Notes under the pieces: generated by a model
Databases searched by the model: none
What the model was told of the DNA's origin: nothing
Seen by the model: only the letters and a program-made list of their open reading frames with translations
From: a virus
Taxonomy: Duplodnaviria; Heunggongvirae; Uroviricota; Caudoviricetes
DNA length: 24,836 bases
Direction: 5' to 3' (one strand)
Virus record (IMG/VR): IMGVR_UViG_2703718834_000011
Span: 1-24,836 of that record
Shown here: piece by piece, positions 1-24,836 of the stretch
How positions within the stretch are numbered: position 1 is the stretch's first letter
Layout of the letters: each line of letters starts with the position of its first letter
Program-made: the position numbers and the translations under genes

Positions 1-1053
1 TTACGGGGTAATGCCAACCGCTGCCGCCACTTTGTCGCCACTTGGCAGCGTTGCCAGAGGATTGAAACGGAGCGCCGTTTCCAGATGATCCGGTGCCAGA
101 TGTGCGTAACGCATAGTCATTTTTATATCGTGGTGTCCGAGAATTTTTTGTAAGGCCAGAATGTTTCCACCCGACATCATGAAGTGCGCCGCAAACGTAT
201 GGCGCAGAACGTGTGTGAGTTGACCGCGAGGGAGCACGATAGACGTTTTTTCCATCACGGATAAAAATTGAAAATAGCAGTCTGTGAAGAAATTGAACCC
301 ATCAAGCGCCATGATCTCTTCGTAAAGCTCTTTACTGATAGGGATGCTTCTGTTTTTCTTCCCCTTCGTTCTTACAAAGGTAATTCGGTATTTGGTCACC
401 TGTGAACGAGTAAGATTTACGGCTTCTCGCCAGCGAGCGCCTGTGCTTAAGCATATCTTAACTACCAGTGCTAGAATTGGGTCCTGACGTTTGCAATCAG
501 CCAGTAATTCAACAATCTGCTCATGGGTAAGCCATGCCATCTCTTTTTCTGCGATGGTGAATTTTCGCATGTTCTCCAGTGGGTTCGGATACGACCATTC
601 GCCCAGACGGGATAGTTCGCTAAAAACACTACTTAGATAGCTTTGCTCCAGGTTAATGGTGACCGGGCTTGCTCCTTTCTTCCATTTCTCGCTGAAGTAG
701 ATCTCGCCTGTCAGGCGTTTATCTCGATAGTGGGCAAACATTTTAGAGGTGAGATCGGTTGCAAGAGGATTGCCCAGAGCGTCAACCATCAGCAGCAATT
801 TGTCATAGACATGCTGCCCAGCAGTCAGAGATTTACCATGTAGTTTGAACCATAGCTCAACCACGTCTTTCAGGGTTCGACGATCCACTGATTCGCCCAG
901 CCATGGCTTTGATTCGGTTTCTTCCATAGTGTGACGCTCAAAAGCCAGAGCTTCGCCTTTGGTGGCGAATTGTTTACGCACACGACGCCCACTTCGTCCG
1001 GCGGGGTAACATTCGCAAAGCCATTTCCCTGTGGTGAGTTTTCGTACTGCCAT
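1..1053 (-). CDS. int: Tyrosine integrase (P2/186-type site-specific recombinase); window begins at its stop codon
   Basis: Translation from MAVRKLTTGKW... aligns by eye with P2 Int; C-terminal catalytic region LSTGARWREA ... HVLRHTFAAHFMMSGGNILALQKILGHHDIKMTMRYAHL shows the R..HxxR..Y tyrosine recombinase signature. Start set at ATG 1051-1053 (GGAGGG RBS upstream) rather than the ORF-track 1209. Confidence 0.88.
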   Translation of the reverse strand: MAVRKLTTGKWLCECYPAGRSGRRVRKQFATKGEALAFERHTMEETESKPWLGESVDRRTLKDVVELWFKLHGKSLTAGQHVYDKLLLMVDALGNPLATDLTSKMFAHYRDKRLTGEIYFSEKWKKGASPVTINLEQSYLSSVFSELSRLGEWSYPNPLENMRKFTIAEKEMAWLTHEQIVELLADCKRQDPILALVVKICLSTGARWREAVNLTRSQVTKYRITFVRTKGKKNRSIPISKELYEEIMALDGFNFFTDCYFQFLSVMEKTSIVLPRGQLTHVLRHTFAAHFMMSGGNILALQKILGHHDIKMTMRYAHLAPDHLETALRFNPLATLPSGDKVAAAVGITP

Positions 1054-1241
1054 AAAAAATGCCCTCCAGTAGAGAGCATTTTTACTGTATGTATAACCAG
1101 TGTCAATGTATGAAATCCTACGACCATACATCTCACTGAAGCCATAATGAAGTTGGCTATTCTTTTTGCTATGTGAGCATGTAACTTTTGCGGTTAACCT
1201 GCGGCTCATTTTTATTTTAGACGCAGGTATAAAAGCAAAAG

Positions 1242-1433
1242 TTATCGTGAGTTTTTAGTACAGATTTTTTTGGATTTACTAATAGTTCCATCATTACAAA
1301 CGAATTTGCCATCTGAGGTACAGTGAGAAACACCTCCCTTTTTCCCTGAGCAGGGATAATTTCTAGCATAGGTAGTTAGTGGGTTTAATAACAAAGAACA
1401 TGACAAAACCACAAAAAATACCTTACCAAGCAT
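1242..1433 (-). CDS. Small cysteine-rich protein with N-terminal signal peptide (63 aa), hypothetical
   Basis: [35 protein letters not shown]... has a hydrophobic N-terminal leader and several Cys in the mature part; strong RBS GGGAGG 6 nt upstream of ATG at 1433; sits between cI and int in an AT-rich stretch. Confidence 0.4.
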
Positions 1434-1448
1434 AGTTTCCTCCCGGTA

Positions 1449-2018
1449 CTATTTAACATACTTGACTGTTAAACTTATAATTTTACCAATTATTTCAATG
1501 TCTTCTATCTTACATTCGAAGGCTCTGTTTCCACCCTCGACGAAGATTCTTCCACCGGGTAAACGAGTAATGTCACGGATCGTTACTTCGCCATCAATAC
1601 TTATTACCCATTTACCATCACGTATATCATCAAATTCTTTATCACAAATAAATTCAGAATTGTTATCTGTGATGACAAAAGGTTTTTTAAACGTAGAGGG
1701 TAGAAATCCCTTATCAAAAATATAAAAACCGTCTTCACGCAAGGCACCATCAGATAATACATATTTAGCAACTTCCATAGTATTTGTATTACCTGAAGTT
1801 TGCTTTGAACCATGTCCGGTTGTGAGCCAATTAAGCGAGGTGCCCGTTTCAAGGGCGCACTGGATTACCCATTCTGCTGGGAATGAGTCACGCATGTAGC
1901 GTGTGGCGAGTGTACTTTTAGAGATTCCTAAATGATCGCACAACGCCTGTCGAGTTTTGAATCCATAAGCTTCTACCATGCGCTCTATAGCGCCTCGTCC
2001 GCCTTTCTCCAAATTCAT
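1449..2018 (-). CDS. cI: Phage 186-type CI immunity repressor (N-terminal HTH, C-terminal oligomerisation domain)
   Basis: About 189 aa; N-terminal ...EAYGF...LCDHLGISKSTLATRY... and C-terminal ...RLPGGRIFVEGG..FEC.I.DI. resemble 186 CI as I recall it; much larger than the 99-aa P2 C. Start set at ATG 2016-2018 (ORF-track 2024 is GTG) with GGAG RBS. Confidence 0.8.
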   Translation of the reverse strand: MNLEKGGRGAIERMVEAYGFKTRQALCDHLGISKSTLATRYMRDSFPAEWVIQCALETGTSLNWLTTGHGSKQTSGNTNTMEVAKYVLSDGALREDGFYIFDKGFLPSTFKKPFVITDNNSEFICDKEFDDIRDGKWVISIDGEVTIRDITRLPGGRIFVEGGNRAFECKIEDIEIIGKIISLTVKYVK

Positions 2019-2043
2019 GGTCACTCCAAGTGAACTTTTATCT

Positions 2044-2071
2044 TGACGATTTCATTGTGCGATCGTATGTT
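2044..2071 (+). promoter_or_regulatory. Candidate rightward early lytic promoter (pR-like): TTGACG-N16-TATGTT
   Basis: TTGACG at 2044-2049 and TATGTT at 2066-2071, in the divergent cI/apl intergenic region about 70 bp upstream of apl. Confidence 0.4.
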
Positions 2072-2143
2072 TGTGGTGTTCACAAAATACAAACGATCCG
2101 TATTCGTCCTGATTAATCATCATTAAACGAGGAATGTTGCATC

Positions 2144-2365
2144 ATGAGACCTAACATTTCAATCACTCTTACCACGCCTCATGTGACTATTGAGCGCTAT
2201 AGCGAGCTGACAGGGCTGTCCATCGATACCATCAATGACATGTTGGCTGATGGACGCCTTATCCGTCACCGTTTGCGCAAAGATAAAAAACGCGAAAAAG
2301 TGATGATCAACATAGCAGCTATGACCGTTGATGCGCTTTCAGAATGCAATCTAAACCTTAATTAG
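2144..2365 (+). CDS. apl: Apl/Cox-like small HTH protein (excisionase and switch regulator), 73 aa
   Basis: First gene of the rightward operon, facing cI; putative [24 protein letters not shown]; GAGGAA RBS before ATG 2144. Position matches apl of 186. Confidence 0.6.
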
Positions 2366-2397
2366 TTCGATTCTGAAATACATCAGAGGCATTGACC

Positions 2398-2907
2398 ATG
2401 TTTGATTACCAAGTTTCCAAACATCCACATTTTGATGAAGCCTGTCGTGCATTTGCACTGCGCCACAATCTGGTGCAACTGGCAGAACGTGCAGGCATGA
2501 ATGTGCAGATTCTGCGGAACAAGCTGAACCCAGCTCAGCCTCATCTATTAACCGCACCAGAAATCTGGCTGCTTACCGATCTGACTGAAGATTCAACGCT
2601 GGTAGATGGTTTTCTGGCACAGATTCATTGTCTGCCATGTGTACCGATTAATGAGGTGGCAAAAGAGAAACTGCCACATTACGTCATGAGTGCAACCGCA
2701 GAGATCGGGCGTGTTGCTGCAGGTGCGGTATCTGGCGATGTAAAAACCAGTGCAGGTCGTCGTGATGCTATCAGCAGCATTAACTCTGTAACACGACTGA
2801 TGGCGTTGGCTGCTGTTTCATTGCAGGCCCGTTTACAGGCTAACCCTGCGATGGCGAGTGCAGTTGATACCCTGACCGGCCTCGGAGCTTCATTCGGTTT
2901 GCTGTGA
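2398..2907 (+). CDS. cII: CII-like lysogeny establishment activator (186 CII family)
   Basis: [24 protein letters not shown]...[16 protein letters not shown]...[25 protein letters not shown]... is near-identical in pattern to my recollection of 186 CII. Start set at ATG 2398 (track start 2392 is TTG). Confidence 0.85.
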
Positions 2908-2914
2908 GGTGCTT

Positions 2915-3211
2915 ATGCTGACGAAAGAACCATCATTTGCATCGCTGCTGGTAAAGCAAAGCCCGGCAATGCACTACGGTCACGGCTGGATCATGGGTGA
3001 GGATGGAAAACGCTGGCATCCATGTCATTCACAAGATGAATTGCTGTCTGAATTGACCACGAGGAAACGGAGAAAGTCAAAATGTATGCAGCGGAAAGTG
3101 AAGTGGTTTATCAGTTTTGTTACAGAGGGGAGAGTTATTCAGTACCTGAAGATGATTTGCTCTGTTGTTATCCGTCGTTGTCGGGCGATGGCAGTTACTT
3201 TTTCACGCTAA
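2915..3211 (+). CDS. Hypothetical early protein (position of 186 fil/dhr-type small genes); 3' portion overlaps next ORF in another frame
   Basis: ATG 2915 with GAGGTG RBS; N-terminal MLTKEPSFASLLVKQSPAMHYGHGWIMGEDGKRWHPC looks protein-like; the C-terminal third looks like low-complexity out-of-frame read-through. Confidence 0.4.
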   Translation: MLTKEPSFASLLVKQSPAMHYGHGWIMGEDGKRWHPCHSQDELLSELTTRKRRKSKCMQRKVKWFISFVTEGRVIQYLKMICSVVIRRCRAMAVTFSR

Positions 3212-3306
3212 AGGATGGGACGTTTTTACGGGGAGAGCAGGTTAAAGAGACGGTACGAAAAAATGTATCTCCCCTTGAGCGTTACCGTAAGAACAAAGAA
3301 CGATAG
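3082..3306 (+). CDS. Hypothetical small early protein (74 aa), Cys/Tyr-rich
   Basis: ATG 3082 preceded by GGAG; MYAAESEVVYQFCYRGESYSVPEDDLLCCYPSLSGDGSYFFTLKDGTFLRGEQ... reads as a compact globular protein; overlaps the 3' end of the preceding ORF by about 130 nt. Confidence 0.45.
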   Translation: MYAAESEVVYQFCYRGESYSVPEDDLLCCYPSLSGDGSYFFTLKDGTFLRGEQVKETVRKNVSPLERYRKNKER

Positions 3307-3328
3307 GTGCGTTTGGGGGATATGAAGT

Positions 3329-3670
3329 ATGGCAATTAATGGCGCTGCGGCGACTGTTCCATTAAGCCCCGGAGAACGCCTGAATGGACTTAATCACATT
3401 GCGGAATTAAGGGCGAAAGTATTTGGCCTGAATATTGAGTCAGAGCTTGAGCGGTTTATTAAAGATATGCGTGATCCACGGGATATCAATAACGGACAAA
3501 ATAAACGGGCACTGGCTGCCATATTCTTTATGGCAAAAATTCCAGCTGAACGTCATAGCATCAGCATTAATGAGCTGACCACTGACGAAAAGCGGGAGTT
3601 GATTAAAGCAATGAATCATTTTCGTGCAGTGGTGAGCTTATTTCCCAGACGGCTAACCATGCCGAATTAA
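3329..3670 (+). CDS. Hypothetical early-operon protein (113 aa)
   Basis: Complete ORF with ATG and purine-rich RBS; same strand and operon as cII/A; no recognisable motif. Confidence 0.5.
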   Translation: MAINGAAATVPLSPGERLNGLNHIAELRAKVFGLNIESELERFIKDMRDPRDINNGQNKRALAAIFFMAKIPAERHSISINELTTDEKRELIKAMNHFRAVVSLFPRRLTMPN

Positions 3671-3737
3671 CCAACTAATGAAATTAATGGCGTAAACCCG
3701 CCGGGCATCCCTTTATCTAAATTCAGGAGAATTGATT

Positions 3738-3971
3738 ATGCGTAATATTGAAACCCTCTCGACCAAAACCGGACCGGATGACGCAGGGCTTAATATTTTA
3801 CTGACAGAGGCTCGTCTGGAAGAACGCCGGGCAAGGGCTGAAGCAATGACAGCTCGCCTTGATAGCCTGGCGTGTCATATCACATCCCGCCAGCTAACCC
3901 ACGTCGAAGCGGCAGAACTGCTTCGTGTGACTGCTGAAGCAATCCAGAACGAAGCGCAGGAGATCCACTAA
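3738..3971 (+). CDS. Hypothetical early-operon protein (77 aa)
   Basis: ATG 3738 with AGGAGA RBS (track start 3732 is TTG); stop overlaps the start of the next gene (TAATG). Confidence 0.5.
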   Translation: MRNIETLSTKTGPDDAGLNILLTEARLEERRARAEAMTARLDSLACHITSRQLTHVEAAELLRVTAEAIQNEAQEIH

Positions 3972-4198
3972 TGGCTGATGCAATGGATCTCGTACAGCAG
4001 CGCGTTGAAGAAGAACGCCAACGCCATATCCGTGCTGCCCGTGCCAAAACGCCGGGCGTGTCCCGCGTGCTTTGCATTGAGTGTGAAGCGCCAATTCCGC
4101 CAGCACGCCGCCGTGCCATTCCGGGTGTGCAGCTTTGCATTACCTGTCAGGAAATCGCAGAGCTGAAAGGCAAACATTACAACGGAGGTGCTGTATGA
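3971..4198 (+). CDS. TraR/DksA-family C4 zinc-finger protein (P2 orf82-like)
   Basis: CIECEAPIPPARRRAIPGVQLCITCQ gives CxxC-N17-CxxC; 75 aa; stop TGA overlaps the dam start (ATGA). Confidence 0.75.
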   Translation: MADAMDLVQQRVEEERQRHIRAARAKTPGVSRVLCIECEAPIPPARRRAIPGVQLCITCQEIAELKGKHYNGGAV

Positions 4199-5052
4199 GC
4201 ACCATCCTGAAATGGGCGGGAAATAAAACTGCCATAATGTCCGAACTGAAAAAACATCTTCCTGCTGGCCCGCGACTGGTTGAACCTTTCGCGGGTTCCT
4301 GTGCTGTGATGATGGAGACGGATTATCCCAGCTATCTGGTTGCGGATATTAATCCTGATTTAATCAACCTCTATAAAAAGGTTGCCGCTGATTGTGAATC
4401 GTTTATATCTCGCGCCAGAGTTTTATTTGAGATCGCAAACAGGGAGGTGGCTTATTACAACATAAGGCAGGAGTTTAATTACTCAACTGAAATTACTGAT
4501 TTCATGAGAGCGGTATATTTCCTGTATCTCAATCGTCACGGTTACCGTGGTTTATGTCGCTATAACAAGAGCGGGCATTTCAACATTCCCTACGGTAATT
4601 ATAAAAATCCGTATTTCCCTGAAAAAGAAATTCGCGCATTTGCAGAAAAGGCCCAGCGAGCAACGTTTATCTGCGCCAGCTTTGATGAAACGCTGGCGAT
4701 GTTGAAGGCGGGGGATGTGGTGTATTGCGATCCGCCGTATGACGGTACGTTTTCCGGCTATCACACTGACGGCTTCACTGAAGATGACCAGTATCACCTG
4801 GCATCTGTTCTTGAACATCGGTCATCAGAAGGACATCCGGTCATTGTTTCTAACAGTGACACATCCCTGATCCGTTCGCTGTATCGCAATTTTACTCACC
4901 ACTACATCAAGGCAAAACGCAGCATCGGTGTGGCAGCTGGCGAGGGTAAATCAGCAACAGAAATCATTGCTGTTTCCGGGCCGCGCTGCTGGGTGGGATT
5001 TGATTATTCGCGTGGCGTGGATAGTTCTGCCGTGTACGGAGTACGTGCATGA
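4195..5052 (+). CDS. dam: DNA adenine methyltransferase (Dam-like, GATC N6-adenine MTase)
   Basis: [11 protein letters not shown]..., FAGSCAV (AdoMet-binding motif I) and DPPY catalytic motif (CDPPYDGTF). Start at ATG 4195 with GGAGG RBS; the ORF-track N-terminal extension from 4135 overlaps the TraR-like gene and is rejected. Confidence 0.85.
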
Positions 5053-7463
5053 GTCATGCCGATATGAACAACTGCTGCGGCTTTAACGAAGCTGCCGCAT
5101 CGTTCTCATGGAACAGCCCGAAAAAGGCCATTAACCCTTATCTGGACCCGGTGGAAGTTGCGCCGGTTTCTACGCTTTCAAACCTGATCACTCTGTACAC
5201 TGCCGATAACGAGCAGGAACAGCTGCGCCGTGAGGCGCTGAGTGATCAGGTCTGGGAGCGTTATTTCTTTAATGAATCCCGTGATCCTGTCCAGCGCGAA
5301 ATGGAACAGGATAAGCTCATTAGTCGGGCAAAGCTGGCGCATGAGCAGCAGCGTTTTAATCCGGATATGGTCATTCTGGCGGACGTCAACGCCCAGCCTT
5401 CCCATATCAGCAAGCCGCTGATGCAACGTATTGAATACTTCAGCAGCCTGGGCAGGCCAAAGGCTTATTCCCGCTATTTACGTGAGACGATTAAGCCATG
5501 TCTGGAACGACTGGAGCATGTACGCGACAGTCAGCTATCTGCATCTTTTCGCTTTATGGCAAGCCATGAAGGGCTGGACGGCCTGCTGATCCTGCCTGAA
5601 ATGAGTCAGGATCAGGTGAAACGCCTGTCCACCCTGGTAGCTGCGCATATGAGTATGTGCCTTGATGCCGCTTGTGGCGATTTGTATGCCACCGATGACG
5701 TTAAGCCAGAGGAAATCCGCAATACATGGGAAAGGGTGGCAGCGGAAACCCTGCGTCTGGATGTCATCCCGCCTGCGTTTGAGCAACTCCGTCGGAAAAG
5801 AAACCGCCGTAAACCCGTGCCCTATGAACTCATTCCGGGTTCGCTGGCGCGTATGTTGTGCGCCGACTGGTGGTATCGGAAATTATGGAAGATGCGTTGC
5901 GAATGGCGGGAAGAGCAGTTGCGTGCAGTCTGCCTTGTCAGCAAAAAAGCATCTCCTTATGTCAGCTATGAAGCCGTGATGCATAAACGTGAGCAGCGCC
6001 GTAAGTCGCTGGAGTTTTTCCGTTCTCATGAACTGGTGAACGAAGACGGCGACACGCTGGACATGGAGGATGTGGTAAACGCCAGCAGCAGCAACCCAGC
6101 GCATCGCCGCAATGAGATGATGGCCTGTGTTAAAGGTCTGGAGCTTATCGCGGAAATGCGCGGTGACTGCGCCGTTTTCTACACCATCACCTGTCCGTCA
6201 CGTTTCCATTCCACGCTAAATAACGGCAGGCCCAACCCAACCTGGACAAATGCGACGGTAAGACAAAGCAGTGATTATCTGGTCGGCATGTTTGCTGCAT
6301 TTCGTAAGGCGATGCACAAAGCCGGATTGCGGTGGTATGGCGTGCGGGTGGCTGAGCCGCATCATGACGGTACAGTTCACTGGCACCTGTTGTGTTTTAT
6401 GCGCAAAAAAGACCGCCGCACCATCACTGCATTACTGCGTAAGTTTGCCATCCGTGAAGACCGCGAGGAGCTGGGCAATAACACTGGGCCGCGCTTTAAG
6501 TCTGAGTTGATTAACCCGCGCAAAGGTACGCCAACAAGCTACATCGCGAAATACATCAGTAAGAACATTGACGGGCGTGGTCTGGCTGGCGAGATCAGCA
6601 AGGAAACGGGGAAATCCCTGCGTGATAATGCTGAATACGTTAATGCCTGGGCGTCTCTGCATCGTGTTCAGCAATTCCGCTTCTTTGGCATTCCGGGGCG
6701 TCAGGCTTACCGTGAACTGCGATTGCTGGCTGGTCAGGCGGCAAGGCAACAGGGGGACAAAAAAGCAGGTGCGCCGGTACTGGATAACCCGCGCCTTGAT
6801 GCCATTCTGGCTGCTGCTGATGCTGGTTGTTTTGCCACCTACATCATGAAGCAGGGTGGCGTACTGGTTCCCCGCAAATATCACCTCATCAGAACTGCTT
6901 ATGAAATCAACGAAGAGCCGACCGCCTATGGCGATCACGGCATTCGTATTTATGGCATCTGGTCACCTATTGCAGAGGGCAAGATCTGCACTCATGCCGT
7001 GAAGTGGAAAATGGTTCGTAAGGCCGTTGACGTTCAGGAGGCGGCAGCCGACCAGGGCGCTTGCGCCCCTTGGACTCGTGGCAATAACTGTCCCCTTGCT
7101 GAAAATTTGAACCAACAGGAGAAAGATAAATCAGCAGATGGGGACCCCAGAACGGATATTATCAGCATGGATGACAAGGAGTTGCACGATTTCCTGCACA
7201 GTATGAGCAAAAAAGAGCGCCGGGAACTGGCAGAAAGGCTACGCCTGGTTAAACCGATACGGCGTAAAGACTACAAACAGCGAATTACAGACCATCAGCG
7301 ACTGCAGCTCGTCTATGAGCTGAAGTCCAGAGGATTTGATGGTAGCGAGAAAGAGGTCGATTTACTCCTTCGCGGCGGCAGTATTCCGTCAGGAGCAGGC
7401 CTGCGTATCTTCTATCGGAACCAGCGTTTGCGGGAAGATGATAAGTGGCGGAACCTGTATTAA
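5049..7463 (+). CDS. A: Replication initiation protein A (rolling-circle HUH endonuclease, P2 gpA / 186 A family)
   Basis: 804-aa ORF with HUH-type motif GTVHWHLL and tyrosine-containing motif YIAKYISK; position after the early operon matches P2/186; start ATG overlaps dam stop (ATGA). Confidence 0.9.
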
Positions 7464-7555
7464 TTACGCGGGTTAACAATTCGTGCTCTAAATAATACCC
7501 GGTATATCAGGCTGATGAACGTAAAAAAACGTTTTACATCAGTAAGATTATTGTA

Positions 7556-7575
7556 TACTGTGAATATAAACAGTG
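7556..7575. promoter_or_regulatory. LexA (SOS) box TACTGTGAATATAAACAGTG, with a degenerate second half-site immediately downstream
   Basis: CTGT-N8-ACAG spacing with AT-rich centre; overlaps a possible promoter (TTTACA 7533-7538, TATACT 7554-7559); about 40 bp upstream of the ATG at 7617. Confidence 0.55.
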
Positions 7576-7616
7576 GTTATATATACAGTATTGCGTGTGG
7601 TGTCATAGGAGGAAAA

Positions 7617-7805
7617 ATGCAGGACTATTTTTTGGAGTCTTTGAAGCTCCAGCGCATTGATTTTTTTCTTAAGCTTGTCGCGGCTAGTGAGTGTAGTGAT
7701 GAAGAGAAGGGGCTGGCTCTGCAGTGGGTTTCTGAATTGACTGATGAACTTATGGCAAAAATCAGAACTCACGAATACAACCGCTCAATGGATGTCATCA
7801 GTTGA
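7617..7805 (+). CDS. Small hypothetical protein (62 aa), first gene of a LexA-box-preceded pair; possible Tum-like antirepressor module
   Basis: ATG 7617 preceded by AGGAGG; the ORF-track upstream extension (7515) would run across the LexA box and is rejected. Confidence 0.45.
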   Translation: MQDYFLESLKLQRIDFFLKLVAASECSDEEKGLALQWVSELTDELMAKIRTHEYNRSMDVIS

Positions 7806-7815
7806 GGTGACTTTT

Positions 7816-8049
7816 ATGCGCATTGAAATAATGATCGATAAAGAGCAGAAGATTAGCCAGTCTACCCTGGACGCCCTTGAATCCGAGCTTTACCGCAATC
7901 TGCGCCCCCTGTATCCCAAAACGGTAATTCGTATCCGAAAAGGTAGCTCTAACGGTGTGGAACTGACCGGACTGCAACTGGACGAAGAAAGAAAACAAGT
8001 GATGAAAATTATGCAGAAGGTGTGGGAAGACGACAGCTGGCTGCATTAA
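7816..8049 (+). CDS. DinI-family protein (DNA-damage-inducible protein I-like), 77 aa
   Basis: MRIEIMIDKEQ...LDALESELYRNL...KQVMKIMQKVWEDDSWLH aligns by eye with E. coli DinI (MRIEVTIAK...IDALAGELSRRI...ISEILQETWESADDWF); GAGGTG RBS; start at ATG 7816. Confidence 0.72.
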   Translation: MRIEIMIDKEQKISQSTLDALESELYRNLRPLYPKTVIRIRKGSSNGVELTGLQLDEERKQVMKIMQKVWEDDSWLH

Positions 8050-8138
8050 GAAACGTTGCTGGCATCAGTACTTGATTCTGAAGCCAGCAAGGTTGAACAA
8101 CGAGCAGGGCGAGGCGTTAGTGTTATCATCAAAGAATT

Positions 8139-8696
8139 TCACATAAACATCTGGATTTGCTCGTTTTTTAGTTGGTTGATTTTTTCGCGCAATCTGATCT
8201 TTTCATCAGCTTTTTCCAAAGAGGCTGGTGACATGCAGTTAATCAAAGCGTCAAGGTGCTCTGGAGATTTGATAATAAAGAACTTTTTGTATTTATTAAC
8301 AAAAACGACAGAGCATTTTTTACGTTTAAGAAGCTCAATCACGTTACTCAGAGTACCCGTGCTCTTCGTATCCCAAACCATTAATCCATAATCGGCTTCT
8401 TCTGCCATTTTGAGATCTTTCGCAGTGAAAAACGCGCGAGTGCCGGCTGCATGGCTAGTACTTACTACATGTACAGGCCATGAGCCAAGATTATTGCGCG
8501 GTTTTTCTGAGCTACTGAATACTGTGGCTTTTTTACATCCAAGTTCTAGCAATACGCGTTGAACAGATGAATCAACACCATTGGCATCACCAACTACAAT
8601 ACGAAAACGCGAGTTAACAATTTTTTTCAGACGATCCACGATGAGTGTGTCAAGGTTTTTGATGGTTATTGAACCAGCAACAAATACCGTAGTCAT
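8139..8696 (-). CDS. SLOG / DprA-like Rossmann-fold protein (about 185 aa), downstream partner of the PRTase gene
   Basis: VFVAGSITIKNLD...RIVVGDANGVDSSVQRVLLELG...GLMVWDTKSTGTLSNVIELLKRKKCSVVFV resembles the DprA/LOG fold (compare DprA VVSGLARGID ... SGSLITARLALEQG). Start set at ATG 8694-8696 (GGAG RBS), 2 nt after the PRTase stop; the track start 8708 is TTG. Confidence 0.6.
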   Translation of the reverse strand: MTTVFVAGSITIKNLDTLIVDRLKKIVNSRFRIVVGDANGVDSSVQRVLLELGCKKATVFSSSEKPRNNLGSWPVHVVSTSHAAGTRAFFTAKDLKMAEEADYGLMVWDTKSTGTLSNVIELLKRKKCSVVFVNKYKKFFIIKSPEHLDALINCMSPASLEKADEKIRLREKINQLKNEQIQMFM

Positions 8697-8698
8697 CA

Positions 8699-9280
8699 CT
8701 ATCTCCAAGTCAAAGCTGCAACATAAATGCTTCTAACCTTAGTATAATCGTTTAGCACAGCACAAGCAGCCTCCATAGATGCGCCTGTATGGTAGAGGTC
8801 GTCAATGATAAGGACATTCCAGTTGCCATTATTCTCAATACTGTCATTAACAGAGAACGAATTACCCAGCGCCGTGATTTTCTCTTCTTTTGTATTCAGG
8901 TTCTTTAGCGAAGCCCCGCCGGGGGCTTTCAACAAGAGGTCATCGAAGCATGGTTTGCCAACTAGTTTGGCTAGTTCCTGAGCTATTTCGGTCACTGGCT
9001 GGCGTGCACGCTGATTAGATGCAGCCATTGGAACGATAAACCCGACATTGCTGAAATGAGGAAAGGCATGCTCTGCTAGGCATTGGGCTAAAGGCTTAAC
9101 TTGTGACCAATCGTCACGGTATTTAAGCTGGAAAAGAGATTCGCCTACCTCAGTACGCTCAGTCTCAAACCGCATATGTCCCCACTCATCGTAACCAATG
9201 GGAATGCTGCGGATGCTGTGTTTATCCATCGCAAGACCTAATTCCCAATTTCCAACAATCTGTTTTATGTTGACTTTCAT
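8699..9280 (-). CDS. Type I phosphoribosyltransferase-domain protein (ComF/PRTase-like), 193 aa
   Basis: C-terminal PRPP-binding motif NVLIIDDLYHTGASMEAA (hydrophobic-DD-x-x-TG-x-S/T); ATG at 9280 with RBS; tightly coupled to the SLOG gene. Confidence 0.7.
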   Translation of the reverse strand: MKVNIKQIVGNWELGLAMDKHSIRSIPIGYDEWGHMRFETERTEVGESLFQLKYRDDWSQVKPLAQCLAEHAFPHFSNVGFIVPMAASNQRARQPVTEIAQELAKLVGKPCFDDLLLKAPGGASLKNLNTKEEKITALGNSFSVNDSIENNGNWNVLIIDDLYHTGASMEAACAVLNDYTKVRSIYVAALTWR

Positions 9281-9551
9281 GGCTCACCGTTTGCTGTGTA
9301 AAACACCAAAGATTACCTCTTGTTATATTTGGTGAAAGCGAAAGTTTCATTTTTTGCAGTGGAGATCAAATGTTACTCCGTGAACATTTTTAGCATGTGG
9401 CCTCGCTACACGGTTTGGCGTAACTACTGCATGTCTATACTGCATGAATCCGCATGATCGTTTAAGGATCGCTCTAGTTGGGGCCTGCTAGGTATGGCGG
9501 GCTTTTGCTTATGTCATGCAGGTGCATGAAAACCACTATATAAAGCGGGCA

Positions 9552-9570
9552 GGCGTGGCGGGGATACGAG
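9552..9570 (+). other. Candidate cos cohesive-end site (GGCGTGGCGGGGATACGAG)
   Basis: First 13 nt match the 186/P2 cos sequences as I recall them (186 GGCGTGGCGGGGAAAGCAT; P2 GGCGAGGCGGGGAAAGCAC), followed by GCGCGCTG; orientation relative to Q matches P2. Confidence 0.45.
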
Positions 9571-9583
9571 CGCGCGCTGGTTA

Positions 9584-9611
9584 ATTTATATGAGAACAAT
9601 CTCATATAAAT
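9584..9611. repeat. Perfect 12-bp inverted repeat with 4-bp spacer (ATTTATATGAGA-acaa-TCTCATATAAAT)
   Basis: Read directly from the sequence; about 14 bp right of the cos-like site and about 75 bp upstream of the ATPase start. Confidence 0.6.
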
Positions 9612-9685
9612 ATTCGAGACAAGTTGCAAAAAAACGCGGAGCATTATATGTTTAGTAGCAAATTCTGAACGTTGAGAATATTAAA

Positions 9686-10954
9686 ATGGAAATTTTTGAT
9701 ACGAATGATATCTTTGGGCTCTCAAGAGATTTGCCACTTAATTACATTGAAAGACCTGATGTTGATTTCAAACTTAAACAGGAATTACAAGCAAAGAAAC
9801 ATATTGTTATTTACGGCAGTTCAAAGCAGGGTAAGACTTGCGTAAGAAAACACTGTATTAATTCTGATGATTATATTTTGGTGCAGTGTTCGAATCGTTC
9901 TGATGTATCTGAATTGAATGCAAGTATTTTAAAAAGAGCTGGATTCGAAATAACTCAGTCTACCAAGAAAGGTATTACGGGGAAAAATAAAATAATCGCA
10001 TCAATAAAAACTTCTATTTTGGGCTTTGTGGCGAGTGCCGGAGGCGAGATCGAAGATACGAAATCTCATGAACAAGTAACCGCGCCTTTAGAAATTGATG
10101 TTGATGATGTTAATGATGTTATAGCGGCTTTAAAATCTATAAATTTCAAGAAGATTATCGTTCTTGAGGATTTTCATTATATGCCTTTCGAAACTCAAAG
10201 AGATTTTTCGATCGCATTAAAAGCCTTTCATGAAACATCAAGCATTATTTTTGTAATTGTTGGAGTTTGGCTAGAAGATAATCGGCTCATTGTCTACAAT
10301 GGTGACTTAACTGGCAGGATTATTTCTGTTAACGCAGACAAATGGCAAGATTCTGAACTGGAGATGGCAATTGATAAAGGAGGTTTACTCCTTAACATTG
10401 ATTTTGATCCAACTTTCAAAGCAGATGTAGTAACACACTGTCTCAATAGTATTTATTTAGTGCAAGAAGCATGTAGGCGTGCGTGTATTGAATGCGGAAT
10501 ATCAGAGACTCAGCAAACAAAAAGAACTATTGGAGCTGGTTTGGATGGAAAGGATATCATTGCAAAAATTGTTAATGACCAATCGGCTCGTTACAATTCT
10601 TTCCTTATTAATTTTTCAGATGGATTTCAAGATACTGAACTTCAAATGCATAAATGGATTTTATATCCTGTCCTTTCATCAACCATTAGTGAACTTGAAT
10701 TAGGTTTGAAATTTAAAGATATAAGGGCAATATTACAAAGTGTACATCCAAGAGGGGAGAAGTTAAACCTGGGTAATGTTACTCAGTCGTTACAATCAAC
10801 GGCGTCTTTGCAAATAAAGAAAAATATAATGCCTATTATTTTGGATTATGACCAAACAAATAGGAAACTGAATGTTGTTGATAAAGGCTTCCTAATATGG
10901 TTGCAACATCAAGATATCAAAGATCTAAAGGATGATTTGGAGTTGCCAAATTAA
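9686..10954 (+). CDS. P-loop NTPase (Walker A and B), 422 aa, AT-rich; candidate single-gene defence or moron ATPase
   Basis: Walker A IVIYGSSKQGKTC (GxxxxGKT) and Walker B KKIIVLEDFH; ATG at 9686; C-terminal about 250 aa without recognisable motif; visibly lower G+C than flanking phage genes; sits between the cos-like site and Q. Confidence 0.65.
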   Translation: MEIFDTNDIFGLSRDLPLNYIERPDVDFKLKQELQAKKHIVIYGSSKQGKTCVRKHCINSDDYILVQCSNRSDVSELNASILKRAGFEITQSTKKGITGKNKIIASIKTSILGFVASAGGEIEDTKSHEQVTAPLEIDVDDVNDVIAALKSINFKKIIVLEDFHYMPFETQRDFSIALKAFHETSSIIFVIVGVWLEDNRLIVYNGDLTGRIISVNADKWQDSELEMAIDKGGLLLNIDFDPTFKADVVTHCLNSIYLVQEACRRACIECGISETQQTKRTIGAGLDGKDIIAKIVNDQSARYNSFLINFSDGFQDTELQMHKWILYPVLSSTISELELGLKFKDIRAILQSVHPRGEKLNLGNVTQSLQSTASLQIKKNIMPIILDYDQTNRKLNVVDKGFLIWLQHQDIKDLKDDLELPN

Positions 10955-10970
10955 TTCATGTCTTTATTAT

Positions 10971-11002
10971 AGATAATGGCGCCTATGTAGGCGCCATTAT
11001 CT
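10971..11002. terminator. 13-bp perfect stem with 6-nt loop (AGATAATGGCGCC-tatgta-GGCGCCATTATCT) between convergent ATPase and Q genes; possible bidirectional terminator
   Basis: Perfect inverted repeat ending at the Q stop codon; lacks a clear U-tract on either strand, so terminator function is uncertain. Confidence 0.35.
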
Positions 11003-12033
11003 TAGAATTCAAGTGTATACGGTTTGAATTGGATTATATTCTCATTAGACCAACTATTTAATCCTTTTATTCTTTCCTGTAATGGTATTAGCTCATTCCT
11101 CACAAACACACAGCTAGCCTTTTCCACATCCCCAAATCCTCCAACATTATTAGGTATAATCCCCATCATTTGCGGTGGTACGCGGTGCGCAGCCATCATG
11201 TCATCGCGGCTGACATTTTTGATATTCAGAAACTCATCCTTCGCCGCAACTTCTGACAGAGGAATGATCTGAAGCCCATCCTTTTTGCCATTAGGTGAGT
11301 ACATAAACAGGTTGCGGAAATTGCCTGGACCTTTGGCGCTTTTCATCGCGTTGCGGAGGTTGTTCACATCCTCCTGGTTCTGCGCCGCATCGGTCATGTA
11401 CATGATGAAGCCTGCATGACTGCCGTTAATGTAATACTTGCGGCGGAACAGCGTGGCGGACTCGTTGAGCAAAGCGGATGGGATGGCAGAAAGATAGCCG
11501 GGCAGGCCGTAGATCTCCTGATTAATATCCGGTTCCATCAGATGAAAAATGCTGCCTTTCGTGAACTGATACGGCTGGGTTGTCATACCGTATTGCATAA
11601 ACCAGTAGGTATCCAGGTCTAACCCGCGTCGGGTGTATTTTGCCAGAGCAGGCTCAAGGGCTATAACTTCACCGAAGCGGTTCGTGCGTTTCTCCAGGTA
11701 GGCGTTACCAAATACCAGATAGTCCTGCACAAAACGTGAAAAAGCCTGCTGGCTGAGCAGCGGGTGAGGGATGTAGGTACTGGTCAGAATGTTGCATTTC
11801 ACCGCAATTGGTGAGCTGTGATGCACGGCAGCGCGGAAGGTTCGCGCCAGTCCGTCAAAACTCACTGGCGGCTCATACCAGCGATCTGTCTGTACGCATT
11901 CCACATAGTCCAGTAGTTCACGGCGGTCCAGAACCGGAACGGGATCGCCGAAGCTGAATGCTTCGGCTGAAGTCTGGTTTTTATGCTGGATCTGTTTCGT
12001 CGCCGCAGCGCGGTTCTTCTTACTCTTTCCCAT
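11002..12033 (-). CDS. Q: Portal (capsid portal vertex) protein, P2 gpQ family
   Basis: About 343 aa, same size and position as P2 Q (first gene right of cos, divergent from O); start set at ATG 12031-12033, which overlaps the P stop (ATGA). Confidence 0.88.
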   Translation of the reverse strand: MGKSKKNRAAATKQIQHKNQTSAEAFSFGDPVPVLDRRELLDYVECVQTDRWYEPPVSFDGLARTFRAAVHHSSPIAVKCNILTSTYIPHPLLSQQAFSRFVQDYLVFGNAYLEKRTNRFGEVIALEPALAKYTRRGLDLDTYWFMQYGMTTQPYQFTKGSIFHLMEPDINQEIYGLPGYLSAIPSALLNESATLFRRKYYINGSHAGFIMYMTDAAQNQEDVNNLRNAMKSAKGPGNFRNLFMYSPNGKKDGLQIIPLSEVAAKDEFLNIKNVSRDDMMAAHRVPPQMMGIIPNNVGGFGDVEKASCVFVRNELIPLQERIKGLNSWSNENIIQFKPYTLEF

Positions 12034-13799
12034 CAAAAAATCTCCACAATATTGCTGATATTGGCGGACTCGCCCTGCAGCGGTTCGTTAAACAGTGCGT
12101 GCATTGTTGCCCAGGCCAGATCGGCATGGCTGGCTTCTTCGCTGCGGCTGGCTTCATAGGTCGGGCGGTTGCCGCTGGCGGTGGTGGCGCGACGGATTGC
12201 CATAAATGACTGCGCAATGTCGGTGTGCCCGGCGTCAAACTCCAGACGGCGGTGGCTGATAATGTCGTAGGCCTTGAGTACCAGGGCGTTTTTAACGTTG
12301 GGGTTATAGACAAACTCCCGGACGGCAGGAAAGAACGCTTTCACGTTCTCGTAAACCCCGTGACCGACGCCGGTTGAGTCGATGCCGATGTAGGTCACGT
12401 TGTACTGTTCGGTCAGTTTTTTGATGGCGTCAGCCTGGGCGCGGAAGTCCATTCCGCGCCACTGGTGACGCTCAAGAATGCGGAACTTACCGCCCGGCAC
12501 GGCTGGCGGTGCCACCACCACGCACCCGGCGCTGTCGCCGTTTTGCGTACCTTTTGCCGGGTCATAACCGATCCACACTTCGCGCCAGCCAAACGGGCGC
12601 AGCGCCAGTGCATGAAAGTCGGTCCAGACTTCCCAGCTGTCCACCATGCACCCCTGCAGCTCGCTGAGCGGGAACACGGACGCGAGATCGTCCACGAACT
12701 CACACATCAGCAGGTTCTGGTATTCATCCGGGCTGTATTCCATGCGTAACTGGTCGAGGTCGAACAAGTTGCAGCCGCCGCGCACCGCATCTTCCACAGT
12801 GACTATCTGGCGGTACTGCCCGTCTGCGCACAGCAGGCCGGGGGCCAGATTGCTGTGGGACAGGTCGATGTCCACCTTGTCGGCTTTGTTGCGTCCACGG
12901 TTGAACAGCGCACCGGACCAGAACGGATAAGCACTGTGGGTCAGGCTGGATGGCGTGGAAAAATAGGTTTGTCGCCATTTTTTGTGAATAGCCATACCGG
13001 AAGCCACTTTGCGCAGCTCCTGGAATTTCGGTATCCAGAAATATTCATCCAGATACAGGTTACCGTGATAACTCTGGGCTGTGCGGGCATTGGTGCCGAG
13101 GAAGTAAAGCGTGGCCCCGTTAGGAAGCACCATCGGATCGCCTTTCAGCTCCACCTCCACTTCTTTGGCGAAGTCGATGATGTACTGCTTAAAGACGTGG
13201 GCCTGTGCCTTACTGGCGGAAAGGAAAATCTGGTTACGTCCGGTCAGCAGGGCGTCAATCAGGGCTTCACGGGCAAAGTAAAAGGTCGCGCCGATCTGGC
13301 GTGACTTCAGCAGGTTGCGGATGCGGTTGGTTTTTCCGGCTTCCCACCAGTGGCGCTGGTAGTTGAACATGGAGGAGTGGAAGATTTCTTCCAGCTTCTC
13401 AATTTGTTCATCGGTGAAAACGTTCTTTTCCGGCTGACGGCGCGGGCCTTTGTTGCGGTTGGCGACGTTAGGGTTTAAGTCGGCTTCGTTACCGCCATTG
13501 TTAAACTTGCCGATGCGCGCGTGGCGCTCCGACTGGCGCGCCAGCAGGTCAATTTCTTTGAAATCTTTCCCTTCTTTGTGCTCCTTCATAATGAGCTGGC
13601 AGTAGCGTGCGGCGGTGGTGAGCTGCATCTGATCCAGCGGCCCATAGTCACCCCACTTGTCGCGTTTTTTCCAGCTGTGAACGGTTGCAACTTTCTCGCC
13701 CAGCATTTCAGCAATGCGGGCTACGCGGTATCCCTGAAAGTACAGCAGCATGGCCTGCCGACGGGGATCGAGATCTGCGGGTGTCAGTGTGGTGTTCAT
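12033..13799 (-). CDS. P: Terminase large (ATPase) subunit, P2 gpP family
   Basis: 588 aa; position upstream of Q and divergent from O matches P2; ATG at 13797-13799. Confidence 0.88.
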   Translation of the reverse strand: MNTTLTPADLDPRRQAMLLYFQGYRVARIAEMLGEKVATVHSWKKRDKWGDYGPLDQMQLTTAARYCQLIMKEHKEGKDFKEIDLLARQSERHARIGKFNNGGNEADLNPNVANRNKGPRRQPEKNVFTDEQIEKLEEIFHSSMFNYQRHWWEAGKTNRIRNLLKSRQIGATFYFAREALIDALLTGRNQIFLSASKAQAHVFKQYIIDFAKEVEVELKGDPMVLPNGATLYFLGTNARTAQSYHGNLYLDEYFWIPKFQELRKVASGMAIHKKWRQTYFSTPSSLTHSAYPFWSGALFNRGRNKADKVDIDLSHSNLAPGLLCADGQYRQIVTVEDAVRGGCNLFDLDQLRMEYSPDEYQNLLMCEFVDDLASVFPLSELQGCMVDSWEVWTDFHALALRPFGWREVWIGYDPAKGTQNGDSAGCVVVAPPAVPGGKFRILERHQWRGMDFRAQADAIKKLTEQYNVTYIGIDSTGVGHGVYENVKAFFPAVREFVYNPNVKNALVLKAYDIISHRRLEFDAGHTDIAQSFMAIRRATTASGNRPTYEASRSEEASHADLAWATMHALFNEPLQGESANISNIVEIF

Positions 13800-13845
13800 G
13801 GCACAAACCTACAGCCTTGAATGACGGCTTTCCCCGCCTGCGGTT

Positions 13846-13863
13846 TGTGTGGTTGTCGGTACA
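13846..13863. promoter_or_regulatory. TGT-N12-ACA dyad (TGTgtggttgtcggtACA), candidate Ogr/B-type late-activator site in the divergent P/O promoter region
   Basis: Dyad in the 142-bp P/O intergenic region, about 80 bp upstream of O; near-identical to the dyad upstream of V (21296-21313). Confidence 0.45.
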
Positions 13864-13941
13864 AATACCGCGCATTGTTTCACTGCCCCCATCACCGCAA
13901 CCATAAGGCTCCAGTAAGTTTTTTCTAACGGAGCACGGCTC

Positions 13942-14754
13942 ATGACAGTGAAAACAAAGCGTTTTCGCATCGGGGTGGAAGGTGCCACCACCGACGGACG
14001 CGAAATCCAGCGTGAATGGCTGGAACAGATGGCAGCCAGCTACAACCCGGCTGTGTATACCGCGCTGATTAACCTTGAGCACATCAAGTCTTATCTGCCG
14101 GACAGCACCTTTAACCGCTACGGCAAGGTGACGGCGCTGTTTGCTGAAGAAATCACGGAAGGTCCGCTGGCAGGCAAGATGGCGCTGTATGCCGACGTTG
14201 AGCCAACGGAGTCCCTGGTGGAACTGGTGAAAAAAGGCCAGAAATTATTCACCTCTATGGAAGTCAGCCCGAAGTTTGCTGATACGGGCAAAGCCTACCT
14301 GGTCGGCCTGGCTGCCACTGATGACCCTGCCAGTCTGGGTACGGAAATGCTGACATTCAGCGCCAGTGCAGCCCATAACCCGCTGGCAAACCGCAAGCAG
14401 AATCCCGCCAATCTTTTTACCGCTGCAGAGGAAACGGTGATCGAACTGGAAGAAATCCAGGAGGACAAACCGTCCCTGTTTGCCCGTGTCACGGCGCTGT
14501 TTACCAAAAAAGAGCAGTCCGATGACGCCCGGTTCTCTGATGTGCATAAGGCCGTGGAGCTGGTCGCCACTGAGCAGCAAAACCTGAGTGTGCGTACCGA
14601 AAAATCCCTGTCTGAGCTGGAGACTGCCCTGCAGGCACAGCAGACCGCCTTTAACGAACTGGTGAATAAGCTGAGTCATGAAGACAGCCGCCAGGACTAC
14701 CGCCAGCGTGCAACAGGCGGTAACGCCCCCGCTGACACTCTGACCAATTGCTGA
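13942..14754 (+). CDS. O: Capsid scaffolding protein, P2 gpO family
   Basis: 270 aa, first gene of the rightward late operon; Ala/Glu/Gln-rich scaffold-like composition; GGAG RBS. Confidence 0.85.
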   Translation: MTVKTKRFRIGVEGATTDGREIQREWLEQMAASYNPAVYTALINLEHIKSYLPDSTFNRYGKVTALFAEEITEGPLAGKMALYADVEPTESLVELVKKGQKLFTSMEVSPKFADTGKAYLVGLAATDDPASLGTEMLTFSASAAHNPLANRKQNPANLFTAAEETVIELEEIQEDKPSLFARVTALFTKKEQSDDARFSDVHKAVELVATEQQNLSVRTEKSLSELETALQAQQTAFNELVNKLSHEDSRQDYRQRATGGNAPADTLTNC

Positions 14755-14770
14755 TGGAGCACAAAACCTG

Positions 14771-15829
14771 ATGAAGAAGAATACCCGCTTTGCTTTTAAC
14801 GCTTACCTGCAGCAGCTGGCGCGTCTGAACGGTGTGGCAGTTGAAGAACTGTCCAGCAAATTCACCGTAGAGCCGTCTGTACAGCAGACGCTGGAAGACC
14901 AGATCCAGCAGTCCGCCGCATTCCTGACGCTGATTAACGTTACGCCAGTGACTGAGCAGTCCGGTCAGCTGCTTGGATTGGGTGTTGGCAGCACCATTGC
15001 CGGAACCACTGATACCACCGCGAAAGAGCGTGAGCCTGTCGATCCGACGCTGATGGTCGATGTGGAATATAAATGCGAGCAGACTAACTTTGACACGGTG
15101 CTGACCTACGCGAAGCTGGACCTGTGGGCGAAGTTTCAGGATTTCCAGGTGCGTATCCGTAACGCCATCGTGAAACGTCAGGCACTGGACCGCATCATGA
15201 TCGGCTTTAACGGCGTGAAGCGTGCGAAAACCTCCAACCGTAGCGAAAACCCGCTGCTGCAGGATGTGAATAAAGGCTGGCTGCAGAAAATCCGTGAGGA
15301 TGCACCGGATCACGTCATGGGCAGCACCACCACGGGCGGTGAAACCACACCGGGCGCGGTGAAAGTCGGTAAAGGTGGCGAATATGCCAACCTGGACGCC
15401 GTGGTGATGGATGCCGTTAATGAGCTTATCGACGTGGTCTACCAGGACGATGACGATCTGGTGGTGATTTGCGGTCGTGAACTGCTGTCTGACAAGTATT
15501 TCCCGCTGGTCAACAAAGAGCAGGAAAACAGTGAAAAACTCGCTGCCGATATGATCATCAGTCAGAAACGCATGGGTGGCCTGCAGGCCGTGCGTGCGCC
15601 GTTCTTCCCGCCGAATGCGTTGCTAATCACCCGTCTGGATAACCTGTCCATCTACTGGCAGGAAGACACCCGCCGCCGTTCAGTTATCGACAACCCGAAA
15701 CGTGACCGGATTGAAAATTTTGAATCCGTTAACGAAGCCTATGTGGTTGAGGACTACCGCTGCGCCGCACTGGTGGAAAACATCCAGATTGGCGACTTCA
15801 GCGCCGCCGCAGCAGAAACCGGAGCGTAA
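14771..15829 (+). CDS. N: Major capsid protein, P2 gpN family
   Basis: MKKNTRFAFNAYLQQLARLNG...KFTVEPSVQQTL... matches my recollection of P2 N (MRQETRFKFNAYL...KFTVEPSVTQTL...) along its length. Confidence 0.9.
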   Translation: MKKNTRFAFNAYLQQLARLNGVAVEELSSKFTVEPSVQQTLEDQIQQSAAFLTLINVTPVTEQSGQLLGLGVGSTIAGTTDTTAKEREPVDPTLMVDVEYKCEQTNFDTVLTYAKLDLWAKFQDFQVRIRNAIVKRQALDRIMIGFNGVKRAKTSNRSENPLLQDVNKGWLQKIREDAPDHVMGSTTTGGETTPGAVKVGKGGEYANLDAVVMDAVNELIDVVYQDDDDLVVICGRELLSDKYFPLVNKEQENSEKLAADMIISQKRMGGLQAVRAPFFPPNALLITRLDNLSIYWQEDTRRRSVIDNPKRDRIENFESVNEAYVVEDYRCAALVENIQIGDFSAAAAETGA

Positions 15830-15832
15830 TCC

Positions 15833-16483
15833 ATGAGCCTGAGTCCCGCACGGCAGCATCGCCTGCGCGTTCAGGCTGAACAGGCCGCCCGTGAGGGCGG
15901 CAGTGTTCGCCACGCGTCGGGCTATGACCTGATGCTGCTGCAACTGGCGGAAGACCGCCGCCGTCTCAAGGGCGTTCAGTCCACGGTGAAAAAAGCGGAA
16001 ATAAAGGTGGAGCTGCTGCCGAAATATGCCGCCTGGGCGGAGGGCGTTCTGGCTGCCGGAGGCGCTCAACAGGATGACGTGCTGATGTACGTGATGCTGT
16101 GGCGCATTGATGCCGGAGATTATGCCGGGGCGCTGGAGATCGGGCGTCATGCCCTGCGTCATGGCTGGGTGATGCCGCTGGGTAACCGCAACGTGCAGAC
16201 CGTGCTGGCAGAGGAAATGGCAGACGCGGCGCAGAGCGCAATGCTTGCTGCCACCGGCTTTGATGCCGATCTGTTGCTGCAGACGCTGGAGCTGACAGAC
16301 GGTCTGGATATGCCGGATCAGTCACGGGCGCGTCTGCATAAAGCGATTGGCGCGGTCCTGAGTGAAGGCAATCCGGCGTCTGCCCTTAATCATCTCAACC
16401 ATGCGTTACAGCTCGATCCCCGCTGTGGCGTGAAAAAAGACAAACAGCAGCTGGAGCGCAGACTGCGCAATGACAGCCGCTGA
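15833..16483 (+). CDS. M: Terminase small / endonuclease subunit, P2 gpM family
   Basis: Motifs LLPKYAAWAEGVL and DDVLMYVMLWRIDAGDYAGALEI parallel P2 M (LLPFWLPWVNGVL..., DDILMTVMLWRLDTGDIAGALEI). Confidence 0.85.
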   Translation: MSLSPARQHRLRVQAEQAAREGGSVRHASGYDLMLLQLAEDRRRLKGVQSTVKKAEIKVELLPKYAAWAEGVLAAGGAQQDDVLMYVMLWRIDAGDYAGALEIGRHALRHGWVMPLGNRNVQTVLAEEMADAAQSAMLAATGFDADLLLQTLELTDGLDMPDQSRARLHKAIGAVLSEGNPASALNHLNHALQLDPRCGVKKDKQQLERRLRNDSR

Positions 16484-16578
16484 CAGAACGTGCCCCCGCG
16501 CACGGGCGGCACGGGGTGGCGAAAGGCACTGCCACATCAAAACCCCGTCCACCGCCCTCTATTTCAGGAGAAAGCAGC

Positions 16579-17043
16579 ATGAAGTTTGTTGCGCCAGAAC
16601 AGGCACCGGAACAGGCGGAAATCATCAGAAATACGCCGTTCTGGCCTGATGTGGACCTGTCGGAGTTTCGCAGTGTCATGCGCACTGACGGCACGGTGAC
16701 GCAGCCGCGTTTAAAGCAGGTTGCGCTGTCGGCAATTTCGGAGGTCAACGCAGAGCTGTATGAGTTTCGCAGACGCCAGCAGATGCTGGGGTATGCCTCG
16801 CTGGCAGAAGTCCCGGCGGAACAACTGGACGGCAAAAGCGAGCGCATTCAGCACTATTTCAACGCGGTTTACTGCTGGGCACGCGCCATGCTCAACGAAC
16901 GTTACCAGGACTATGACGCCACGGCATCCGGTGCGAAGCGAGGCGAGGAACTGGCGGAAGCAAGCGGTGATTTATGGCGTGACGCCCGCTGGGCCATCAG
17001 CCGGGTGCAGGATGCGCCGCACTGCACAGTGGAGCTTATCTGA
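16579..17043 (+). CDS. L: Head completion / stabilisation protein, P2 gpL family
   Basis: Start set at ATG 16579 with AGGAG RBS (the track N-terminal extension lacks an RBS); position after M; stop overlaps the X start. Confidence 0.8.
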   Translation: MKFVAPEQAPEQAEIIRNTPFWPDVDLSEFRSVMRTDGTVTQPRLKQVALSAISEVNAELYEFRRRQQMLGYASLAEVPAEQLDGKSERIQHYFNAVYCWARAMLNERYQDYDATASGAKRGEELAEASGDLWRDARWAISRVQDAPHCTVELI

Positions 17044-17249
17044 TGAAAGTGCGTGCGCATCAGTATGACACGGTGGACGCACTTTGCTGGCGTCATTACG
17101 GGCGCACGCAGGGTGTCACGGAGCAGGTACTGAAGGCAAATCCGGGGCTTGCCGAATACGGCCCCTTTTTACCTCACGGGCTGCAGGTGGAGCTGCCGGA
17201 CATTCCGACCACCACCACCACCGTGCAGACCGTCCAGCTATGGGACTGA
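17043..17249 (+). CDS. X: Tail protein X (P2 gpX family)
   Basis: 68 aa, MKVRAHQYDTVDALCWRHYGRT...; conserved position between L and the lysis genes. Confidence 0.8.
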   Translation: MKVRAHQYDTVDALCWRHYGRTQGVTEQVLKANPGLAEYGPFLPHGLQVELPDIPTTTTTVQTVQLWD

Positions 17250-17252
17250 ATT

Positions 17253-17468
17253 ATGACGCTTGAGCGAATCAGCGCCTTTATCACGTATTGCATCGCCGTC
17301 GTGCTGGCCTGGCTGGGCGATTTGTCCATCAAGGATGCCTCAACGCTGGGCGGCCTGATGATTGGTGTGCTGATGCTGGCTATCAACTGGTACTACAAAC
17401 ATAAAGCCTACCAGCTTCTGCGCGACGGGCAGATCTCGCGGGAGGACTATGAATCCATCAATCGTTAA
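17253..17468 (+). CDS. Holin, class II (two predicted TMDs, 71 aa), possibly pinholin-type
   Basis: Two hydrophobic segments (ISAFITYCIAVVLAWLG; LGGLMIGVLMLAINWYY) and a charged C-terminus; immediately upstream of and overlapping the endolysin gene. Confidence 0.6.
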   Translation: MTLERISAFITYCIAVVLAWLGDLSIKDASTLGGLMIGVLMLAINWYYKHKAYQLLRDGQISREDYESINR

Positions 17469-17961
17469 ACGCTGCCTTGTCGGGGCCGTGCTGGCTATTG
17501 CAGCTACGTTGCCGGGTTTTCAGCAGCTTCACACCTCCGTGGAGGGGCTGAAACTAATTGCCGATTACGAAGGCTGCCGTCTGCAGCCGTATCAGTGCAG
17601 TGCAGGTGTCTGGACCGACGGCATTGGTAATACATCGGGCGTCATTCCCGGCAAAACAATCACGGAACGACAGGCAGCAGAAGGGCTGATTTCCAACGTG
17701 CTGCGTGTGGAGCGGGCACTGGAAAGGTGTGTGAAGCAACAGCCGCCGCAAAAGGTGTATGACGCGGTGGTGTCGTTTGCCTTCAACGTGGGAACGGGCA
17801 ATGCCTGCAGTTCCACACTGGTGAAATTACTCAATCAGCGGCTCTGGGCGGATGCGTGCCGACAGTTGCCGCGCTGGGTTTATGTTAAAGGTGTGTTTAA
17901 TCAGGGGCTGGATAACCGCCGTGCGCGGGAGATGGCCTGGTGCTTACAGGGAGCAAACTGA
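17449..17961 (+). CDS. SAR-endolysin (P21 R-type lysozyme with N-terminal signal-anchor-release segment)
   Basis: Hydrophobic N-terminus VKRCLVGAVLAIAATLPGF followed by lysozyme motifs GVWTDGIGNT and FAFNVGTGNACSSTLVKLLNQ, parallel to P21 R ([31 protein letters not shown]); GGGAGG RBS. Confidence 0.8.
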   Translation: MNPSIVKRCLVGAVLAIAATLPGFQQLHTSVEGLKLIADYEGCRLQPYQCSAGVWTDGIGNTSGVIPGKTITERQAAEGLISNVLRVERALERCVKQQPPQKVYDAVVSFAFNVGTGNACSSTLVKLLNQRLWADACRQLPRWVYVKGVFNQGLDNRRAREMAWCLQGAN

Positions 17962-17962
17962 A

Positions 17963-18340
17963 ATGAAAAAGAAAGTAATCAGCGGGCTGTTTCTGATGTT
18001 ATGGATAGCTCTGTTAATCGCCGCAATGGTGTATCCGCAGGGGATTTTTCCGGTACTGGCAGCATCTGGTGTCTGGGTAGCCTGTCTGCTGACATGGGCA
18101 GTAATTCCGGTAGCACTGGCTGCGTTAATTAAGAACGGCCCGCTCTGGCAGGAGTTGAGGGCATCTTTGCTGAAGAAAATTACCCGAAAAGAAAACGTAT
18201 TTATCAGCTGGATGATGCGATTGCTGATTGTCGTCAGTCTCGCCTGGACGGGGTGGGCTATTACCCTGGTCTTTTATCTGCTGACCGTTATTGCCTTCTG
18301 GATCACCCGTAATCAGATGGCGCAACAGGTAGCAGCATGA
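17963..18340 (+). CDS. lysA: LysA-like lysis-associated membrane protein (about 4 TMDs)
   Basis: ATG 17963 after the endolysin stop; highly hydrophobic 125-aa product; position matches P2 lysA. Confidence 0.6.
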   Translation: MKKKVISGLFLMLWIALLIAAMVYPQGIFPVLAASGVWVACLLTWAVIPVALAALIKNGPLWQELRASLLKKITRKENVFISWMMRLLIVVSLAWTGWAITLVFYLLTVIAFWITRNQMAQQVAA

Positions 18341-18765
18341 ACCGGTTGCTGCTGGTTGTGCTGGCGTTATTACTGGCGGCGCTGGGCTGGCAGACGTGGC
18401 GGCTGGCTGATGCCAGCCAGACCATCAGCACGCAGGCAGACGAGCTTCGGAGCAAAAGCCAGGCACTGGCAAAGAGTAACAGCCAGCTGATCAGCCTGTC
18501 CATTCTGACTGAAACCAATAACCGGGAGCAGGCGCGGCTCTATGCCGAAGCAGAACAGACCAGCGCACAGCTGAGACAACGACAACGCCGGATCGAGGAA
18601 CTGAAACGTGAGAACGAGGATTTACGCCACTGGGCTGATACTCCTTTGCCTGCTGACATTATCCGGCTGCGGGAACGTCCGGCACTCACCGGAGGTGCAG
18701 CTTACCGTCAGTGGTTGTCCGCGAGTGACGCCGTGTCGGCTGGAGCAGGCAGCACCGCGCACTAA
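18337..18765 (+). CDS. lysB: LysB, Rz-like inner-membrane spanin
   Basis: N-terminal TMD LLLVVLALLLAALGW followed by a coiled-coil-like Q/R/E-rich region; start overlaps the lysA stop. Confidence 0.75.
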   Translation: MNRLLLVVLALLLAALGWQTWRLADASQTISTQADELRSKSQALAKSNSQLISLSILTETNNREQARLYAEAEQTSAQLRQRQRRIEELKRENEDLRHWADTPLPADIIRLRERPALTGGAAYRQWLSASDAVSAGAGSTAH

Positions 18766-18898
18766 CGGTGATCTGAATGCGTTGCTGGATGAAACGGAGG
18801 CCGCCTGGGCGGTCTGTGCAGACAAAGTGAACATGATTATTGCGTGTCAGGAGCGAAACAGTGAACAAACCACAATCCCTGCGCCACGCCCTCAATAA
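18608..18898 (+). CDS. lysC: LysC, Rz1-like outer-membrane lipoprotein spanin, starting inside lysB in another frame
   Basis: Lipobox LLTLSGC after a hydrophobic leader; overlapped Rz/Rz1 architecture; track start at 18608 is GTG, so the exact start is uncertain. Confidence 0.6.
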   Translation: MRTRIYATGLILLCLLTLSGCGNVRHSPEVQLTVSGCPRVTPCRLEQAAPRTNGDLNALLDETEAAWAVCADKVNMIIACQERNSEQTTIPAPRPQ

Positions 18899-19292
18899 AG
18901 CGGTGCCTTATGTCCGCAATAACCCGGACAAACTGCATCTGTTTGTGGATAACGGTTCGCTGGTTGCCACGGGGGCCAGCTCCATGTCATGGGAGTACCG
19001 CTACACCCTGAACGTGGTGATTGAGGATTTCAGCGGCGACCAGAATCTGCTGATGGCCCCGGTTTTGCTGTGGCTGCGTGATAACCAGCCCGATGCCATC
19101 AATAACCCGGCGTTACGGGAAAAGCTATTCACCTTTGAGGTGGATATTCTGCGCAACGATGTCTGTGATATCAGCCTCAACCTGCAACTGACGGAGCGTG
19201 TGCTGGTCAGCACTGACGGCAGTGTGTCGAGCGTTGAAGCTATAGCGGAACCTGATGAACCTGAAGAAATGTGGACGGTGAAACGTGGCTGA
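18861..19292 (+). CDS. R: Tail completion protein R (P2 gpR family)
   Basis: From GTG 18861 (AGGAG RBS): VNKPQSLRHALNKAV...LHLFVDNGSL... parallels P2 R (MLKPDSLRRALTDAV...LRIFVDNGSI...); the ORF-track start 18840 is TTG. Confidence 0.8.
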   Translation: MNKPQSLRHALNKAVPYVRNNPDKLHLFVDNGSLVATGASSMSWEYRYTLNVVIEDFSGDQNLLMAPVLLWLRDNQPDAINNPALREKLFTFEVDILRNDVCDISLNLQLTERVLVSTDGSVSSVEAIAEPDEPEEMWTVKRG

Positions 19293-19737
19293 ACTGCAGA
19301 AAGTGGACGACTGGCTGAGTGCCTTGCTGGCGAATCTGGAGCCAGCCGCAAGAAGCCGCATGATGCGCCAGCTGGCGCAGGAACTACGCCGGACACAGCA
19401 GCAAAATATCAGAATGCAGCGCAATCCAGATGGCAGCAGTTATGAACCGCGACGGGTAACAGCACGCAGTAAAAAAGGCCGTATCAAACGTCAGATGTTT
19501 GCAAAGCTGCGCACCACAAAATACCTGAAAACTTCCGCCAGCGCCGACTCTGCCAGCGTGCAGTTTGAAGGCAAGGTACAGCGCATTGCCCGTGTTCACC
19601 ACTACGGATTGAGAGAGCGGATAGGTAAAAGAAGCAAAAGTATTAAATACCCAGCTCGCAGATTGCTGGGACAGACCCAAGAGAGTAACCAGATAATTCT
19701 AAACACTCTCTTGAGGTGGATGACAAAAGATAACTAA
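19285..19737 (+). CDS. S: Tail completion protein S (P2 gpS family)
   Basis: 150 aa; GTG start overlapping the R stop; the last codons lie in AT-rich sequence abutting the convergent SIR2-like gene. Confidence 0.78.
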   Translation: MAELQKVDDWLSALLANLEPAARSRMMRQLAQELRRTQQQNIRMQRNPDGSSYEPRRVTARSKKGRIKRQMFAKLRTTKYLKTSASADSASVQFEGKVQRIARVHHYGLRERIGKRSKSIKYPARRLLGQTQESNQIILNTLLRWMTKDN

Positions 19738-19740
19738 ATT

Positions 19741-21261
19741 CTAAGCTGGGGTTATCAGAGTATCAATTCTCTTGATATCTGCAGCCGTTGCGTGAGGGCA
19801 TTTTTTCAGGATGTTTAGCCATTTTTTATCTCTGGGTTGGTATTCTAAGTCACCATCGGTTTCAAGTTTCGAAAGAATGCCAACAATATCACTGTGGCTA
19901 ATCCAATCTTGTTTTTCTTTAAATACATTCCATGTTGCCCAGCACTTCCCTATTTCAGATGGGGACGACCATCGCATAATTTCTATTATATGGGATATTT
20001 TTTTGTCGAAACTTTCAGTGCCGGGGCTAGGGCTTATTCTTAAAATGTTAGAGAAAGGTACTTCAGCATAGTTGAAGTCCCAAACCCCTTCTGTTTCGAT
20101 GCACATTTTGACAACAGAAGCATGAAAATCTTGACGTATAAGCTCGTCAGGGTAACCGTGATTGTTGCTAAGTGTTATGACTACATTAACTAAAGCATCG
20201 AACTCTCTGTAGGGGATAATATTGTCTGGAGAAAGAAGTTTTCCGCCGAATTGAATGTACAATATTGGTTTCTTTAGAATGTCAATTATGGCTTTTGTCA
20301 CGGCCCAGCTTGCAGCTCTTTGAGGACATAAGGCTTCTAGTTCCGCTTTTTTATTTTTTTTTCCTTTCGTAACGGTATCCATTACAGTTTTTATTTTGGG
20401 AAGAACATGTTCGTGCTCAAGGTTGAAACGATGAGGTGATTCTTTAAAGGATTTATATTCCTGAGATAAATCTGCAAGGAAGTCTTCTATGGTTGCTTTA
20501 ATCAGGTGTATATTTTTTGATTTAAATAAATACTTTGTCTCCTCGAAAGTTAAAGGGTTTGCATCTGGGTGAATTACCATGAATGCTGGCGGGTTTTTTC
20601 CATGCAGATGTGCTAATGCTTCTTCATAAAGGAAACCTATATTTGGGTCGGTTAAGCTGTAACCGATGAATATAGGGGACATTTCTGAAAACAATGTGTA
20701 AATTTTTCGGCTAAGATAAGTGTCTTCGCGCTGAAAAGAAAAGTATTGACTTTGTGTTATAACAATCGAATCAGGTTTTCCGACGTCACCATGAATTTTG
20801 AAGATATTTTTCCCTTTTGTTGATACTTTAGGGAATGGATCCTTTCTGATGATTTTATTTGCCATATGCTCAAATGTTTCTTCAAGCACCTCATCCCAGT
20901 TAGTTGTTACAATTGTATTGGGAGCGAAGAGTTTGAATCTTTTAAGCCATCTTGGTTCTTTAGTTTCTGTTTTTAAATCTATAATCGTCCTGGCAACGAG
21001 CGAATTGAAATCATATTCTTTTATTGATGATTCACTCATCGCATAACTTAAAAGTAATTCTGCAGCACGCAGAGGCTGTGATGAATCTAATTTTAACGGG
21101 TACTCTATTCGCTTTGCTATTTCTTCAAGTACGGCCCCCCAACTTGGATATCCGAAATTGTACGAAAATCCAGAGCCAATCCAGAGGAAATAACTCTTTG
21201 AAAATACTGATGATAATAGGGATTTTTTATTTTCTGAAGATAATTGATCTAAGCAACTCAT
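19741..21261 (-). CDS. SIR2-domain protein (defence-type sirtuin-like NADase fold at N-terminus, uncharacterised C-terminal domain), about 506 aa, AT-rich insertion between S and V
   Basis: Motifs FLWIGSGFS (GAGxS-like Rossmann loop), IVTTNWDEVLE (TTNxD) and IFKIHGDV (catalytic His) in the order seen in ThsA/DSR-type SIR2 domains; start set at ATG 21259-21261 with GGAAGGA RBS (track start 21330 is GTG). Confidence 0.65.
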   Translation of the reverse strand: MSCLDQLSSENKKSLLSSVFSKSYFLWIGSGFSYNFGYPSWGAVLEEIAKRIEYPLKLDSSQPLRAAELLLSYAMSESSIKEYDFNSLVARTIIDLKTETKEPRWLKRFKLFAPNTIVTTNWDEVLEETFEHMANKIIRKDPFPKVSTKGKNIFKIHGDVGKPDSIVITQSQYFSFQREDTYLSRKIYTLFSEMSPIFIGYSLTDPNIGFLYEEALAHLHGKNPPAFMVIHPDANPLTFEETKYLFKSKNIHLIKATIEDFLADLSQEYKSFKESPHRFNLEHEHVLPKIKTVMDTVTKGKKNKKAELEALCPQRAASWAVTKAIIDILKKPILYIQFGGKLLSPDNIIPYREFDALVNVVITLSNNHGYPDELIRQDFHASVVKMCIETEGVWDFNYAEVPFSNILRISPSPGTESFDKKISHIIEIMRWSSPSEIGKCWATWNVFKEKQDWISHSDIVGILSKLETDGDLEYQPRDKKWLNILKKCPHATAADIKRIDTLITPA

Positions 21262-21295
21262 AAGAATCCTTCCAAAACAGATTTGATGATCATCT

Positions 21296-21313
21296 TGTGT
21301 GGGTGACTGCACA
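21296..21313. promoter_or_regulatory. TGT-N12-ACA dyad (TGTgtgggtgactgcACA), candidate late-activator site for the V-W-J-I-H operon
   Basis: Near-identical to the dyad at 13846-13863; 47 bp upstream of the V ATG, between divergent SIR2-like and V genes. Confidence 0.4.
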
Positions 21314-21359
21314 AACCTCTTTAATATCACTGTCGTTTACGATAGGCAATGATTTCCAT

Positions 21360-21938
21360 ATGAACGCACAACTAACCGAAATCATGCGCCTTATCACCAA
21401 CCTGATCCGCACCGGCACCGTGACCGAAGTGGATCGGGAAAACTGGCTTTGCCGGGTGAAAACAGGCGACCTCGAAACCAACTGGATTAACTGGCTGACG
21501 CTGCGTGCCGGTGGTGCCCGTACATGGTGGTGTCCGTCGCCGGATGAGCAGGTGGTGGTGCTGAGCATGGGGGGCAATCTGGAAACCGCTTTTGTGCTGC
21601 CCGCCATCTACTCCAGTCAGTTTGCGCCTCCGTCGGATTCCGTGGACGGCTGCGTGACGGAGTACCCGGACGGCGGCAGGTTTGAGTACGAACCCGCCAC
21701 CGGGCGATGGTACGTCCGGGGTATCAAATCCATGGTGATCGAGGCGGCAGACAATATCACCCTCAAAACCGGTCAGTTTGTGGTGGAGGCTGACACCACG
21801 CGCATCAACAGCGAGGTGGTGATCAATGGTGGCGTCACCCAAGGCGGCGGCGCGATGAGTTCCAACGGAGTCGTGGTTGACGACCATGAGCATACTGGCG
21901 TCCTGAAAGGCGGCGATACAACCGGAGGCCCGGTATGA
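21360..21938 (+). CDS. V: Baseplate spike / assembly protein V (P2 gpV family)
   Basis: MNAQLTEIMRLITNLIRTGTV...WLTLRAGGARTWWCPS...AFVLPAIYS parallels P2 V (MNTLANIQELARALRNMIRTG...WLTHRAGRSRTWWAPS...AFVLPGIYS); start at ATG 21360. Confidence 0.85.
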   Translation: MNAQLTEIMRLITNLIRTGTVTEVDRENWLCRVKTGDLETNWINWLTLRAGGARTWWCPSPDEQVVVLSMGGNLETAFVLPAIYSSQFAPPSDSVDGCVTEYPDGGRFEYEPATGRWYVRGIKSMVIEAADNITLKTGQFVVEADTTRINSEVVINGGVTQGGGAMSSNGVVVDDHEHTGVLKGGDTTGGPV

Positions 21939-22294
21939 CGCTTTATATCGGGATGAACAATACCAGCGGTAAAGCCATTACTGATATTGACCATCTGCGC
22001 CAGTCGGTGCGGGACATTCTGCTGACACCGCAGGGTAGCCGTATTGCCCGTCGGGAATATGGTTCTCTGCTGTCGGCACTGATAGACCAGCCACAAAATC
22101 CGGCATTACGCCTGCAGGTCATGTCGGCAGTGTATGTGGCGCTGAGTCGCTGGGAGCCACGGCTGACGCTGGATTCCATCACCATTAACAGCAATTTTGA
22201 CGGTTCAATGGTGGTGGAGCTGACCGGGCGGCGTAATAACGGTGTGCCTGTTTCCCTTTCCGTATCAACAGGAGCAGAGAATGGCAGTGATTGA
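21935..22294 (+). CDS. W: Baseplate wedge protein W (P2 gpW family, gp25-like)
   Basis: 119 aa; ATG overlapping the V stop (ATGA); conserved V-W-J order. Confidence 0.85.
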   Translation: MTLYIGMNNTSGKAITDIDHLRQSVRDILLTPQGSRIARREYGSLLSALIDQPQNPALRLQVMSAVYVALSRWEPRLTLDSITINSNFDGSMVVELTGRRNNGVPVSLSVSTGAENGSD

Positions 22295-23189
22295 CCTTTC
22301 GCAGTTGCCTGCGCCGCAGATTGTGGATGTGCCGGACTTTGAGACGCTGCTTGCCGCACGCAAGGCAGAATTTGTGGCGCTTCATCCGAAAGATGAACAG
22401 GAGGCTGTGATGCGTACGCTGGAACTGGAATCTGAACCCGTCACCAAATTGTTGCAGGAGAACGCTTACCGTGAGTTGCTTCTGCGCCAGCGCATTAACG
22501 AAGCCGCGCAGGCGGTAATGGTGGCTTACGCGATGGGCGGCGATCTTGACCAGCTCGCCGCCAATTACAACGTGAAACGCCTGACGGTGACACCTGCTGA
22601 TGATGACGCTGTGCCGCCCGTTGCAGCAGTGATGGAAAGCGATGAAGCGTTACGCCTGCGTGTGCCTGCAGCCTTTGAGGGGCTTTCAGTTGCGGGACCA
22701 ACTGCCGCTTATGAATTTCATGCCCGAAGCGCCGACGGTCGGGTGGCGGATGCCAGTGCAACCAGTCCGGCACCTGCAGAGGTGGTGCTGACTGTCCTTA
22801 GCCGCGAAGGCGACGGAACAGCAGAAAAAGACTTGCTGGATGTGGTGGAGAAAGCCCTGAACAGTGAGAACGTCCGCCCGGTGGCTGACCGTCTGACGGT
22901 TCGCAGCGCAGAAATCATCCCGTACCGTGTGGAAGCCACCATTTTTCTTTATCCGGGACCGGAAGCAGAGCCGGTAATGGCAGCGGCAAAAGTCAGCCTG
23001 CAGAGGTACATCGCCAGTCAGACGCGGCTCGGTCGGGATATTCGCCGTAGTGCTATTTGTGCCGCGCTGCATGTTGAGGGTGTTCAGCGTGTGGAACTGG
23101 CTTCACCGCTGGCTGATGTGGTCCTGAACAAAACACAGGCCGCATCATGTACGCAGTGGAGCGTAACCAACGGAGGAACGGATGAATAG
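22281..23189 (+). CDS. J: Baseplate assembly protein J (P2 gpJ family)
   Basis: Start at ATG 22281 with GGAG RBS (the track extension from 22242 is rejected); about 302 aa as in P2 J. Confidence 0.85.
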   Translation: MAVIDLSQLPAPQIVDVPDFETLLAARKAEFVALHPKDEQEAVMRTLELESEPVTKLLQENAYRELLLRQRINEAAQAVMVAYAMGGDLDQLAANYNVKRLTVTPADDDAVPPVAAVMESDEALRLRVPAAFEGLSVAGPTAAYEFHARSADGRVADASATSPAPAEVVLTVLSREGDGTAEKDLLDVVEKALNSENVRPVADRLTVRSAEIIPYRVEATIFLYPGPEAEPVMAAAKVSLQRYIASQTRLGRDIRRSAICAALHVEGVQRVELASPLADVVLNKTQAASCTQWSVTNGGTDE

Positions 23190-23787
23190 TCTGCTGCCAC
23201 CGGGTTCAACTTCACTGGAGCGCCGACTGGCGCAGACCTGTAGCGGGATTTCTGATCTGCAGGTGCCGCTGCGTGATTTGTGGAATCCGGCTACCTGTCC
23301 GGTCAGCTTCCTGCCTTATCTCGCCTGGGCGTTCTCTGTGGATCGCTGGGACGAGGGCTGGACAGAAAGCGTCAAGCGCCAGGTGGTGAAGGATGCTTTT
23401 TATATTCATCAGCATAAAGGGACCACCAGTGCCGTGCGTCGGGTGGTGGAGCCGTTCGGCTTTCTGATCCGCATTATTGAGTGGTGGCAGACCGGAGAGA
23501 CACCGGGCACGTTTCGTCTGGATATCGGCGTGCAGGACCAGGGCATCACTGAAGATACCTATCTGGAACTTGAGCGACTGATAAGCGATGCCAAACCATG
23601 TAGCCGTCACATGATCGGCATGTCCATCAATCTGCAGACCAGCGGCCCGCATTGGGTGGGAGCCGCCAGTTATCTTGGCGAAGAAATCACGATCTATCCG
23701 TATATCAACGAAACAATTATTTCCGGCGGCACCGCGCATGAAGGCGGGGCGGTCCATGTTATTGACACAATGAGAGTGAATCCATGA
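23182..23787 (+). CDS. I: Tail / baseplate protein I (P2 gpI family)
   Basis: 201 aa; start overlaps the J 3' end; precedes the tail-fibre gene. Confidence 0.82.
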   Translation: MNSLLPPGSTSLERRLAQTCSGISDLQVPLRDLWNPATCPVSFLPYLAWAFSVDRWDEGWTESVKRQVVKDAFYIHQHKGTTSAVRRVVEPFGFLIRIIEWWQTGETPGTFRLDIGVQDQGITEDTYLELERLISDAKPCSRHMIGMSINLQTSGPHWVGAASYLGEEITIYPYINETIISGGTAHEGGAVHVIDTMRVNP

Positions 23788-24836
23788 GCACAAAATTTTA
23801 TACCCTGCTGACGGATATTGGCGCGGCGAAACTTGCCAGCGCCGCCGCGCTCGGTGTGCCGCTAAAAATTACCCATATGGCGGTGGGCGATGGCGGCGGA
23901 GCATTGCCGACGCCGGACGCAAAGCAGACGGCACTGGTAAATGAGAAACGCCGGGCTGCGCTGAATATGCTCTATATCGACCCGCAGAACAGCAGCCAGA
24001 TTATTGCTGAACAGGTGATCCCTGAAAATGAGGGTGGTTGGTGGATACGTGAAGTGGGTCTGTTTGATGAGTCCGGGGCATTGATTGCCGTAGGCAACTG
24101 CCCGGAAAGCTATAAGCCGCAACTGGCTGAAGGCAGCGGGCGCACCCAGACCGTGCGCATGGTGTTGATTACCAGCAGCACGGACAATATCACCCTGAAA
24201 ATCGACCCTGCCGTCGTGCTGGCAACCCGCAAGTATGTGGATGACAAGGTACTGGAGCTGAAGGTGTTCGTGGATGATAAGATGGCAAAACATCTTGCCG
24301 CACCGGACCCGCATTCACAGTATGCACCCAAAGAAAGCCCGACATTGACCGGAACACCCAAAGCGCCAACGCCAGCGGAGGGGAATAACACCACGCAGAT
24401 TGCGACCACCGCGTTTGTTCAGGCGGCACTGATGGCCCTTATTAATGGTGCGCCAGCCACACTGGATACGCTGAAAGAAATTGCCGCTGCCATTAATAAT
24501 GACCCGAAATTCAGTACCACCATTAACAATGCGCTGGCACTGAAAGCGCCGCTGTCAAGTCCGGCACTCACCGGAACGCCAACAGCCCCCACTGCCGCAC
24601 AGTCGGTTAACAATACACAGATTGCCACTACGGCTTTTGTGAAATCGGCGATTGCGGCAATGGTGGGTTCTGCACCTGCGGCACTGGATACACTGAACGA
24701 ACTGGCGGCGGCGCTGGGGAATGACCCGAACTTTGCCACGACAATGCTTAATGCACTGGCAGGTAAACAACCGCTGGACAATACGCTGACTAATTTGAGT
24801 GGAAAGGATGTAGCTGGTCTTCTCGCATACCTTGGT
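23784..24836 (+). CDS. H: Tail fibre protein H, N-terminal part (truncated by window end)
   Basis: ATG at 23784 overlapping the I stop; open frame to the window end; MSTKFYTLLTDIGAAKLASAAALGVPLKITHMAVGDGGGALPTPDAKQTAL... is the conserved tail-fibre N-terminus; not in the ORF track because no stop codon is reached. Confidence 0.85.
   Translation, partial: MSTKFYTLLTDIGAAKLASAAALGVPLKITHMAVGDGGGALPTPDAKQTALVNEKRRAALNMLYIDPQNSSQIIAEQVIPENEGGWWIREVGLFDESGALIAVGNCPESYKPQLAEGSGRTQTVRMVLITSSTDNITLKIDPAVVLATRKYVDDKVLELKVFVDDKMAKHLAAPDPHSQYAPKESPTLTGTPKAPTPAEGNNTTQIATTAFVQAALMALINGAPATLDTLKEIAAAINNDPKFSTTINNALALKAPLSSPALTGTPTAPTAAQSVNNTQIATTAFVKSAIAAMVGSAPAALDTLNELAAALGNDPNFATTMLNALAGKQPLDNTLTNLSGKDVAGLLAYLG
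24338..24781 (+). repeat. Two tandem copies of an about 222-bp (74-aa) repeat inside H
   Basis: Peptide units PTLTGTPKAPTPAEGNNTTQIATTAFVQAALMALINGAPATLDTLKEIAAAINNDPKFSTTINNALALKAPL and PALTGTPTAPTAAQSVNNTQIATTAFVKSAIAAMVGSAPAALDTLNELAAALGNDPNFATTMLNALAGKQPL align along their length; the DNA copies have diverged. Confidence 0.7.

What the first reader, a model, noticed from the sequence alone, without database searches (positions are those of the whole stretch)
1242..1433. Small secreted cysteine-rich ORF between cI and int
A 63-aa ORF with a strong RBS, a signal-peptide-like N-terminus and four or more Cys residues occupies an AT-rich gap between the repressor and integrase genes. Its orientation implies co-transcription with cI/int in the lysogen, the classic arrangement for a lysogenic-conversion moron (for example a periplasmic or surface factor).
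Basis: partly seen in the sequence, partly recalled or inferred. Interest (0 to 1): 0.4.

Follow-up and report, generated by a model that had tools for sequence, protein, structure and literature searches.

The report
Secreted YdcA-family gene behind prophage repressor
A real, strongly conserved 63-codon gene sits directly behind the repressor gene of a P2/186-like E. coli prophage and encodes an exported, disulfide-stapled mini-protein of the catalogued but functionally unknown YdcA family; it is an ordinary passenger gene whose job has never been tested.

Summary
It has a GGGAGG ribosome-binding site and starts 15 nt after the cI stop codon. It is a real gene. It passes the NCBIfam YdcA-subfamily cut-off, matches phrog_6000, and RefSeq already names it "YdcA family protein". 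About 11% of complete E. coli genomes, including BL21, carry the module. Against diverged prophage copies, synonymous sites are saturated while the 32-residue core changes at 1-2 positions.

The N-terminus behaves as a Sec/signal-peptidase-I presequence (cleavage A23|R24), not a lipoprotein signal. The mature ~40-residue peptide is basic and has four family-invariant cysteines.

Phage 186 has cI overlapping int, so this gene is an insertion into the lysogenic operon. The same cI→ydcA order recurs behind six cI lineages (33-72% identical), from E. coli to Haemophilus phage HP2. In relatives the slot also holds defence genes.

Function is untested. Clues are remote homology to Dis2 of the Legionella Dot/Icm outer-membrane cap and rare fusions to three nuclease families. 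My best guess is an envelope-acting accessory or exclusion factor (low confidence).

The parts
1242..1433 (-). ydcA-like coding sequence (63 codons plus TAA stop), YdcA family (PF27300 / NCBIfam NF007463 / phrog_6000)
   Evidence: Purifying selection.
1365..1433 (-). Predicted Sec signal peptide, residues 1-23 (K4, hydrophobic core V5-L16, N17-P18, T-Y-A23 then cleavage before R24). C12 is not conserved and has no lipobox.
   Evidence: Inferred from composition and family alignment; no dedicated predictor was run.
1245..1364 (-). Mature peptide, 40 residues, pI 9.7, net charge about +7. It has four family-invariant Cys (C28, C38, C46, C58) plus near-invariant H37, D48, K32 and K55. Predicted fold is a short helix plus a beta-hairpin.
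   Evidence: Disulfides are inferred from the solved relative Dis2.
1439..1444 (-). Shine-Dalgarno GGGAGG, 5 nt upstream of the ATG, inside the 15-nt cI-ydcA intergenic gap (1434-1448)
1449..2024 (-). cI repressor gene (186-type). It is the upstream gene of the same transcription unit.
1182..1244 (-). Stable stem-loop in the RNA immediately after (and including) the ydcA-like stop codon. It has no U-tract and its role is unknown.
   Evidence: spacer folds at -62 kcal/mol, z = -6.4
1054..1083 (-). A-tract/stem/U-tract hairpin (AAAAAUGCUCUCU-ACU-GGAGGGCAUUUUUU) ending at the int AUG and sequestering the int Shine-Dalgarno. It looks like a terminator or attenuator between ydcA-like and int, and it belongs to the int module shared with other prophages.
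   Evidence: Homology boundary near 1113.
1..1053 (-). Integrase gene (350 aa), the downstream gene of the lysogenic operon

Best explanation
The ORF is a genuine accessory gene inserted into the lysogenic (cI-int) operon of a P2/186-like prophage integrated next to rcdA.

Expression: it is transcribed with cI from the repressor promoter and translated from its own strong ribosome-binding site (both inferred).

Product: the protein is exported by Sec and cut by signal peptidase I after A23 (inferred). This releases a ~40-residue, basic mini-protein of the YdcA family into the periplasm. Two disulfides are inferred from the solved relative Dis2.

It is not needed for lysogeny itself, because phage 186 lacks it.

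Most likely role: it acts in the cell envelope of the lysogen as a binding module, close to the outer membrane as its relative Dis2 is, and possibly on a polyanion such as DNA. This would give the lysogen or prophage a fitness or exclusion benefit.

What is shown: gene reality, family membership, position, and linkage to cI.
What is inferred: export, co-transcription and disulfides.
What is a hypothesis: the envelope/exclusion role (about 0.3) and nucleic-acid binding (about 0.3).
For: Family membership:
- NF007463 scores 115.8 bits against a cut-off of 93.
- phrog_6000 matches at E 1.9e-34.
- PF27300 'YdcA' is precomputed on 98%-identical P0001.
- RefSeq names the gene 'YdcA family protein' at this locus.

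Abundance: 591 of 5,426 complete E. coli genomes carry the module at 80% coverage or more. BL21 carries it too.

Selection:
- 22 synonymous and 2 non-synonymous differences against L167, and 20.5 and 1.5 against Enterobacter L175, in the 32-codon core.
- 80 of 80 copies intact, with 14 synonymous and 2 non-synonymous variable sites.

Operon position:
- 15-nt gap after cI.
- In Enterobacter the gene ends 2 nt before int.
- In HP2 it overlaps the cI stop by 1 nt.
- cI is followed by ydcA in six cI lineages that are 33-72% identical.
- In phage 186, cI and int overlap, and pL and pE are annotated as driving the lysogenic operon.
- Across 71 species-representative loci, Phage_CI_repr is the joint-top upstream neighbour and Phage_integrase the top downstream neighbour.

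The slot holds cargo in relatives: PD-Lambda-1 (400 bits) and the KAP NTPase PDC-S20 (570 bits). The int-gpA interval is described as a minor P2 defence hotspot (PMC13586616).

Export: presequence features are conserved family-wide. K-12 YdcA is described as having a signal sequence and predicted to be periplasmic.

Fold and relatives:
- AF2 mean pLDDT is 83, with 87-93 in the core.
- Profile hits to Dis2/Lpg0823 reach E 2.6e-5 and 4.5e-5. Dis2 is also the Foldseek top hit.
- Dis2 lies near the outer membrane and is held by disulfides.

Ligand clue:
- The domain is fused to SNase, Endonuclease_NS (three clusters) and PLDc_2 nucleases.
- It also occurs in tandem repeats.
- The mature peptide has net charge about +7.
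Against: - There are no expression or phenotype data for the prophage gene.
- It has no match in PADLOC.
- Only 3 of 140 sequenced phage records with this cI type carry it.
- Chromosomal paralogues occur in non-phage contexts, for example next to cybB or hom/cysS. The function is therefore not phage-specific.
- Nuclease fusions are rare: five small, mostly metagenomic clusters among the 213 family members whose architecture was examined (family: 1,520 clusters). They could reflect tethering rather than DNA binding.
- Net charge across the family ranges from 0 to +10.
- K-12 ydcA data point instead to acid/3-hydroxypropionate tolerance.
- The hairpin before int argues against simple cI-ydcA-int read-through.
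Confidence: 0.6

Rival explanations
1. It is an envelope or acid-stress tolerance factor. The prophage supplies an extra, constitutively expressed copy of a host periplasmic stress protein, and it has nothing to do with other phages or DNA.
For: - A K-12 ydcA deletion makes E. coli W sensitive to 300 mM 3-hydroxypropionate.
- ydcA is reported as YdcI-controlled and induced at pH 5 (PMC7642389).
- An RpoS-holoenzyme SELEX site lies in the rydC-ydcA intergenic region (PMC5493296).
- rydC, next to ydcA, governs membrane acid resistance.
- Many family members are chromosomal.
Against: - The prophage protein belongs to a different NCBIfam equivalog from K-12 YdcA: NF007462 scores only 68.5 bits against a cut-off of 118. 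It is about 57% identical to the chromosomal copy.
- This does not explain the repeated coupling to cI, or carriage on phages and small mobilizable plasmids.
- The 3-hydroxypropionate phenotype was not mechanistically followed up.
Confidence: 0.2
2. It is an outer-membrane lipoprotein that masks a receptor, a Cor/Llp-type surface exclusion factor, using C12 as the lipidated cysteine.
For: - C12 follows V-L-S, loosely lipobox-like.
- One UniRef entry for a Yersinia homologue is called 'Lipoprotein'.
Against: - C12 is not conserved. Relatives have S, G, T, F, V, I or L at this position.
- K4 lies within six residues of the box.
- The invariant feature is Ala at -1 of the A23|R24 site.
Confidence: 0.03
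3. It is a secreted cationic, cysteine-stabilised antimicrobial peptide or toxin, released on lysis or via vesicles, and used against competitors.
For: - It is small, basic (pI 9.7, net charge +7) and has four disulfide-forming Cys, resembling defensin-like peptides.
- It is carried on mobile elements.
Against: - No immunity, maturation or export genes lie next to it.
- It has only a Sec signal, which delivers to the periplasm.
- Family members are fused as N-terminal modules to enzymes, and one is a structural subunit of a secretion machine. Both fit a binding domain rather than a toxin.
Confidence: 0.05
4. It is a chance ORF or non-coding spacer, and the real feature is regulatory RNA or DNA between cI and int.
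For: - The region is AT-rich and the ORF is short.
- The downstream spacer RNA is highly structured.
Against: - It scores above the curated family cut-off.
- More than 1,500 homologous clusters exist across Proteobacteria.
- Synonymous sites are saturated while the peptide is nearly unchanged.
- No Rfam family matches.
Confidence: 0.01

Closest known systems
YdcA family (Pfam PF27300; NCBIfam NF007462/NF007463/NF007464; E. coli K-12 YdcA, 57 aa)
   Same: - Same architecture: a Sec presequence plus a ~35-residue core PCSGxKGGxxHC...FVCNDGxxSxSKxxC with four invariant Cys.
- The window protein passes the NF007463 equivalog cut-off.
- RefSeq already uses this family name for it.
   Different: - It is the prophage subfamily (NF007463), not the chromosomal cybB-adjacent YdcA (NF007462 scores below cut-off; about 57% identity).
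- The family has no demonstrated molecular function.
Dis2 (Lpg0823), a subunit of the Legionella pneumophila Dot/Icm type IVB secretion system outer-membrane cap (PDB 7MUC/7MUD)
   Same: - It is the only solved relative.
- Profile E-values are 2.6e-5 and 4.5e-5 over the presequence plus 'CCS-KMGGINYC...GRLVCNNGFYS', with a weaker second repeat.
- It is also the Foldseek top hit.
- It is periplasmic, close to the outer membrane, and disulfide-pinned.
   Different: - Dis2 has two lobes and five disulfides and is built into a secretion machine.
- The prophage protein is a single free domain with no T4SS genes nearby.
- Dis2's own function is unknown.
Accessory genes co-transcribed with a prophage repressor, such as lambda rexA-rexB behind cI. 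This comparison rests on established knowledge and was not tested here. Phage 186 orf69, at the end of the cI-int operon, is a second example.
   Same: A non-essential passenger gene is expressed in the lysogen because it rides on the repressor transcript.
   Different: - RexAB are cytoplasmic or inner-membrane abortive-infection proteins and are unrelated in sequence.
- This product is a tiny exported peptide with an unknown target.
Defence cargo in the integrase-to-primase interval of P2-like prophages (PMC13586616; PD-Lambda-1 and the KAP NTPase PDC-S20 in relatives)
   Same: It occupies the same cI-int slot. In one E. coli lineage ydcA-like and a KAP NTPase sit side by side in that slot.
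   Different: - The ydcA-like protein matches no PADLOC model.
- It stays glued to cI while the larger cargo varies.
- No anti-phage activity is known for it.
Periplasmic blockers of phage DNA entry, such as the HxsA effector of the HXS system (PMC13128918)
   Same: This is a works-like analogy only. Both are signal-peptide-exported. The HXS authors propose that their periplasmic effector engages incoming DNA electrostatically.
   Different: - There is no sequence relationship.
- HxsA needs radical-SAM maturation and has a peptidoglycan-binding domain.
- Nothing comparable was shown for YdcA proteins.

Membership tests
YdcA family (PF27300 / NF007463) | Score above the curated NCBIfam equivalog cut-off | tested here: met
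   NF007463 scores 115.8 bits against a cut-off of 93, aligned over residues 5-63 to model positions 1-58 of 58.
YdcA family (PF27300 / NF007463) | Pfam PF27300 domain | tested here: inconclusive
   The local Pfam copy lacks PF27300, so one search found nothing. The precomputed PF27300 hit is on 98%-identical P0001 and on 58 of the 64 homologues.
YdcA family (PF27300 / NF007463) | Core motif with four invariant Cys (PCSGxKGG..HC...FVCNDG..S.SK..C) | tested here: met
   C28, C38, C46 and C58, plus P27, S29, K32, G33, G34, F44, G49, S52, S54 and K55, are invariant or near-invariant in 40- and 96-sequence alignments. 95 of 96 sequences have exactly four Cys.
YdcA family (PF27300 / NF007463) | N-terminal Sec/SPase I signal peptide | tested here: met
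   The n-, h- and c-regions are present, with T-Y-A at -3 to -1. A hydrophobic presequence is present in 96 of 96 relatives, K/R near the N-terminus in 91 of 96, and Ala dominates at -1. This is a rule-based check, not SignalP.
Bacterial lipoprotein (SPase II substrate) | Conserved lipobox [LVI][ASTVI][GAS]C with a suitable n- and h-region | tested here: not met
   C12 is not conserved. Relatives that have a Cys there have F, I or V at -1. K4 lies too close to the box.
Moron (autonomous accessory transcription unit in a prophage) | Present in some relatives and absent in others at the same junction | tested here: met
   Phage 186 has cI and int overlapping by 1 nt. 813R9 and 4LV2017 carry other genes in the slot.
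Moron (autonomous accessory transcription unit in a prophage) | Own promoter upstream and own terminator downstream | tested here: not met
   - The 15-nt gap to cI leaves no room for a promoter.
- The consensus scan found no minus-strand promoter or terminator flanking the ORF.
- The stem-loop after the stop codon lacks a U-tract.
Moron (autonomous accessory transcription unit in a prophage) | Base composition distinct from neighbouring phage genes | tested here: inconclusive
   GC is 0.34-0.36 against 0.45-0.51 in int, but the adjoining cI 3' half is 0.30-0.38.
Known anti-phage defence systems (PADLOC-DB 2.0) | Match to a defence-protein model | tested here: not met
   There was no PADLOC match at E 0.01 or better. 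Neighbouring cargo in relatives does match.
Dis2-type T4BSS outer-membrane-cap subunit | Sequence and fold similarity to a Dis2 lobe | tested here: met
   [not shown]
Dis2-type T4BSS outer-membrane-cap subunit | Two-lobe architecture and association with dot/icm or conjugation genes | tested here: not met
   This is a single domain inside a P2/186-like prophage, with no T4SS genes nearby.

The most novel reading that the evidence does not exclude
The YdcA domain is a miniature periplasmic nucleic-acid-binding (or DNA-conduit-binding) module. On this reading, the copy riding on the repressor transcript of P2/186/HP2-like prophages is a single-gene, 40-residue exclusion factor. It would intercept foreign DNA, whether from a superinfecting phage, from transformation or from conjugation, as it crosses the envelope.

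This would explain three observations:
- the gene is glued to cI in phages from E. coli to Haemophilus;
- it turns up in phages and small plasmids of naturally competent genera (Haemophilus, Moraxella, Acinetobacter);
- it is fused to three unrelated secreted nuclease families.
Probability: 0.15. Interest if true: 0.7.

Novelty: already known. Interest (0 to 1): 0.3.

Why it matters
The gene itself is catalogued: RefSeq, Pfam, NCBIfam and PHROGs all hold it. The finding therefore adds no new kind of element.

It still has some value because roughly one complete E. coli genome in nine, including BL21, expresses (by inference) this exported mini-protein whenever the prophage repressor is made. 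Nobody knows what the YdcA family does.

The comparative observations made here give concrete, cheap experiments for an orphan small-protein family:
- tight linkage to cI across very distant Peduoviridae;
- extreme purifying selection;
- remote homology to the Dot/Icm cap subunit Dis2, which is also of unknown function;
- recurrent fusion to secreted nucleases.

If the domain proves to bind DNA or a secretion or ejection conduit, it would be an unusually small exclusion factor. It would also suggest a role for Dis2.

Tried and rejected
- The local Pfam scan of the ORF gave only a sub-threshold chance hit, because the copy predates PF27300.
- Foldseek against BFVD viral structures found nothing significant.
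- The afdb50 library was unavailable.
- Rfam on 900-2400 gave only chance-level hits, so the structured spacer is not a known RNA family.
- PADLOC gave no hit for the ORF.
- The consensus promoter/terminator scan found no minus-strand terminator and only one promoter-like site, near int. The number of promoter-like sites was no more than shuffles give.
- megablast against sequenced phages found no close relative of this immunity module. Only the int 5' end matched.
- Literature searches for YdcA returned only incidental mentions.
- The lipoprotein reading was rejected on the lipobox test.
- The chance-ORF reading was rejected on the selection data.
- A metal-site reading of the four Cys plus His was set aside. 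The solved relative shows disulfides and the protein is exported to an oxidising compartment. It was not tested directly.
- The dN/dS values for Yersinia and HP2 are unreliable, because a one-residue deletion shifts the register. They were not used.
- A recollection that the motif resembles DUF3761 could not be tested, since no such family appeared in the scans. It is not claimed.

Full report
**Setting**

The window is the left arm of a P2/186-like (Peduoviridae) prophage. On the minus strand it carries three genes:
- an integrase at 1053-1 (Int_N plus Phage_integrase);
- the small ORF at 1433-1242;
- a 186-type CI repressor at 2024-1449 (Phage_CI_repr plus Phage_CI_C).

On the plus strand, divergently transcribed, lie a Cox/Apl-like gene (2144-2365), cII (2392-2907) and the early and late genes.

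Near-identical DNA (99.7%) is chromosomal in E. coli, integrated beside rcdA. RefSeq annotates the small ORF there as 'YdcA family protein' (WP_000900883.1).

**Checking the observation**

- The ORF runs from ATG 1433 to TAA 1244-1242 and encodes 63 aa.
- GGGAGG lies 5 nt before the ATG.
- Only 15 nt separate the ATG from the cI stop codon.
- There are five cysteines: one in the presequence and four in the mature part.
- The N-terminus has a basic residue (K4) and a 12-residue hydrophobic core (9-residue Kyte-Doolittle mean up to 2.7). N17-P18 and T-Y-A follow, with R24 after A23.
- The region is AT-rich (GC 0.34-0.36). The 3' half of cI is equally so (0.30-0.38), so composition does not single out the ORF.
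- The 402-aa 'int' ORF listed mechanically is over-extended. Homologues and RefSeq start at 1053 (MAVRKL...), which leaves a 188-nt spacer.

**Is it a real gene?**

Yes.
- It scores 115.8 bits on NCBIfam NF007463, whose curated cut-off is 93.
- It matches phrog_6000 at E 1.9e-34.
- A word-indexed search found 64 homologues, 58 of them carrying the precomputed Pfam domain PF27300, which is named YdcA.
- A profile search of 1.84 billion representatives found 441 clusters at 50% identity.
- A broader profile found 1,520 clusters at 90% identity.

Alignments show a variable hydrophobic presequence ending in a conserved Ala. A nearly frozen core follows, [12 protein letters not shown]-x5[15 protein letters not shown], with four invariant Cys.

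Selection is extreme.
- Against a diverged E. coli prophage copy (L167), the 32-codon core has 22 synonymous and 2 non-synonymous differences.
- Against an Enterobacter prophage copy (L175), it has 20.5 and 1.5.
- Synonymous sites are therefore saturated while the peptide barely changes.
- All 80 IMG/VR copies examined are intact, with 14 synonymous and 2 non-synonymous variable sites. The two changes are T20A in the presequence and R24K. That sample was chosen by protein identity, so it is biased.

**Export, not lipidation**

No signal-peptide predictor was available, so this rests on rules and comparison.
- All 96 aligned relatives have a hydrophobic presequence.
- 91 of 96 have K/R near the N-terminus.
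- Ala dominates at -1, and A, S, V or T at -3.
- The K-12 paralogue is described in the literature as having a signal sequence and being predicted periplasmic (PMC11340327).
- C12 is not a lipobox cysteine. It is not conserved, and where a Cys occurs at that position in relatives the -1 residue is F, I or V.

The mature 40-mer has pI 9.7 and net charge about +7. Across the family the charge of the core ranges from 0 to +10, with a median of +4.5.

**Position and transcription**

In the archetype phage 186, cI and int overlap by one base. The record annotates pL (maintenance) and pE (establishment) as driving a cI-int-orf69 lysogenic operon that ends at a terminator near attP. The small gene here is therefore an insertion into that operon.

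The same order, cI then ydcA on the same strand, recurs behind six cI lineages that are only 33-72% identical to one another:

| Lineage | Gap from cI to ydcA | What follows ydcA |
|---|---|---|
| This E. coli type | 15 nt | 188-nt spacer, then int |
| A second E. coli type | 5-23 nt | KAP-family NTPase, then int |
| Enterobacter | 41-53 nt | int, starting 2 nt after the ydcA stop |
| Yersinia | 47 nt | int, 97 nt downstream |
| Buttiauxella | a 133-aa secreted ORF lies between | no int nearby |
| Haemophilus phages HP2 and S2 | 1-nt overlap with the cI stop | orf1(S), then int |

In HP2 and S2 the homologue is an unannotated 60-aa ORF.

Two further observations support the linkage.
- Where the int differs, the cI-ydcA pair travels together (query positions 266-992 at 88% identity in H120 and H121).
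- Across 71 species-representative loci, the commonest upstream neighbour family is Phage_CI_repr, tied with cytochrome b561 (the native E. coli ydcA locus). The commonest downstream neighbour is Phage_integrase.

Co-transcription with cI is thus well supported by inference. No transcript data were available.

Co-transcription with int is less certain. The 188-nt spacer RNA folds far better than shuffles (-62 kcal/mol, z = -6.4). It ends in an A-tract/stem/U-tract hairpin (1083-1054) that abuts the int AUG and buries its Shine-Dalgarno sequence.

**A cargo slot**

In relatives, the cI-int interval holds other genes:
- a 558-aa ATPase matching PD-Lambda-1 at 400 bits (phage vB_EcoM-813R9);
- a 349-aa protein of unknown function (Klebsiella phage 4LV2017);
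- a KAP NTPase matching the candidate system PDC-S20 at 570 bits.

A 2026 survey lists the integrase-to-primase interval as a minor defence hotspot of P2-like prophages (PMC13586616). The ydcA-like protein itself matches no PADLOC model.

**Distribution**

- The module is in 591 of 5,426 complete E. coli genomes at 80% coverage or more.
- The defective BL21 prophage keeps the ORF intact, with the single change R24K.
- Among 140 sequenced phage records with this cI type, only HP2 (two records) and S2 carry a homologue.
- Homologues also occur in the tail-gene region of Moraxella and Acinetobacter phages.
- They occur on Acinetobacter plasmids, including a five-gene 3.9-kb MOBQ plasmid.
- They occur in ordinary chromosomal contexts in Gamma-, Beta- and Alphaproteobacteria.

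**Clues to function**

1. Structure. AF2 gives a confident small core: mean pLDDT 83, with 87-93 over residues 31-60. It shows a short helix at 30-32 and a beta-hairpin at 35-38 and 44-46.

The only solved relative is Dis2 (Lpg0823), a 13-copy subunit of the Legionella Dot/Icm outer-membrane cap.
- Two different YdcA profiles hit it at E 2.6e-5 and 4.5e-5, with a weaker match to its second lobe.
- It is also the Foldseek top hit, at probability 0.75 but a non-significant E of 0.36.
- The structure paper describes Dis2 as lying near the outer membrane. Its two similar lobes are pinned by five disulfides, it has no structural neighbours, and its function is unknown (PMC8486379).
- This supports disulfide-bonded cysteines and an envelope location for the fold.

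2. Domain architecture. Among the 213 family members whose architecture was examined (best 150 representatives, best 120 clusters), the domain sits after the signal peptide in front of several partners:
- SNase (P0097);
- Endonuclease_NS (P0171, P0185, P0237);
- a PLD-type nuclease domain (P0196);
- a VasL (T6SS) domain (P0096).

It also occurs as tandem duplicates and triplicates (P0065-P0067). Three unrelated nuclease folds sharing one small basic N-terminal module suggest a nucleic-acid-binding or localising role. These fusions are rare and mostly metagenomic.

3. The K-12 paralogue.
- Deleting ydcA made E. coli W sensitive to 300 mM 3-hydroxypropionate.
- The gene is reported as YdcI-controlled and acid-induced (PMC7642389).
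- An RpoS SELEX site lies upstream (PMC5493296).

**Most likely mechanism**

Shown:
- It is a conserved, selected protein-coding gene of the YdcA family, located between cI and int.
- The gene is absent from phage 186, and it is linked to cI across distant phages.

Inferred:
- It is transcribed with cI in the lysogen.
- It is exported by Sec and cleaved at A23|R24.
- It forms two disulfides.
- It resides in the periplasm.

Hypothesis: it is a small binding module acting at the envelope to the benefit of the lysogen or prophage.
- I give about 0.3 to an exclusion or defence role and about 0.3 to a nucleic-acid or other polyanion ligand.
- I give about 0.2 to a stress-tolerance role like that suggested for K-12 ydcA.
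- A periplasmic effector proposed to arrest incoming phage DNA electrostatically has recently been described (HXS system, PMC13128918). The concept therefore has precedent, but there is no sequence relationship.

**Comparison with known families, and novelty**

It is a member of the YdcA family by every testable criterion.
- It is not a lipoprotein.
- It is not a textbook moron, since it has no promoter or terminator of its own.
- It is not a recognised defence protein.
- It is only a distant single-domain relative of Dis2.

The gene and its family are already in RefSeq, Pfam, NCBIfam and PHROGs, so the feature is 'already known', with function unknown.

I did not find three points discussed in the searchable literature: the recurrent cI linkage, the Dis2 homology and the nuclease fusions. 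I cannot exclude that they are noted elsewhere.

**Verdict**

Novelty is low and interest is modest (0.3). There is a low-probability but testable upside if the domain proves to be a periplasmic DNA-entry or conduit blocker.

Noticed in passing
window 1054-1106 (-): An A-tract/stem/U-tract hairpin (1083-1054) ends exactly at the int AUG and sequesters the int Shine-Dalgarno GGAGGG. A sigma-70-like TTGACA-17-AAAAAT (1106-1078) has its -10 element inside the hairpin's 5' arm. Read-through transcripts could therefore be terminated or translationally silenced, while transcripts from the proximal promoter would lack the 5' arm and translate int. This segment (1000-1113) is the part shared at 96-99% identity with prophages that have other immunity modules.
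   Followed up: partly
window 1182-1244 (-): A long stem-loop starts at the ydcA-like stop codon. It contributes to a spacer fold of -62 kcal/mol (z = -6.4). It has no U-tract and no Rfam match, and its role is unknown.
   Followed up: partly
[not shown]
   Followed up: partly
L179 about 3001-3099; L180 142-240; L002 3438-3617: In Acinetobacter Vieuvirus phages (where the ORF is unannotated) and Moraxella Mcat phages, YdcA-family ORFs sit among virion and tail genes, upstream of the very large tail gene. This is a different insertion site from the cI-int slot.
   Followed up: no
window 8139-9280 (-), 9686-10954 (+), 19741-21330 (-): There is other probable defence cargo in the same prophage. 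A ShosT/PsyrT-like protein (8699-9280, with a partner ORF at 8139-8708) and a PDC-S59 candidate (241 bits) lie in the gpA-portal hotspot. A 529-aa SIR2/ThsA-like protein (PDC-S25, 99 bits) lies on the opposite strand among late genes.
   Followed up: partly
P0097, P0171, P0185, P0237, P0196, P0096, P0065-P0067: The YdcA domain is fused after the signal peptide to SNase, Endonuclease_NS (three clusters), PLDc_2 and VasL domains. It also occurs as tandem double and triple repeats.
   Followed up: partly
P0253, P0312, P0300, P0236, P0245, P0239: A common ~132-aa enterobacterial subfamily adds a Lys-rich linker and a conserved C-terminal motif, [28 protein letters not shown], to the YdcA domain. 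That tail has no family assignment.
   Followed up: no
L184 (E. coli BL21, NZ_CP053601.1 842424-846572): BL21 carries a degraded copy of this prophage, with cII and the replication gene truncated. The int, ydcA-like (R24K only), cI and cox genes remain intact, which makes BL21 a ready test strain.
   Followed up: partly
L181 728-904 (pApiMCR53a, 3.9 kb MOBQ plasmid): A five-gene mobilizable Acinetobacter plasmid carries a YdcA-family gene directly after a small 'TraD' gene. This association may explain the stray UniRef name 'Conjugal transfer protein' on the E. coli prophage protein.
   Followed up: no
window 1-1209 (-): The longest ORF for int (402 aa, ATG at 1209) is an over-extension through the spacer. 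Homologues and RefSeq start at 1053 (350 aa).
   Followed up: yes

What the first reader, a model, noticed from the sequence alone, without database searches (positions are those of the whole stretch)
7533..8049. LexA-box-preceded two-gene cassette (62-aa ORF + DinI-like): possible Tum-like SOS induction module
A well-formed SOS box (TACTGTGAATATAAACAGTG) overlaps a candidate promoter just upstream of a 62-aa ORF and a DinI-family gene. In phage 186, SOS induction works through the LexA-repressed antirepressor Tum, located right of gene A, and I recall its C-terminal part resembling DinI. The two ORFs here total about 139 aa and their reading frames overlap for about 60 nt (7744-7805), so they may be a split, frameshifted or alternatively translated tum-like gene. 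With the 186-type CI this predicts a UV/SOS-inducible prophage.
Basis: partly seen in the sequence, partly recalled or inferred. Interest (0 to 1): 0.5.

Follow-up and report, generated by a model that had tools for sequence, protein, structure and literature searches.

The report
Split Tum antirepressor SOS-induction cassette
This is the already-described two-gene ("tumA-tumB") form of the phage 186 Tum module: a DNA-damage-controlled promoter drives a small antirepressor and a DinI-like protein that together let a P2/186-type prophage wake up after DNA damage, so it is real but ordinary.

Summary
A LexA box (7556-7575) sits on a promoter just upstream of a 62-aa ORF (7617-7805) and a 77-aa DinI-family gene (7816-8049). 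They lie right of the P2/186 replication gene A, in a prophage with a 186-type CI.

The 62-aa protein has no pairwise BLASTP match to 186 Tum. Profile methods do show homology to the Tum N-terminal (antirepressor) half: HMM E=3.8e-10, and hhalign 96.8% probability with E=2.5e-10. The DinI-like protein is 41% identical to the Tum C-terminal half.

The 62-aa protein is 98% identical to its Fels-2 counterpart. Published work already describes Fels-2 and PSP3 as having tum split into an upstream antirepressor gene and a downstream dinI homologue.

The 62-65-nt frame "overlap" is a mechanical ORF-calling artefact. Relatives place the two genes in different relative frames, each with its own Shine-Dalgarno sequence. 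I found no support for a frameshift fusion.

A LexA box lies 14-47 nt upstream of TumA-like genes in 27 of 29 loci.

Small additions:
- The Fels-2 clade carries a second, overlapping LexA box with colicin-operator architecture.
- TumA is nearly invariant while CI diverges.
- int has its own LexA box.

Verdict: already known, low interest.

The parts
7533..7538 (+). Candidate -35 hexamer TTTACA of the tumA-tumB promoter.
   Evidence: Invariant in 10 Fels-2-clade phages, while the 17-nt spacer downstream varies freely in sequence but not in length (A5). The geometry matches the annotated 186 p95 promoter, TTCACA-N18-TACTGT. The generic promoter scan did not call it, so this assignment is an inference.
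7556..7561 (+). Candidate -10 hexamer TACTGT, 17-nt spacer. An alternative is TATACT at 7554-7559 with a 15-nt spacer.
   Evidence: It is the same hexamer annotated as the -10 of 186 p95, and there it also forms the left arm of the LexA box. TATACTGT is invariant in A5. The transcription start was not determined.
7556..7575 (.). LexA box 1, TACTGTGAATATAAACAGTG. It matches the published consensus TACTGTATATATATACAGTA at 16 of 20 positions.
   Evidence: CTGT and CAG are invariant in 10 clade members while the spacer varies. An equivalent box lies 14-47 nt upstream of the TumA-like start in 27 of 29 loci.
7571..7590 (.). LexA box 2, CAGTGGTTATATATACAGTA. It is weaker, and its 20-mer overlaps box 1 by 5 nt.
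   Evidence: PWM score 18.1 bits, third best in the window. The TACAG arm is invariant in 10 phages while its spacer varies. The 20-mer is identical to the second box of a double SOS operator upstream of a pore-forming colicin gene on plasmid NC_010672. It is absent from 186, PSP3 and other TumA clades.
7607..7612 (+). Shine-Dalgarno sequence AGGAGG for the 62-aa ORF.
   Evidence: Read from the sequence. AGGAGG is invariant in A5.
7617..7805 (+). tumA-like gene: 62 aa plus a TGA stop. Predicted antirepressor.
   Evidence: PHROG 698, E=3.6e-38. No Pfam or NCBIfam family. 98% identical to Fels-2 STM2728. Homologous to the N-terminal half of 186 Tum. Predicted helical hairpin, helices 2-22 and 28-61, pLDDT 85.9.
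7804..7809 (+). Shine-Dalgarno sequence GAGGTG for the DinI-like gene. It overlaps the tumA stop codon.
   Evidence: Read from the sequence.
7816..8049 (+). tumB-like gene: 77-aa DinI-family protein.
   Evidence: Pfam DinI, E=6.6e-23. PHROG 189, matching profile positions 71-148 of 151. 41% identical to 186 Tum residues 71-145. Matches E. coli DinI 1GHH at E=2.7e-6. Identical to Fels-2 STM2726.1, which is annotated 'similar to TumB of PsP3'.
8056..8090 (.). Stem-loop between tumB and the convergent minus-strand gene. Possible operon end.
   Evidence: RNA fold of 8040-8140: -29.7 kcal/mol, z = -2.5. There is no T-run on the + strand, so terminator function is not established.
1449..2024 (-). 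186-type CI repressor, the presumed target of TumA.
   Evidence: Pfam Phage_CI_repr (2.8e-33) and Phage_CI_C (5.4e-29). 32% identical to 186 CI.

Best explanation
The region is a LexA-repressed, two-cistron operon (tumA-tumB) of a Fels-2-like P2/186-family prophage.

Proposed mechanism:
1. In a lysogen, LexA occupies one or two boxes that cover the -10 hexamer and the start of the transcript, and keeps the operon off.
2. DNA damage activates RecA, LexA cleaves itself, and the operon is transcribed.
3. The 62-aa helical-hairpin protein TumA is the free-standing equivalent of the N-terminal half of 186 Tum. It binds the 186-type CI repressor, stops it holding the lytic promoter, and so induces the prophage without cleaving the repressor.
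4. The 77-aa DinI-like TumB is the equivalent of the Tum C-terminal half, which 186 also makes on its own from internal starts. It is an accessory modulator of RecA/SOS rather than the inducer.

What is shown here: sequence identity of all parts, homology of both proteins to the two halves of Tum, conservation of the LexA box, and separate translation signals.

What is inferred from 186, PSP3 and Fels-2 work and not tested here: LexA binding, SOS-dependent transcription, and TumA-CI binding.
For: Genomic context:
- The gene order and position match 186 and PSP3: gene A, then a LexA box and promoter, then tum.

Homology to the two halves of Tum:
- The TumA family profile hits the 186 Tum N-terminus at E=3.8e-10 among 739 six-frame ORFs.
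- hhalign against the Tum N-terminal family gives 96.8% probability and E=2.5e-10.
- TumB is 41% identical to the Tum C-terminal half.
- The window's TumA is 98% identical to the Fels-2 protein and the DinI-like protein is identical to Fels-2's.

Literature:
- Fels-2 and PSP3 have tum split in two. In PSP3 the upstream gene carries the antirepressor activity (PMC3121763). The PSP3 annotation reads 'tumA: UV induction of prophage'.
- The 186 mechanism is p95 derepression followed by Tum sequestering CI (PMC7708051).

LexA box and modularity:
- The box is statistically supported and conserved in 27 of 29 loci across at least 8 promoter types.
- TumA-like genes often occur without any dinI gene (ESSI-2, ev040, L005-L018). 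This fits TumA as the essential part.
- Stand-alone 63-78-aa 'Tum protein' forms also exist in the 186-type clade, so fusion and fission of the two halves has happened more than once.
Against: - No experiment on this exact protein family was accessible. The primary Fels-2 paper (Bunny 2002) is not held. The PSP3 activity assignment is a personal communication, and it concerns a TumA that is only weakly related to this one (hhalign E=0.0018, 15% probability).
- TumA is 98-100% identical in phages whose CI is only 38-56% identical to the window's CI. That is unexpected for a specific repressor-antirepressor pair, unless TumA contacts the conserved part of the CI N-terminal domain.
- The promoter hexamers were not called by the generic scan.
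- My LexA PWM rests on sites recalled from memory, and it did not reproduce published heterology-index values well.
Confidence: 0.85

Rival explanations
1. The two ORFs are translated as one fused, Tum-sized protein of about 140 aa, through a programmed +1 frameshift or another recoding event within the 7741-7805 overlap.
For: In the window and in Fels-2 the DinI frame is open for 25 codons upstream of its ATG. That stretch overlaps the tumA ORF by 65 nt. 186 makes a fused protein of 146 aa.
Against: - The relative frame is not conserved. It is +1 in the window, 813R9 and Fels-2. In MLG42, L021, L022 and PSP3 the two genes share a frame, separated by tumA's own stop codon and 3-15 nt.
- In the window and the other non-PSP3 loci an SD-like purine-rich motif precedes the dinI ATG in the junction. 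The DinI homology starts at that ATG.
- The sequence at the stop, AGT TGA G, is not a known +1 slippery site (my reading).
- None of the 66 library representatives of the TumA family has TumA followed by DinI in one chain.
Confidence: 0.03
2. The operon is SOS-controlled, but the 62-aa protein does not act on the resident CI. It might target a host factor or another prophage's repressor. On this reading the cassette is an SOS-induced accessory (moron) module rather than the induction switch.
For: - TumA is nearly invariant while CI varies widely, 38-56% identity.
- In the Gifsy prophages, non-polar dinI deletions had no significant effect on induction of the reporter fusions (PMC3121763).
- No direct biochemical data for the Fels-2-type TumA were accessible.
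Against: - TumA is homologous across its full length to the part of 186 Tum not shared with DinI.
- The prophage has a CI of the 186 type. Its match to the Peptidase_S24 self-cleavage domain is below Pfam's cut-off: 16.9 bits against 23.3, E=0.0053. It therefore needs some other route to SOS induction.
- LT2 lexA-null lethality depends on Fels-2.
- A CI N-terminal segment, RD(S/T)FPA(E/D)W(V/I)IQCALETG, is conserved in the phages that share this TumA type and drifts as TumA drifts.
Confidence: 0.09
3. The LexA-like sequence is a chance AT-rich palindrome and the genes are not SOS-controlled.
For: The bare CTGT-N8-ACAG pattern is expected 0.36 times in the window by chance.
Against: - The stricter pattern and the PWM are both significant.
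- The arms are invariant while the spacers vary in 10 phages.
- The box is present in 27 of 29 loci at a fixed short distance from the start codon, and it is usually the only site of 13 bits or more in 6-8 kb.
Confidence: 0.02

Closest known systems
Fels-2 STM2728 / STM2726.1 (the split tum region of Salmonella prophage Fels-2) and its clade (SopEPhi, RE2010, SEN8, Klebsiella 4LV2017, E. coli Cartapus, 813R9)
   Same: This is essentially the same element. TumA is 98% identical and the DinI-like protein is identical. The 10-nt junction, the double LexA box and the position after gene A are all the same.
   Different: The flanks differ. The window's CI is only 38% identical to Fels-2 CI. The cargo downstream of tumB is also different.
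PSP3 tumA / tumB
   Same: Same architecture: a LexA box, then a roughly 60-aa upstream gene annotated for UV induction, then a 77-aa DinI-like gene, all right of gene A.
   Different: PSP3 TumA is only weakly related (hhalign E=0.0018 against this family and 1e-5 against the 186 family). The two PSP3 genes are in the same frame, 3 nt apart. PSP3 has a single LexA box, and its CI is a longer, different protein.
Phage 186 Tum (p95 SOS operon)
   Same: LexA-repressed promoter with the same -10/box overlap, an N-terminal antirepressor part homologous to TumA, a DinI-like C-terminal part, a 186-type CI target, and a position right of gene A.
   Different: In 186 the two parts are fused in one 146-aa protein, and the DinI-like part is also made from internal starts. 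186 has a single box close to consensus, and orf97 follows in the operon.
Gifsy-1/-2/-3 dinI-gfoA/gftA SOS loci
   Same: A LexA-controlled prophage operon that pairs a dinI homologue with a small antirepressor (PMC3121763).
   Different: The gene order is reversed, with dinI first. The Gifsy antirepressors were not detected as relatives of TumA in any search here, and they act on a different repressor family.
Colicin operators with two overlapping SOS boxes
   Same: Two 20-mers offset by 15 bp. The second box of the window is identical to that of a colicin-A-like plasmid operator, and 30 of the 35 operator positions match. The literature says such operators bind two LexA dimers and prevent untimely expression of a lethal product (PMC2994835).
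   Different: In the window box 1 overlaps the -10 hexamer, whereas in the colicin plasmid both boxes lie downstream of it. Binding of two LexA dimers was not tested here.

Membership tests
Tum-type LexA-controlled antirepressor module (186 Tum; PSP3/Fels-2 TumA-TumB) | A LexA operator overlaps the promoter immediately upstream. | tested here: met
   Box at 7556-7575. PWM score 21.2 bits. The strict pattern gives 3 matches against 0.18 expected. Conserved in 27 of 29 loci.
Tum-type LexA-controlled antirepressor module (186 Tum; PSP3/Fels-2 TumA-TumB) | A protein part homologous to the non-DinI N-terminal half of 186 Tum. | tested here: met
   hmmsearch E=3.8e-10. hhalign 96.8% probability, E=2.5e-10, 50 columns. 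Pairwise BLASTP is negative.
Tum-type LexA-controlled antirepressor module (186 Tum; PSP3/Fels-2 TumA-TumB) | A DinI-like part, either fused or encoded immediately downstream. | tested here: met
   Pfam DinI 6.6e-23. 41% identical to Tum 71-145. The gene starts 10 nt after the tumA stop.
Tum-type LexA-controlled antirepressor module (186 Tum; PSP3/Fels-2 TumA-TumB) | Located right of replication gene A in a P2/186-family genome that has a 186-type CI. | tested here: met
   The gpA-like ORF at 5049-7463 ends 93 nt before the box. CI domains and 32% identity to 186 CI. Same layout in 186, PSP3 and Fels-2.
Tum-type LexA-controlled antirepressor module (186 Tum; PSP3/Fels-2 TumA-TumB) | Transcription is induced by the SOS response and blocked in lexA(Ind-) hosts. 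| not testable with these tools
   Known for 186 p95 (PMC7708051). Implied for Fels-2 by lexA-null lethality.
Tum-type LexA-controlled antirepressor module (186 Tum; PSP3/Fels-2 TumA-TumB) | The protein binds CI and prevents operator binding (antirepressor activity). | not testable with these tools
   Shown for 186 Tum (Shearwin 1998, as cited). For PSP3 TumA it is only a personal communication. There is no complex-prediction tool here.
DinI family (PF06183) | Matches the family profile over its full length, including the acidic, Trp-containing C-terminal helix. | tested here: met
   81 bits against a cut-off of 24, profile positions 1-63 of 63. Aligns to 1GHH residues 1-77. It scores below the cut-off of the chromosomal DinI equivalog NF007893, 42.7 against 111. 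It is therefore a DinI-like paralogue, not dinI itself.
DinI family (PF06183) | Binds RecA filaments. | not testable with these tools
   Inference from family membership only.
Colicin-type double overlapping SOS operator | Two LexA-box 20-mers offset by about 15 bp. | tested here: met
   Boxes at 7556 and 7571. The second is identical to the one in the colicin plasmid operator. Its arm is invariant in 10 phages.
Colicin-type double overlapping SOS operator | Two LexA dimers bind simultaneously. | not testable with these tools
   Stated for colicin operators in PMC2994835. Not tested for this promoter.
Programmed-frameshift fusion gene | A conserved frame relationship and overlap between the two ORFs, with a slippery site. 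| tested here: not met
   The frame relationship differs among relatives, and the overlap is absent in MLG42, L021, L022 and PSP3.

The most novel reading that the evidence does not exclude
In the Fels-2 clade, one nearly invariant TumA may act as a broad-specificity antirepressor. It would recognise a conserved surface of the CI N-terminal domain, the segment RD(S/T)FPA(E/D)W(V/I)IQCALETG, rather than the variable C-terminal domain. A single SOS signal, or a single prophage, could then cross-induce P2-like prophages whose CIs share only 38-56% identity.

This would be combined with two other features. A colicin-style double LexA operator would keep tumA tightly off until damage is severe. A separate LexA-controlled int promoter would add a second SOS-controlled step. 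Together they would form a small prophage-borne SOS regulon, tighter and broader than the single-box p95/Tum switch of 186.
Probability: 0.3. Interest if true: 0.45.

Novelty: already known. Interest (0 to 1): 0.2.

Why it matters
The finding predicts that this prophage, and its relatives, are induced by DNA damage through an antirepressor rather than by repressor cleavage. The cassette is present in 1125 of 5426 complete E. coli genomes. Such induction matters for prophage-mediated killing and gene transfer under SOS-inducing antibiotics.

The practical gain is in annotation. The 62-aa gene is labelled 'hypothetical protein' almost everywhere, and occasionally 'levan regulatory protein'. It has no Pfam or NCBIfam family. 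It can now be named a TumA-type antirepressor.

The biology itself was described for Fels-2 and PSP3 two decades ago.

Tried and rejected
- **Pairwise BLASTP.** Comparing the 62-aa ORF with 186 Tum and with PSP3 TumA, and PSP3 TumA with 186 Tum, gave nothing. This is a sensitivity limit, not evidence of no relationship, because profiles detect the homology.
- **Family and structure libraries for TumA.** Pfam, NCBIfam and PDB sequence searches found no family or structure.
- **Structure comparison.** A Foldseek search of the predicted helical hairpin against viral structures found nothing below E=0.5. Generic hairpin hits are uninformative, so I did not pursue this.
- **Related-loci scan.** The first attempt, with the broad 27-sequence alignment, failed because no stretch was conserved enough. 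I repeated it with a tighter 8-sequence alignment.
- **Primary Fels-2 paper.** Bunny et al. 2002 could not be read.
- **Literature search for tumA, tumB and STM2728.** It returned only irrelevant papers.
- **Heterology index.** Recomputing it from remembered LexA sites did not reproduce the published values for lexA and umuDC. I therefore report only relative PWM ranks, not HI values.
- **Rfam scan of 7300-8300.** No credible RNA family.
- **Generic promoter scan.** It did not call the promoter. The hexamers are assigned by analogy with 186 p95 and by conservation.
- **Frameshift-fusion idea.** Considered and rejected.

Full report
**What is in the sequence**

The window is a P2/186-family (Peduoviridae) prophage segment. 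The genes around the finding are:
- integrase, a mechanical ORF at 1-1209 on the minus strand;
- a 186-type CI at 1449-2024 on the minus strand (Pfam Phage_CI_repr 2.8e-33 and Phage_CI_C 5.4e-29, 32% identical to 186 CI);
- a CII/CP76 homologue and a Dam methylase;
- a gpA-like replication gene at 5049-7463.

Ninety-three bases after gene A lies TACTGTGAATATAAACAGTG at 7556-7575. Next come an AGGAGG Shine-Dalgarno sequence (7607-7612) and a 62-codon ORF (7617-7805). These are followed by a GAGGTG Shine-Dalgarno sequence (7804-7809) and a 77-codon DinI-family ORF (7816-8049). The DinI ORF hits Pfam PF06183 at E=6.6e-23. A stem-loop at 8056-8090 follows, and the next genes point the other way. 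The unit is therefore a promoter plus two cistrons.

**Is the LexA box more than chance?**

- The bare CTGT-N8-ACAG pattern occurs once against 0.36 expected, which is not significant alone.
- The stricter TACTGT-N8-ACAGT with up to 1 mismatch gives 3 matches at 2 sites against 0.18 expected. None of 100 shuffles reached 3.
- A position weight matrix that I built from E. coli LexA sites recalled from memory scores the box at 21.2 bits. That is the median of the training sites. Only 1 of 200 first-order Markov randomisations of the window reached it. This matrix is my own reconstruction. It did not reproduce published heterology indices well, so I use it only for ranking.
- The decisive evidence is comparative. 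I examined 29 loci that carry a TumA-like gene: the window, 186, PSP3, Fels-2, other phages, and 20 Enterobacterales genome loci found with a family alignment. In 27 of them a site of at least 13 bits lies 14-47 nt upstream of the start codon. It is usually the only such site in 6-8 kb.
- Among ten Fels-2-clade phages the arms (TATACTGT, CAGTGG) and a TTTACA hexamer 17 nt upstream are invariant, while the spacers between them vary.
- The layout TTTACA-N17-TACTGT mirrors the annotated 186 p95 promoter, TTCACA-N18-TACTGT. In p95 the -10 hexamer is also the left arm of the LexA box.

**What the two proteins are**

The DinI-like protein is 41% identical to residues 71-145 of 186 Tum. It aligns end to end with E. 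coli DinI, PDB 1GHH.

The 62-aa protein has no Pfam or NCBIfam family and no BLASTP match to Tum. It does belong to a well-populated family. PHROG 698 matches at 3.6e-38, there are 484 clusters in the large protein collection, and 66 representatives at the 50% identity level are nearly all 55-75 aa. A profile of 30 diverse members plus the window protein hits 186 Tum residues about 6-48 at E=3.8e-10 in a database of 739 six-frame ORFs. The reciprocal profile-profile comparison with 14 Tum N-terminal homologues gives 96.8% probability and E=2.5e-10 over 50 columns. In my hand alignment, the window protein, 186 Tum and PSP3 TumA share a Cys followed six residues later by (I/L)-A-L-x-(L/W)-(I/V)-(A/S)-(E/D)-(I/L); hhalign aligns this stretch in the same register. 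AlphaFold2 predicts a helical hairpin, with helices 2-22 and 28-61 and mean pLDDT 85.9.

The two ORFs therefore correspond to the two halves of Tum.

**Already described**

The window's TumA is 98% identical to Fels-2 STM2728, and its DinI-like protein is identical to STM2726.1. The latter is annotated 'similar to TumB of PsP3'. PSP3 is annotated with tumA ('similar to 5' end 186 tum; UV induction of prophage') and tumB.

Lemire et al. [quoted passage not shown] The 186 mechanism is SOS derepression of p95 followed by Tum sequestering CI, as summarised in PMC7708051. I could not read Bunny 2002 itself.

**Split, not frameshifted**

In relatives the relationship changes:
- +1 frame with a 10-nt gap in the window, 813R9 and Fels-2;
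- same frame, separated by tumA's stop codon and 12-15 nt, in MLG42 (TumA 84% identical), L021 and L022;
- same frame with a 3-nt gap in PSP3.

In the window and the other non-PSP3 loci an SD-like purine-rich motif precedes the dinI ATG in the junction. No library representative has TumA and DinI in one chain. Many TumA-like genes have no dinI next to them at all, including ESSI-2, ev040 and most genome loci. Stand-alone 63-78-aa 'Tum protein' forms also exist within the 186-type clade. The two halves are independent modules that have been joined and separated more than once. TumA is the constant part.

**Most likely mechanism**

LexA holds the promoter off. DNA damage removes LexA. TumA is made and inactivates CI by binding it. 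TumB modulates RecA/SOS. Only the sequence-level steps are shown here. LexA binding, SOS-dependent transcription and TumA-CI binding are inferred from 186, PSP3 and Fels-2.

**Small additions beyond the literature I could access**

1. *A second LexA box.* The Fels-2 clade has a second, weaker box (7571-7590, 18.1 bits) that overlaps the first. Its TACAG arm is invariant in ten phages. This 20-mer is identical to the second box of a double SOS operator upstream of a pore-forming colicin gene on plasmid NC_010672, and 30 of the 35 operator positions match. [quoted passage not shown] 186, PSP3 and the other TumA clades have a single box.
2. *Invariant TumA, divergent CI.* TumA is 98-100% identical in phages whose CI is only 38-56% identical to the window's. 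The CI divergence is concentrated in the C-terminal domain (24-42% identity). The N-terminal domain is 59-70% identical and keeps the stretch RD(S/T)FPA(E/D)W(V/I)IQCALETG. That stretch drifts in parallel with TumA in ESSI-2, a Yersinia phage, 186 and PSP3. This suggests, but does not show, that TumA contacts that surface and may act across CI types this divergent; whether they differ in immunity was not tested. The sample is small and phylogenetically non-independent.

**Verdict**

The frameshift variant is rejected. The element is a further copy of a known module that is common in Enterobacterales, present in 21% of complete E. coli genomes. The main practical outcome is a name for a gene that is annotated as hypothetical nearly everywhere.

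Noticed in passing
window 1083-1102 (box), 1101-1106 (-35), int start at 1053, minus strand: The best LexA-box match in the window (CACTGGTTATACATACAGTA on the minus strand, 23.2 bits) lies between a perfect TTGACA and the real start of the integrase gene (ATG at 1053, Shine-Dalgarno GGAGGG). The mechanical 402-aa ORF overcalls the N-terminus. The box and the -35 hexamer are conserved in 813R9, Klebsiella phage 4LV2017 and the only 69%-identical ESSI2_ev129. int therefore appears to have its own SOS-controlled promoter, unlike 186 where int follows cI. I did not search the literature for this.
   Followed up: partly
window 7571-7590; L038 (NC_010672) 2000-2034: The tumA promoter of the Fels-2 clade carries a colicin-type double overlapping SOS operator. 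The 38-nt operator query matched 983 plasmid records, 663 of them mobilizable. One match was examined: on a 7.4-kb Shigella boydii plasmid it lies upstream of a pore-forming colicin gene.
   Followed up: partly
window 1449-2024 (CI) versus 7617-7805 (TumA): TumA is 98-100% identical across phages whose CI repressors are only 38-56% identical to the window's. The CI N-terminal domain keeps a conserved segment (residues about 46-62), while the C-terminal domain diverges to 24-42%. This may point to a broad-specificity antirepressor and cross-induction.
   Followed up: partly
window 8139-8708 (-), 8699-9280 (-), 9686-10954 (+): The variable region between tumB and the portal gene, which is the P2 tin/old position, holds likely anti-phage cargo. 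There is a ShosT/PsyrT-like phosphoribosyltransferase (PADLOC 1.3e-8; ComF-like in NCBIfam) with an overlapping partner that only weakly resembles PsyrA (E=0.007). There is also a 422-aa AAA protein matching the PADLOC candidate PDC-S59 at 4.8e-72. Fels-2, 186 and 813R9 carry different genes at this position.
   Followed up: partly
window 1243-1433, minus strand: A small ORF of about 62 aa lies between cI and int. Its N-terminus ([23 protein letters not shown]) looks like a signal peptide and the mature part is Cys-rich. It is a possible lysogenic-conversion (moron) gene. I read it by eye and did not analyse it.
   Followed up: no
proteins P0147, P0149, P0152, P0155, P0164, P0169, P0172, P0177, P0181; L025 3001-3222; L026 3001-3210: More distant TumA-like proteins carry a conserved C-terminal tail absent from the window protein. 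It has the form K-N-P-Q-x-G-G ... G-G-x-(L/F)-Q and ends exactly at the C-terminus. Its function is unknown. It could be a degradation or interaction tag.
   Followed up: no
database entries for the 62-aa protein (P0018, H36): The TumA-like protein is annotated 'hypothetical protein' in RefSeq E. coli genomes and in most phage records. It is occasionally mislabelled 'levan regulatory protein'. Gene callers often extend it to 84-101 aa across its own promoter and LexA box.
   Followed up: yes
L009 (Klebsiella michiganensis), L017 and L019 (Huaxiibacter, Enterobacter): Three TumA-like loci have a disrupted operator. In L009 a GC-rich stretch lies directly upstream of tumA, and the nearest LexA box of 13 bits or more is 1.9 kb upstream. 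L017 and L019 have point changes in the CTGT arm. These may be prophages that have lost or altered SOS control.
   Followed up: no
L020 (JAVBKE010000012.1, 2.7-kb contig): A contig binned as a 'Bacillales bacterium' MAG carries a typical enterobacterial TumA-like gene with a LexA box. This is probably a binning or contamination error.
   Followed up: no

Follow-up and report, generated by a model that had tools for sequence, protein, structure and literature searches.

The window analysed here, a stretch of 24,836 nt from a P2-like prophage, carries two translationally coupled genes for a phosphoribosyltransferase (PRTase) and a SLOG-fold partner, which probably constitute a self-contained, horizontally mobile toxin–antidote cassette, most likely an abortive-infection or phage-exclusion module carried as cos-proximal cargo of P2. 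The PRTase is the candidate toxin and its partner the candidate antidote or regulator. A sequence-only reading of this DNA had described two minus-strand genes separated by stop, 2 nt and start, and the open reading frames and their junction indeed read that way:

8699..9280, minus strand: PRTase (gene 1), ORF of 193 aa
8139..8696, minus strand: SLOG-fold partner (gene 2), ORF of 185 aa
8694..8706, minus strand: translational-coupling junction, comprising Shine-Dalgarno sequence, stop, spacer and start

The PRTase stop codon TAG (8701-8699) is followed by the 2-nt spacer TG and the partner ATG (8696-8694), with the Shine-Dalgarno sequence GGAG at 8706-8703 ahead of that ATG; the partner start was taken as the ATG common to all homologues. 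At loci of other taxa the PRTase gene likewise immediately precedes the partner gene in the same orientation, at a spacing of 3-10 nt with the stop codon counted. Both ORFs are genuine genes, with homologues in 741 (PRTase) and 1810 (partner) clusters at 90% identity, with best E-values of 1e-116 and 1e-106, respectively, and confident AlphaFold2 models (mean pLDDT 91.9 and 93.7). The three motifs quoted from the sequence are all present, VLIIDDLYHTGAS at PRTase residues 156-168, VVGDANGVD at partner residues 34-42 and DTKSTGT at partner residues 109-115.

The first protein is a type I phosphoribosyltransferase of the ComF/ShosT clade, as its domain had been read. The PADLOC profiles for ShosT (E 1.3e-8) and PsyrT (E 1.5e-7) match it, and its top structural matches in Foldseek are H. 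pylori ComF (E 1.3e-5, TM 0.63) and ShosT (E 3.4e-5), the ShosT structures 8zvd and 8zvb matching at E 3e-5 to 1e-4. Altogether 81 PDB chains match the model at E<=1e-3, with 7p0h, 8zvd and APRTs among the structural matches. Its PRPP loop is VLIIDDLYHTGAS, in which D160, T165 and G166 are invariant in the family and D161 nearly so, and PMAASNQRARQP resembles a PPi loop; the protein is predicted to be catalytically competent. At the N-terminus, a small beta-sheet domain (residues 6-42) with an invariant D19-K20-H21 replaces the zinc finger of ComFC. Sequence and profile searches against solved structures reached from the PRTase only the PRPP loop of APRT/HGPRT, and no ComF, DprA or ShosA sequence was reached by single-sequence or family-profile search of solved structures; going by the predicted models, the kinship to DprA, ShosA and ComF is visible solely at the level of the fold.

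The partner had been labelled SLOG/DprA-like, and the label holds for the fold. The model shows a Rossmann-like SLOG core (residues 3-142) with glycine-rich ligand-binding loops, followed by a three-helix C-terminal extension (145-184), and its best Foldseek match is ShosA (8zva, E 6.7e-5), with HpDprA next; structure prediction and fold search place it about equally close to YpsA, LOG, DprA and ShosA within the SLOG superfamily. At the level of profiles the label fails, PF02481 reaching 11.8 bits where its cut-off is 29.6 and the PADLOC profile of ShosA giving no match at E<=1; the PADLOC PsyrA profile matches weakly (E 0.0072), and Pfam holds no family for the partner family itself. The invariant motifs are GS, GDAxGxD, PRNNxGxW, AKD and WDxKSxGT, many invariant polar residues surround the SLOG pocket, and the protein is basic (pI 9.6; family median 9.3). 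Its C-terminal tail has a conserved Q-x-x-hydrophobic pattern.

The pair had been placed between gpA and a cos-like site, and the order found is gpA, DinI-like gene, gene pair and GGCGTGGCGGGGATACGAG, with the following surroundings:

5049-7463: gpA, neighbour of the gene pair
7816-8049: DinI-like gene, between gpA and the gene pair
9281..9550, minus strand: operon leader, presumed to contain the promoter, with ribosome-binding site and inverted repeat
9551..9569, no strand assigned: cos-like sequence GGCGTGGCGGGGATACGAG, placed from the layout; it bounds the cargo slot and lies outside the module

The cos-like site was picked out by eye from the layout and differs from P2 cos at 5 positions, a search with the P2 cos 19-mer allowing up to 3 mismatches giving zero matches; its flanks are arranged as in the P2 cos region, judged against the cos-containing pFR105 insert (Rousset Table S2). 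The leader contains a ribosome-binding site, GGTGAG (9288-9283), upstream of the PRTase, together with a 13-nt inverted repeat (9304-9316 / 9322-9334) that is imperfect and could be an operator. The cos-like sequence, the leader and the repeat are all conserved in L095, an 89%-identical P2-like locus. A scan of the locus for promoter and terminator consensus sequences yielded nothing beyond shuffle expectation and no operon promoter. The GC content of the pair is 0.40-0.47, compared to 0.53-0.60 for the phage backbone. The slot matches the gpA-gpQ hotspot of Rousset et al., which experiments support as a reservoir of anti-phage cargo in P2 (PMC9122126), in agreement with the earlier assignment, and the locus exemplifies modular cargo exchange at both flanks of P2 cos.

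The pair was already catalogued by Rousset et al. 2022, and hence is no new observation as such. In their P2-hotspot system 98 (Table S5B), found at the gpA-gpQ hotspot with 33 occurrences in E. coli, a single residue of the partner (E for K) sets the pair apart from that of the window, the PRTase being identical. That entry is a catalogue listing with HHpred-style domain labels; it reports neither function nor toxicity, nor how the pair is distributed beyond E. coli, and system 98 is not among the cloned and tested systems of their Table S2. Accession searches for the pair returned no paper, and the literature searched contained no experimental work on the family, the Ophion, NADR and END nuclease papers concerning different systems. 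The PADLOC v2 system models do not include the family, apart from weak component matches.

Comparison across genomes supports a toxin–antidote module. Searching with the SLOG gene gave 80 loci, at 19 of which the PRTase is truncated, frameshifted, IS-disrupted or deleted, whereas searching with the PRTase gave 86 informative loci, of which 0 lack an intact SLOG gene (Fisher p=2.7e-7; loci were classified by ORF plus coverage, and the two sets were sampled differently, species genomes as against metagenome and viral contigs). A looser count, 14/80 against 0/88, was superseded, as it undercounted degraded PRTases. Several of the decay events in Pseudomonas are of common ancestry, and collapsing them conservatively leaves p=5e-5. 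Domain fusions add to this picture. On Rhizobiaceae plasmids, homologues join the SLOG domain to HTH domains of the antitoxin type, which match PF21716/TIGR02684 'addiction module antidote' (1.6e-21 and 1e-23) and HTH_37 (1.8e-19), all above curated cut-offs; of the 43 long members of the SLOG family, 7 are fused to an HTH antidote domain, and further fusions involve YhfG, Abi_alpha, HEPN_AbiU2 and NADAR; and one protein, P0372, is a complete PRTase-SLOG fusion (PRTase part E 1.2e-34). Coupled co-directional genes, orphans of the antidote only and HTH-linked relatives, the generic marks of toxin–antitoxin systems, are thus all observed.

The decay asymmetry speaks for toxicity, not for defence, and the HTH-fused partners are annotated as addiction-module antidotes. 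Both would fit a plain addiction or stabilisation module that keeps a prophage, plasmid or island in its lineage and has no anti-phage role, a reading that we consider unlikely but plausible. The plasmid copies bear on it as well: relatives occur on 100 plasmids, 55 of them conjugative, and in E. coli and Klebsiella the plasmid-borne pair adjoins parA/parG and ParDE, a partition and addiction setting that suits stabilisation as well as defence. Against it stand the P2 slot with its experimentally supported anti-phage cargo (PMC9122126), the enrichment of defence systems among neighbours in other taxa (Hachiman, type I RM, DRT8, Kiwa, RmrTA and CBASS) and the phage protection conferred by both related systems, ShosTA and PsyrTA. 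The two roles are not exclusive of each other, and on the combined analysis a defence role of the pair appears likely.

The distribution is sporadic and mobile, and includes defence hotspots and islands, as is characteristic of anti-phage defence systems in general. The pair is found in 33/5426 complete E. coli genomes and in 374 of 185,579 species (~0.2%), and at 50% identity the relatives of the partner fall into about 2,000 clusters. It resides in P2 hotspots, at the ends of lambdoid prophages, on conjugative plasmids by par/ParDE/RM genes and in an island adjoining Hachiman, as well as between housekeeping genes in some chromosomes. Pairwise distances of PRTase and partner are correlated (r=0.84, Mantel p=0.001, 132 pairs). 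A housekeeping role was rejected, considering that no neighbour gene is conserved across loci and that prevalence is so low. A module serving the phage itself, either through nucleotide salvage or counter-defence (for instance with nucleotides being replenished or the SLOG pocket sponging nucleotide signals) or as a ssDNA-handling pair of the ComFC/DprA kind that would help the phage to replicate or recombine, is highly improbable: 50,697 sequenced phage genomes contain 0 partner homologues and one marginal PRTase match, the pair also inhabits plasmids, chromosomal islands and housekeeping surroundings, and recurrent decay of the PRTase with the partner kept is unexpected for a beneficial enzyme. 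Although the fold pair is identical to that of ComFC and DprA, with HpComF the top structural match of the PRTase, the 4-Cys zinc finger at the N-terminus of ComFC is lacking (0 Cys within the first 50 residues in 32/36 family members, never >1), TIGR00201 stays at 23.8 bits (cut-off 233.55), and the pair has no competence-gene context, being sporadic and mobile.

The suggestion that the pair is ShosTA-like, yet a minimal or distinct variant, is borne out by the ShosT and PsyrT profiles, the ComF/ShosT and ShosA fold matches and the toxin–antidote signs in the genomes. Like ShosTA, it is a two-gene module of a PRTase and a SLOG-fold protein in the same P2 hotspot, with a PRPP DD motif and fold matches for both proteins; the DprA and PRTase genes of APEC O1 (Rousset system 9 = ShosTA) protect against T7 and lambda (PMC9122126), and the PRPP-binding DD motif (D331/D332) is required for ShosT toxicity (PMC11961720, PMC12961424). 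Nevertheless, the pair is not canonical ShosTA, lacking the HAD domain, the SAM domain, the arginine triad and a ShosA profile match. Both proteins are shorter, as had been remarked, with 193 and 185 aa compared to 424 aa for ShosT and about 328 aa for ShosA (PMC11961720, PMC12961424). ShosT begins with a HAD-type pyrophosphatase domain (residues 1-164), whereas the PRTase begins with its small beta-sheet domain and has no HAD match in Pfam or NCBIfam. ShosA carries the arginine triad of DprA, binds RecA and has an N-terminal SAM domain, features that the partner does not share, its Rossmann strand beta-1 beginning at residue 3. The ShosA residues R139, R234 and R261 (= HpDprA R52/R143/R170), needed for ssDNA binding and antitoxicity (PMC12961424), fall on I10, A92 and I120 of the partner in a low-confidence, motif-anchored hhalign register with the correspondences GTR/GSI, RRNR/AKD and SGTSHTVR/STGTLSNVI. 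Comparison with APEC O1 ShosA and ShosT by hhalign gave probabilities of 2-3% (1.9% for ShosA) and covered motifs alone, and these alignments served residue mapping rather than as homology evidence. Mechanistic transfer from ShosTA to the present pair is weak, because the sequences are only marginally similar to those of ShosT and ShosA.

These comparisons make a true ShosTA-type (type IV) mechanism improbable, in which the partner would stay off the PRTase, bind ssDNA and RecA and repair the DNA damage caused by the toxin, as has been reported of ShosA. The top structural matches of the partner to ShosA 8zva and then HpDprA, its strongly basic character and the weak PsyrA match would be consistent with such a protein, but the three arginines are replaced, the SAM domain is absent, PF02481 stays below its cut-off, and the natural PRTase-SLOG fusion, together with the type II-style HTH antidote fusions, suggests direct coupling. 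PsyrTA / RqlHI also combines a PRTase-domain toxin with a SLOG/DprA-like antitoxin, but PsyrT (~690 aa) has its PRTase fused to a RecQ-like helicase, a region lacking in the present PRTase, to which the PsyrT profile matches only with positions 538-681 of 689.

The SLOG pocket invites comparison with enzymes of that fold. LOG phosphoribohydrolases have the catalytic motif PGGxGTxxE and an upstream Arg, and cleave an N-glycosidic bond of the kind that a PRTase would form. The partner family has KSxGTLSN at the place of PGGxGTxxE: in manual motif alignment, KSTGTLSN of the partner has no Glu at T+2/+3 and an invariant E121 at T+6, and its AKD (K93-D94) sits where LOG has R-K and DprA has RNR. 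The invariant PRNNxGxW loop is unique to the partner family when compared to YpsA, LOG and the SLOG domain of ThsA. We give a small chance to a PRPP-based writer/eraser system analogous to DarTG, in which the PRTase would phosphoribosylate nucleobases, either of nucleotides or of DNA/RNA, its SLOG partner would take off the mark enzymatically, and infection would shift the balance toward modification. This would be compatible with the data because of the invariant polar residues around the pocket, the fusions to NADAR domains of the N-glycosidase type in the SLOG clade and the validated PRTase and NADAR pair ('NADR', DefensePredictor), a defence system. In a related reading, the SLOG clade might be a portable ligand-sensing switch common to PRTase, HEPN_AbiU2 and Abi_alpha effectors. 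PRTases act as anti-phage effectors also in type III retrons, Ophion OpnC and NADR, although these have other partners (RT/msDNA, rSAM+PHP and NADAR, respectively) and larger, multi-domain PRTases. The Retron-Eco11 PRTase depletes PRPP (PMC12746101), and PRPP-motif mutants of other defence PRTases lose defence.

For the favoured toxin–antidote cassette, we infer PRTase toxicity, an acceptor substrate of the enzyme, neutralisation by the partner, a trigger and phage protection, in the following sequence. Translational coupling would set a fixed proportion of partner to PRTase, and the partner would hold the PRTase harmless, most likely by direct association rather than by indirect repair of DNA as reported for ShosA, because the full-length PRTase-SLOG fusion and the HTH antidote fusions point to direct coupling. 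The strictly conserved SLOG pocket of the partner may additionally sense infection. If a second phage infects, shutting off the host or supplying a ligand or nucleic acid of its own, the antidote might be removed or occupied and the PRTase thereby freed; unrestrained, the PRTase would consume PRPP and disturb PRPP and nucleotide pools, resulting in arrest of the cell.

The family represents the minimal form of the combination of PRTase with SLOG/DprA, with about 190 aa for each protein, no accessory domains, models of high confidence and very strong conservation across phyla. If active, the present pair would be the simplest system for finding what a ComF-clade PRTase modifies, would show how a bare SLOG domain restrains a PRTase, and may be relevant to the PRTase domain that ComFC contains, for which an explanation is lacking. 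It would also be a widespread family to add to the defence-annotation tools, in which it now gives weak component matches.

A sequence-only reading had described two coupled minus-strand genes between replication gene A and a cos-like site, and both open reading frames were found in that position:

5049-7463: P2 replication gene A
7816-8049: DinI-like gene, between gene A and the pair
8139..8696, minus strand: gene 2, SLOG partner, 185 aa, counted from the ATG common to all homologues
8699..9280, minus strand: gene 1, PRTase, 193 aa
9551-9569: cos-like sequence GGCGTGGCGGGGATACGAG, beyond the 5' end of the operon

The junction reads GGAG-N6... TAG-TG-ATG, bearing out the proposed stop-2 nt-start coupling, with the Shine-Dalgarno sequence of gene 2 sitting within the end of gene 1, and the three motifs quoted in that reading all occur in the two proteins. 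A mechanical ORF list starts the SLOG gene at a TTG at 8708; comparison with homologues places the true start at the ATG at 8696. At 90% identity, homologues form 741 (PRTase) and 1810 (partner) clusters, with lengths nearly all equal, and the AlphaFold2 models of both proteins are confident (pLDDT 91.9 and 93.7). Both ORFs are real genes, with a GC content of 0.40-0.47 versus 0.53-0.60 in the phage backbone.

Gene 1 is a type I PRTase. Its PRPP loop is the only part matched by Pfam PF00156, with a score under the cut-off. At E<=1e-3 the model finds 81 PDB chains, led by H. pylori ComF (7p0h), HP1257 and ShosT (8zvd, 8zvb). Family-wide, the PRPP loop is invariant, as is a PPi-loop-like motif (P84, A87, S88, R91, R93, Q94, P95), and therefore the PRTase looks active, as predicted from conservation. 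Gene 2 has no Pfam family and no sequence relatives among solved structures, family profile search included. Its model shows a clear SLOG fold, for which Foldseek ranks ShosA (8zva) first and HpDprA second, so that, judged from the model, gene 2 is a SLOG protein and not specifically a DprA. Invariant polar-rich motifs (GDAxGxD, PRNNxGxW, AKD, WDxKSxGT..N..E) mark the family. Its tail (residues 176-185, window 8139-8171) follows L-K-N/H-x-Q-x-x-hydrophobic-hydrophobic and is conserved across phyla; the instability of ShosA is reportedly C-terminus-dependent, and a protease degron in this tail is pure speculation.

The pair had been proposed as ShosTA-like. This held in outline, given the PRTase and SLOG folds and the PADLOC ShosT profile match of gene 1 (1.3e-8; PsyrT, 1.5e-7), but not in four defining ShosTA features, which have no counterpart here: the HAD domain, the SAM domain (absent from gene 2), the arginine triad and a ShosA profile match. 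Residues R139, R234 and R261 of ShosA, required for ssDNA binding and antitoxicity (PMC12961424), correspond in a motif-anchored alignment to I10, A92 and I120 of gene 2, a strongly basic protein (pI 9.6). The PsyrT helicase is also lacking, as is the ComFC zinc finger in gene 1, whose comF profile score is one tenth of the cut-off. Because of these absences the pair is assigned to none of these families.

As an observation the pair is already catalogued: the gpA-gpQ hotspot of P2-like prophages was surveyed by Rousset et al. 2022 (PMC9122126), whose entry has an identical PRTase and a partner one residue apart. It is absent from their table of cloned systems; the 'DprA + PRTase' that they did validate, with activity against both T7 and lambda, is their system 9 and corresponds to the large APEC O1 ShosTA (PMC9122126), structurally dissected later (PMC11961720, PMC12961424). 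Literature searches found no paper testing the compact pair.

In the window, the exact P2 cos 19-mer was not found; GGCGTGGCGGGGATACGAG differs from it at 5 of 19 positions, its flanks (9500-9620) have the layout of the P2 cos region in Rousset's pFR105 insert, and sequence and flanks are kept in L095, a related P2-like locus. Just past the site there is a perfect 12-nt palindrome (9584-9595 / 9600-9611). An imperfect 13-nt inverted repeat, CACCAAAGATTAC / GTTATATTTGGTG (9304-9334; 24-54 nt ahead of the PRTase start codon), also kept in this 89%-identical locus, may serve as an operator; a consensus scan yielded no promoter. The interval from the cos-like site to portal gene Q holds a plus-strand gene (9686-10954) for a 422-aa protein that matches PDC-S59, a candidate defence family in PADLOC (E 4.8e-72), with a weak AAA_22/TniB P-loop signal and a GC content of only 0.33-0.36; cargo therefore occupies both cos flanks. 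A 96-aa ORF at 7515-7805 is probably a 62-aa phrog_698 gene starting near 7617, whose counterpart in the matching E. coli prophage is an annotated 189-bp hypothetical gene.

The pair occurs at >=99% identity in 16 of 5426 complete E. coli genomes; one inspected copy keeps the P2 slot with different co-cargo. Seventeen more carry copies at 66-68% nucleotide identity, on ~54-64 kb plasmids adjoining parA/parG, ParDE and RM genes, in a CP4-57-like island adjoining Hachiman, or in a P2-like prophage remnant, where the copy is flanked by gpD and ogr. This gpD-ogr copy (~68%; E. coli STEC409, locus L083:8533-9680) adjoins a Hok/Gef gene and marks a second cargo site of P2-like phages for this kind of module. 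With each species represented by a single genome, a scan turned up relatives in 374 species (Gamma- and Betaproteobacteria, Acidobacteria, deltaproteobacterial MAGs, one Peptococcaceae MAG). Relatives also occur on 100 plasmids and on 14 IMG/VR contigs, of which only the closest four are P2-like, and partner homologues in none of 50,697 isolated phage genomes. In Providencia the copy occupies the integrase-side end of a lambdoid prophage; in Neisseria dentiae it is inserted between housekeeping genes. The neighbourhoods of 60 loci hold 286 non-redundant ORFs, with no family seen more than 3-5 times; matches include Hachiman, type I RM, DRT8, Kiwa, RmrTA, CBASS and PDC-S21, besides integrases, transposases and ordinary metabolic genes. 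The scattered distribution and lack of recurrent neighbours thus indicate a self-contained mobile cassette rather than a housekeeping operon.

In other taxa the PRTase gene lies immediately upstream of the partner (gap 3-10 nt), and the divergences of the two proteins correlate tightly (r=0.84, Mantel p=0.001, 132 pairs). The PRTase is disrupted, frameshifted, truncated or gone in 19 of 80 loci ascertained via the SLOG gene (IS-disrupted in L004; frameshifted in L037, L050 and L079; in others a C-terminal remnant or gone), whereas the SLOG gene is intact in all 86 informative loci of a different collection, ascertained via the PRTase (Fisher p=2.7e-7; 5e-5 with related Pseudomonas events collapsed). 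Such an asymmetry would be expected of a PRTase that does harm when its partner is missing. In three Pseudomonas loci (L064, L067, L078; about 5600-7630) a 449-aa ATPase and a 212-aa protein replace the 5' portion of the PRTase gene, leaving a C-terminal remnant or nothing, with the SLOG gene intact; neighbours of such loci include PADLOC AriA-type matches.

An exhaustive profile search (E<=1e-3) placed 2089 clusters at 50% identity in the SLOG clade. In Rhizobiaceae plasmids, partners of ~280 aa directly follow a 196-aa ComF-family PRTase and add to the same SLOG core a C-terminal antitoxin-type HTH of two alternative kinds, PF21716/TIGR02684 'addiction module antidote' (dnstrm_HI1420) or HTH_37, both over curated cut-offs:

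L186:4001-4858: HTH-fused SLOG homologue, A. fabrum plasmid
L187:4001-4837: HTH-fused SLOG homologue, S. meliloti plasmid

Neighbours of these two loci include SIR2, HNH, VapC and ImmA/IrrE genes. The 43 long SLOG members include antidote-type HTH (7), YhfG (1), NADAR (2), Abi_alpha (1) and HEPN_AbiU2 (1) fusions; P0372 (404 aa) is a complete natural single-chain PRTase-SLOG fusion with domains in gene order, and P0279 and P0294 (344 and 364 aa) carry a ~150-160-residue N-terminal extension ahead of the SLOG core. These fusions tie the clade to conflict systems, and the variety of fused domains (PRTase, NADAR, Abi_alpha, HEPN_AbiU2) therefore marks it as their portable module. They speak for a direct link between partner and PRTase rather than for ShosA-type indirect neutralisation mediated by RecA/ssDNA; a strictly ShosA-like type IV mechanism is quite improbable, even with ShosA as the top Foldseek match.

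The pair is probably a minimal toxin-antidote cassette serving as the prophage's abortive-infection or exclusion module, and in outline it would work like ShosTA and PsyrTA, with a PRTase as toxin and a SLOG protein as antidote. We infer its toxicity, neutralisation, trigger, substrate and phage protection. The PRTase would be the effector, acting via PRPP and nucleotide pools by analogy with ShosT, in which DD-motif mutation abolishes toxicity (PMC11961720, PMC12961424), and with the Retron-Eco11 effector, which depletes PRPP (PMC12746101); the SLOG protein would hold it in check, and its conserved pocket may detect infection. A plain addiction module is a less likely reading of the pair, and a phage-benefit, counter-defence or ssDNA-handling role is very improbable. 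It also seems improbable that the two proteins form a PRPP-based writer/eraser system, with the LOG-fold partner hydrolysing what the PRTase makes. Within the PRTase-toxin/SLOG-antidote class, the pair would be the smallest member and the easiest to work with.

Follow-up and report, generated by a model that had tools for sequence, protein, structure and literature searches.

An AAA+/winged-helix ATPase gene carried as cargo beside cos in a P2-like prophage: a catalogued but uncharacterised defence candidate

The interval between gpA and gpQ of P2-like phages is a published defence hotspot (Rousset et al. 2022, PMC9122126), and the locus studied here raises the question of what a lone ATPase gene contributes to it. 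The window, that is, the whole stretch of 24,836 nucleotides of viral DNA that was analysed, contains replication gene A (5049–7463) and portal gene Q (11002–12036) of a P2-like prophage. The ATPase gene (9686–10954, + strand) lies between them, convergent with Q, in an interval that varies among relatives. From the sequence alone, the original prediction had described a 422-aa P-loop ORF of lower G+C than the phage core, acquired as a moron and possibly acting as a single-gene defence system. We confirmed the coordinates, the length and both motifs, which are read from the sequence: Walker A, GSSKQGKT, at aa 44–51 (nt 9815–9838) and Walker B, IIVLEDFH, at aa 157–164 (nt 10154–10177). The G+C content is indeed lower, 0.343 (GC3 0.27) as against 0.49 for Q, 0.57 for P and 0.53 for A. 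The gene has already been noticed. Its product is identical to WP_000402159.1, a RefSeq CDS of the same 422-aa length in related genomes, which is listed as "hypothetical" in Table S5A of Rousset et al. 2022 (PMC9122126), outside the systems that these authors curated or tested; furthermore, its family is already a PADLOC candidate.

A cargo slot between cos and Q

The left anchor of the cargo is a conserved P2-type cos core, a 150-bp block (9428–9577, no strand assigned) that aligns with the right end and cosL of P2. It contains the cohesive-end 19-mer GGCGTGGCGGGGATACGAG (9552–9570), which agrees with the P2 cosR/cosL 19-mer at 14 of 19 positions by manual count from the alignment. The block is common to about 1250–1440 E. 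coli genomes at 84–100% identity and is also carried, within the same range of identity, by P2-like phages of Klebsiella, Yersinia and Salmonella. To its right, pairwise BLAST delimits an exchangeable cassette of about 1.43 kb (9578–11005, + strand) that extends to the stop codon of Q. In prophages carrying other cargo, homology to the window stops at 9577; in those carrying the same ATPase, it begins at 9428 or 9523. Strain 30EVA1, for instance, matches 7401–9577 at 99% and 11006–12300 at 91% with an AIPR gene in between, while IMT5155, 20Y000092 and five IMG/VR prophages match at 97–99% from 9428 onward and have other cargo to the left. On the evidence of these alignments, exchanges of the cassette take place by homologous recombination with the cos core and Q as anchors, and the cos core is a recombination breakpoint between two cargo sub-slots.

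The cos–Q interval forms the right half of the gpA–gpQ hotspot. In the window, 1431 bp separate the cos 19-mer from the Q stop, compared with 167 bp in P2 (from cosL at 1–19 to the Q stop at 187), a distance put at about 100 bp in the original prediction. The slot is not normally empty; it is so in P2 itself and a few relatives, but most E. coli P2-like prophages carry other cargo there (AIPR, DUF262, DprA+PRTase or a three-gene set). The ATPase gene occurs in 11 of 5426 complete E. coli genomes, as against the roughly 1250–1440 that possess the cos core; prophages that are otherwise nearly identical can do without it and rarely have it, and its cassette is found with at least five different left-hand cargos. 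Homologues occupy the same slot in P2-like prophages of Klebsiella and Serratia, and in Burkholderia a homologue resides on a different type of prophage. Presence among relatives is thus not uniform, and both here and in 69 of 70 other species the gene has a higher A+T content than its flanks, which supports the proposal of a horizontally acquired moron. We are highly confident that the gene is mobile cargo and that its product belongs to the AAA+/winged-helix fold class. It shares its locus, the swapping of cassettes and a low G+C content with known cargo of the gpA–gpQ hotspot (old, tin, DprA+PRTase and DUF4238; PMC9122126). P2 old and tin, however, lie on the A side of cos and the ATPase gene on the Q side, and both are unrelated to it in sequence and fold. 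The Old protein combines an ABC ATPase with TOPRIM.

An inverted repeat stands at either edge of the cassette. The upstream one (9584–9611, no strand assigned) starts 14 nt to the right of the cos 19-mer. It had been described as a perfect 12-bp palindrome; the 12-nt arms (9584–9595 and 9600–9611) are perfect, but a 4-nt spacer separates them, which makes the element a hairpin and not an uninterrupted palindrome. Folded as RNA, it reaches −11.9 kcal/mol (z −5.4). Every E. coli copy of the cassette has the repeat, but it was not found 5′ of the Klebsiella and Serratia orthologues; it is therefore dispensable for the gene family, which rules it out as a family-wide operator, and in E. coli it may be an operator, an insulator or the remnant of a junction. 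The downstream hairpin (10971–11002, no strand assigned) is G+C-cored and adjoins the Q stop codon between the two convergent genes, where a perfect hairpin had been predicted; its perfect arms measure 15 nt (10971–10985 and 10988–11002). When folded, it forms a 14-bp stem, with an energy of about −24 kcal/mol for each of the two strands (z of −6.7 and −8.3), and, as it occupies the position at which P2 annotates the terminator tQ, it is probably a bidirectional terminator. An Rfam search of the whole window at gathering thresholds gave no match. Upstream of the ATPase gene, we propose 9624–9652 (+ strand) as its candidate sigma-70 promoter (TTGCAA, 17 nt, TATGTT). With 8 of 12 matches, it falls below the threshold of the promoter scanner, which reported none above threshold in this region; the TTGCA...CATTATAT block is among the few stretches common to the E. 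coli and Klebsiella upstream regions.

The position of the gene raises the possibility of a P2-family accessory ATPase for morphogenesis or packaging that would act at the adjacent cos. Only the proximity to cos (the upstream repeat lies 14 nt from the 19-mer) and the predicted DNA-binding fold speak for it. Against it, the gene is not conserved at this position: P2 lacks it, as do more than 99% of the P2-like prophages of E. coli. A tblastn search of 50,697 deposited phage genomes gave no match to the protein, and, across phyla, homologues also reside on chromosomes outside a phage context. A search for homology to ATPases of packaging or morphogenesis had a negative outcome: Pfam returns no terminase or portal family, and the gpP terminase is encoded by a separate gene (12033–13799). 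We regard this explanation as exceedingly improbable and effectively refuted.

Predicted fold of the ATPase

The predicted structure accounts for all 422 residues. An N-terminal conserved motif and an AAA+ α/β core (aa 1–220; 9686–10345, + strand) hold Walker A and Walker B; a helical lid follows (aa 221–270; 10346–10495, + strand), then an extended winged-helix domain (aa 271–422; 10496–10951, + strand) with a β-hairpin wing at aa 386–397 and invariant residues Q376 and D399. In the alignment of homologues, the Walker motifs are invariant or nearly so, K50 of Walker A being invariant and E161 of Walker B almost, down to 25–30% identity. The C-terminal 250 residues or so had been said to carry no recognisable motif; this stands for Pfam, NCBIfam and PDB sequence searches, but the predicted fold resolves them into the AAA+ lid and the winged helix. 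No effector domain was found in Pfam or in the predicted fold. Between helix α2 and the Walker B strand lies an insertion (aa 86–137; 9941–10096, + strand), delimited by secondary structure and pLDDT. According to structure prediction and segment charges, it consists of a basic β-hairpin with a net charge of +4 followed by a disordered Gly/acidic loop (pLDDT < 50 for aa 109–131). Column entropy and the alignment place it, with its indels, among the most variable parts of the protein.

The closest structures are the archaeal ATPases PABY2304 (2qen) and SSO1545 (2fna), of the PF01637 family, together with Orc1/Cdc6 (2qby, 1fnn); 298 residues align to 2qen and 2fna. All of these share the same three-domain plan, in which a P-loop core is followed by a lid and a winged helix: the predicted fold has the Walker motifs on an AAA+ α/β core and the helical lid of Orc1/Cdc6-like proteins, and its C-terminal winged helix is as in that initiator clade. 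Identity to the window protein is nevertheless 10–13%, and Pfam and PDB profiles make no link. The insertion falls where the clade has its ISM, between α2 and β3; the ISM of Orc1/Cdc6 is helical, whereas the model predicts here a β-hairpin and a disordered loop. Moreover, the gene is accessory, mobile and AT-rich, unlike a chromosomal initiator gene of the Orc1/Cdc6 type. Sequence-profile searches gave little else. The PDB search had no match up to E = 10; Pfam returned only AAA_22 at 21.3 bits, below its 27-bit cut-off, and no Cdc6/ORC profile; NCBIfam gave nothing meaningful, and PHROGs only a family of unknown function. KAP_NTPase was matched neither in Pfam nor in PADLOC, and the insertion is a soluble hairpin and loop rather than a transmembrane segment.

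A transposition ATPase of the TniB/TnsC/MuB kind was rejected in view of a TniB score of 17.3 bits (cut-off 22.4) and the lack of an adjacent transposase in the window and in 80 other loci. The case for a four-cysteine metal site is weakened: C57, C68, C263 and C267 are invariant in close homologues, but only C68 and C267 persist in distant ones.

Family, distribution and neighbourhoods

The PADLOC model PDC-S59 matches the window protein at full length (E 4.8e-72, 241 bits; aa 5–411 on profile positions 4–405 of 428). By this profile match the protein is a member of PDC-S59, and nothing sets it apart from that family, which is likewise single-gene and has homologues embedded in Hma systems. 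PDCs are candidates nominated through their embedding in BREX, DISARM or type I RM systems (Payne et al., bioRxiv 10.1101/2024.01.29.577857), and DefensePredictor left them out as unvalidated. A search of the literature for PDC-S59, for WP_000402159 and for anti-phage proteins of the Cdc6 type yielded no functional work. The gene is thus an already catalogued but uncharacterised defence candidate. Homologues are 47–62% identical across bacterial phyla and haloarchaea, so that sequence conservation over the range from E. coli to archaea is unusually high. Among the viral collections searched, only the prophage contigs of IMG/VR gave relatives, which are found on 37 of its viral contigs.

The neighbourhoods agree with a defence role. 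At two homologue loci (L055 and L064), the gene has HmaA on its 5′ side and HmaB on its 3′ side, each with an E value of 0, which places these copies inside a known defence system, as in the nomination of PDCs. Among 80 species, the immediate neighbours include TIR effectors, DpdF, PbeA, PsyrT and PDC-S35, plus integrases; Mrr-like and DUF4365 nucleases and HicAB are also found, and some loci lack defence neighbours. Together with the full-length PDC-S59 match, these associations make the single-gene defence candidate put forward in the original prediction a plausible one. Its single-gene organisation is borne out: in 80 loci, taken from different species, no family of ORFs keeps a fixed place within 5 kb of the gene, and the largest cluster of neighbours, an ABC-F type ATPase, is found at 9 loci at scattered positions. 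The family thereby differs from the partner-dependent ATPases BrxC/PglY of BREX and IetA of IetAS, and a PADLOC scan of the window protein returned no BrxC or IetA model. BrxC/PglY work with BrxB/PglZ and others, and IetA with the IetS protease. Fusions among the homologues were uninformative as a clue to an effector, consisting of rare tandem nSTAND3 NTPase fusions and one α/β-hydrolase fused to a partial copy.

The protein could be a minimal STAND/NLR-like sensor, whose nucleotide-binding, lid and winged-helix unit would recognise a phage protein, oligomerise and kill or arrest the cell by abortive infection. The sensing surface would be the variable loop at aa 109–131 with variable segments of the lid and linker, and killing would go through a host-encoded effector in trans or runaway ATP hydrolysis. 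It does have in common with the STAND/NLR-like ATPases (Avs1–5, bNACHT) and MalT a core of nucleotide-binding, helical and winged-helix domains. These are proteins of roughly 1000–2000 aa; at 422 aa, the window protein is far shorter, is much more conserved than the Avs-type sensors, and lacks both the N-terminal effector and the C-terminal sensor repeats (TPR, LRR or WD40). In addition, no partner gene is conserved, and a trans-acting effector supplied by the host fits poorly with hosts ranging from E. coli to haloarchaea. We thus consider such a sensor unlikely.

The gene could also be non-immune cargo. It might serve mobile DNA in a selfish or regulatory way, for example as an ORC-like DNA-binding switch governing how the element is replicated, maintained or transcribed; alternatively, it might act in counter-defence or have a nucleotide-linked function connected with ribonucleotide reductase (RNR). 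The architecture of a replication initiator and the extreme conservation favour a non-immune role, as do the loci without defence neighbours. In three lineages and with two RNR classes, moreover, the homologue gene has RNR genes immediately 5′ of it on its own strand. In P. aeruginosa, however, a terminator-like hairpin stands between nrdB and the homologue, which makes co-transcription with nrdB doubtful and suggests, from sequence, a landing pad rather than an operon. This homologue is not PA1154 of PAO1, which is a RAYT transposase; the site downstream of nrdB is therefore variable and not core. Against a non-immune role also stand the dispensability and rarity of the gene among near-identical prophages, its free pairing with left-hand cargos, the copies embedded in Hma systems and the fact that P2 has its own initiator, gpA. 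Weighing these points, we find a non-immune role quite improbable.

A possible mode of action and its implications

On balance, we favour the reading of the gene as an autonomous AAA+/winged-helix anti-phage cargo gene. That it serves, as a prophage-encoded function, to protect the lysogen from other phages is reasonably probable. In such a scheme, the ATPase would be made in the lysogen from its own promoter and, in its ATP state, would oligomerise on the nucleic acid of the invader, for instance at DNA ends or origins or on replication intermediates. Contact would be made by the winged helix and by the basic β-hairpin, which is inserted where initiator-clade AAA+ proteins have their DNA-contacting ISM. 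As nuclease, TIR, SIR2 and protease modules are all lacking, the protein would act by occupancy, blocking phage replication or packaging or titrating an essential factor; P2 Tin, which poisons T4 gp32, offers an analogy for the latter. ATP hydrolysis would then reset the ATPase. This specific mechanism, with its DNA binding, oligomerisation and mode of interference, is put forward tentatively. Still more doubtful is the proposal that PDC-S59 represents a new mechanistic class of immunity, in which a stand-alone, effector-less Orc1/Cdc6-like protein would assemble on invading DNA in an ATP-dependent manner and block it sterically. If so, the sensing of a generic feature of nucleic acid instead of a fast-evolving phage protein would explain how 47–62% identity is kept despite transfer between phyla and to archaea. 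In a more speculative variant of this proposal, the recurrent placement 3′ of RNR genes would reflect a functional link to dNTP supply.

Should the gene defend its host, it would be among the few single-protein systems without a recognisable killing or degrading module and a clean model of an initiator-type AAA+ switch repurposed for immunity; defence would also account for its strong conservation despite its perpetually foreign, AT-rich status in its hosts. Should it not, it would serve as a warning on guilt-by-association calls such as the PDC set. For the P2 family, the alignments indicate that the cos core divides the hotspot into two slots whose cargo assorts independently; a single crossover at cos can thereby reshuffle the defences of one prophage.

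Anatomy of the window and its candidate defence cargo

The window is a P2-like prophage. Its integrase (1-1209) and CI repressor (1449-2024) genes, both on the minus strand, are followed by the gene of a Dam-type (D12-class) orphan adenine methyltransferase (4135-5052, plus strand; Pfam 4.5e-77; PADLOC orphan methyltransferase 1.5e-111), replication gene A (5049-7463) and a DinI-like gene (7744-8049); portal gene Q (11002-12036) and terminase gene P (12033-13799), on the minus strand, precede the capsid and tail genes. The methyltransferase gene lies directly upstream of A and overlaps it, and the related prophages have this gene too. Between cos and Q, exactly as originally predicted, an open reading frame at 9686-10954 (plus strand) encodes a 422-residue ATPase with Walker A (GSSKQGKT, residues 44-51) and Walker B (IIVLEDFH, residues 157-164) motifs, and its G+C content is indeed lower than that of the phage core (0.343, with a GC3 of 0.27, versus 0.49-0.57 for Q, P and A). 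Upstream of the gene lies a P2-type cos site: the 19-mer GGCGTGGCGGGGATACGAG (at 9552-9570) and the 124 bp before it align with the cohesive end and the right end of P2, respectively. The distance from cos to Q, which had been put at about 100 bp in P2, is 167 bp in that phage versus 1431 bp in the window. Both inverted repeats flanking the gene are perfect, as claimed, but the upstream one (9584-9611) has a 4-nt spacer between its 12-nt arms, and the downstream one (10971-11002) has arms of 15 rather than 13 nt. The latter folds into a 14-bp stem (about -24 kcal/mol, on either strand) and occupies the position of the annotated P2 terminator tQ. The upstream repeat is confined to the E. coli cassette; a candidate promoter at 9624-9652 (TTGCA(A/T), 17 nt, TAT(G/C)TT) is kept in the otherwise diverged upstream regions of E. 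coli and Klebsiella (locus L013).

A second low-G+C island (0.35-0.40; 19741-21330, minus strand) is flanked by tail gene S (19285-19737) on one side and baseplate gene V (21297-21938) on the other, in what we take to be the orf30 slot of P2. It encodes a 529-residue SIR2-like protein (Pfam SIR2_2 3.5e-26; PADLOC PDC-S25 7.6e-29; ThsA 7e-25) and is probably another defence cargo. Left of cos, an overlapping pair of minus-strand genes (8139-8708 and 8699-9280), also present in the 30EVA1 and STEC379 prophages, encodes a 193-residue ComF/PRTase-like protein (ShosT 1.3e-8; PsyrT 1.5e-7) and a 189-residue protein that matches phrog_289 and, weakly, PsyrA. This pair resembles a small relative of the DprA+PRTase (ShosTA/PsyrTA-type) system, which was validated against T7 and lambda (Rousset et al. 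2022).

Cargo assortment on either side of cos

The 150-bp cos core (9428-9577) is common to about 1250-1440 of 5426 complete E. coli genomes, 11 of the 5426 carrying the ATPase gene. Pairwise comparison revealed that the 30EVA1 prophage is 99% identical over 7401-9577 and then carries a frameshifted AIPR gene in the cos-Q interval. The IMT5155 and 20Y000092 prophages match 9428-12300 at 97-99% identity, ATPase included, and differ from the window to the left of cos, where one of them carries a gene for a DUF4145 protein and the other carries three hypothetical genes. A 100% identical ATPase is encoded on five IMG/VR prophage contigs; across the four of these contigs with the left flank recovered, the left-hand cargo gap measures about 1.0, 1.2 and 1.7 kb, versus 1.4 kb in the window. 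The identical protein WP_000402159 is paired with still other partners, a KAP NTPase among them, in the table of Rousset et al. (2022). The right-hand ATPase cassette is combined with five or more different cargos on the left, and the window's left-hand pair with an AIPR gene, a three-gene set or the ATPase on the right; the exact combination of the window occurs in none of the 5426 genomes. The cos-Q cargo is that three-gene set in STEC379, a DUF262 protein in ET350, a DUF6953 protein in VG12A2 and, right of cos in ST131 strain 4224 (L011), a full-size PRTase+DprA pair. An empty junction in related prophages, which the original prediction proposed to look for, is found only now and then (for example about 150 bp in USMARC-51688), other cargo being usual in E. 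coli P2-like prophages: cos and the 3' end of Q are less than about 0.7 kb apart in only 3 of 60 records, a spread sample from 1444 matches. The position of the ATPase gene is ordinary for the P2-like phage family.

This mosaic of left and right cargos among relatives indicates that the cos core is a crossover point splitting the hotspot into two independently assorting sub-slots, with cassette boundaries at 9578 and about 11005. The hotspot between gpA and gpQ, of whose cargo the ATPase is a member, was described as a whole, "adjacent to cos", by Rousset et al. (2022); WP_000402159 appears in their Table S5A as "hypothetical" and was not one of the systems that they tested. The slot ahead of the portal gene also holds orthologues (76-86% identity) in P2-like prophages of Klebsiella and Serratia. 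The Serratia prophages (L016-L018) have in addition a HicA/HicB toxin-antitoxin pair (about 8700-9296) that separates the orthologue from the portal gene; the right-of-cos slot can therefore hold two cassettes. The gene lies beside cos, but a packaging or morphogenesis ATPase is countered by its absence from P2, by the lack of any match in deposited phage genomes and by its non-conservation among relatives. A role as a cos or packaging accessory thus seems extremely improbable; these comparisons argue that the protein is not phage machinery and bear out the view of an accessory gene.

Family and predicted fold of the ATPase

The protein is a full-length member of PADLOC family PDC-S59 (E 4.8e-72), one of 145 untested candidates chosen because members occur within operons for BREX, DISARM or type I RM; Pfam returned only a below-threshold AAA_22 match and NCBIfam none. 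The family comprises more than 2300 matches at 90% clustering (2113 cluster representatives at E up to 1e-3), nearly all of 415-450 residues and aligning end to end. Rare long relatives (library proteins P0239, 791 residues, and P0260, 860 residues) have a second NTPase module of nSTAND3 type fused ahead of the family domain, and in P0200 a partial copy is joined to an alpha/beta-hydrolase.

Structural comparison gave the highest scores to two archaeal proteins, the Walker-type ATPase PABY2304 (2qen, 18.2) and the AAA+ ATPase SSO1545 (2fna, 17.2), each with 298 residues aligned, followed by the archaeal initiator Orc1/Cdc6 (2qby, 14.8), which Foldseek also ranked top, by the STAND proteins NB-ARC, CED-4 and MalT with the transposition ATPase TnsC (about 12-13), and by clamp loaders, MuB and BrxC (about 10-12). 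The C-terminal 250 residues, correctly described as motif-less inasmuch as Pfam and NCBIfam give nothing there, are by these matches predicted to form an AAA+ lid and a winged helix. K50 is invariant and E161 nearly so in homologues down to 25-30% identity; the P-loop is intact within a three-domain fold modelled as Orc1/Cdc6-like or STAND-like. A 50-residue insertion (residues 86-137) between helix alpha2 and the Walker B strand, among the most variable and indel-prone parts of the protein, is predicted to form a basic beta-hairpin and then a disordered Gly/acidic loop. The predicted AAA+ and winged-helix switch plan is that of Orc1/Cdc6, but the protein fails the sequence-profile membership of those families, and its insert, at the position of the helical initiator-specific motif (ISM), is predicted as the hairpin and loop instead of helices. 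With Avs/NLR-like STAND proteins it shares the NOD core but not their defining sensor and effector domains. KAP, TniB and terminase identities were rejected.

Distribution of homologues and possible function

Homologues with 47-62% identity to the E. coli protein occur in Acidobacteriota, Cyanobacteria, Firmicutes, Actinobacteria, Bacteroidota, a CPR bacterium and two haloarchaea, and an unrelated Burkholderia prophage carries a 60% homologue. The gene is lower in G+C than its flanks in 69 of 70 species (median difference 15.6 points), and the family is a highly conserved yet perpetually foreign gene. Among 80 loci from different species, no family of neighbouring genes is seen repeatedly in a set position. 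Defence-type neighbours include TIR effectors, DpdF-like helicases, PbeA, PsyrT, PDC-S35, and Mrr-like and DUF4365 nucleases; integrases are also found, and HmaA and HmaB directly flank a homologue in two Firmicutes MAGs. In three lineages, with two reductase classes (L004-L007, L019-L021, L029, L041, L070, L074), homologues directly follow ribonucleotide reductase genes in the same orientation: nrdAB in Pseudomonas and Stutzerimonas, nrdAB again in Vogesella, and the class II gene NrdJ in three Acidobacteriaceae. By a rough estimate, chance would give only about 0.1 such adjacencies among some 85 lineages. Since a terminator-like hairpin parts nrdB from the homologue in P. aeruginosa, we favour the reductase genes as a "conserved anchor or landing pad", like cos and Q in the window, with a functional link to dNTP metabolism as the less favoured possibility.

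Taken from its genomic contexts, the gene is a mobile, autonomous, single-gene cassette in defence-type company. It is somewhat probably a defence gene of some kind, which would protect the lysogen; a non-immune mobile-element function is quite unlikely. No nuclease, TIR, SIR2, protease or transmembrane module was found in the protein, which suggests an effector-less, ATP-dependent switch that would assemble on a feature of the invader's nucleic acid via the winged helix and the hairpin at the ISM position, and would then block replication or packaging by occupancy or titrate an essential factor. The strong conservation of the protein would suit a generic ligand more than a phage protein that evolves fast. 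We hold this nucleic-acid-occupancy mechanism only tentatively, because the protein is net acidic, its winged-helix matches are generic and our literature search found no published anti-phage phenotype for the ATPase or its family. A minimal STAND-type protein sensor acting by abortive infection is rather unlikely. Both the identical protein and the family to which it belongs had already been listed as candidates, in a hotspot that was known, and have no characterised relative. The interest of the ATPase would rise substantially if an effector-less mechanism were demonstrated.
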